Below are positions 1 through 26,592 of a DNA stretch of 26,592 nucleotides, piece by piece. The DNA comes from a virus. Its lineage: Duplodnaviria > Caudoviricetes. The stretch lies in IMG/VR virus record IMGVR_UViG_3300032305_001201, positions 1 through 26,592 of that record; one strand, written 5' to 3'. Each line of letters opens with the position of its first letter. Position 1 is the stretch's first letter. The notes beneath the pieces were generated by a model, which was not told the DNA's origin, searched no databases, and was given only the letters and a program-made list of their open reading frames with translations. Made by a program: the position numbers and the translations under genes.

Positions 1-2217
1 AGGCAGTGTGAGCGGAGCAGAGAATGACGTAGGGGTATACAGATAGGTTCCGCCGGGAGTATCGGCTGACGTATCCGGAAGCGTCTCGTCGCGAGTCATC
101 AGAGTCTTGAATGTGCCACTGGTGTCACGGATTACCCAGTCTGTAGCAGAGGAAGCGTTGTAAACTTCCAACGACTGATAGTCGTATGTTCTGGCAGTTG
201 GATCAGTGATCAGCGCATCTGCCGTGGTGTATGTTGCAGGAGCAAGTTGCACTGCGCCAAACAAGTCGATGCCATATGCGCCAGCAGGGGAATTGTTTGC
301 AGCGTTACCGCAGTTTTGAGTACTTGTCGCCGTATAGGATGCCGATCCACAATCCAGCGTCAGCATCGGATAATCAGGGTCGAACTGAACTGACACCGAA
401 ATGATGTTCTCGCCAACCGCTTCTTCTGCCGTCTGTCCTGCAAGTGCGTACAGAAATGGACCAGATACAACTGGTTGGTAAATCAGTTTCTCCGCAGGCT
501 GGTCCATCGTCAGTTCAATCCTGACATCCTTGACCATCACCTGTGCTACTTCCTGCGACAGCACCGGGCCAAACAACAGTTTGCTGACCACACGCTGATT
601 GGCGGCATCCTCCGCAGTCGGATCAAACACCGTTGCGGTCTTGTACCCAGTAGCAGCCTGACCATCGATACCAGATGTCAGGTCGCGATCAAACCACCCA
701 ATGAAACCGTTGGTGCTTCCAAACGCAAGGATGGGTGCGCGGGCATCTCCAAATGGGAAGTCGCCACAGCAGGTAGGTGCTTGGAACGAGGGCCACGCAG
801 TCTTGATGGGCCAGAATGAATTTGTCGCCTGATTGTAGACAATATGAACGCTGCTGTTCGGCAAGTCAATGCGCGACATCATGCAATAGACGTTCTGTCC
901 TTCGGCATCGTAGCCAAGGACACAATTCAACTGGTCGAACTTCTGCTGCTGAAAGTAAGTGTCAAGTCGAGCAGTAGTGATTCGATTGCTCTTGGTGATC
1001 TGATAGTCGTTTGGCTGAACGCGATACAAGCCATCCTGCGCCATCACATAGATGGTCTGCGAATCGCTTGCACACCATGCCCGCGCACTGACGATTCCAA
1101 CAGATCGAGACAACTCGATCATCCTCGCGTCAGCAACAACTGGATCTGCGTTGAGGTAAGTCATCGTATGACTACCAGCCATCAACAATCCACTTTCACC
1201 GACCGGAATCAACGCAGTAATCGGTTCACCCGGAACGCCGTACTTCGTTGACAATGATCCTGCGACAGCGGTATTCGATGTCGCTCCGGGAAGCCAATTA
1301 TTCGGATCGTTCAACTCACTCAAGAACCAGTTGTTCGATGACGATTCCAGTCCGCTCAATGCCAAGCGTCCACCGAATCGAACCAGCAGCCCAGCCCGTG
1401 CGCCTGATTCCGCTCCAACAGAACCAACATTGATGGCAGATGGCTTGACGGTCATCTCTGGACCGCTGGTAATGAAACTGACTCCAGTGGTACTTCCAGT
1501 GCCAACAGTCGTTGCGATATGAGGAGCAGCACCAGCCGGATCTCTCGTCAACGTAAATTCGTATGATGGAGAAGTGCTGATTGCGTGGACATAAAACATT
1601 TCCTGATTTACATATCCAGTGATATTTCCACCACCAGCACCAACAGGAAATGCTCCAGTAACTGCAATCGGATCACCAACAGCCAAATTAGCGGCAGTGC
1701 ATCGGAAAACACCATTAGTGTTATGGACAGTAACGCTCGACAGCGTTGTACCCCAGAATTCAACGGTGGGAGTTGCCAGCGTGATCTGCATCCTGCGATA
1801 CTTTTCGCCATCAGCAAAGTACGCATATTCACCGACAACTGCTACGGACACGTTGCCACTTGATTTCAACTTGGATGTCGATGCCGCATAGGAAGCCTTG
1901 TAAGGAGTCAGGGTTCCGGGATCAATGATGAATACTTCTCCCCCGGCAACGACAATGCACCGCTGAAGCAGAACGCCACTGACATACGCATCAGCGCGAA
2001 CGATTGTCTGGACTTCGCGAGTGATGACAGATGGGGTCGTATCGTTGAACTCAAACGCGCCGCACAACGCCCGCCGCTGACCAAGCCGCAACTTTCCCTT
2101 GTACGGGTCGAACGGCATGATGTTGATGCAGTCCGATGTGAAACCAGCAGGCAGCGAGGAATAACCGCTGTCGATGTTGATTCCGCCGTAAGGAAGAGCG
2201 ACTGGAACGTAGGGCAT
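1..2217 (-). CDS. Tail hub/DNA-stabilisation (P22 gp10 / tail tubular B-like) protein, runs off the left edge
   Basis: Not in the ORF track. ATG at 2217 overlaps the upstream TAA (TAATG) and the frame stays open to position 1 (739 codons): MPYVPVALPYGGINIDSG...YAYFADG...GRLALSG...NWFLSELNDPNNW...LSRSVGIVSARAW...IYVMAQDGLYRV. The beta-propeller-like pattern and position fit a podoviral hub (inference). Confidence 0.7.
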   Translation of the reverse strand, partial: MPYVPVALPYGGINIDSGYSSLPAGFTSDCINIMPFDPYKGKLRLGQRRALCGAFEFNDTTPSVITREVQTIVRADAYVSGVLLQRCIVVAGGEVFIIDPGTLTPYKASYAASTSKLKSSGNVSVAVVGEYAYFADGEKYRRMQITLATPTVEFWGTTLSSVTVHNTNGVFRCTAANLAVGDPIAVTGAFPVGAGGGNITGYVNQEMFYVHAISTSPSYEFTLTRDPAGAAPHIATTVGTGSTTGVSFITSGPEMTVKPSAINVGSVGAESGARAGLLVRFGGRLALSGLESSSNNWFLSELNDPNNWLPGATSNTAVAGSLSTKYGVPGEPITALIPVGESGLLMAGSHTMTYLNADPVVADARMIELSRSVGIVSARAWCASDSQTIYVMAQDGLYRVQPNDYQITKSNRITTARLDTYFQQQKFDQLNCVLGYDAEGQNVYCMMSRIDLPNSSVHIVYNQATNSFWPIKTAWPSFQAPTCCGDFPFGDARAPILAFGSTNGFIGWFDRDLTSGIDGQAATGYKTATVFDPTAEDAANQRVVSKLLFGPVLSQEVAQVMVKDVRIELTMDQPAEKLIYQPVVSGPFLYALAGQTAEEAVGENIISVSVQFDPDYPMLTLDCGSASYTATSTQNCGNAANNSPAGAYGIDLFGAVQLAPATYTTADALITDPTARTYDYQSLEVYNASSATDWVIRDTSGTFKTLMTRDETLPDTSADTPGGTYLYTPTSFSAPLTLP

Positions 2218-3515
2218 TAGGCAGTCCTAATACAGATCATGCTCACTTTACCTGTGGAACTAGCAGGAGCATTATTTGTTTGAATACAAGTCCATGTACC
2301 TTGGTTTGGACGAACGTAATAAGTTCCACCTCCCTTTGACCACGTTGTAGTTCCACCAAAACTTACATACGTTGGAGCAGTGTTATTACCACCACCCATT
2401 GGCCCCGTTGAAGACGATGATGTAACTCCTGTATATACACCTGCATCAGATCCAGTGGCAGTGGCATCAAAAGAGACAAACGCGATTTGGCCGACCTGAT
2501 TCAATGCACATATGAAGTCAGTTCCATTTGTATATGCAGCACTTCCAAGTCCAAGCGCAGTTTTCGCGGTTCCACCAGATCCAGTTGTAAGTTCAGTAAC
2601 TGCTCCAGCAGCGGTCGCGCCAAGAACTCCAGCAGCAGCCATGTTGCTGATCTTTGATGGAGCAAGCGTGTTGGTGGTAATTGCTGCGCCAGTAATGCTT
2701 CCGGCTGGGACCGACACGGTTCCGGACCCAGAAACCGTCAGAGCCTGACCAGTTGGGACAGTGAGTCCAGAACTGGCGGTAATCAACCCGCTCGACGTAG
2801 TGGTTCCCGTGATAACAACACCAGTACTGTTTGCGCGAAACCGTTCCGTTCCATTGACAGTCAAAGCCACAAATGCGTTGCTTTGCTGTGCAACTACGTT
2901 TCCGTTATTCGCACCAATTTTTATCGTTCCACTAGTGTTATCCGCGTCAATCAAGCAATACAAATTTGCATCTGCGCCATCAATATCTTCAAAACGAATT
3001 ACTGGGCTAGTTCCTTTGAGGTGAAGCAAATTCGACGGGCTTGCGGTGACACCAATGCCAACGCCACCACTGGTCACGCGCAGCCAATTTGTTCCACCGC
3101 CGATAGCACCAATGATAAATGGAGCGGCGGAAGTTGCGCTGGTGTTCTCTCCGCTTTGGATGTAATTCACACCTCCAGTGGAAATCAGACCAAGTGTTCC
3201 ACTCGATCCAGTGCTGGCCTGATTGCCCACATAGACCTTGCCAACAACACCCAATGCTTCTGCTGGAGCAGTAGTTCCAATGCCAACGCGGTTGTTGGAC
3301 TGGTCTACCGAAAGCGTGGTAGTGGCGAGGTTGCTATTCGTCCCGGTATAGAACGGAGCCTGATACTTGAGATTCTGCCACTGGGTCGCACCATCGCCAA
3401 TCTTCATGTTGCGCGTATCGGTGACATATCCGATCTCGCCTTCAAGCAAGACAACAGTCTGGTTCGCCGTCCAGTTAGTCAACGTATCGCGACGAATCTG
3501 CAACTTGATAGCCAT
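2217..3515 (-). CDS. Tail fibre / receptor-binding protein with Mtd_N (hyaluronidase N-terminal-like) domain
   Basis: N-terminus LQIRRDTLTNWTA...LLEGEIGYVTDTRNMKIGDGATQWQNLKY matches the Mtd_N pattern; RVGIGTTAP / GVGIGVTASP fibre motifs; G/T/S/A-rich. Confidence 0.8.
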   Translation of the reverse strand: MAIKLQIRRDTLTNWTANQTVVLLEGEIGYVTDTRNMKIGDGATQWQNLKYQAPFYTGTNSNLATTTLSVDQSNNRVGIGTTAPAEALGVVGKVYVGNQASTGSSGTLGLISTGGVNYIQSGENTSATSAAPFIIGAIGGGTNWLRVTSGGVGIGVTASPSNLLHLKGTSPVIRFEDIDGADANLYCLIDADNTSGTIKIGANNGNVVAQQSNAFVALTVNGTERFRANSTGVVITGTTTSSGLITASSGLTVPTGQALTVSGSGTVSVPAGSITGAAITTNTLAPSKISNMAAAGVLGATAAGAVTELTTGSGGTAKTALGLGSAAYTNGTDFICALNQVGQIAFVSFDATATGSDAGVYTGVTSSSSTGPMGGGNNTAPTYVSFGGTTTWSKGGGTYYVRPNQGTWTCIQTNNAPASSTGKVSMICIRTA

Positions 3516-3742
3516 TACCGCTGCTCCTCTACGAACGAAGGTGGTACGCAGTACCAGCCTTCGGGAATCCGAACCTCGTTGTCACCCAGTTTCCACCCAT
3601 CGTCCTGTTTCACATACACCTTCCCATGCACATCAGGTCCGGTCCTGATCGGGCTGGACTCGCTTACCAGCACCGTCCTTGTGCAGCCAGTCGTGAATGC
3701 GAGAGCCAGCACGGCCAAGAAGACCGCGATCAGCAGGAGCAT
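3515..3742 (-). CDS. Lipoprotein, putative o-spanin
   Basis: Hydrophobic signal LLLIAVFLAVLALAFTTG followed by Cys (lipobox-like); overlaps 3633..3824 in another frame. The start (ATG 3742) was chosen by eye. Confidence 0.55.
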   Translation of the reverse strand: MLLLIAVFLAVLALAFTTGCTRTVLVSESSPIRTGPDVHGKVYVKQDDGWKLGDNEVRIPEGWYCVPPSFVEEQR

Positions 3743-3824
3743 CTGTACCTTGACCTCGTCCCGTAGCGACCCCTTGCAGCCACTGCAACAGGGACATGAT
3801 GACTGCTCTGACAAAGTCATACAT
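3633..3824 (-). CDS. Small protein, putative i-spanin-like partner
   Basis: TGATG coupling to the upstream gene; weakly hydrophobic N-terminus; overlaps the lipoprotein gene as Rz/Rz1 pairs do. Confidence 0.4.
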   Translation of the reverse strand: MYDFVRAVIMSLLQWLQGVATGRGQGTDAPADRGLLGRAGSRIHDWLHKDGAGKRVQPDQDRT

Positions 3825-4021
3825 CAGTCCGCCTTCTTGTTGTCCTTGGCGAAGATCAGGCCCACGCCAGCCAGCACGGCGGCAGCAAGCGAACCCCAGT
3901 CAGGGACGGTCACGGGGTTGTTGTCAGTCAGGGCGGTCAGGCATGCGCCAACGGCCACCAGAATGGCGGCAATGCCAGCAACAGTGGTCTTCCAAGACGA
4001 ATTCTTCAGCAGATCGCTCAT
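3824..4021 (-). CDS. Putative holin (two TM helices)
   Basis: 65 aa; SWKTTVAGIAAILVAVG and LAAAVLAGVGLIFAKD hydrophobic segments; charged C-tail; AAAGGAAAG upstream. Confidence 0.6.
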   Translation of the reverse strand: MSDLLKNSSWKTTVAGIAAILVAVGACLTALTDNNPVTVPDWGSLAAAVLAGVGLIFAKDNKKAD

Positions 4022-4236
4022 CGTTCTTTCCTTTCAAGTTGCGCCTCAATCTTGTCGAGACGCCTGCTGATGCTGTCCTGATTGGTCACGACCTGCATCA
4101 GCAGGCGGTCGTGGTTGATGTACGCCGGGATCAGCATCCCAAGCAAGGTCAGTGCAATTGCCACGATGGCAATCCAGTTGGCAGTGGACAGGCTGACCTT
4201 GATATTCGTGTTTTCAATTGTCATCGGATCACTCAC
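4018..4236 (-). CDS. Single-TM membrane protein with C-terminal coiled coil (lysis-cluster protein)
   Basis: WIAIVAIALTLLGMLIPAYI TM segment then ISRRLDKIEAQLERKER; 4-nt overlaps with both neighbours. Confidence 0.6.
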   Translation of the reverse strand: MSDPMTIENTNIKVSLSTANWIAIVAIALTLLGMLIPAYINHDRLLMQVVTNQDSISRRLDKIEAQLERKER

Positions 4237-6938
4237 AGTTCAGACAGAATGGACGTAAGAAGCACATGGCTGACAGCCGTGTAGCCATCCGATGGACATC
4301 TCTTCGTCAGCGTGTAGGTGACGTTTGCACCATTTGCTGGTTGATTTCCGGTCCACTGTGCGACAGTTGCGATCTTCGTACCACCTGCATAAGCAGTGAT
4401 CCAAGTGTCCTGATATGTAGATGGACCAGTGGATGTAAACGTCAATCCTGCGCCAGTTCCAACAGTAGTCGTAATCGCGCTGCCATTGAATGTTGCAGAC
4501 AACTGGAACGTGGTCGTTCCATTAGTCGCCCTGATGTAATAGGTGGTCGGGCCGGGAGCGGTGTATCCAGTGATTCCTCCAGAACTGCTAGTTCCGGTGA
4601 CGATAATTTCCTGCCCAACAACGAGGTTTCCAGCCTGTGTAGTGCAAGTGAAATTGCCGCTTGTATCTGTTATGGCGGTGACTGCAACTTGAATTGTTTT
4701 GATTGCAAGTTTGCTTCCCACCCAATATCCATCGCCTGTAACTGCGGTTGTTCCAGTCAGCGTGATACCAGTGGACGAAGTACTTGTAGCCACAATTTGA
4801 GATGTCTCGTTCACATACCCACCAGATAGGTGAACTGTGATGTCGGATGCGACAACAGGGTTATTGAGGTAATTCTGATAGTAAGAAGCCGCTCCAGTTC
4901 CGTACAACATCGCGGCAAAGGGAATCGACTTCTTGATATCAACCACGCACATATCAGGATTGGAAACAACCATCTGGTTGGCTGCTGCACGGACAGCCAC
5001 CAAATCAGCACCATTATTGCTCGTATCTGCGCTGTTTTGCTGTACACCAACCATCGACACAATCGCCAAATCATTCAGGCTGTAACCGAGTTCTTGCCAG
5101 ACAGCCTTGTACTTTGACCATGTCGAAGTGTGAGCGGCAGTCCACGTTGACGTAGTGTCTGCGCCGTTGATTCCCGAATGCATGAACAGCATGACTCTGC
5201 CACTTCCAGTAGCAGCAATCTGACGCTCACGAATTTCTTGCAGCCAAACACGCAATGCCGAGTTTGGGGCTTCCGTAATTACACCGGAAATTTCGGTGCT
5301 GTTCTCCCCGGACTGATAGGCATGATTGTGAACTGCAAATCCCTTTTGCACTCGATACAGTGACTGGCATAGCAACACACCCGGTCCTTGAGAAAATTGA
5401 GTACCATTGGTGTCATATCCAATTGCCGATGCACTATGCCCCTTGCCGTTTGCGGTGAATGTAGTTTCATGCACAAACGAGGTGGGTGCAGTTTCTCCCG
5501 CTCCAAGTTGCATTGACACTGCATTGGCCGTTCCAATGCCACCGTTCACCAATCTCGTAAGTGAATTCACTGAACCAGCGGAAAAGACATTAGGGATGAA
5601 GCGGCCATTGGCTGCATTGACCTTACCGTATCTCACTCGCAGTTTCTGTTCCACTCCATTTGCAGCGAGAGGATGGTTCAGGTCAACTTCGATGCCGTAA
5701 GTTTGACGCAAGGAAGTTGCCGTAGCGGGCAGGAACAGCCAATCGTCGTAATCCGCCCCCGTATTTACGGTCAGTCCGCTGGTGGTTCCAGCAGTAGTTA
5801 CAACTGGAACTCCACCACGGGTGTTGGACAACTGAAATGTTGTCGTTCCATTGGTTGCAATGATGTAATAGAACTGCGGACTTCCAGAACCCGGATTCGT
5901 GTATCCAGTGATGGTGGCTCCACTCAAGGTTCCGTAAATAGTGAGTGCTTGACCAACCTGAAATTGAGCAGCCACCGTAGTACTGAATTCACCAGCAGTG
6001 CCAGTAATGGAGATGGTTCCAGAGACTGGTTTATATTCAGTTGACGAACCGTAACTGCACTTTGGAGTGTTGAAATTCCAAACGCTATATGGCGTTGCAA
6101 GTGCATCTGGCGTAAACACCGAAGCAGTCAGGCCAGACACATAGTTGGAACTCTTTGCAATCGTCATTGACTTTGAATTCCATGTCCCATAGAACCGTGA
6201 ATCAGTATCTCGACTGCGATCAATAAATGGAGCCAGATTCGTTCCATAGCAGGGAATTCCAAGGGCAGACAAGGCTTGAGCAATTCCCGCGCTGTAACCC
6301 CAAGAACCAGCCAGAGCAGATCCGGTGTTGCTATCTCCAATCACAATCACATCGAGCGAATCAGTTCCGGCCTGCGCATCGCGAAGGAACGATGCAGCCT
6401 TCGTCGATCCATAGACGAGCGGACCATTTCCGGACACACCACTCTTGGTGAGCATTCCGAACGAACCATCGAAGATCACTTCGACGCTAGTAAGATTGGA
6501 TCCGGAAGTCAGCACGGTTCCAAGACCAATCTGTACGCCGGAATTCGCTACCGTTGCCGCAATCGGAACTGCGGGGATGCCAACTGTTTCTCCGGCGGTG
6601 TAGGTCGATTGCGCACACTTGACGGTGGCAATGCCGACCACACGAACCTTTCCAGTCTTGCCAACACTGATGCGATCAAGGGCGACCCCGTAGATGCCGA
6701 ATGCAGTGGCAATAGATGCCGCTGCGTCACGCACGACATTGGCGAACTTTGAATTCGATGCGGATCCATTTGCTGCCGACCCCTGTCCGGGAATCGACGA
6801 TGCCTGCGTCATATCAAAGCGGACGAGATCACCGATTTCGATGGCATCGACGGACCCCGCGTTTCTCACAGGGATATCGACGGTTGCGGGCTGGACTCCG
6901 AGAGTCCCCTGATTAGATGCAGAAACAATGTATGACAT
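4233..6938 (-). CDS. Virion protein: capsid-decoration-like N-domain fused to an SGNH/GDSL hydrolase-like domain with inserted beta modules
   Basis: First ~160 aa are paralogous to 6962..7447 and 9859..10353. VIVIGDSNT (block I), MHSGING (block III), DITVHL...DGYTAVS (block V); two copies of a YYIxATNGTTTFQLS module. Confidence 0.7.
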   Translation of the reverse strand: MSYIVSASNQGTLGVQPATVDIPVRNAGSVDAIEIGDLVRFDMTQASSIPGQGSAANGSASNSKFANVVRDAAASIATAFGIYGVALDRISVGKTGKVRVVGIATVKCAQSTYTAGETVGIPAVPIAATVANSGVQIGLGTVLTSGSNLTSVEVIFDGSFGMLTKSGVSGNGPLVYGSTKAASFLRDAQAGTDSLDVIVIGDSNTGSALAGSWGYSAGIAQALSALGIPCYGTNLAPFIDRSRDTDSRFYGTWNSKSMTIAKSSNYVSGLTASVFTPDALATPYSVWNFNTPKCSYGSSTEYKPVSGTISITGTAGEFSTTVAAQFQVGQALTIYGTLSGATITGYTNPGSGSPQFYYIIATNGTTTFQLSNTRGGVPVVTTAGTTSGLTVNTGADYDDWLFLPATATSLRQTYGIEVDLNHPLAANGVEQKLRVRYGKVNAANGRFIPNVFSAGSVNSLTRLVNGGIGTANAVSMQLGAGETAPTSFVHETTFTANGKGHSASAIGYDTNGTQFSQGPGVLLCQSLYRVQKGFAVHNHAYQSGENSTEISGVITEAPNSALRVWLQEIRERQIAATGSGRVMLFMHSGINGADTTSTWTAAHTSTWSKYKAVWQELGYSLNDLAIVSMVGVQQNSADTSNNGADLVAVRAAANQMVVSNPDMCVVDIKKSIPFAAMLYGTGAASYYQNYLNNPVVASDITVHLSGGYVNETSQIVATSTSSTGITLTGTTAVTGDGYWVGSKLAIKTIQVAVTAITDTSGNFTCTTQAGNLVVGQEIIVTGTSSSGGITGYTAPGPTTYYIRATNGTTTFQLSATFNGSAITTTVGTGAGLTFTSTGPSTYQDTWITAYAGGTKIATVAQWTGNQPANGANVTYTLTKRCPSDGYTAVSHVLLTSILSEL

Positions 6939-6961
6939 TCTGGTTCTTTCTTTCGATTGGT

Positions 6962-7447
6962 TCAGGCAAGCGTCAAACTGCCGTCAAGCATGATTTGGAT
7001 GGATGTGACCGCGCTACCGCTACTGGACAACACCGTTCCAACCTTGGCAACCGGATTTGAATTTGTAACCGTTGCTGCATCGGAACTCGTTCCGACAATT
7101 TCTCCAGCAACATAGGTCAGCGAAGAGCATTTGACGTTGGTAACTCCAACGACCATGATGTAACCGATCTGACCAGCGCGGATGTCTTCTTGGGCGACAC
7201 CGTAAATGCCACCAGCATCCGTTCCAGTAAACGGACCAACCTTGACGTTTGCGAATTTGGAATTTGACGCAGCGGTCGGAAGCGCACTTCCATTGCCCGG
7301 AAAACTAGATGGCTGCGTCAGGTCAAATCGAACAAGATCGCCAGTAACAATCGTCGTAGCCGTTTCGACGTTTCGCGCCTTTACGATTACAGAGCGAGGC
7401 TGAAGACCAAGCGTTCCCTGCGAGAATGTTGAAACAATCAATGACAT
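6962..7447 (-). CDS. Capsid decoration/cement-like protein (DUF2190-like), paralogue 2
   Basis: QGTLGLQP...GDLVRFD...SNSKFANV...GIYGVAQEDIRAGQIGYIMVVGV; aligns by eye with 9859..10353. Confidence 0.65.
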   Translation of the reverse strand: MSLIVSTFSQGTLGLQPRSVIVKARNVETATTIVTGDLVRFDLTQPSSFPGNGSALPTAASNSKFANVKVGPFTGTDAGGIYGVAQEDIRAGQIGYIMVVGVTNVKCSSLTYVAGEIVGTSSDAATVTNSNPVAKVGTVLSSSGSAVTSIQIMLDGSLTLA

Positions 7448-7474
7448 GATCGTCTATCCCTGTTATTGTTGATT

Positions 7475-7681
7475 TCAGTCTTCTGTGGGTGGAGGAGCGA
7501 CAAACACATCATTGGTTCGGTCATAGGAATATCCCGGCCCGGGATAACAACCACGAATGCTTCCATCCAGTTTGCATTCAACCCATTCGCCACCGATGTT
7601 GTCTTGCACAAATTCAACAGTCGGTGTGACCAGCACTCGTACAACAACATCGTTGACAATTTCTGCTGCGTACTTGGTCAT
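7475..7681 (-). CDS. Small conserved phage protein accompanying Gly-rich virion proteins
   Basis: YAAEIVNDVVVRV...WVEC...YPGPGYSYD...FVAPPP pattern; ATGA overlap with the upstream gene. Confidence 0.65.
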   Translation of the reverse strand: MTKYAAEIVNDVVVRVLVTPTVEFVQDNIGGEWVECKLDGSIRGCYPGPGYSYDRTNDVFVAPPPTED

Positions 7682-8556
7682 GCCGTAAATGTCCCCGTGC
7701 TATTGAAGGTGTGATATGTGTATGTCCCATCGTTGGTGACTGTGCCGCCGCTTCCACGGGTGGTGGTTCCCAAATATCGAATTATCACGATCCCGCTGCC
7801 GCCGTTTCCACCAGCACCACCACGACCGGAGCCGCCACCACCGCCACCACGATTCGTTGTTCCTGCAACTCCGGTAGAAGCAGTAACTTGACCGCCGTTT
7901 CCACCGCCGCCAGTGCCGCCTGTTCCTTGACTTCCATCAACCCGTGTGCCACCACCACCACCGCCGCAACAGACCGTGCCAAAGAAGGAAATCCCATTAC
8001 CGCCATTGCCCAGATCAGTAGACCCGCCGCCATCTTGTCCAACACCAGTAGCACCACCGCCTCCACAACCATTCCACGGCGTAAGATTAGCGGTTGAATT
8101 CTTCCCGCCCGCGTTTCCCTGCCCCCCTATTGCCGAAATAGCGGAACTACTTGCGCCTTGTCCACCAGCACTACCGCCCGTTGTTGCACTTGCTGTACCT
8201 CCACCACCACCGCCACCACCATTTGCGGTATATCCAAAAGCGGTGGTATCAGAACCAACTGATCCAGCGGCTCCACCCGAACCGACAATAGCCGCGCCAG
8301 CACCGCCCGCACCAATGGTGATGGAATAGTCCGTAGTTGAAGCGACACTATGCGACGATACTGAAATCGCGCCGCCAGCACCGCCACCGCCAGCACCATA
8401 TAGCGCACTAGAAAATACTGATCCACCGCCACCACCACCAGCGGCTAGCCGAATGTCAATCTCATAAGTTGATACACCACTTACGCTCATGGTGCGCTGC
8501 CGACAACGCTCAACAGGTTCACTGCCGAGCAACCATGTCCGGTTTCGTGCATGCAT
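7678..8556 (-). CDS. Glycine-rich domain virion protein
   Basis: AAGGGGGG...GGGGAGG...GGNGGSGIVIIRY...YTYHTFNSTGTFT, typical of phage Gly-rich domains. Start moved to ATG 8556 (TAATG overlap). Confidence 0.75.
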   Translation of the reverse strand: MHARNRTWLLGSEPVERCRQRTMSVSGVSTYEIDIRLAAGGGGGGSVFSSALYGAGGGGAGGAISVSSHSVASTTDYSITIGAGGAGAAIVGSGGAAGSVGSDTTAFGYTANGGGGGGGGTASATTGGSAGGQGASSSAISAIGGQGNAGGKNSTANLTPWNGCGGGGATGVGQDGGGSTDLGNGGNGISFFGTVCCGGGGGGTRVDGSQGTGGTGGGGNGGQVTASTGVAGTTNRGGGGGGSGRGGAGGNGGSGIVIIRYLGTTTRGSGGTVTNDGTYTYHTFNSTGTFTA

Positions 8557-9065
8557 TAGATGTACCCGATTGCTGCGTTGCAAGTACCGGAGGATGCGGA
8601 CAACTGGATCTCAACCAGTTCACATCCAGTCACATCGACAACAACAAACCCGCCCGGGCAGGATGCTTCTTCCCCGTTGTAAATCTTCGCGTCACCAAGC
8701 GTCTTGACATAAGTCAGGCCCGGATAGAGCGTAGACGAATACGTTCCGCTTGCGGCGTTCGTCACCGTCAGTTTGGTGAGAAGAGTCGGAATCCACTGGG
8801 ACACACTGGTCGAAAACGACCAACCAATGATGTAGGCGGTCACTGCTCCACCAGACACCGAACCAAGCGTCTGGACTTTCAGGTAGTTCAGGGACGGGCT
8901 GACAATGAAAGTACCCTGACCAGATGCGTTTGCGGGCCTCGTCGAAGTTGCCACGCGCTTATTGACGCTCGTGTTTGCGGTGAAATTGGTCGAGGACGCA
9001 AGTTCCATCGGAGCAACGATGGTGCGCGTGGCAGTGATGGTGGGCGAAAGTCCGATCAGGCTCAT
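8556..9065 (-). CDS. Hypothetical virion-associated protein
   Basis: 169 aa, beta-rich and S/T-rich; GAGGA RBS; within the structural operon. Confidence 0.6.
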   Translation of the reverse strand: MSLIGLSPTITATRTIVAPMELASSTNFTANTSVNKRVATSTRPANASGQGTFIVSPSLNYLKVQTLGSVSGGAVTAYIIGWSFSTSVSQWIPTLLTKLTVTNAASGTYSSTLYPGLTYVKTLGDAKIYNGEEASCPGGFVVVDVTGCELVEIQLSASSGTCNAAIGYI

Positions 9066-9075
9066 GGTCGATTCC

Positions 9076-9807
9076 TCAAGACGGGTTCTGTACGGGGTTC
9101 AGGATGACAAAGCCCGGTCCCCAGTTGGACGGGCTGCGCCAGCGATTTGGCTGCAACTGGCCGAAATGGCTCTGGACCATTCCGTCCTTCTGCTTGGCTG
9201 CTCCGAAGATCGGGCCAGCCTCGATTTCTGCAAGACGCTGCGGAAGACCATCGTCCTCGTACGCCTCCGCGACCGCCCGCGTGTAGGCGATCATGGTCGA
9301 TTCCACATGCTTCGGAACCGGAATGATCGTCGTGGTCGAGGTGCTGCTTGTGACCGATGACCATCCCGTCCGATACAGGATCTTCAGCGTATCAACGCCA
9401 GTCGGCGTGGGGTAAATCTGAAGTTGATATGCCTGCGCGACCGAACTGCCAGCCGTGTCACCACTGGGAACCACCGTCTTGACGTACACGCGGTAGGTCA
9501 GATCGGGGAATGAGGTAATGCGGGCAGTCTCCACCTCGTCCGGAGTGCTGATCCAGATCGGCTGGTTGGACTTCCAGACAGAGGTCAGTTCCGCAAAGTC
9601 AGCCGGAAGAGCCAGATACTGCTGCGCTGCAACCGTGCTGATGTTGGCGGTCGCCTCCCGGAACTTCCACGGGTGGGTGAACAGGTGTTCGCCAGCAATA
9701 TTCACGATCTCCGCCTGCCGTTCAGCGACAGTCTGCCCGGAAGCCGTGGAGGGACGGCCACCGAGAGCAAGGAGAATGTGGTTCTTCAGATCGCCGTAGG
9801 TAAGCAT
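9076..9807 (-). CDS. Head-tail adaptor protein (P22 gp4 / tail tubular A-like)
   Basis: LTYGDLKNHI...IVNIAGEHL...HPWKF...YLALPADF...LQIYPTP pattern; located after the capsid/decoration genes. Confidence 0.7.
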   Translation of the reverse strand: MLTYGDLKNHILLALGGRPSTASGQTVAERQAEIVNIAGEHLFTHPWKFREATANISTVAAQQYLALPADFAELTSVWKSNQPIWISTPDEVETARITSFPDLTYRVYVKTVVPSGDTAGSSVAQAYQLQIYPTPTGVDTLKILYRTGWSSVTSSTSTTTIIPVPKHVESTMIAYTRAVAEAYEDDGLPQRLAEIEAGPIFGAAKQKDGMVQSHFGQLQPNRWRSPSNWGPGFVILNPVQNPS

Positions 9808-9813
9808 TGAAAT

Positions 9814-9841
9814 CCACTGGGCGGGTTTCCCCGCCCAGTGG
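9814..9841 (-). terminator. Perfect 12-bp hairpin, probable leaky terminator/stabiliser after the capsid genes
   Basis: Minus strand CCACTGGGCGGG-GAAA-CCCGCCCAGTGG followed by only ATTTC. Confidence 0.65.
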
Positions 9842-9858
9842 TGAGTTAGTGCATCGAA

Positions 9859-10353
9859 TCAGGTTCCGAATGCAATTACGCCGTCCAGCAGGATGCGAGG
9901 AGCAGTGGATGCTCCAGCAGTACCAACGAAGATGCCAATCTTCGTGGTAACCGTTGCATTGCTGACGTTTCCAGCGGTAATCGCACTGCCAGTCAGACCA
10001 ACTGCTTCACCAACTGCATAAGTGAGAGACGCACTGGTTGCCTGCGTGATTCCGGCAAACATCACCTTTCCATTTGCACCAGCAGCAATCGCTTCCTGCG
10101 CGACCCCATAGATACCTCCGCTAGAAGCGGCGGTAGTAGTGGGAGCGAGAGTGACGTTTGCCCACTTGGAGTTGGATGCAGAACCGAGTGCCGAAGAACC
10201 AGTACCGGGTTCTTCGCTCGTCTGTGCAAAGTCGAGACGAACGAGCGCCCACTGGGCAATAGCAGAAGAATCCTTGTTACGGCACGACAGAATGAGAGGA
10301 TTCGGCTGAATGCCGAGCGTTCCGTGATTAGATGCTTCAAGAAGAACTGACAT
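9859..10353 (-). CDS. Capsid decoration/cement-like protein (DUF2190-like), paralogue 1
   Basis: Immediately after the major capsid gene; GIYGVAQEAIAAGANGKVMFAGI motif; AAAGGA RBS. Confidence 0.7.
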   Translation of the reverse strand: MSVLLEASNHGTLGIQPNPLILSCRNKDSSAIAQWALVRLDFAQTSEEPGTGSSALGSASNSKWANVTLAPTTTAASSGGIYGVAQEAIAAGANGKVMFAGITQATSASLTYAVGEAVGLTGSAITAGNVSNATVTTKIGIFVGTAGASTAPRILLDGVIAFGT

Positions 10354-10380
10354 GTTGTGTCCTTTCGTAAATTGTGAGAA

Positions 10381-11655
10381 TCAGGCCGAGCGAAGTGGGG
10401 CAATGATGCCGTGACGCTGGCGGCTGTTGCAGAACAGGTTCCACCAGCAGTCCACGGGCTGAACCCAAGTGAACGGCTGATTCGGATGACGCATGACATC
10501 GTGCTTCTTCATGTAGCGGGTGCTATGGAAGATGGGCGTGAGGTACTGGCCGTTGACGAACCAGTAACGCGCACCCTTGTCAACGGTGAGCGAACCGTTT
10601 TCCGTGCTGGTTCCGGTCACAGTCTGACCGTTACGGTCAGAAAGTTGCGTATCAGACACCGCGCTAGCAGCAGACGGGAAGATGGCAGCGTCATCAAGGT
10701 TGGCGCAGTATTCAAGCGGGATACCGCTGAAGGTCGGAGTCATGTACGCCGAGTCTTCCGCGCTGACCAGCAACTGGTTAGCAGCACGAAGAGCGCGCTT
10801 GTACTGGTTCAGACCTTCACGGCTGCACAGGATCATCTGACGCTGGAAGTTGGTGTCATCAAAGTACTGCTTCTGCGTCAGCGGAGCCTTAAACTGCACC
10901 TTGAGGTACATGTCATCGAATGCGCCGAACAGACCGAACACCGTACGGGTGGTCGATGCATTTGCATTCTGACCCGTATACGCCGCAGCGGCCTTGAGGA
11001 CAGAAGCGGCATTTGCACCAGCCGTCAGATTGCGGTCATAGAACGAAATCTGGTTCGACCAACGGGCATCCACAGTCGGGTCAATGCCAAGGACGTTCGC
11101 ACTCCAGTTGCCCGGGCGACCACCGCGCTCGCCAAAGGTCAGAACGCTGTTGACATTCTCCGTGATGAATGCCGGAAGCGAGTACGGCTCCTTGCCGCCC
11201 GTTTCCATGTTGGCAGCGTTGTTGTAGGGGGTAGCCCACAGGTCATTTTCCATGCCGTTGAGCATGGAAGTCCACATGCGCATCTCCTTGATGCGCTTCA
11301 GACGCTTGTACATGACCTTGGCATCGCCCTCGTTGAGTTCGATTTCCTGATCGGTCCAAGTCATGTAGTCCATGCTGAAACGCCACGAGGCGGACAGCGT
11401 GTCGGTGACCTGCGGATTGCTCCAAGTGAAGGTGTCGTTCGGCTGATACTTCTGGTAGGTCGAGGCATCGTCGAACACGATGGTGTCCTTGATGCTGCTA
11501 CCAGCCTGAATCAGCGTTTCGGTGGCCTTCTCCTTGAGGAGACGGGAAAGGACGTAGTTGTTCTTGACGGCTTCGTTGATGACTGCATCGGCGGACTTCA
11601 GGTATGCAGGACCAGTGGTCTGCATGAAGTCATTGAACTGGGTGATTGAAGGCAT
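10381..11655 (-). CDS. Major capsid protein
   Basis: 424 aa after portal and scaffold; strong AAGGAGGG RBS; TFSGIPLEY and YWFVNGQYL...WNLFCNSRQRHGII C-terminal pattern seen in HK97-fold coats. Confidence 0.85.
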   Translation of the reverse strand: MPSITQFNDFMQTTGPAYLKSADAVINEAVKNNYVLSRLLKEKATETLIQAGSSIKDTIVFDDASTYQKYQPNDTFTWSNPQVTDTLSASWRFSMDYMTWTDQEIELNEGDAKVMYKRLKRIKEMRMWTSMLNGMENDLWATPYNNAANMETGGKEPYSLPAFITENVNSVLTFGERGGRPGNWSANVLGIDPTVDARWSNQISFYDRNLTAGANAASVLKAAAAYTGQNANASTTRTVFGLFGAFDDMYLKVQFKAPLTQKQYFDDTNFQRQMILCSREGLNQYKRALRAANQLLVSAEDSAYMTPTFSGIPLEYCANLDDAAIFPSAASAVSDTQLSDRNGQTVTGTSTENGSLTVDKGARYWFVNGQYLTPIFHSTRYMKKHDVMRHPNQPFTWVQPVDCWWNLFCNSRQRHGIIAPLRSA

Positions 11656-11666
11656 TGTTGCCCTCC

Positions 11667-12563
11667 TTATCTACGGGTTGCTGGGCGCAGGCTGCTGCCT
11701 TTGCCCGAAAGGATCTGATCAAGGATCTCGTCATCCGAATCACGAGGCACAGGCTTCACCGGAGGAGTCGAACCCTTCGGGGGGGTCGGCTGGCTAGACC
11801 TGATGTTCGCGGGTGCGGATGGCTTCGATCCAACGAGTGCCTCGTAGGCAGCAGCGGCGAGTGCATCGACGCTTGCAAACCCACCCGGCATTGCAGAACC
11901 GAGTTCCGACATCTTCGCAAGAACCGTGTCGTAGGACGGCGACTTTGCGCCATACTGGAAACGGAGTGCGACATCGGAAGCACGGGCCTGCGCAAGCAGC
12001 ATTTGTTCCTGCATCTGCTGCTGCTGGGTCATAAAGGCTTGGCGCACGGGCGAGACAAGGTCTTCGCCGTACATCTGCGCCATCTGCGCGAACGGATCGT
12101 TCACCGCGACAGGAGCGGCAGGAGTGTTGTCCTGCGCTGCCACTGGTTCGGCTGGCTTTCCGCTTGCCAGTTTCGCCTCCATTTCCTTCATTCGACCGCC
12201 GTACGAGTCAACGTCCTTCTGTCGCTTCGCCGCAGACTCCGCCCACTTGGTGAGCGTTTCAGGGCTGGCCGAGGAAATGACTTCATCGGGTACGCCGTCC
12301 CTCTTCAGGATCTTGGCGACCGCTTCACGGTCAAAGGCGGGAGTCGGTGCTTCCGATGGCGTTGCGGCGGAAGACGAATCTTCCGGGGCAGGTTCATCGG
12401 TGGACTCCAACTCGTCGAGCAGCCTTGCCAGAACCTCGTCATCATCGTCAATCGGTTGGTCCTTGGTGGACTCGTTGACGGGCGCGGTGTCCTGCACAAC
12501 CTGCTCCTCCGACCCGCTGGTCGGAGTGTCGGTCTGCTCGATGGGTTCAGCGTTGCTGTCCAT
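11667..12563 (-). CDS. Capsid scaffolding protein
   Basis: Acidic, Pro-rich disordered N-terminus, coiled-coil middle, directly upstream of the capsid gene; GAGGA RBS. Confidence 0.7.
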   Translation of the reverse strand: MDSNAEPIEQTDTPTSGSEEQVVQDTAPVNESTKDQPIDDDDEVLARLLDELESTDEPAPEDSSSAATPSEAPTPAFDREAVAKILKRDGVPDEVISSASPETLTKWAESAAKRQKDVDSYGGRMKEMEAKLASGKPAEPVAAQDNTPAAPVAVNDPFAQMAQMYGEDLVSPVRQAFMTQQQQMQEQMLLAQARASDVALRFQYGAKSPSYDTVLAKMSELGSAMPGGFASVDALAAAAYEALVGSKPSAPANIRSSQPTPPKGSTPPVKPVPRDSDDEILDQILSGKGSSLRPATRR

Positions 12564-12564
12564 G

Positions 12565-12867
12565 TCAGTCCTCTGCTCTGATGTAGCCGTGTTCGGACGC
12601 TACGTTGCGTTCGTGCCTACGGCTCATAATGATCGGTCTTCCCTTGCTGTCTGCTGGCACACCGGGCATGTTGCGCGGAAGCGTCTGGCTGACATAGGGA
12701 TAAGTACTGGTGGTGAAGTTCGGGCTGACCTGCGTACCACTGGGGACGCGGACCACATCACCGAACACCGGATGGTTGTAAGTCGTGCCAATTGCAGGGG
12801 CATCCTTCATCGCGAACGCGACTTCGATGATCGTCCCTGATTCAGTCTGAAACTCATACGCTGGCAT
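12565..12867 (-). CDS. Hypothetical protein, FmdB-like N-terminus without Cys
   Basis: MPAYEFQTESGTIIE resembles the FmdB MPxYEYxCxxCG start; lies between portal and scaffold. Confidence 0.55.
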   Translation of the reverse strand: MPAYEFQTESGTIIEVAFAMKDAPAIGTTYNHPVFGDVVRVPSGTQVSPNFTTSTYPYVSQTLPRNMPGVPADSKGRPIIMSRRHERNVASEHGYIRAED

Positions 12868-14631
12868 TTACATTCTTCCTCGTGCGGCACTAATCGCAGC
12901 CTGCGCTTCCGGCGGGACGGCAGGTGCTTCACCCGTAGGAGACGGTGCTGGGCCTCCAGACGGAACACCCCCCCCTTGCTGGGGAGCCGCCTGCGCCTGT
13001 CGCATCTGCTGCAAGGCAGACTCGTCGATGAAATCCTGCATCTGCGGGACGTTCTGGGCATCACCAAGGAACCCGAGCAGGTCACGCCACTTGACCCACG
13101 GCATTGCGGGCATTGCCTGCGCGGCCTGCGTCACCACTTGGAACGTCTCGACAGCCCGCTTCTGGGCCATCATCTCGCTCGTCCGCTCCATGCTGTAGGC
13201 ATCGACATCGATTTCAAGGTCTTCCCACGAGCCAACCTTGATCCCACCCACGAACACCGGGTCGATCATGCCCATCGCCTGCGTGTCATCGCTGCCCACG
13301 GGGATGTTGATGCGGTTGTCGTGGAACATGTACCAGCCCACGTTCCGCAGCATGAGGTCCATCGAATCCTGAAACGCCCGCTTCAGGTGGGCAATACGCA
13401 TGGTGCTAGCAGATTCAGCCACCGCAACTTCGGTAGCCGAAGCAGAACCTGCGACATTGCCGCGCATCGCGTCAGACATACCCAAAGCCCTGTCAAGACG
13501 CTCTTTAGCAACTTCCACGCTCTGGATGTGCTGGTTCGTCGAACCACCAATCTCGACAGGCTGGAGGCTACGAGCGTCAAGTCCTGCTTCCGCAAAGACA
13601 TAGAGGTCCGGAGCGTTGACCACATCCTGCAAGAACTTGGGGTTCTTGGCATCGCCAACCAGCATGCGCTTATACCGCCGCTGGTTCTCCTGCTGGCTGG
13701 TCGCCATATCGTTGGCGTACTGGATCTGGTTGCGGCAGGCCACGATGGGCGACAGCGGATAGGGGTCGTTGGGGACCACGAACGCCCCGAACATGGTGTA
13801 CGGGCCAGTCGCAGGGCCGTAGTAGGGCAGCGGCTTGCGGATGAACTCGCACTGGCAGTTGTCGGAACTGCCCTGATACTTGGCAATCGTGTAGATCGTG
13901 CCGTTGTACAAGGACTCGTCCGCCAGTTCATCGATCAGTTCCGCCGCCATCTCGTCCAGTTCCGGAACCCAAATCTCGTAGATCGCCATTTCAAACCGCT
14001 CTGGAATGTCGCGGTTGTCCCGGAGTTCGTCCACACCGTTGTTGGTGGCAAGACCCTCGATCACCTCGCGGTTCCAAGTCTCGTCCTGTTCGGCACGGCG
14101 GAGCAGGTCTTCCTTGTCGGCAACGTAGACATGCCCACGAAACCGTGCTTCCTCCCAGTGCATCGCTGCCGGGTCCATGATGAACCGCTTGGGATCGATG
14201 CGGTAGATGCGCGGCAGGTAGGGGCCATTGGCATCCCACTGGCGTTCCGCGCCCTTCGGCTCGTTGACCGTCAGCCCGATGCCCCAACCAAGGAGCATGT
14301 CGGTGGCGATCCGTTCGATAGTCCCCCGGAGCCGCGTCATCTTGCACCATCGGTTCAGAGCAGACCGCATCGCAACGCAGGCCGTCTTCTGGACCATCGG
14401 CCTCGCGCTCGTCACGCGGACCTTCGGATTGTCATGCACGATTCGCGGCAGCACCATCGAGACGTACGCATGGACTGCGTTCTCCGGATGGTTCACACCG
14501 TACCCCTCACGGTAGCCCTGACCGCAGAACCATTCACGGCACTCGTTGGGAGTGAACATGTGCTGGTCGCGGAACCACTCTGCCCGGTCAATCTCGTCGC
14601 GGATCCGGGAGATGTTTGAGAAATCAAGCAT
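12868..14631 (-). CDS. Portal protein (P22-like)
   Basis: 587 aa; PRIVHDNPKVRV, IDPKRFIMDP, IYEIW, G..DAMRG...SATE motifs; Q/A/P-rich tail; synteny terL-portal-scaffold-capsid. Confidence 0.88.
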   Translation of the reverse strand: MLDFSNISRIRDEIDRAEWFRDQHMFTPNECREWFCGQGYREGYGVNHPENAVHAYVSMVLPRIVHDNPKVRVTSARPMVQKTACVAMRSALNRWCKMTRLRGTIERIATDMLLGWGIGLTVNEPKGAERQWDANGPYLPRIYRIDPKRFIMDPAAMHWEEARFRGHVYVADKEDLLRRAEQDETWNREVIEGLATNNGVDELRDNRDIPERFEMAIYEIWVPELDEMAAELIDELADESLYNGTIYTIAKYQGSSDNCQCEFIRKPLPYYGPATGPYTMFGAFVVPNDPYPLSPIVACRNQIQYANDMATSQQENQRRYKRMLVGDAKNPKFLQDVVNAPDLYVFAEAGLDARSLQPVEIGGSTNQHIQSVEVAKERLDRALGMSDAMRGNVAGSASATEVAVAESASTMRIAHLKRAFQDSMDLMLRNVGWYMFHDNRINIPVGSDDTQAMGMIDPVFVGGIKVGSWEDLEIDVDAYSMERTSEMMAQKRAVETFQVVTQAAQAMPAMPWVKWRDLLGFLGDAQNVPQMQDFIDESALQQMRQAQAAPQQGGGVPSGGPAPSPTGEAPAVPPEAQAAISAARGRM

Positions 14632-14923
14632 TGTTCTTCATCCGTGCCTTTGGCTTCGCGAGGTCGAATCCGACCAACTGGGCCTTCATCGACATTACCT
14701 GCGTCTCAAGAAAGTTGATCCGCTGGAGGAGTGCGGTAGGGATCACAGGTTCAGCAGGAACATCGACAGGCTTGCCCAACTGCTTGAGAACCTTCTCCGA
14801 TTCAATGGGGTCAAGGTCGATCTTGACACCATTGCACAGATCGACACGCAAGCGTCCGCCGACCTCCACGATGGCATCGATGCTGTCGTGGGGATACCAA
14901 CTGCCACGGACGCGAATGAACAT
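14624..14923 (-). CDS. Hypothetical protein
   Basis: 99 aa ORF coupled by TGATG to the upstream gene and overlapping the portal start. Confidence 0.6.
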   Translation of the reverse strand: MFIRVRGSWYPHDSIDAIVEVGGRLRVDLCNGVKIDLDPIESEKVLKQLGKPVDVPAEPVIPTALLQRINFLETQVMSMKAQLVGFDLAKPKARMKNNA

Positions 14924-15033
14924 CAGTATCCCTTCGCCTTGGACATCTTCTTCCCGGTCTTCTTCGCGTAGGTCTTGGCCGCAGCCTTGCCCTTGGCGGT
15001 GTACGGGAACTCCTTCTTTCCTACCTTGGGCAT
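14923..15033 (-). CDS. Tiny Lys-rich protein (36 aa)
   Basis: Translated by hand: MPKVGKKEFPYTAKGKAAAKTYAKKTGKKMSKAKGY; stop/start overlaps at both ends. Confidence 0.7.
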   Translation of the reverse strand: MPKVGKKEFPYTAKGKAAAKTYAKKTGKKMSKAKGY

Positions 15034-15146
15034 TAGGAACGACCGCCCTTCATCCGCGCACGCATCTTCATCTTCTTGGACTCGTTCGACTCGTGCTTCT
15101 TCTTCGCCATAGGAGACTTGTAGGACTCCTTCATCATCTTCTTCAT
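15033..15146 (-). CDS. Tiny Lys/Met-rich protein (37 aa)
   Basis: MKKMMKESYKSPMAKKKHESNESKKMKMRARMKGGRS; ATG 2 nt after the upstream stop; TAATG overlap downstream. Confidence 0.6.
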   Translation of the reverse strand: MKKMMKESYKSPMAKKKHESNESKKMKMRARMKGGRS

Positions 15147-15148
15147 GG

Positions 15149-15274
15149 TCACTTCTTCCAGCCGCGCTTCATGGCGGCATATGACTTCGCGCTGACGGTT
15201 GACTTGGACTTGGGGCGCGAGATCCCGAGTTTGCGACGCTTGTTGATGTTGCCGACGAGCGAGTTCTTTGCCAT
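15149..15274 (-). CDS. Tiny basic protein (41 aa)
   Basis: Translated by hand: MAKNSLVGNINKRRKLGISRPKSKSTVSAKSYAAMKRGWKK; GGAG RBS; fills the gap between neighbours. Confidence 0.7.
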   Translation of the reverse strand: MAKNSLVGNINKRRKLGISRPKSKSTVSAKSYAAMKRGWKK

Positions 15275-15276
15275 GT

Positions 15277-15789
15277 TCACTCCATGAGAGACTTTGCAAA
15301 CGCCATCTGCTCATCGCTCGATTTCGGGAAACTTGTGTCGCCGCCGATGTAACGAGATAGCGCAGTTGCGCGAAGATCAAGTTCATCGGTTGAGTATCCC
15401 TTGCCTTTACCGGATGGCGAAGGAAGTTCCATTAGGAACTTACGCTGATCCTTCGTCAGATCAGGGAGGTCTGCCGCCTTGTAGTTTTTCGACCGAATAT
15501 ACAAACGTGCGCCCTCAATGTTGATAAGCCCACGCCGTTTGTTTGGATCCCGCATATGGTCGTTGTACGGATTGACAACAATCGAATTGTCTTCAGCAGC
15601 GTATCCGGCTACGTCCGGTCTGCCCTTGAAGAATTGACGCTCTTCATCGGTTTCCTTGCGAACTTTGAATCCAAACGATTGCTCGACAGATGAATCGCGA
15701 GGCGGCTCTGTCATGCCATTCGCAATTCCCATCCATTGTTTTCCAGATTCATGGCGGAGTGCTGCGGTGATTCCCTTGATCGCGTCCAT
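15277..15789 (-). CDS. Hypothetical protein (170 aa)
   Basis: ATG 15789 lies 2 nt after the upstream stop; PDVAGYAAEDNSIVVNPY motif. Confidence 0.6.
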   Translation of the reverse strand: MDAIKGITAALRHESGKQWMGIANGMTEPPRDSSVEQSFGFKVRKETDEERQFFKGRPDVAGYAAEDNSIVVNPYNDHMRDPNKRRGLINIEGARLYIRSKNYKAADLPDLTKDQRKFLMELPSPSGKGKGYSTDELDLRATALSRYIGGDTSFPKSSDEQMAFAKSLME

Positions 15790-15791
15790 TG

Positions 15792-16025
15792 TCAGCACCC
15801 CCACCTTGCACGAGCGGCCTTGCCACGGTCACCCTTCCAAGAACTGCTCCGTGCGCAGAACGACTTGTGGCGCGGGTTGTTCTTGTCCTTCGTCGGAGCC
15901 TGAAGGTTGCTGCCTGTAGATCGGTTGTACTTCGCCCGTCCCTTGGCAGTTAGTCCCGCGCCCTTCGACACAGGGAGTTTCTCGCCACGACCGACAGAGA
16001 GATTGGGTCCACGCTTTCGTGCCAT
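15792..16025 (-). CDS. Small basic phage protein (DUF6321-like)
   Basis: GAGLTAKGRAKYNRSTGSNLQAP...RHKSFCARS...ARARWGC pattern; TAATG overlap at 16025. Confidence 0.7.
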   Translation of the reverse strand: MARKRGPNLSVGRGEKLPVSKGAGLTAKGRAKYNRSTGSNLQAPTKDKNNPRHKSFCARSSSWKGDRGKAARARWGC

Positions 16026-16309
16026 TAGGTTTCTCCGCATTCAGGCAGGAACATCCAGACAGGGGTCAGGTCGCCAAGGTGCGCCCCGACGATGTTATGT
16101 TCAAGATGCTCAACTGCCTCGTCGTAGGTCATTCCCTGATCATTTTCCAGAATGTTGAGGACGCGATTGATGTCATATACGACCCGGTACTCGCCGCTCT
16201 TCATGTCCCTCGTCAGGCCGACCACGGCATCGTCCAGCCCATCAGCGAACAGGGCGCGTTCACCGTTCTCGTCGATCCAGTCCTTGACCCGCTTGACGTT
16301 GGCAATCAT
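16025..16309 (-). CDS. Conserved hypothetical phage protein
   Basis: ADGLDDAVVG...VVYD...GMTYDEAVEHLEHNIVGAHLGDLTP; ATGA overlap with the terL stop, so start set to 16309. Confidence 0.7.
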   Translation of the reverse strand: MIANVKRVKDWIDENGERALFADGLDDAVVGLTRDMKSGEYRVVYDINRVLNILENDQGMTYDEAVEHLEHNIVGAHLGDLTPVWMFLPECGET

Positions 16310-18384
16310 CGATTGACCTCCCAATGGCGGAAGATGTCTCCGGCAGAGCCGGGAGCGTACTGCTCCTCTGTCTGCCCGGGAACAGGGGCATCGTCCAACG
16401 CCATCCATGCCAGTGCCAATGCAATGACCCGGTCGCCGTGGTTCTCACGCGCACCCGTACTCTCGTCCCGCAACCGACCGGGGATCACCCGACCGTTGCC
16501 GTCCAGCACATAGGCCAGCATTTCGTCCATCGTTCCAGTGCAGGGAATGATGATTTCCCCCTGCTGCACCGCTCTCGACAGGTTGCCCAAGAGCAGCCGC
16601 TTGCTCTGCTCACTCGACACCCAGCCCACGCGGTCGATGATCCCGTGGGTGGTCTTGCCCTCCCGCCGGGGCTTCCACACCCGATGGAACCGCTGGGCCT
16701 CAAAGTCGCGTTGCAGGCTCTGGCCGGGGCCGTTCACCTCCCACGCCACCACCGAATCCCGGAAAGCACCCCGGCAGACATCAGCCACCTCCGCCGCAAG
16801 GTCCGCAGGGCTGATGTTGGCATCGACCATCATCGCCACCATCTGGCGGGTAGAGGCATCCAGCACCGCGACCGCGCTGGCGTGGTTACCAGTTCCATAG
16901 GCAGGGTCCATGCCCACGGCGTATGACCCCACCTCGACATCACCCCAGAGCCGCCAACGCCCGGTTGGGCTGTCCACCCACCGACCCTTGATCCAGTTCG
17001 CACGGCGTGGCTCCCGCCCAAACTCCCGCCGATGCGCCGTCACCGACACACTGGGGAAGAAGGCCGCGCCAGCACCCATCGCCTCCGCGAACACGTTCTG
17101 CGCCAGATCGATCTTGTCACGCTTGCGCAACTGATCGCCAAGCCACGGGGTCCAGACGTAAGTGCCACCAGTGACACCTGTTACGGTTCCATCAGTGTCC
17201 ACCTTCGTGACCGACCCGTTCCCCTTCTCCGGGTGCTGGTAGTACAGCATCTCGATCAGTTCAGGGTTCCCCGTCCCACGCGCCTCCGACACCAACTTGT
17301 CGTAGCGGGTTCCAAAGCCGATAGGGGTACTCACCGCTATGCGGCAGGAAGTCGTGTCCGAAGCCGAACGCCACGCAGCCTCGTCATCCTCAAGCGCGGC
17401 GAACTCGTCAAACAGCACGAAGGTGCGGCGACCACCACGGCCAATGTGCGCACCACTCGCCTGACCAGCGATAGTGGCCCCGCTCACCGGGTGACGCAAG
17501 ACCATGTGTTGTCGATATGATCCACCTTTCCTCAAGTCCGTGACGGAACATGGGAGGATCCAACCGGGCTGGGTTGAGAGCAGGTAGTCAACTTTCCAGA
17601 ACAGGCTGTCCGGGTCGCCAGACCGATCCACGTTGTCCTCCACGCGGGACACCAGCAGGCTCTGCCACCCGTGGAACAGCCACCCCCATGTCGCCAGACC
17701 AAGCACAAGCCACGATGCCCCCATGTCGCGGCTCTTCCTGATCACGGAATCACGACCGTCCTTCACACACGCGGCCAGTTTCCGGATCGATCCGATCTGC
17801 ACAGGCCACGGGACAAACGGCACATCAGCCACCTCCACCGGGCGTTCCCGCCCGTCCAAGGTGACCTCCTTCACCCGGTAGGTCCATGCGGTCATGGCGA
17901 GCCACGCTGCCGGATCGCTCTTGAACAGCGCGTACAGATCCGCCCGTTCAGCCTCGTTCGCACCACGAACCACAAAGTCACGAAGAGCAATAACATCGTT
18001 AGGGTCCGTGGGCCATGTGGGTTGGTACAGGGCTTCCGAGAACGAGTCTAGACGGCGAGGGAGAGGGGAGTGGGACTCCGGCGGCGCGGCAGGCCCGGGG
18101 GATCCGTACGGCGAGGGGCCACCCCCCGCCCCCCCCACCCCACCCCCCCCCCCCGCGCCCCGGTCGCGCTTGCCCGCCGCCCGCGCTGCCCGCATGGCCG
18201 CAGCCCGCGCCCCCCTCTCGCCCGCCTTCGCCGCGTCCACCTCCGCCGCAGTCGGCACCCCGCCCGGGTGCGCCGCCTGCCACGCCGCCCACGCCGCGCC
18301 GCCCTGCGCCCGCGCCGCATTGCGCGTGTCGCACCATGCGCGTGTCGCCCCCTTGGCCCGACCCCGCCCATCATCCTTGCGCAT
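16306..18384 (-). CDS. terL: Terminase large subunit
   Basis: Walker A IRKSRDMGASW, Walker B VLFDEFA, coupling motif VSTP, nuclease GMDPAYG / WEVNGPG / HGDRVIALALA. The start is uncertain; ATG 18384 overlaps the terS end. Confidence 0.9.
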   Translation of the reverse strand: MRKDDGRGRAKGATRAWCDTRNAARAQGGAAWAAWQAAHPGGVPTAAEVDAAKAGERGARAAAMRAARAAGKRDRGAGGGGGVGGAGGGPSPYGSPGPAAPPESHSPLPRRLDSFSEALYQPTWPTDPNDVIALRDFVVRGANEAERADLYALFKSDPAAWLAMTAWTYRVKEVTLDGRERPVEVADVPFVPWPVQIGSIRKLAACVKDGRDSVIRKSRDMGASWLVLGLATWGWLFHGWQSLLVSRVEDNVDRSGDPDSLFWKVDYLLSTQPGWILPCSVTDLRKGGSYRQHMVLRHPVSGATIAGQASGAHIGRGGRRTFVLFDEFAALEDDEAAWRSASDTTSCRIAVSTPIGFGTRYDKLVSEARGTGNPELIEMLYYQHPEKGNGSVTKVDTDGTVTGVTGGTYVWTPWLGDQLRKRDKIDLAQNVFAEAMGAGAAFFPSVSVTAHRREFGREPRRANWIKGRWVDSPTGRWRLWGDVEVGSYAVGMDPAYGTGNHASAVAVLDASTRQMVAMMVDANISPADLAAEVADVCRGAFRDSVVAWEVNGPGQSLQRDFEAQRFHRVWKPRREGKTTHGIIDRVGWVSSEQSKRLLLGNLSRAVQQGEIIIPCTGTMDEMLAYVLDGNGRVIPGRLRDESTGARENHGDRVIALALAWMALDDAPVPGQTEEQYAPGSAGDIFRHWEVNR
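18122..18154. repeat. C-tract array (C6-G-C8-A-C4-A-C12); G-quadruplex-capable on the minus strand
   Basis: Read directly: ccccccgccccccccaccccacccccccccccc. Confidence 0.9.
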
Positions 18385-18871
18385 CGTCGGCCCCCGGTTC
18401 CGGCAGTGCTGCCGGGATCTCTGCTGCCGCTGCACGAAGTCGCGCAGCCGCAGCGAACCGCTCAAGCATTTCCACCGCCCGCGAGGCGTTGCCGTCCTCC
18501 ACCCGCAGTGCGCCGGACACCTCCACCCGCTGCGCCGAATCCCTGTACCGCCCGGGCTTCAAGCCCCGCAGCCGCAGGGCAATCGCATTGAGTTGCACCT
18601 GCGACCCCGGCAGCGTCCCGGCGGCGAGTTGATCCAGTGTCGCCTCATGCCCCTCCGCAATCGCCGCTTCCGCCCGCGCACGGGCAGCGGCGAAGACCCG
18701 ATCCGATTCGCTCCAACCGCACGGAGTTGCCTCCGCAACGCCCGCAGCACGGCAGGCGGCTCCCCAGCCCACCCCAGTCACCCATGCCCGTAGGAACGCT
18801 TCCTTGCGTTCCCTTGACTTCGTGAAATTAGGTGCGAAGTCTGCTAGCCAATCGCCCACTGGTTCATCCAT
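18371..18871 (-). CDS. terS: Terminase small subunit
   Basis: KEAFLRAW..G....AACRAAGV...T...W...D..F HTH and LRLRGLKPGRYRD motif; directly upstream of terL. Confidence 0.78.
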   Translation of the reverse strand: MDEPVGDWLADFAPNFTKSRERKEAFLRAWVTGVGWGAACRAAGVAEATPCGWSESDRVFAAARARAEAAIAEGHEATLDQLAAGTLPGSQVQLNAIALRLRGLKPGRYRDSAQRVEVSGALRVEDGNASRAVEMLERFAAAARLRAAAAEIPAALPEPGADDAQG

Positions 18872-18972
18872 GCGCCAAGTGTCGCACGGCTAGGCGTTTC
18901 CTGCGCGTTTCCCGGCGTTTCGTAGCCCTGAAAGATTTCTTGAGAATCTTGCCCGATTTCCTATACTGCCTA

Positions 18973-19000
18973 TTGACTCCCTGCCGATAGGTGATACCAT
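18973..19000 (+). promoter_or_regulatory. Early promoter P1 (sigma70-like)
   Basis: TTGACT-N16-TACCAT with TGn extension; AT-richer upstream flank. Confidence 0.7.
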
Positions 19001-19048
19001 CATGCCCGTGGGCGCGTTGCCCACAGCACCCCGCACTGGAGAACACCC

Positions 19049-19279
19049 ATGATCACTACCGAAACCGTTCGCGCCCTGTCCGATGCCGCTCTCGCTGACG
19101 AATACGCCGCTTCCTACCAACTGGTGGTTGCCGCCTACCGCACCGGATGGGAAATCTATCCCGACCTCGCCGCCGCATTCGATGTCATCTGCGGAGAACA
19201 AATCCGCCGCTTGATCGAACGTCAGGAACGCGCCCGCGAGTACCGCGCCGCCCGTGGCAAGTTTGGCCCGCGCCACTAA
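19049..19279 (+). CDS. Early hypothetical protein (76 aa)
   Basis: ACTGGAGAAC at 19035-19044 precedes the ATG. Confidence 0.75.
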   Translation: MITTETVRALSDAALADEYAASYQLVVAAYRTGWEIYPDLAAAFDVICGEQIRRLIERQERAREYRAARGKFGPRH

Positions 19280-19333
19280 CCGTGCCCCGCACCGCGTCCC
19301 CTGTTCGCAGGGGGCCGGATGCGCGCCACTGTG
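19280..19333 (+). repeat. Structured intergenic element, copy A
   Basis: CCGTGCCCCGCACC...CCCCTG-TTCG-CAGGGG...GGATGCGCGCCACTGTG immediately after TAA. Confidence 0.8.
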
Positions 19334-19366
19334 GCCCGCCTCGCACCTGACACTGGAGAACCGACT

Positions 19367-19828
19367 ATGACCACCCCGACCGCTACCGTCCCATCCGCCG
19401 CCGTCACCCTGTCCATCGGCATCCTCTTCGACCTGCACGTTCGCCTGACTGCCAATGCCGCGATTCTGCGCCTCCAGTTGTGGAAGACTGCGCAGTACTG
19501 GAATTCGGAGGAGGGTCGCATCTACGCCGCGTCCGAATGGTGCGGAGAGCAGGACGCACGGGCCGATTTCCGCGAACGCAAGGAAACCGAACTGGCCGAA
19601 CTGGAAGCGGCGATTGTGTCCGCCACCGATGCCATCCGCAACGCCGGATACGTCCCCTGTACGATGGATGATCAGTCCCTACGCGGAACCATGATTCTCC
19701 TCGCGTCGAACGCGGCTGACCTTGTCACCGGAGCCGATGCATCCTGTACGCAGACTGCAAACTGGTTGCTGCGCGAACTGACCACCTGCATCGAATGCTT
19801 CAACTGCCGCAGCGACTGCCGCATCTAA
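19367..19828 (+). CDS. Early hypothetical protein (153 aa)
   Basis: ACTGGAGAAC at 19352-19361; start MTTPTAT; Cys-rich C-terminus CIECFNCRSDC. Confidence 0.75.
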   Translation: MTTPTATVPSAAVTLSIGILFDLHVRLTANAAILRLQLWKTAQYWNSEEGRIYAASEWCGEQDARADFRERKETELAELEAAIVSATDAIRNAGYVPCTMDDQSLRGTMILLASNAADLVTGADASCTQTANWLLRELTTCIECFNCRSDCRI

Positions 19829-19878
19829 CCGTGCCCCCCACCTACCCCCCGCGAGGGGGGCTAGTGGGCTGCATTGTG
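19829..19878 (+). repeat. Structured intergenic element, copy B
   Basis: CCGTGCCCCCCACCTA-C6-GCGA-G6-CTAGTGGGCTGCATTGTG immediately after TAA. Confidence 0.75.
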
Positions 19879-19910
19879 CAACCCTTCGCACCTGACTGGA
19901 GAACCTGACC

Positions 19911-20270
19911 ATGCCCCGATTCGTCTGCAACAACACCGAACGCACCTCACTGGAATTCACCCACAACGCCGAAATGCGTGACCTCGCCCGCCCCGCAACC
20001 ATCATCGTTTCACATATTTGCGCCGAAATGAACCGGGACATAGCCGTGTTGCGGTCTGCATGGACATCGTCCCAGTGGAGCGTAAACCTGACCGTCACCC
20101 GTATGCGAATCCTCTCCGACCGGATCGGATCCCGCATCGACCTCCTCTTCCGAACGGGCTTCATCACCGTGGAATCGTACGCCGCCATGCATGGGGAGGC
20201 GAAGGAAGCACACTCCGCCGCCCTCGCCCGCCGTGCAAACGCCCTCGCCCGTGGGAAGGTGACCGCCTAA
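19911..20270 (+). CDS. Early hypothetical protein (119 aa)
   Basis: ACTGGAGAAC at 19895-19904. Confidence 0.75.
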   Translation: MPRFVCNNTERTSLEFTHNAEMRDLARPATIIVSHICAEMNRDIAVLRSAWTSSQWSVNLTVTRMRILSDRIGSRIDLLFRTGFITVESYAAMHGEAKEAHSAALARRANALARGKVTA

Positions 20271-20272
20271 CG

Positions 20273-20327
20273 CCGTGCCCCGCACCTGTCCCCGGCCCAC
20301 GCCGGGGGCGGGATGCGCGACACTGTG
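20273..20327 (+). repeat. Structured intergenic element, copy C
   Basis: CCGTGCCCCGCACCTGT-CCCCGGC-CCAC-GCCGGGG-GCGGGATGCGCGACACTGTG, 2 nt after TAA. Confidence 0.8.
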
Positions 20328-20387
20328 TCCGCAAGTCTAGTTCCGATAGCCTGTTACAGAAATTCTACAATCCTACTGAATTTCCTG

Positions 20388-20415
20388 TTGACATACTGCC
20401 GATAGACTGTAAAGT
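20388..20415 (+). promoter_or_regulatory. Early promoter P2 (sigma70-like)
   Basis: TTGACA-N16-TAAAGT; followed by the inverted repeat GGTCGGA-ACG-TCCGACC (20424-20440). Confidence 0.72.
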
Positions 20416-20468
20416 ACTCACATGGTCGGAACGTCCGACCGATTCACCCCTCACTGGAGAACCTCACT

Positions 20469-21485
20469 ATGGCACATCAGATCCGCAACAACGACCACCT
20501 TGTCCTCGCCGGGAAGTCCGCATGGCACGGACTGGGAACCGTGACGGAGGGCGCACCCAACCCCTTCGCCGCGCTCCGCCTCGCCCGACTGGAATGGGAC
20601 GTCCTCCCCTCCGCATCCATCTCCGGCATCTTCAACCCCGGCGAGACCGACGAATTCCGCGTCTCCACTGACACCGCGCAAGTACTGGTGCGGTCAGACG
20701 ATAAGTCCGTACTGGGCGTGGTCGGCCCCGACTACACCCCGGTGCAGAATTCGCAACTGGCCGAACTGGCCTACGCCCTGCGGGACGCGGGTTCTGACAG
20801 GGGTGTGGAGATCGAATCCGCCGGATCCCTGTACGGCGGTCGCCGGGTGTGGTTCTTGATCCGCGCCGCGTCCATCGAAATGGGCGGCAAGGGAGACGCG
20901 ACCGTCCCCTACTTCATGCTCACCAACGCGCACGATGGTACGGCCAGTCTACAGGGACTGGGTACGGGTACGCGGGTGGTGTGCGCAAACACCATGCGCA
21001 TCGCACTGGGCGAAGCGAAGGATCGCATTGCGTTCCGCCACACCTCCGGCATCGGGACGCGGGTGGAGGAAATGGCGGGCATTATCAAACAGTGGTTCGC
21101 GAACATGGAGAAGGGGCAGGCTGTCGCCTCCCGCCTCGCGGCCAAGCCCATGAACCGCGCTGCCATCCAAGCCCTGTGGGTGGAGGTGGTGCAGCGACTG
21201 GACGGCGAGATCCCGAACAACCCCACCAACGGGTGGGAGGAGACGCGCCGCGAGAAGGCGGTGGTGGGCCTCGCGCACATGGCGCAGGTGTTCGACCGCG
21301 AGTCGCAGCAGTACGGCGCGAACCTGTGGGTGGCGGCGAACGCGGCGACGAACTGGGTGCAGCACGTTCGCAGCCAGTACGCCATCCGCAAGGGTGACAG
21401 CACCGCCCGGGCCTACGCCCAGTGGAACGGCAGCACCGCCGACGATTCCGCCGAAGTGTGGAAGGTCGCGACCGCCGCAGTGTGA
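20469..21485 (+). CDS. DUF932/DUF945 family phage/plasmid protein
   Basis: AWHGLG, LEWDV, VLGVVGPDYTPVQN, ESAGSLYGGRRVWFL, LTNAHDG, RVVCANT, FRHT motifs; ACTGGAGAAC at 20453-20462. Confidence 0.85.
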   Translation: MAHQIRNNDHLVLAGKSAWHGLGTVTEGAPNPFAALRLARLEWDVLPSASISGIFNPGETDEFRVSTDTAQVLVRSDDKSVLGVVGPDYTPVQNSQLAELAYALRDAGSDRGVEIESAGSLYGGRRVWFLIRAASIEMGGKGDATVPYFMLTNAHDGTASLQGLGTGTRVVCANTMRIALGEAKDRIAFRHTSGIGTRVEEMAGIIKQWFANMEKGQAVASRLAAKPMNRAAIQALWVEVVQRLDGEIPNNPTNGWEETRREKAVVGLAHMAQVFDRESQQYGANLWVAANAATNWVQHVRSQYAIRKGDSTARAYAQWNGSTADDSAEVWKVATAAV

Positions 21486-21487
21486 GG

Positions 21488-21561
21488 CGACTGGTGCGCG
21501 GTCACCCCTCCCCCCGAAGTGGGGGAGGGGGATCCGCGAGTCAGTCGGGACGAATCCCGAC
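21488..21561 (+). other. Long intergenic hairpin overlapped by a second hairpin
   Basis: CGACTG/CAGTCG, CGCGG/CCGCG and CCCCTCCCCC/GGGGGAGGGG arms (21488-21547); GTCGGGA-CGAA-TCCCGAC at 21544-21561. Confidence 0.7.
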
Positions 21562-21589
21562 AGTACTGCGCAACTTACTGGAGAACCCT

Positions 21590-21901
21590 ATGCGACCCGA
21601 CCCCAAGATCGACACCCTGCGTACCGACCTCACCGCCTCCGTGTCCGGAACCGTCCACCGCCTGATCGAATGGCGCAAGCGTATGCAAACTGGGGGGATG
21701 CACGTTCCCGCCCGCCGCATCATCATGCGGGACATCGAACGCGCCCGGTGGCTCATCGATTTCTGCACCCCTATCACGACTGACGAGGAGCGGAAGGCAT
21801 TGCGATCCGCCCTCGCGAATGCGGAAGGGTACGCGCTGTTCCTGTTGGAGCAGCGAACCCAAGCCCGCAAGGCATTGGCCGCATCGATGCGTAACTCCTG
21901 A
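21590..21901 (+). CDS. Early hypothetical protein (103 aa)
   Basis: ACTGGAGAAC at 21577-21586; start MRPDPKID. Confidence 0.72.
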   Translation: MRPDPKIDTLRTDLTASVSGTVHRLIEWRKRMQTGGMHVPARRIIMRDIERARWLIDFCTPITTDEERKALRSALANAEGYALFLLEQRTQARKALAASMRNS

Positions 21902-21947
21902 TTTCATCTAGGCTTACAGAAATCTACAAACTTTCCTGTATTACCTA

Positions 21948-21975
21948 TTGACTTCCTGTCTACTTGTGGTAGACT
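21948..21975 (+). promoter_or_regulatory. Early promoter P3 (sigma70-like)
   Basis: TTGACT-N16-TAGACT with TGn extension; followed by GTCGGA-ACG-TCCGAC (21982-21996). Confidence 0.75.
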
Positions 21976-22022
21976 GCACTAGTCGGAACGTCCGACATCA
22001 CCCCTTACTGGAGAACCTGACC

Positions 22023-22481
22023 ATGAAGACCACCAAGTTGGAACACCTGCGCAAGATTCAGTCCGATGCATACGAAATTCTGTGCGAAGCAGTCACTGCG
22101 TTGGACATCGCGAAGCAGAAGTATCGAGAGGCAACCACTGCCTATGCCACCCAGTGCCGTGCGTGTGCCAATCGCAAGCAGGCAAAGCCGCGCCACAAGT
22201 ACCTCGCTGCCGTGCGCGATTCTTACGGCGACAGCACGGACACCGAATCGTTCTCCGCCAAGTCGGAAGCAATGGACTGGGCGAAGCGCAACCTGAAGAC
22301 CATCGACCCGGGCTGCTCCGTCACGGTGGAGCGGGTCACCCTGTCCGACATGACCTACGCCACCGTGTGGACGGCGGGCAATGCCCAGTCCATCGCCCGG
22401 TGGAACGGGGACGAAGACATCGAAGACCCGTGTGACGCAGCGCACCGTGCTTTCGTGAACGCCAACGACCTGACCGACTGA
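22023..22481 (+). CDS. Early hypothetical protein (152 aa)
   Basis: ACTGGAGAAC at 22007-22016; start MKTTKLEH. Confidence 0.75.
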   Translation: MKTTKLEHLRKIQSDAYEILCEAVTALDIAKQKYREATTAYATQCRACANRKQAKPRHKYLAAVRDSYGDSTDTESFSAKSEAMDWAKRNLKTIDPGCSVTVERVTLSDMTYATVWTAGNAQSIARWNGDEDIEDPCDAAHRAFVNANDLTD

Positions 22482-22506
22482 CTCACCCGCAACTGGAGAA
22501 CCAACC

Positions 22507-22722
22507 ATGAAGACCACCATCACCATTACTATGGAAATCGACGGCATCGATCCGAAGTCAGACGCGGCTAGCACATTCCTTGACCATGTCGAATCGGAGT
22601 TCGACCGGACGGCAGACAAACTGCAACGCGTTGCAGTTCCCCCTCTTCACTGCATCAACCGCTACTGGTTCGCCATCGAAGGCGGCGAGACTCGCCACAT
22701 GCCGGACGATCAGGACTGCTGA
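22507..22722 (+). CDS. Early hypothetical protein (71 aa, acidic)
   Basis: ACTGGAGAAC at 22492-22501. Confidence 0.72.
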   Translation: MKTTITITMEIDGIDPKSDAASTFLDHVESEFDRTADKLQRVAVPPLHCINRYWFAIEGGETRHMPDDQDC

Positions 22723-22774
22723 CCGTGTTCCCCACCTGTCCACCCACTGGGTGGGCGGGATGGGCAACACTGTG
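22723..22774 (+). repeat. Structured intergenic element, copy D
   Basis: CCGTGTTCCCCACCTGT-CCACCC-ACT-GGGTGG-GCGGGATGGGCAACACTGTG immediately after TGA. Confidence 0.8.
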
Positions 22775-22805
22775 TAGCCCTATCGCACTTACTGGAGAAC
22801 CGACC

Positions 22806-23072
22806 ATGATCAACATCGACTCACTGCTATTCGGCGGACGCACCCGCCTCACCGTCAAGGCGTGGATGAAACGCGCCACCCGCCCGATCACCACCACCGT
22901 ACTGGCCGGGGAGATTGATTCCCCCACCGCACGAGAACTGGTGCGGTGCGCATACGAACTTTCCAAGATCGACCCGGACAACGAGGCCGGGTTCGATGCC
23001 GCTGTTGAATCGTTCAACGCTGCGGAGTCTGCATTCCTCGCCGCACATTCTGACACGGAGGTTGAACTATGA
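22806..23072 (+). CDS. Early hypothetical protein (88 aa, acidic C-half)
   Basis: ACTGGAGAAC at 22791-22800; start MINIDSLL. Confidence 0.72.
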   Translation: MINIDSLLFGGRTRLTVKAWMKRATRPITTTVLAGEIDSPTARELVRCAYELSKIDPDNEAGFDAAVESFNAAESAFLAAHSDTEVEL

Positions 23073-23302
23073 AAGCGCAACGAAGCAGCAGCGATAACCC
23101 GCACTCAACGTGGAAGGAACGGAAGCAGGTTCCGCTTCCGCTCGTCACCTACGAAATGCTCCTCAAGTACCGGGAGTTGGTCGCCGCCGACCTTCCGGCG
23201 GGCGCGTTCCTGTCGATGCATGCGACCGTGCATCAGGCGGTGGAGGTTGCACTGGCATCCCGCCTCGCCGCAGCGGAGGGAGTTTCCAATGCCGCTAGGT
23301 AA
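23069..23302 (+). CDS. Putative ribbon-helix-helix DNA-binding protein
   Basis: RKQVPLPLVTYEMLLKYRE...SMHATVHQAVE fits a strand-helix-helix layout (inference); GGAGG RBS; ATGA overlap. Confidence 0.5.
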   Translation: MKAQRSSSDNPHSTWKERKQVPLPLVTYEMLLKYRELVAADLPAGAFLSMHATVHQAVEVALASRLAAAEGVSNAAR

Positions 23303-23615
23303 TCTCACCGCCCTGTCGATGGTGACCGCCGTCTACGGATCGACCATCTTTCAGGTCGATGACAACTTCGTGGTATGGAGTTCGGGAATCGCTGTGAAAC
23401 TGGACAAGGGTGCATGGGTTGGATCCAGTTTCGAGACTTGGCCCGGGGTCAACCCGCCGTGGAACCCGGTGTCCGCCCCGGTGCAGGTGTCCGCCCCGGT
23501 GGTGTCGGCTCCGGTGCAGGTGTTCACCATGCCCACGCCATCGGCCTCGCCCCGGGTGGTACGCCATCACTTCACGGTGGCGGGGCAGTCGGTAGTCTAC
23601 GAAACCACGCCTTGA
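23289..23615 (+). CDS. Hypothetical protein with VSAPV(Q) repeats
   Basis: GGAGGGAG RBS before ATG 23289; ends just before the terminator. Confidence 0.6.
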   Translation: MPLGNLTALSMVTAVYGSTIFQVDDNFVVWSSGIAVKLDKGAWVGSSFETWPGVNPPWNPVSAPVQVSAPVVSAPVQVFTMPTPSASPRVVRHHFTVAGQSVVYETTP

Positions 23616-23628
23616 GAGGGACGCGAAC

Positions 23629-23662
23629 AAGCCCCCGGCTAACGCCGGGGGTTTTTGTTTTT
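23629..23662 (+). terminator. Rho-independent terminator closing the early island
   Basis: CCCCCGGC-TAAC-GCCGGGGG followed by TTTTTGTTTTT, at the convergence of the + and - blocks. Confidence 0.88.
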
Positions 23663-23905
23663 ATACATCCGGCATCGCTCCGTGTTCTTCGCCACGCATT
23701 TCGGACAGCGGCATCCATACTGGTATGCGGTCGATGCGGAGTGGTTCGGGAACTTGCAGGGCTTGCCCTTGGCAGCGCGAAGTTTGGCGCGGGCGATCAC
23801 CGCCCGGTGCTTCTCGTTGTTCCATTCATTGCAGTCGATGCACCTGCATCCCCGGCGGTGGGCAGTGGAGGATGCGAGGTCGGGGAATTGGCAGTCATTC
23901 TTCAT
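23639..23905 (-). CDS. Small protein with two tandem GCRCxxC zinc-finger-like repeats
   Basis: CQFPDLASSTAHRRGCRCIDC and CKFPNHSASTAYQYGCRCPKC. Confidence 0.7.
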   Translation of the reverse strand: MKNDCQFPDLASSTAHRRGCRCIDCNEWNNEKHRAVIARAKLRAAKGKPCKFPNHSASTAYQYGCRCPKCVAKNTERCRMYKNKNPRR

Positions 23906-24324
23906 GGTGATTCCGTGATGGTAAGCAGGACTCCACAGTCGGATACGGACTTGACGCGGACGGTGGAGAACTGGATGGACTGGATCATGCGATCATCCGA
24001 CCACGCCTTCGCATCGGTCAGGCCATCGATGAACGCCTTGGTGCGACCGCCGATGTTGTCTACGTCCGGGAGGCGACCGCGACCGCGCCACTCAACGGTC
24101 ACGGTCGCCTTCCTGAACGGCTCCCACGATGCGCACTTTCGCATCTCCACCATCGCGAGCGTGGCCGCAACGTAGCGGTCGTGTCGCGCTGCCTTCATGC
24201 GTACCACCCAGTGTGACCGGGCGTTCGCGCTTGGCATCTTTGGTGGTGGGAGGACGATGGTCAGGCTTCTAGCAGTTCCGTCGTAGGGGCTGCGAGAATC
24301 CATTCCATCAGTTGCGTTGCCCAT
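23902..24324 (-). CDS. rusA: RusA-family Holliday junction resolvase
   Basis: LPPP..PSAN...PDVDN...KAFIDGL..A....DD catalytic pattern. Start uncertain (24324 or 24303). Confidence 0.75.
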   Translation of the reverse strand: MGNATDGMDSRSPYDGTARSLTIVLPPPKMPSANARSHWVVRMKAARHDRYVAATLAMVEMRKCASWEPFRKATVTVEWRGRGRLPDVDNIGGRTKAFIDGLTDAKAWSDDRMIQSIQFSTVRVKSVSDCGVLLTITESP

Positions 24325-24605
24325 CGGTGCGCCTCTTGATCGCTCCACCCACTGGGCTGTTCGATGCTGATCGAACGGCGGCGGTTGCCTGAATGGAGCG
24401 TCAGCATCGTAATGCGCTTGTCCCATTCCTTACCCTCACCGTGCAGAAGTCGTTCCGCAGGTTCGCCCATCGCGCCGACAGCATTTGCGATAAGGGCAGC
24501 GCATTCGATGGCGGAGTCGCCGGGTTCCACATTGAAGGAACCTTGCGCCCCAAGGATGCGGGAGTCATCAACGAACCAGTCGATCTGTATTGTCCAGTGC
24601 TTCAT
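24261..24605 (-). CDS. Hypothetical protein
   Basis: GGAG RBS 7 nt before ATG 24605 (MKHWTIQID). Confidence 0.5.
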   Translation of the reverse strand: MKHWTIQIDWFVDDSRILGAQGSFNVEPGDSAIECAALIANAVGAMGEPAERLLHGEGKEWDKRITMLTLHSGNRRRSISIEQPSGWSDQEAHRWATQLMEWILAAPTTELLEA

Positions 24606-24882
24606 CCATAGTCTCCAGTACTTTCCGTGCATGGCACGGGGACTTTCCGTCCAGTGCGTCCATCCGAAGGATGGTGAATTTGCTGATCAGTCTCTTCGCT
24701 CTGCGCTGCTGCATTCCGCCACGGGTGGCAGCGGCTTGGCGGAGGGCAAGCATGAGCAGGGTGAGGCACTCGTCCAGTGCAGCGGCAGCGTTGTGTGCCT
24801 GTGCCTCCCTCCGCTCCGCCGCCATCCTCAACCGCATCAAGACCGCGACTTCCTTGTCCGGATCCAATACGGGCTTGTCCAC
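24568..24882 (-). CDS. Hypothetical helical protein
   Basis: GTG start with GGAGGG RBS; packed in the operon. Confidence 0.55.
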   Translation of the reverse strand: MDKPVLDPDKEVAVLMRLRMAAERREAQAHNAAAALDECLTLLMLALRQAAATRGGMQQRRAKRLISKFTILRMDALDGKSPCHARKVLETMDEALDNTDRLVR

Positions 24883-24883
24883 G

Positions 24884-25105
24884 TTATCCCTCCGTTTCGT
24901 ACATGGCTTTTACGATTGCCCTCTGCAACTGTTCGGGCGTGAACTTCCTGCCACGCTCCTCCAGTTCCTTGATCAGCATGGTGTTGCGCCGCGCAAGCCT
25001 GTCGCATTCTTCGCGGAGGCGTTCGATCTCGTCGGCGGCTTCCAACATAATTGACGGGGCAAGACATTCGCTGTTCGTGCGGAGTTGGGTGACGATGTCC
25101 TTCAC
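24884..25105 (-). CDS. Small coiled-coil phage protein (EAADEIERLR type)
   Basis: DIVTQLR...EAADEIERLR pattern; GGAGG RBS; GTGA overlap. Confidence 0.65.
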   Translation of the reverse strand: MKDIVTQLRTNSECLAPSIMLEAADEIERLREECDRLARRNTMLIKELEERGRKFTPEQLQRAIVKAMYETEG

Positions 25106-25410
25106 TTGCCGTCCTCCTTGAAGCAGTCCCAGCCGTGTCGATCAGCGATGTATCGTGCTGATTCAACGTTATCACGCGAGGTCATTTTGCAATACATCTG
25201 CCGTGCCTCATCGCGCTCCCGAATCATCAAGTCTCGGTCTTGGCATGCAGCACGATGTTCTTGCGTCATCACCTCCAAGTCAACACGCAGCGCATCGACC
25301 ATCGTCAACAACTCAACGATGTCGCTTCGGTTGATGAATGCGAACTCCCCCTTGCGCAGCATGCCCTGCTGCTGCTGACGCAATCGGGTAATGATGTCAA
25401 TCATTTCCAT
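25102..25410 (-). CDS. Hypothetical coiled-coil phage protein
   Basis: DIITRLR...ERDEARQMYC; AGGAG RBS. Confidence 0.62.
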   Translation of the reverse strand: MEMIDIITRLRQQQQGMLRKGEFAFINRSDIVELLTMVDALRVDLEVMTQEHRAACQDRDLMIRERDEARQMYCKMTSRDNVESARYIADRHGWDCFKEDGK

Positions 25411-25750
25411 GTGATGCTCCTACCGGAAAGAGAAACTCCGACTTCGCGACTTCCCATACACGGGCGGAACGGCCCGACCGTGTCTTGCGATATCCGTGCG
25501 CAACTATCAGGCCATCATTCATCAGGTTGTTGACCGATGCAGAGCAAGTCTGATGCGACAATCCAAGTCGCTGTTCCAGTTCGTCGCAGGTGCTTGGAAG
25601 TTCTTCCAGTGCTGCGAGAACCTTCGCGTTGATCGTCCCGATCCGTGGCTGAACGGATGACCACGCTTCGTCCTGCGTGTCCCACCGCGTGGCCTGCCCC
25701 CGCGTCTTGCGGGGGGGCAGGCCATCGGCAGCAAGGTTCTCATTGCTCAT
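25397..25750 (-). CDS. Winged-helix DNA-binding protein
   Basis: TCDELEQRLGLSHQTCSASVNNLMNDGLIVAHGYRKTRSGRSARVW; GGAG RBS before ATG 25750. Confidence 0.7.
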   Translation of the reverse strand: MSNENLAADGLPPRKTRGQATRWDTQDEAWSSVQPRIGTINAKVLAALEELPSTCDELEQRLGLSHQTCSASVNNLMNDGLIVAHGYRKTRSGRSARVWEVAKSEFLFPVGASHGND

Positions 25751-26501
25751 ACATGTCTCCCGAATCAACGGGCGGAGCGGTGCGGATCTCCACGATGCGC
25801 GGCGGTGCGCCTTCCTTCTTGGACGCTTCGGTGATCGCCCAAATCGTCTCGCCCTTCATGTTGAGCAGGGTCGGGTGCAGCGCGAGATCCCACGCGAAGT
25901 AGGTGTTGCCGTCCGGATCCTTGATCTTGACGTACGGGGTGGAGTTCTTTCCTGCCACGCCCTCGTCCACCCACTTGCAGACGATGCGCACCCACTCCCC
26001 GTCCGCCTGTTCCATCTTGGGTTCGGGCTTGGGCGCGGTCTTGACTGCCGCCTTCGGAGCCTGATACTCCTGTCTGGCAGCGGGCCGCTGTTCCGCACGT
26101 TCCTTGCGGTCGCCATCGCCATCGTCATCCGCGTCAGGATCACCGACGATTGCGCACAGGCTGATCAGGCTATACCTACGGAGGTAGGTCACGGTGCTTC
26201 CGGCCTGCTGCACGTTGCTGTTTCCGGGGATGGGGAACGCCATCGTCTCACGCATCCATTCACCTGACGAATGGTGCAGACTGGTCGTGACTCCGATGCG
26301 TCCTTCAAGGAAGGACACGCTCTGCATCAGTGCAATACCCTGCTTTGCAAGGGGCTTGCGCACGGCGTTCAGGACTGCTGCAAGGGTGCTGAACCGCGAC
26401 TTGAAGTGCGGGTTCACTCCATCCAGTTCAGGGTTATCGATCTCAAGGTGCGCCTTCGCGAGTGCTTCAGCGATTGCTCCGGTCGTAGTGCTAGTTTCCA
26501 T
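25740..26501 (-). CDS. erf: ERF-family single-strand annealing protein
   Basis: ALAKA...NPHFKSRFSTL...LHHSSGEWM...QQAGSTVTYLRRYSL...DDDG; start set to ATG 26501 after ACTGGAGAAT. Confidence 0.88.
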   Translation of the reverse strand: METSTTTGAIAEALAKAHLEIDNPELDGVNPHFKSRFSTLAAVLNAVRKPLAKQGIALMQSVSFLEGRIGVTTSLHHSSGEWMRETMAFPIPGNSNVQQAGSTVTYLRRYSLISLCAIVGDPDADDDGDGDRKERAEQRPAARQEYQAPKAAVKTAPKPEPKMEQADGEWVRIVCKWVDEGVAGKNSTPYVKIKDPDGNTYFAWDLALHPTLLNMKGETIWAITEASKKEGAPPRIVEIRTAPPVDSGDMYEQ

Positions 26502-26502
26502 G

Positions 26503-26592
26503 TCATTCTCCAGTAGGTGCGAGTAGGTCGGTCGTGGCCCAGTTCGGGATACGGATCTCAAGAATGTCATCGCTCCATCCCTTGCACGGATC
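26503..26592 (-). CDS. C-terminal fragment of a probable RecE/exonuclease VIII-like PD-(D/E)XK nuclease
   Basis: DPCKGWSDDILEIRIPNWATTDLLAPTGE-stop resembles the GYxxxIxxIxLPxWA tail of that family and sits upstream of erf; only 29 aa are visible. Confidence 0.45.
   Translation of the reverse strand, partial: DPCKGWSDDILEIRIPNWATTDLLAPTGE

Follow-up and report, generated by a model that had tools for sequence, protein, structure and literature searches.

Whole-gene variation at repeated ribosome-binding sites in a predicted early-gene array of uncultured lake phages

How do closely related phages come to differ by whole genes at a locus built from repeated regulatory signals? The question is raised by the 26,592-nt stretch of phage DNA analysed here (the window). 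A sequence-only reading had described one part of it as ten short + strand genes, divergent from terS and unrelated to one another, assembled from standardised non-coding parts. The gene layout was confirmed (ten + strand ORFs at 19049–23615), as was the lack of kinship among the ORFs (blastp found no pair at E < 0.3), and the array of repeated parts proved real, but less uniform than claimed.

Layout of the array

The fixed left flank is terS (18371–18871, − strand; phrog_4044, E 1e-7), which is 97–98% identical in the relatives L014 and L044. The sequence ACTGGAGAAC stands directly before eight of the ten genes, g1–g8; g9 and g10, each of which overlaps the gene upstream, have none, so that the shared start sequence proposed for the whole set holds for g1–g8 only. 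All eight exact copies in the window lie on the + strand and inside the island; when up to one mismatch was allowed, 10 matches were found against a chance mean of 1.46, a number that none of 100 shuffles reached. As judged from sequence, the three related promoters of the earlier reading correspond to promoter-like sites at 18973, 20388 and 21948, all three with a short 5′ hairpin downstream, and the one terminator it had named was found at 23629–23662 (+ strand), an intrinsic terminator with a U-tract and the only U-tailed one.

Along the + strand, the σ70-like and putatively active P1, with a 16-nt spacer, and its 5′ hairpin (19008–19024; 18973–19024 together) precede motif copy 1 (19035–19044) and g1, a 76-aa orphan (19035–19279 with the motif). 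There follow the bulged-A hairpin H1 with motif copy 2 (19352–19361; 19280–19361 in all), the unannotated and variable g2 (153 aa; 19367–19828), hairpin H2 with motif copy 3 (19895–19904; 19829–19904 in all) and the unannotated g3 (119 aa; 19911–20270). Hairpin H3, P2 (20388–20415), its 5′ hairpin (20425–20439) and motif copy 4 (20453–20462) occupy 20273–20462, ahead of g4 (20469–21485), a semi-fixed anchor whose 338-aa product is a DUF932/TIGR03299 protein, in keeping with the DUF932 gene previously noted in the array. Hairpin H4 with motif copy 5 (21577–21586; 21488–21586 in all) leads to the unannotated g5 (103 aa; 21590–21901), and P3 (21948–21975), its 5′ hairpin (21982–21996) and motif copy 6 (22007–22016; 21948–22016 in all) lead to the unannotated, variable g6 (152 aa; 22023–22481). 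A 25-nt C/A-rich spacer with motif copy 7 (22492–22501) and the 71-aa g7 fill 22482–22722, and hairpin H5 with motif copy 8 (22791–22800; 22723–22800 in all) precedes the conserved tail (22806–23615) formed by g8 (22806–23072), g9 (23069–23302) and g10 (23289–23615).

The shared post-stop hairpin that had been claimed was present as a long hairpin after g1, g2, g3, g4 and g7 and absent after the remaining genes, g5 being followed by P3 and g6 by the 25-nt spacer. Folding z-scores of the five hairpin spacers were −0.9, −2.2, −4.7, −3.6 and −3.0 in that order, the first not being significant by itself. The hairpins covary, 134 of 161 cells being paired where 10,000 arm swaps gave at most 121, a comparison that ignores relatedness. 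A 28-nt core of H2 is identical in 10 arrays, where it lies between four upstream and six downstream gene families. Rfam returned two matches, both far under the gathering score.

Gene content and breakpoints among relatives

Gene content was not fixed among relatives: motif-led genes numbered 8 in the window, 13 in L014 and 12 in each of L044 and L066 (the duplicates L001, L018 and L091 were excluded from the counts, and L088 and L092 were dropped as chance pattern matches). Despite their near-identical TerS, L014 and L044 differ from the window in variable genes; the window and L044 (TerS 98%) have two in common, of 6 and 10. In the same two relatives g4 is 99% and the tail g8–g10 97–100% identical to the window, and g4 is missing from the arrays of one lineage (L004/L020/L022). 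Another ORF follows P1 at the position of g1 in L014, L044, L066 and L093; g2 is found in L014, L066 and L093 and missing from L044; g3 lies behind g4 in L066 and is replaced in L093; g6 stands before g4 in L017/L059/L061; and the g7 segment (22482–22722) is missing from L044 and L090. Because gene order was almost fully conserved among close relatives (L074, with one ORF, was left out of the order test), loss and regain fit better than free shuffling. Variation among close relatives likely consists mostly of repeat-to-repeat deletion and regain by crossover with co-infecting relatives, relocation being rarer. Eleven more viral contigs carry cargo family F2, and an ORF scan blind to non-ATG and weak-Shine-Dalgarno genes found no comparable array in them.

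The earlier proposal that genes are swapped by recombination at the repeats is supported on both genomic points that could have refuted it: content varies among relatives, and the breakpoints cluster around motif copies and stop codons. Within 5 nt of such an anchor lay 33 of 43 distinct gene-content alignment ends, 23 at the RBS–ATG block and 10 at the stop block. Anchor-near positions make up 9–15% of the island and 34–57% of its intergenic DNA, and the enrichment gave binomial p values of 3e-6 (mean intergenic null) and 0.006 (highest null), in a set in which events sharing a site are not independent. Eleven of 13 hand-listed whole-gene indels were bounded by 10–22 identical nt at the RBS/ATG, and these retained the whole upstream spacer and crossed over inside the identical word; for pairs of positions drawn at random, an identity of 11 nt or more has a frequency of 1%. 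Most indels fell at short spacers without a hairpin, and their crossover points varied. Hotspots were seen at H4, where L014, L044 and L090 have 1, 2 or 4 additional genes bounded by 11 identical nt, and at H5, with 1–2 additional genes in L014, L089 and L090. Contigs of other lake runs end at the same sites as the indels, those of X2, X5, X10 and X16 at the H4 site. One of 24 long spacers, in L044, is chimeric: two parents account for it with 0 mismatches versus 6 for the best single parent, H1 is its 5′ parent type, and the switch of parent falls inside a shared stretch. In-gene deletions and allelic patches were present too, and one contig of X16 has lost P3–g6–g7, the left break lying within the 3′ part of g5, indicating that recombination is not confined to the repeats. 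A backward joint in X17 (22808 to 19937) was not counted as a circle, because a 19-nt repeat can produce such a joint.

Beyond DUF932, the cargo families yielded no informative annotation. Among 68 family representatives, Pfam gave one match over cut-off (an HTH in a tail gene of L051), PHROGs three, weak or of unknown role, and NCBIfam one, which was g4; the PADLOC defence library matched none of 10. For g4, whose predicted model has a pLDDT of 89, neither sequence nor Foldseek comparison gave a solved homologue; the best VIA Z was 7.7, over the helical C-terminus only, and viral matches were confined to its own family or to unnamed proteins. These missing structural matches are a sign of neither a new fold nor a function. 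By weak matches g9 is ribbon-helix-helix-like (no Pfam or PDB sequence match; Foldseek E at least 2, with TraM among the weak rows), and its acting as a repressor of the island promoters is a tentative suggestion. No usable atlas match was obtained for g10, and the homologues of g6 are hypothetical, save one with an automatically assigned name. The cargo may serve host adaptation or counter-defence, to which we give slightly less than even odds. The relatives measure 39–43 kb, and the best TerL match from a cultured phage (33%, covering 41% of the query) does not place them among T4-like phages. As to the host, TerL matches were limited to two short contigs, both from a single Gemmatimonas MAG; the nearest cellular DUF932 (58%) is on a short contig of that same MAG, further ones being mostly from Phycisphaerae/Planctomycetota at 38–41%. 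An Erf search was uninformative as to the host.

Recombination, RNA processing and rival explanations

With a probability of roughly 0.68, we favor the following explanation as a whole. In an uncultured clade of ~40-kb lake phages, whole genes differ between relatives at a repeated extended RBS and would have been exchanged by short-homology recombination through the phage's own Erf/exonuclease VIII pair. Transcription from three predicted early promoters would give polycistronic RNAs, with the intergenic hairpins as predicted cleavage sites of the host RNase III. Homology-directed exchange at the repeats is very probable, and Erf/exonuclease VIII are the recombining agent at somewhat better than even odds. 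The candidate recombinase gene erf (25740–26514, − strand) encodes a single-strand annealing protein (PF04404, E 4e-18) and starts behind a near-copy of the motif (26505, − strand), beyond the island; in the relative G001, exonuclease VIII is directly upstream of erf. The recombination genes that had been placed next door were recovered as Erf, RusA and an HNH-like ORF adjoining the island. The island genes are likely early genes, and their early transcription by host RNA polymerase is probable. RNA run X20 yielded three 180–194-nt contigs, which carry no strand or timing, on g4 and g9–g10. From this run and the cargo annotations, the first-expressed, host-takeover or anti-defence array proposed earlier drew no support.

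The hairpins recurrently show, across lineages, an upper stem of ~11 bp ending at a bulge, with a bulged A at position 12–13 in 22 of 46 folds. According to the cited part of PMC1540722, E. coli RNase III needs a minimal helix of 11 bp, and in the minimal R1.1 substrate a bulge directs a single cut; the predicted folds fit this geometry. Upper stems favor the mRNA strand (G·T 31 vs A·C 2 in 46 distinct folds, relatedness ignored), lower stems are opposite (A·C 40 vs G·T 22), and in whole-spacer folding the top strand is favored in just 24 of 59 cases, the bottom strand often being more stable. Geometry and upper-stem bias thus lend structural support to the RNase III analogy drawn earlier, as far as the cited account of the enzyme goes. 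The hairpins between genes are predicted RNase III cut sites, and processing that leaves messages protected by a 3′ hairpin is slightly favored. Alternatively, with the recombination part unchanged, they could be mRNA stabilisers, pause sites or attenuators. This role would suit their G/C-rich stems, since the E. coli enzyme prefers AU-rich boxes, and the additional bulge in some 5′ arms, since a bulge-helix-bulge may be bound uncut (PMC1540722, in part); the stem-loops of T4-type PeSL cassettes, moreover, act as terminators. Against it stand the recurrent ~11-bp stem with bulge, the lack of a U-tract after all five hairpins (1–2 T in the next 8 nt vs 7 after the terminator) and downstream genes without a promoter of their own, and we regard it as doubtful.

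As for the exchange itself, the pattern could be a survivor effect, the motif being merely a favored early RBS and illegitimate recombination leaving only whole-gene events with a working RBS. At the unshuffled erf junction a motif-like RBS occurs in 7 of 7 records with a readable start, so translational selection is able to preserve the motif, and breaks inside genes, like the 10 of 43 ends more than 5 nt off any anchor, point the same way. This improbable explanation is already weakened by the crossovers inside identical words with the upstream spacer kept whole (11/13), by an enrichment that stands against the intergenic-only null and by the L044 chimera, which changes parent inside a shared stretch. 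The motif could instead be the target of a phage regulator, a RegB-like endonuclease or translational repressor, that turns the early genes off together, recombination being a by-product. Its conservation apparently exceeds anti-Shine-Dalgarno pairing, it marks the island genes and erf, late genes having mostly other Shine-Dalgarno forms, and its spacer is lineage-specific: in all 6 orthologue pairs that were informative, each including L191, the post-GGAG spacer tracked the genome and not the gene, a pattern that also counts in favor of exchange at the repeats. Gene conversion, however, accounts for the lineage specificity, no candidate nuclease was recognised, and the T4 RegB 11-nt consensus was exact in 0 of 167 sites, window copies being 2–3 mismatches off; we therefore consider a regulator target quite improbable.

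A site-specific cassette system, integron-like or REP/HUH-like, would make the bulged hairpins single-stranded DNA recombination sites. It would suit the conservation of bulges and helix lengths immediately downstream of stop codons, the often more stable bottom strand and, judged against the R box consensus of attC, the presence of an RYYYAAC box at 13 of the 82 stops. It is nevertheless highly improbable: the GTTRRRY core, and likewise the pair of R boxes, occurred in 0 of 82 spacers; tyrosine integrase (PF00589) was found in 0 of 4 phage relatives of 95–100% completeness (control 14/14) and serine and Y1 recombinases (PF00239 and PF01797) in 0 of 5 near-complete relatives; most indels lie at spacers without a hairpin; crossover points spread along the homology without a fixed cut base; and upper-stem wobbles favor the top strand.

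A more ambitious version of the Erf/RNase III explanation joins all parts into an integrase-free, integron-like platform, which we consider unlikely. The RBS itself (10–22 nt) would be the exchange site, incoming ORFs arriving signal-free and acquiring the resident genome's RBS when crossing over at the ATG; the RNase III hairpins, being interchangeable, would move between lineages as separate parts and give each new gene a stabilised message of its own; and the promoters would be turned off by the ribbon-helix-helix gene within the array. If so, a large pool of counter-defence genes would stand behind the 72 families seen, which would be a sample of it.

Known systems and significance

PeSL (promoter-early stem-loop) cassettes are known from the T4-type phages RB49/phi1, PST/T4 and nt-1/KVP40 (PMC2839356, PMC4122927). 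There as here, repeated intergenic regulatory units lie upstream of ORFans in a hyperplastic region, indels, replacements and crossovers near the Shine-Dalgarno sequence occur at the units, chimeric units are found, stems contain G/C runs and a dedicated recombinase has not been identified. Whereas every PeSL unit has a promoter, the window has one at just 3 of 8 junctions; the hairpins combine the absence of U-tracts with an RNase III-like geometry, many of the junctions are 15–30-nt spacers with 10–22 nt of identity, and the phage is of ~40 kb with Erf/exonuclease VIII, mini-circles being a PeSL feature. We class the array as T4 PeSL-type modular shuffling in a variant form whose junctions are mostly promoter-less.

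Integron arrays likewise consist of promoter-poor tandem single-gene units with imperfect post-stop hairpins, but the present array has no IntI, no attC core, the wrong strand bias and a conserved order. ArdK represses the CUP-controlled regulon. In IncN plasmids, as described in the cited portion of PMC3490853, the repeats of this regulon precede accessory genes and loss of regions is attributed to inter-repeat recombination. Repeats ahead of accessory genes, repeat-linked loss and possibly a small repressor are common to both systems, whereas that one, going by the same portion, occupies a plasmid leading region, and no common genes were recognised.

In the T7 early region, small genes are clustered downstream of host-type promoters, and the hairpins between them are of a size suited to RNase III. 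The SPO1 host-takeover module (PMC3896407, in part) is a further comparison. Small clustered genes behind host-type promoters and hairpins of this size are shared with our array, which is read from sequence and has hypervariable content with mapped breakpoints, unlike the accounts of SPO1 and T7 drawn on here, which feature terminal-repeat location, cleavage and host shut-off. Start Associated Sequences of Cluster K mycobacteriophages and Cluster EF Microbacterium phages, in the cited sections of PMC3203893 and PMC7302621, are likewise motifs found where the RBS lies, more conserved than 16S pairing requires and frequently accompanied by an upstream element. By eye, our motif does not match their 13-bp consensus; it is clustered in one array, its upstream elements are covarying hairpins, and it marks indel junctions, which those sections do not report.

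The array provides base-level natural evidence that regulatory signals are exchange points for phage accessory genes, from a small Erf/exonuclease VIII phage with mostly promoter-less junctions, and extends the PeSL/linker model beyond T4-like phages, down to identities of 10–22 nt. That the order is conserved speaks for loss and regain, rather than circle re-insertion, as the dominant process among close relatives. The arrays also yield a naturally occurring set of candidate RNase III substrates that covary and about 70 precisely delimited small proteins, almost all unannotated, for host-interaction screens.

Composition and setting of the plus-strand island

The ten-gene island (g1 to g10; about 18960..23662) is the sole plus-strand gene run identified in the window, whose minus strand encodes terL, terS, the major capsid and tail-like genes. 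Eight exact copies of the extended ribosome-binding sequence ACTGGAGAAC were found in the window, preceding g1 to g8, and with one mismatch allowed there were 10 matches against 1.46 expected. g9 and g10 each overlap the upstream gene, and the remaining parts of the island are five long hairpin spacers (H1 to H5, after g1, g2, g3, g4 and g7), one 25-nt spacer, one U-tailed terminator and three promoter-like sites (18973-19000, 20388-20415 and 21948-21975), each with a 5′ hairpin. The array is thus real, and of the unit of standardised parts proposed in the sequence-only reading the repeated elements stand, but not their uniformity, given the g9 and g10 overlaps and the mixed spacers. Three related promoter-like sites and the single terminator that it described were located, and comparison of the ORFs revealed no relationship among them, as it had claimed. 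The promoter-like sites, together with those of relatives, may reflect a host sigma-factor trait.

Among the island genes an annotation was obtained for g4 only (DUF932/TIGR03299). In the ESM Atlas, g9 appeared ribbon-helix-helix-like (MetJ cluster, 0.92 at rank 4; CopG-type, TM 0.57) and its predicted model has two helices; a repressor role is a tentative lead. Homologues of g10 (23289-23615) begin, as judged by eye, with a signal-peptide-like hydrophobic stretch, so that its product is possibly exported, for example as an exclusion factor.

The phage record has an estimated completeness of 65%, near-complete relatives measure 39-43 kb, and the runs containing the stretch are mostly labeled as lake or freshwater metagenomes. 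No close cultured phage was found, the top TerL match being 33% over 41% of the query. Because a single contig from run X1, possibly the run that this DNA came from, spans 18700-23473 with one difference from the window, that run holds the island on one assembled contig, although this is not independent support. The region encoding the TerL N-terminus (about 18050-18400) is very GC-rich and of low complexity (77% GC in bin 18001-18500), and related contigs often begin just beyond it. Three minus-strand genes of the structural region (4233-6938, 6962-7447 and 9859-10353) appear by eye to encode a similar N-terminal domain, and 25030-25187, in the minus-strand DNA-metabolism operon, is a second variable spot, where the related locus L044 is longer by about 1 kb.

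Gene content and breakpoints among relatives

A TerL search yielded 66 loci, of which 34 with upstream DNA were compared; three of the 6 hits of a pattern search were further metagenome contigs of use. In 21 arrays, several of which are incomplete, automated calling identified 183 ORFs led by an RBS; these fall into 72 families, including 33 with a single member. At least two GTG-start genes were missed, and a few doubtful calls are included. The expectation that gene content would vary was confirmed in close relatives: L014 and L044, with TerS 97-98% and g4 99% identical to those of the window, carry 13 and 12 motif-led genes, and L044 shares two variable genes with the window. DUF932 was absent from the arrays of L004, L020 and L022 and is therefore dispensable for an array. 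Five cargo families across L004, L020, L022, L044 and L061 are more alike than TerS (e.g., 85% vs 46%). The cargo gene at L070:605-1102 (+) resembles family F2 mainly in its C-terminal ~20 residues, which suggests, from sequence, exchange of gene ends. A conserved non-coding stretch of ~150 nt separates the first ORF from the promoter region on the terS side in four relatives (L013, about 5120-5265 (-); also L051, L059 and L061) and is a candidate small RNA in a cassette slot.

Pairwise comparison of six close genomes bore out the proposed link between breakpoints and repeats. For gaps that contain a whole gene, 33 of 43 alignment ends fell within 5 nt of an RBS-ATG block (23) or a stop block (10), some of the 10 misses lying where a promoter has diverged or within diverged alleles; with allelic in-gene patches included, 45 of 67 ends lay this close to one of these blocks. 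Such positions make up 9-15% of the island and 34-57% of intergenic positions, and the enrichment p-values are optimistic because events that share a site are interdependent. In 11 of 13 hand-listed whole-gene indels the two boundaries share 10-22 identical bases at the RBS/ATG; in the other two they share 5-6 at the stop. At these motif copies, contigs from five runs (X2, X4, X5, X10 and X16) also diverge from the window. Every lineage has its own version of the extended RBS, and the RBS spacer agrees with its own genome's consensus in all six informative orthologue pairs, L191 being in every pair. A 28-nt H2 core is identical across 10 arrays (TerS 50-100%; one without TerS), flanked by different gene families. 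A single long spacer out of 24, found in L044, is chimeric, with exactly H1 on its left and exactly another hairpin type on its right; PMC2839356 predicts such chimeric units from repeat crossover. Recombination at the repeats is well supported.

A tidy cassette model fits less well. Among close genomes 273 of 276 gene pairs keep the same order, and the other three all involve g3 in L066, whereas more distant comparisons give 14 discordant pairs in 131; the X16 sequence lacks P3-g6-g7, and the break falls within the end of g5; L093 has one internally deleted gene and one replacement retaining the last g3 codons; and the motif also occurs at the fixed exoVIII-erf junction. These observations count against such a model.

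Hairpin spacers and the agent of exchange

Strand-neutral folding of 46 distinct spacers (two being spurious promoter-region folds) gave 31 G·T against 2 A·C in upper stems, a bias reversed in lower stems (22 against 40). Whole-spacer energies favored the top strand in just 24 of 59, which counts against an mRNA-strand reading and which we attribute to the C/A-rich lower stem. Among 23 distinct arm pairs selected by outer anchors only, 134 of 161 cells were paired, whereas arm swaps gave 104 on average and at most 121; the counts are uncorrected for relatedness, and exchanges included G-C, C-G, A-T, T-A and T-G. A bulged A occupies position 12-13 of the 3′ arm in 22 of 46 folds, and no U-tracts were found at the hairpins. 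According to a passage of PMC1540722, the minimal reactive RNase III helix is 11 bp from cleavage site to loop, and bulges can confine the cut to a single bond, so that protective hairpins remain at the 3′ end. The geometry fits an RNase III substrate; cleavage is predicted, and RNA processing at the hairpins is plausible. The same bulged-A type occurs at L053:4311-4366 (-) and in L054, L055 and L065, where TerL is only 42-50% identical.

An integron was rejected, since no tyrosine recombinase (0/4 records) and no attC core (0/82 spacers) was detected; resolvases and Y1 transposases were each absent from five records. Exonuclease VIII adjoins Erf in the related record G001, and that operon opens with an island-like layout of promoter, 5′ hairpin and RBS (L096, about 3630-3800 (-)). 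Erf-type annealing proteins can act on homology that is short and imperfect, for which 10-11 nt of identity may be enough.

Relation to known systems

Our literature search returned no account of the clade, nor of arrays that combine RBS crossover with RNase III-like hairpins, a weak negative, as the clade has no searchable name and subscription literature was thinly covered. In predicted expression the array resembles the early regions of SPO1 (PMC3896407) and T7, and its over-conserved RBS is similar to Start Associated Sequences (PMC3203893, PMC7302621); early timing and an anti-defence role are hypotheses of the sequence-only reading. Promoter-early stem-loop (PeSL) cassettes (PMC2839356, PMC4122927) differ in having a promoter in every unit and in belonging to T4-type phages, but the array works like PeSL shuffling.

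Follow-up and report, generated by a model that had tools for sequence, protein, structure and literature searches.

What do short structured elements that recur behind stop codons do in the early operon of a phage? The window, the whole stretch of 26,592 nt analysed here, holds four such elements (copies A-D) in the early-gene array of a tailed phage (Table 1). The original prediction set their starts at 19280, 19829, 20273 and 22723, 0-2 nt past a stop codon, and they are indeed present on the plus strand at 19280-19333, 19829-19878, 20273-20327 and 22723-22774, with stops 0, 0, 2 and 0 nt ahead of the initial CCGTG. The predicted stem is likewise borne out by the sequence, copies A and C pairing CGCA with TGCG and copies B and D pairing CCCA with TGGG, and so are the loops (UUCG, GCGA, CCAC and ACU) and the absence of a U-tract after the copies. 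The pattern of the four copies has four matches in the window and none in 100 dinucleotide shuffles. The copies have 5' arms of 20-22 nt and plus-strand folding z-scores of -1.95, -2.21, -3.94 and -3.87, respectively. However, the element does not end at TGTG as first drawn but extends 5-6 nt beyond, into a second hairpin, and a fifth hairpin of different sequence and the same layout (E) had been overlooked inside the interval. Hairpin E folds with a z-score of -5.2 (-2.3 for its 3' part) and is left unscored by the covariance model of copies A-D (about 10-11 bits). Sequence and comparison together give the order of parts as stop codon, 5' basal strand a, apical hairpin H1, bulge, 3' basal strand a*, downstream near-copy a', a C/A-rich linker and GGAG.

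Table 1. Positions of the elements and neighbouring features in the window; cuts are predictions.
Feature	Positions	Strand	Parts	Predicted cut	Basis or remark
P1, sigma70-like promoter	18973..19024	+	promoter 18973-19000; start hairpin 19008-19024		consensus match only
Copy A	19280..19339	+	a 19280-19291; H1 19292-19318 (11 bp); bulged A 19319; a* from 19320; alternative hairpin a*:a' 19321-19339	19319-19321	sequence, folding, pattern match
Ribosome-binding motif ACTGGAGAAC	19352..19361	+	repeated at 19035, 19895, 21577, 22791 and ahead of the remaining array genes		usual breakpoint of gene swaps
Copy B	19829..19884	+	shorter H1 (9 bp, GCGA loop); bulge shifted to 5' side; alternative hairpin 19866-19884	19864-19866	alternative hairpin from folding
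Copy C	20273..20332	+	H1 20285-20312 (12 bp); bulged A 20313; alternative hairpin 20314/20315-20332	20313-20315	P2 comes next, ahead of the following ribosome-binding site
P2, sigma70-like promoter	20388..20440	+	promoter 20388-20415; start hairpin 20424-20440		consensus match only
DUF932 gene (PF06067)	20469..21485	+			conserved anchor of the array
Hairpin E	21488..21570	+	long stem; competing 3' hairpin 21536-21570		after the DUF932 stop
P3, sigma70-like promoter	21948..21996	+	promoter 21948-21975; start hairpin 21982-21996		consensus match only
Copy D	22723..22780	+	H1 22735-22759 (11 bp); bulged A 22760; alternative hairpin 22762-22780	22760-22762	
U-tract terminator, ordinary	23629..23654	+			closes the array and opposes converging minus-strand genes; contrast to A-E

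Searching with a covariance model gave 90 copies, 53 of them distinct, from 29 contigs. All lie on the mRNA strand, 36 reverse-strand or weak matches (30 bits or less) having been removed ahead of every count. The model was seeded with 31 of the 53 variants, picked from a loose generic scan (537 matches); many of the 95 sources searched stop short of the early array, and since the copies recombine, copy counts are not independent. A stop codon lies within 3 nt of 46 of the 53 distinct copies, 43 have GGAG no more than 40 nt downstream, and in four near-complete relatives the matches are confined to the early array. G.U pairs make up 65 of 578 pairs on the plus strand, compared with 1 on the minus strand. 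H1 has at least 11 bp in 39 of the 53 variants, with lengths clustering at 11-12 bp, and is shorter in 14; B-type copies with a 9-bp H1 account for 7 of the 53. The stem varies between CGCA/TGCG, CCCA/TGGG, CCCG/CGGG and CTCG/CGAG. Its covariation is 0.269 compared with 0.093 in shuffles, a value reached by none of 500 shuffles in a control that ignores relatedness, and these covarying pairs support the earlier proposal that the structure is under selection. A tree-based test, underpowered with just three supported independent pairs that differ, all in the same direction, gave p = 0.25. The C-C mismatch is present in all four copies, but relatives keep its position rather than its letters (of 31 GTG-type variants, 29 leave it unpaired and 23 have C.C itself). 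Similarly, the bulged A was correctly seen in A, C and D, but the letter is not fixed across relatives, the bulge column being A in 38 of 53 variants.

The original prediction recognised no described family, and Rfam likewise has no match at its gathering score, giving three weak matches in the window, far below that score and none on an element, and no match in five relatives. A tRNA search of the window found none, and L019, one of three metagenome pattern matches, is a chance match. A self-cleaving ribozyme was rejected, with no Rfam match and no ribozyme core motif seen by eye. REP/BIME elements are defined by dispersed copies and a Y1 transposase; here the copies are confined to the array and PF01797 occurs in 0 of 4 near-complete relatives. 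A U-tract follows 1 of the 53 copies and a terminator scan names none of A-E. The elements are neither REP sequences nor U-tract terminators, a match to which would have counted against the original prediction.

Rather than the single static stem with fixed mismatches that had been proposed, the data point to an element with two states and a second, competing hairpin. Strand a* is predicted to pair either with a or with a', and the three strands change together across variants; among 56 variants, the S2 pair together with its downstream partner is G/C/G in 35 and C/G/C in 15. The 24-nt tails are more stably folded than their shuffles (mean z-score of -2.2, 50 of 56 below -1 and none above 0), and the a*:a' energy is -8.8 kcal/mol for cognate compared with -5.6 kcal/mol for non-cognate strands. 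However, the second hairpin of copies A-D is not better than shuffles when the full leader of 36-46 nt is included (z-scores of -0.2 to -0.4). The two folds differ little in energy (by -1.3 kcal/mol on average), and the two-hairpin fold is preferred in 21 of 56 variants. Among hairpins of other sequence, a second hairpin (tail z-score below -1) is found in 19 of 25 without a U-tail and in 0 of 6 with one. Strand a' has been lost from three copies that lie ahead of a promoter (L032:7663, L052:6290 and L065:1066). Copy C retains a' despite the promoter downstream, which counts against the best explanation given below.

The a*:a' hairpin and the linker behind it resemble the leaders expected of promoter-derived transcripts. 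At 45 of 51 promoter-like sites a hairpin begins 5-9 nt past the -10 box; the median promoter leader has a 7-bp hairpin 15 nt from GGAG, and the predicted cut products have 7 bp and 14 nt. A fixed leader test was passed by 44 of 51 promoter leaders (shuffles 39%) and by 35 of 44 cut products (shuffles 21%). A promoter scan found none of their own for the genes after A, B, D and E.

Comparison and folding suggest that these conserved intercistronic RNA elements of the phage early operon likely act as processing sites, which would be cut by a host double-strand RNase, probably RNase III. We somewhat favour a specific form of this reading, T7-like RNase III-type sites whose products refold. The array would be transcribed by the host RNA polymerase from P1-P3. 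Pairing of a with a* would lengthen H1 to give an irregular stem spanning roughly two helical turns, which would be cut once on the 3' side, at the bulge or one base beyond. The upstream mRNA would retain H1 (11-12 bp) as a 3' barrier. The weak, mismatched a:a* helix would free a*, and a*:a' would then cap the new 5' end, which, after a cut at the bulge, is predicted to enter a helix within its first 2 nt in 42 of 43 cases. The downstream RNA would begin with the 7-bp hairpin 14 nt ahead of GGAG, and the outcome would be stable single-gene messages with a 5' leader that copies that of the primary transcript. A cut at the C.C mismatch would place A-U at pb2 in 47 of 53 variants but leave the covarying S2' strand upstream, and is rated lower. 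More tentatively, we propose that the element is a self-capping cassette, in which one strand pairs upstream first to form the nuclease substrate and, after the cut, downstream to form a 5' hairpin copying the promoter leaders, one nick protecting both new ends. If H1 and the second hairpin stack on each other end to end, as they could, such a site might remain open to cleavage, or be switched, while a ribosome occupies the upstream stop codon.

Phage RNase III sites leave a protective 3' hairpin behind. The E. coli enzyme needs a helix of at least 11 bp from cut to loop, and where there is a bulge it makes a single cut and so leaves a protective 3' hairpin (PMC1540722, PMC3867540). The elements lie between genes of a polycistronic early transcript (the promoters being consensus matches only), form an irregular two-turn stem on the mRNA strand and, in 39 of 53 variants, have at least 11 bp from the loop to the site, where the helix is interrupted by a bulge or loop. 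They thus resemble T7 R1.1 and its kin, which the consulted excerpts describe as intercistronic irregular two-turn stems of phage early messages (PMC8708148, PMC1540722, PMC3867540) that are interrupted some 11 bp away from the loop; a single cut with a 3' hairpin is predicted here. Unlike the T7 signals as described there, the elements are GC-rich, miss the E. coli proximal and distal box preferences and often have one bulged base as the interruption. The downstream repeat a' that enables refolding into a 5' hairpin is a feature of the elements, and those excerpts describe none for the T7 signals.

In the expected register, A-U/U-A of the proximal box occurs at pb2 in 9 and at pb4 in 3 of the 53 variants, the canonical distal box (UA/UG) is absent among them, and G-C at pb1 (35 of 53) is the sole position fitting the E. 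coli preference. The host is not known to be E. coli-like. However, Aquifex RNase III ignores the distal box and still requires the proximal box, according to part of PMC3074117, so the box mismatch is a real objection. An RNase III-type site is still the best of the three options of the original prediction, although the E. coli sequence rules are not followed. Phage-encoded RNase III is absent in all four near-complete relatives. Host RNase III sites tied to mRNA stability and a strong ribosome-binding site likewise occur in the early mRNA of the Bacillus phage SP82 (mentioned in PMC4838370 and PMC7509114); as far as known, the sequences are unrelated. A literature search, with the original T7, SP82 and SPO1 papers and supplements outside its scope, returned neither the element family nor refolding after a cut.

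A Gemmatimonas host was rejected as too weakly supported, the sole genome matches being two short contigs in one MAG so titled. Cultured relatives were not found, one search giving no match and another top matches of at most 33% identity. One RNA run, with a share of 0.05, gave three short contigs and none over an element, which is uninformative, also with respect to habitat.

Strand a starts 0-3 nt past the stop codon and the folds are nearly isoenergetic, as would suit an uncut translation-coupled switch or pause-attenuator, an unlikely reading. A terminating ribosome would cover a, so that a* pairs with a', and the choice of fold would tune how far the next gene is read through or degraded. 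In L092 and L096-L098 the same slots are taken by similar apical hairpins that have U-rich tails, and the PeSL stem-loops of T4-type phages terminate transcription in the excerpted text of PMC2839356. However, U-tracts are nearly absent after the copies, the predicted accessibility of GGAG is similar with and without a and H1 (0.34 vs. 0.38), the genes after A, B, D and E lack promoters in the scan, and a switch leaves the likeness of a*:a' to the promoter leaders unexplained. The PeSLs of RB49 and phi1, in that same excerpt (PMC2839356), share with the elements the repeated units of stop codon, stem-loop and Shine-Dalgarno motif, the poly-C/poly-G stems and a hyperplastic early region of shuffled genes, whose borders the elements mark here too. 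As described there, PeSLs hold a promoter and terminate, whereas most elements here have no promoter or U-tract (just copy C has a sigma70 promoter nearby, 56 nt downstream) and swaps break mainly at the ribosome-binding repeat.

Two static tandem hairpins acting as exonuclease roadblocks, with ends set by decay trimming and no site-specific cut, are improbable. Terminal hairpins stabilise mRNA (part of PMC7509114) and the 21 variants favouring the two-hairpin fold would agree with this, but the a:a* pairs covary too, which a static two-hairpin fold would not require, and H1 lengths are clustered. An internal promoter, of hairpin type or for an alternative sigma factor, with its +1 at the H1/a* junction, is very improbable. 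A primary start there would also account for the 5' hairpin and the leader geometry, and the closest relative encodes a 2664-aa orphan protein. However, motif, family and structure comparisons did not link this protein to RNA polymerases, and it resembles large polyvalent proteins. Nor would such a promoter need a:a* pairing; its template strand would have A.C mismatches, and the loops are variable.

The folded-ssDNA recombination site of the original prediction, attC-like and moving gene cassettes, is scarcely credible: gene content between elements does vary among close relatives, RYYYAAC lies ahead of 12 of 53 copies, and the start at a stop codon, the imperfect hairpin with mismatch, extra base and variable top, and the place between variable genes recall integron attC, but GTTRRRY occurs in 0 of 53, the G.T pairs lie on the top strand, the reverse of attC (both comparisons from part of PMC5027507), tyrosine, serine and Y1 recombinases, integrase included, are absent in all four near-complete relatives, swaps break mostly at the ribosome-binding/ATG repeat or the stop codon, including junctions without a hairpin, and the phage encodes ERF and RusA.

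RNase III-type processing with refolding belongs to an ordinary general class, and its value lies in the two-state design. The predicted novelty is that the site would cap the downstream 5' end too, by strand exchange, placed within a base or two. If true, the element would be a 60-nt part that turns an operon into stable single-gene messages, and would explain how swappable small early genes are well expressed whatever their order.

The element is genuine and defines a cis-acting RNA family, so far uncatalogued, in a single phage group. Related phage loci were gathered by pattern and protein searches. Applied to 95 sources, a covariance model with 31 seeds matched 126 times; the 90 matches of at least 34 bits were kept, and the other 36, weak or reverse-strand, were dropped. 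The kept matches comprise 53 distinct sequences, and their 35 sources correspond to 29 contigs, the window included. Counted pair by pair, the stem of four pairs beneath the bulge forms in 53, 51, 52 and 53 of the 53 distinct copies; its second pair is G-C, C-G or U-A, and its fourth is A-U or G-C. Among 578 base pairs, 65 are G.U when read on the mRNA strand, versus 1 on the other strand. The helix of the apical hairpin (H1) is 11-12 bp long in 37 of the 53 distinct copies. Sequence, folding and pattern matching bore out the four predicted copies (A-D) with their stop-codon distances and loops; the opposed C.C, the switch between CGCA/TGCG and CCCA/TGGG, and the bulged A of copies A, C and D also hold. 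As originally predicted, no U-tract follows these copies (one follows 1 of the 53 distinct copies). Rfam contains no match. A fifth hairpin (E) has the same plan and a different sequence. Loci L008 and L015 carry a hybrid copy, CGCA/TGGG, in which a G.G mismatch occurs; it probably arose by recombination between two copies.

The window, an entire 26.6-kb virus record, covers part of a tailed-phage genome of ~40 kb; a search for cultured relatives found none. Its minus strand encodes terminase, a weak portal match, capsid, adaptor and tail-fibre genes, and ERF, RusA and HNH genes lie at the right end. The plus-strand island from 19049 to ~23630, with small orphan genes, one DUF932 gene and the repeated ribosome-binding motif ACTGGAGAAC, is inferred to be an early-gene array, to which element matches are confined in all four near-complete relatives. 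One relative encodes a 2664-aa orphan protein with no Pfam, PHROG or PDB match and no polymerase motif; in the Atlas, its neighbours are large polyvalent proteins of phages.

Among close relatives (DUF932 93-99% identical), the genes lying between corresponding elements differ. The homology blocks mostly end at the RBS/ATG repeat or a stop codon, hairpin-less junctions included, and three of the block ends listed lie within an element. The suggested folded-ssDNA recombination site fails, as an attC site, on core motif, strand and enzyme. Since ERF and RusA are present and no site-specific recombinase was found in the four near-complete relatives, ordinary homologous exchange explains the swaps, as a passage of PMC2839356 holds for the PeSL cassettes of RB49/phi1.

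The original prediction overlooked that the 3' basal strand (a*) can pair in two ways: with strand a on the 5' side, or with a near-repeat located downstream, a'. In folding, CGCA/TGCG stems have the downstream partner in CGC (35/56 variants) and CCCA/TGGG stems mostly in CCC (15/56). Read without folding, the three-strand change is concordant in 31 of the 34 three-state rows that could be scored; a further 20 were ambiguous. Within the second hairpin, the inner pairs covary (GC 8, AT 7, TA 3, CG 1, unpaired 5; n=24), the tails fold more stably than shuffles (mean z -2.2), and cognate a*:a' partners fold better than swapped ones. The energy gap between the two folds averages -1.3 kcal/mol, and the long form, a:a*, is favoured in 35/56. 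Other-sequence hairpins in the same slots have the second hairpin in 19/25; neither pairing was found in six U-tail hairpins. This evidence is limited in that the tree contains only three supported independent pairs (p = 0.25) and copies recombine. Taken singly, the full leaders of A-D fold no better than shuffles. At four related loci (L092, L096, L097 and L098), the position behind DUF932 is occupied by a U-tail terminator-like hairpin with a similar apical stem; an RBS comes next, and no promoter precedes it there.

At 45 of 51 promoter-like sites upstream of GGAG, in the window and relatives, a hairpin of 6-10 bp begins 5-9 nt past the -10 box, close to the expected transcription start, and leads into a C/A-rich linker and GGAG. 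Their medians are 7 bp in length and 15 nt to GGAG; RNA cut at the bulge is predicted to begin with a hairpin of median 7 bp, 14 nt from GGAG. Both sets do better than shuffles, with 44/51 vs 39% for promoter leaders and 35/44 vs 21% for predicted cut products. Because the predicted cut-product leader matches the promoter leaders, the bulge is a likely site for a 5' end. Most simply read, a*:a' would be a 5'-terminal hairpin formed once a cut has been made. Strand a' has been lost from three copies located ahead of a promoter and is retained by window copy C. In more distant relatives (loci L100, L102, L104, L105 and L106), the promoter leaders repeatedly have a second small hairpin (loop CGGAC/GGAC) just 5' of the RBS, possibly a protein-binding motif.

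Features of the window and of related phage loci
Feature	Position	Strand
Copies A; B; C; D	19280-19339; 19829-19884; 20273-20332; 22723-22780	+
Hairpin E	21488-21570	
Sigma70-like promoters	18973; 20388; 21948	+
Promoter start hairpins	19008-19024; 20424-20440; 21982-21996	
Ordinary U-tract terminator of the island	23629-23654	
Similar start of three structural genes, two of them cement-protein paralogues (repeat D2)	6889-6938; 7398-7447; 10304-10353	
C-rich run, front part of terminase gene	18124-18160	
Short tandem repeat near end of last array gene	23468-23528	
Long GC-rich hairpin after ERF stop, without U-tract, 3' part also able to refold; also in L008	25675-25738	-
Hybrid copies	L008:1773-1826; L015:4306-4359	
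U-tail hairpins	L092:7015-7084; L096:4307-4376; L097:6508-6588; L098:4871-4951	
2664-aa orphan protein, genome G001	L110:4834-12828	-

According to passages in PMC1540722, PMC3867540 and PMC8708148, RNase III substrates span two helical turns and need 11 bp or more between the cut and the loop, bulges give single cuts that leave 3' hairpins, and coaxially stacked helices are also cleaved, T7 R1.1 being the model. The proposed RNase III-type processing site agrees in geometry with T7-type sites as described there, but not with the E. coli proximal-box preferences (A-U/U-A at pb2 in 9/53 and at pb4 in 3/53). No phage-encoded RNase III was found in the four genomes; therefore, the processing enzyme would be the host's. 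A host double-strand RNase would cut the element at the bulge. The element would act like a T7-type site but is not assigned as a member of that class. The element probably serves as a signal for processing and stabilisation, in itself of a known kind, and the two-state design, of which searches of openly accessible papers found no description, is likely an addition to such a signal.
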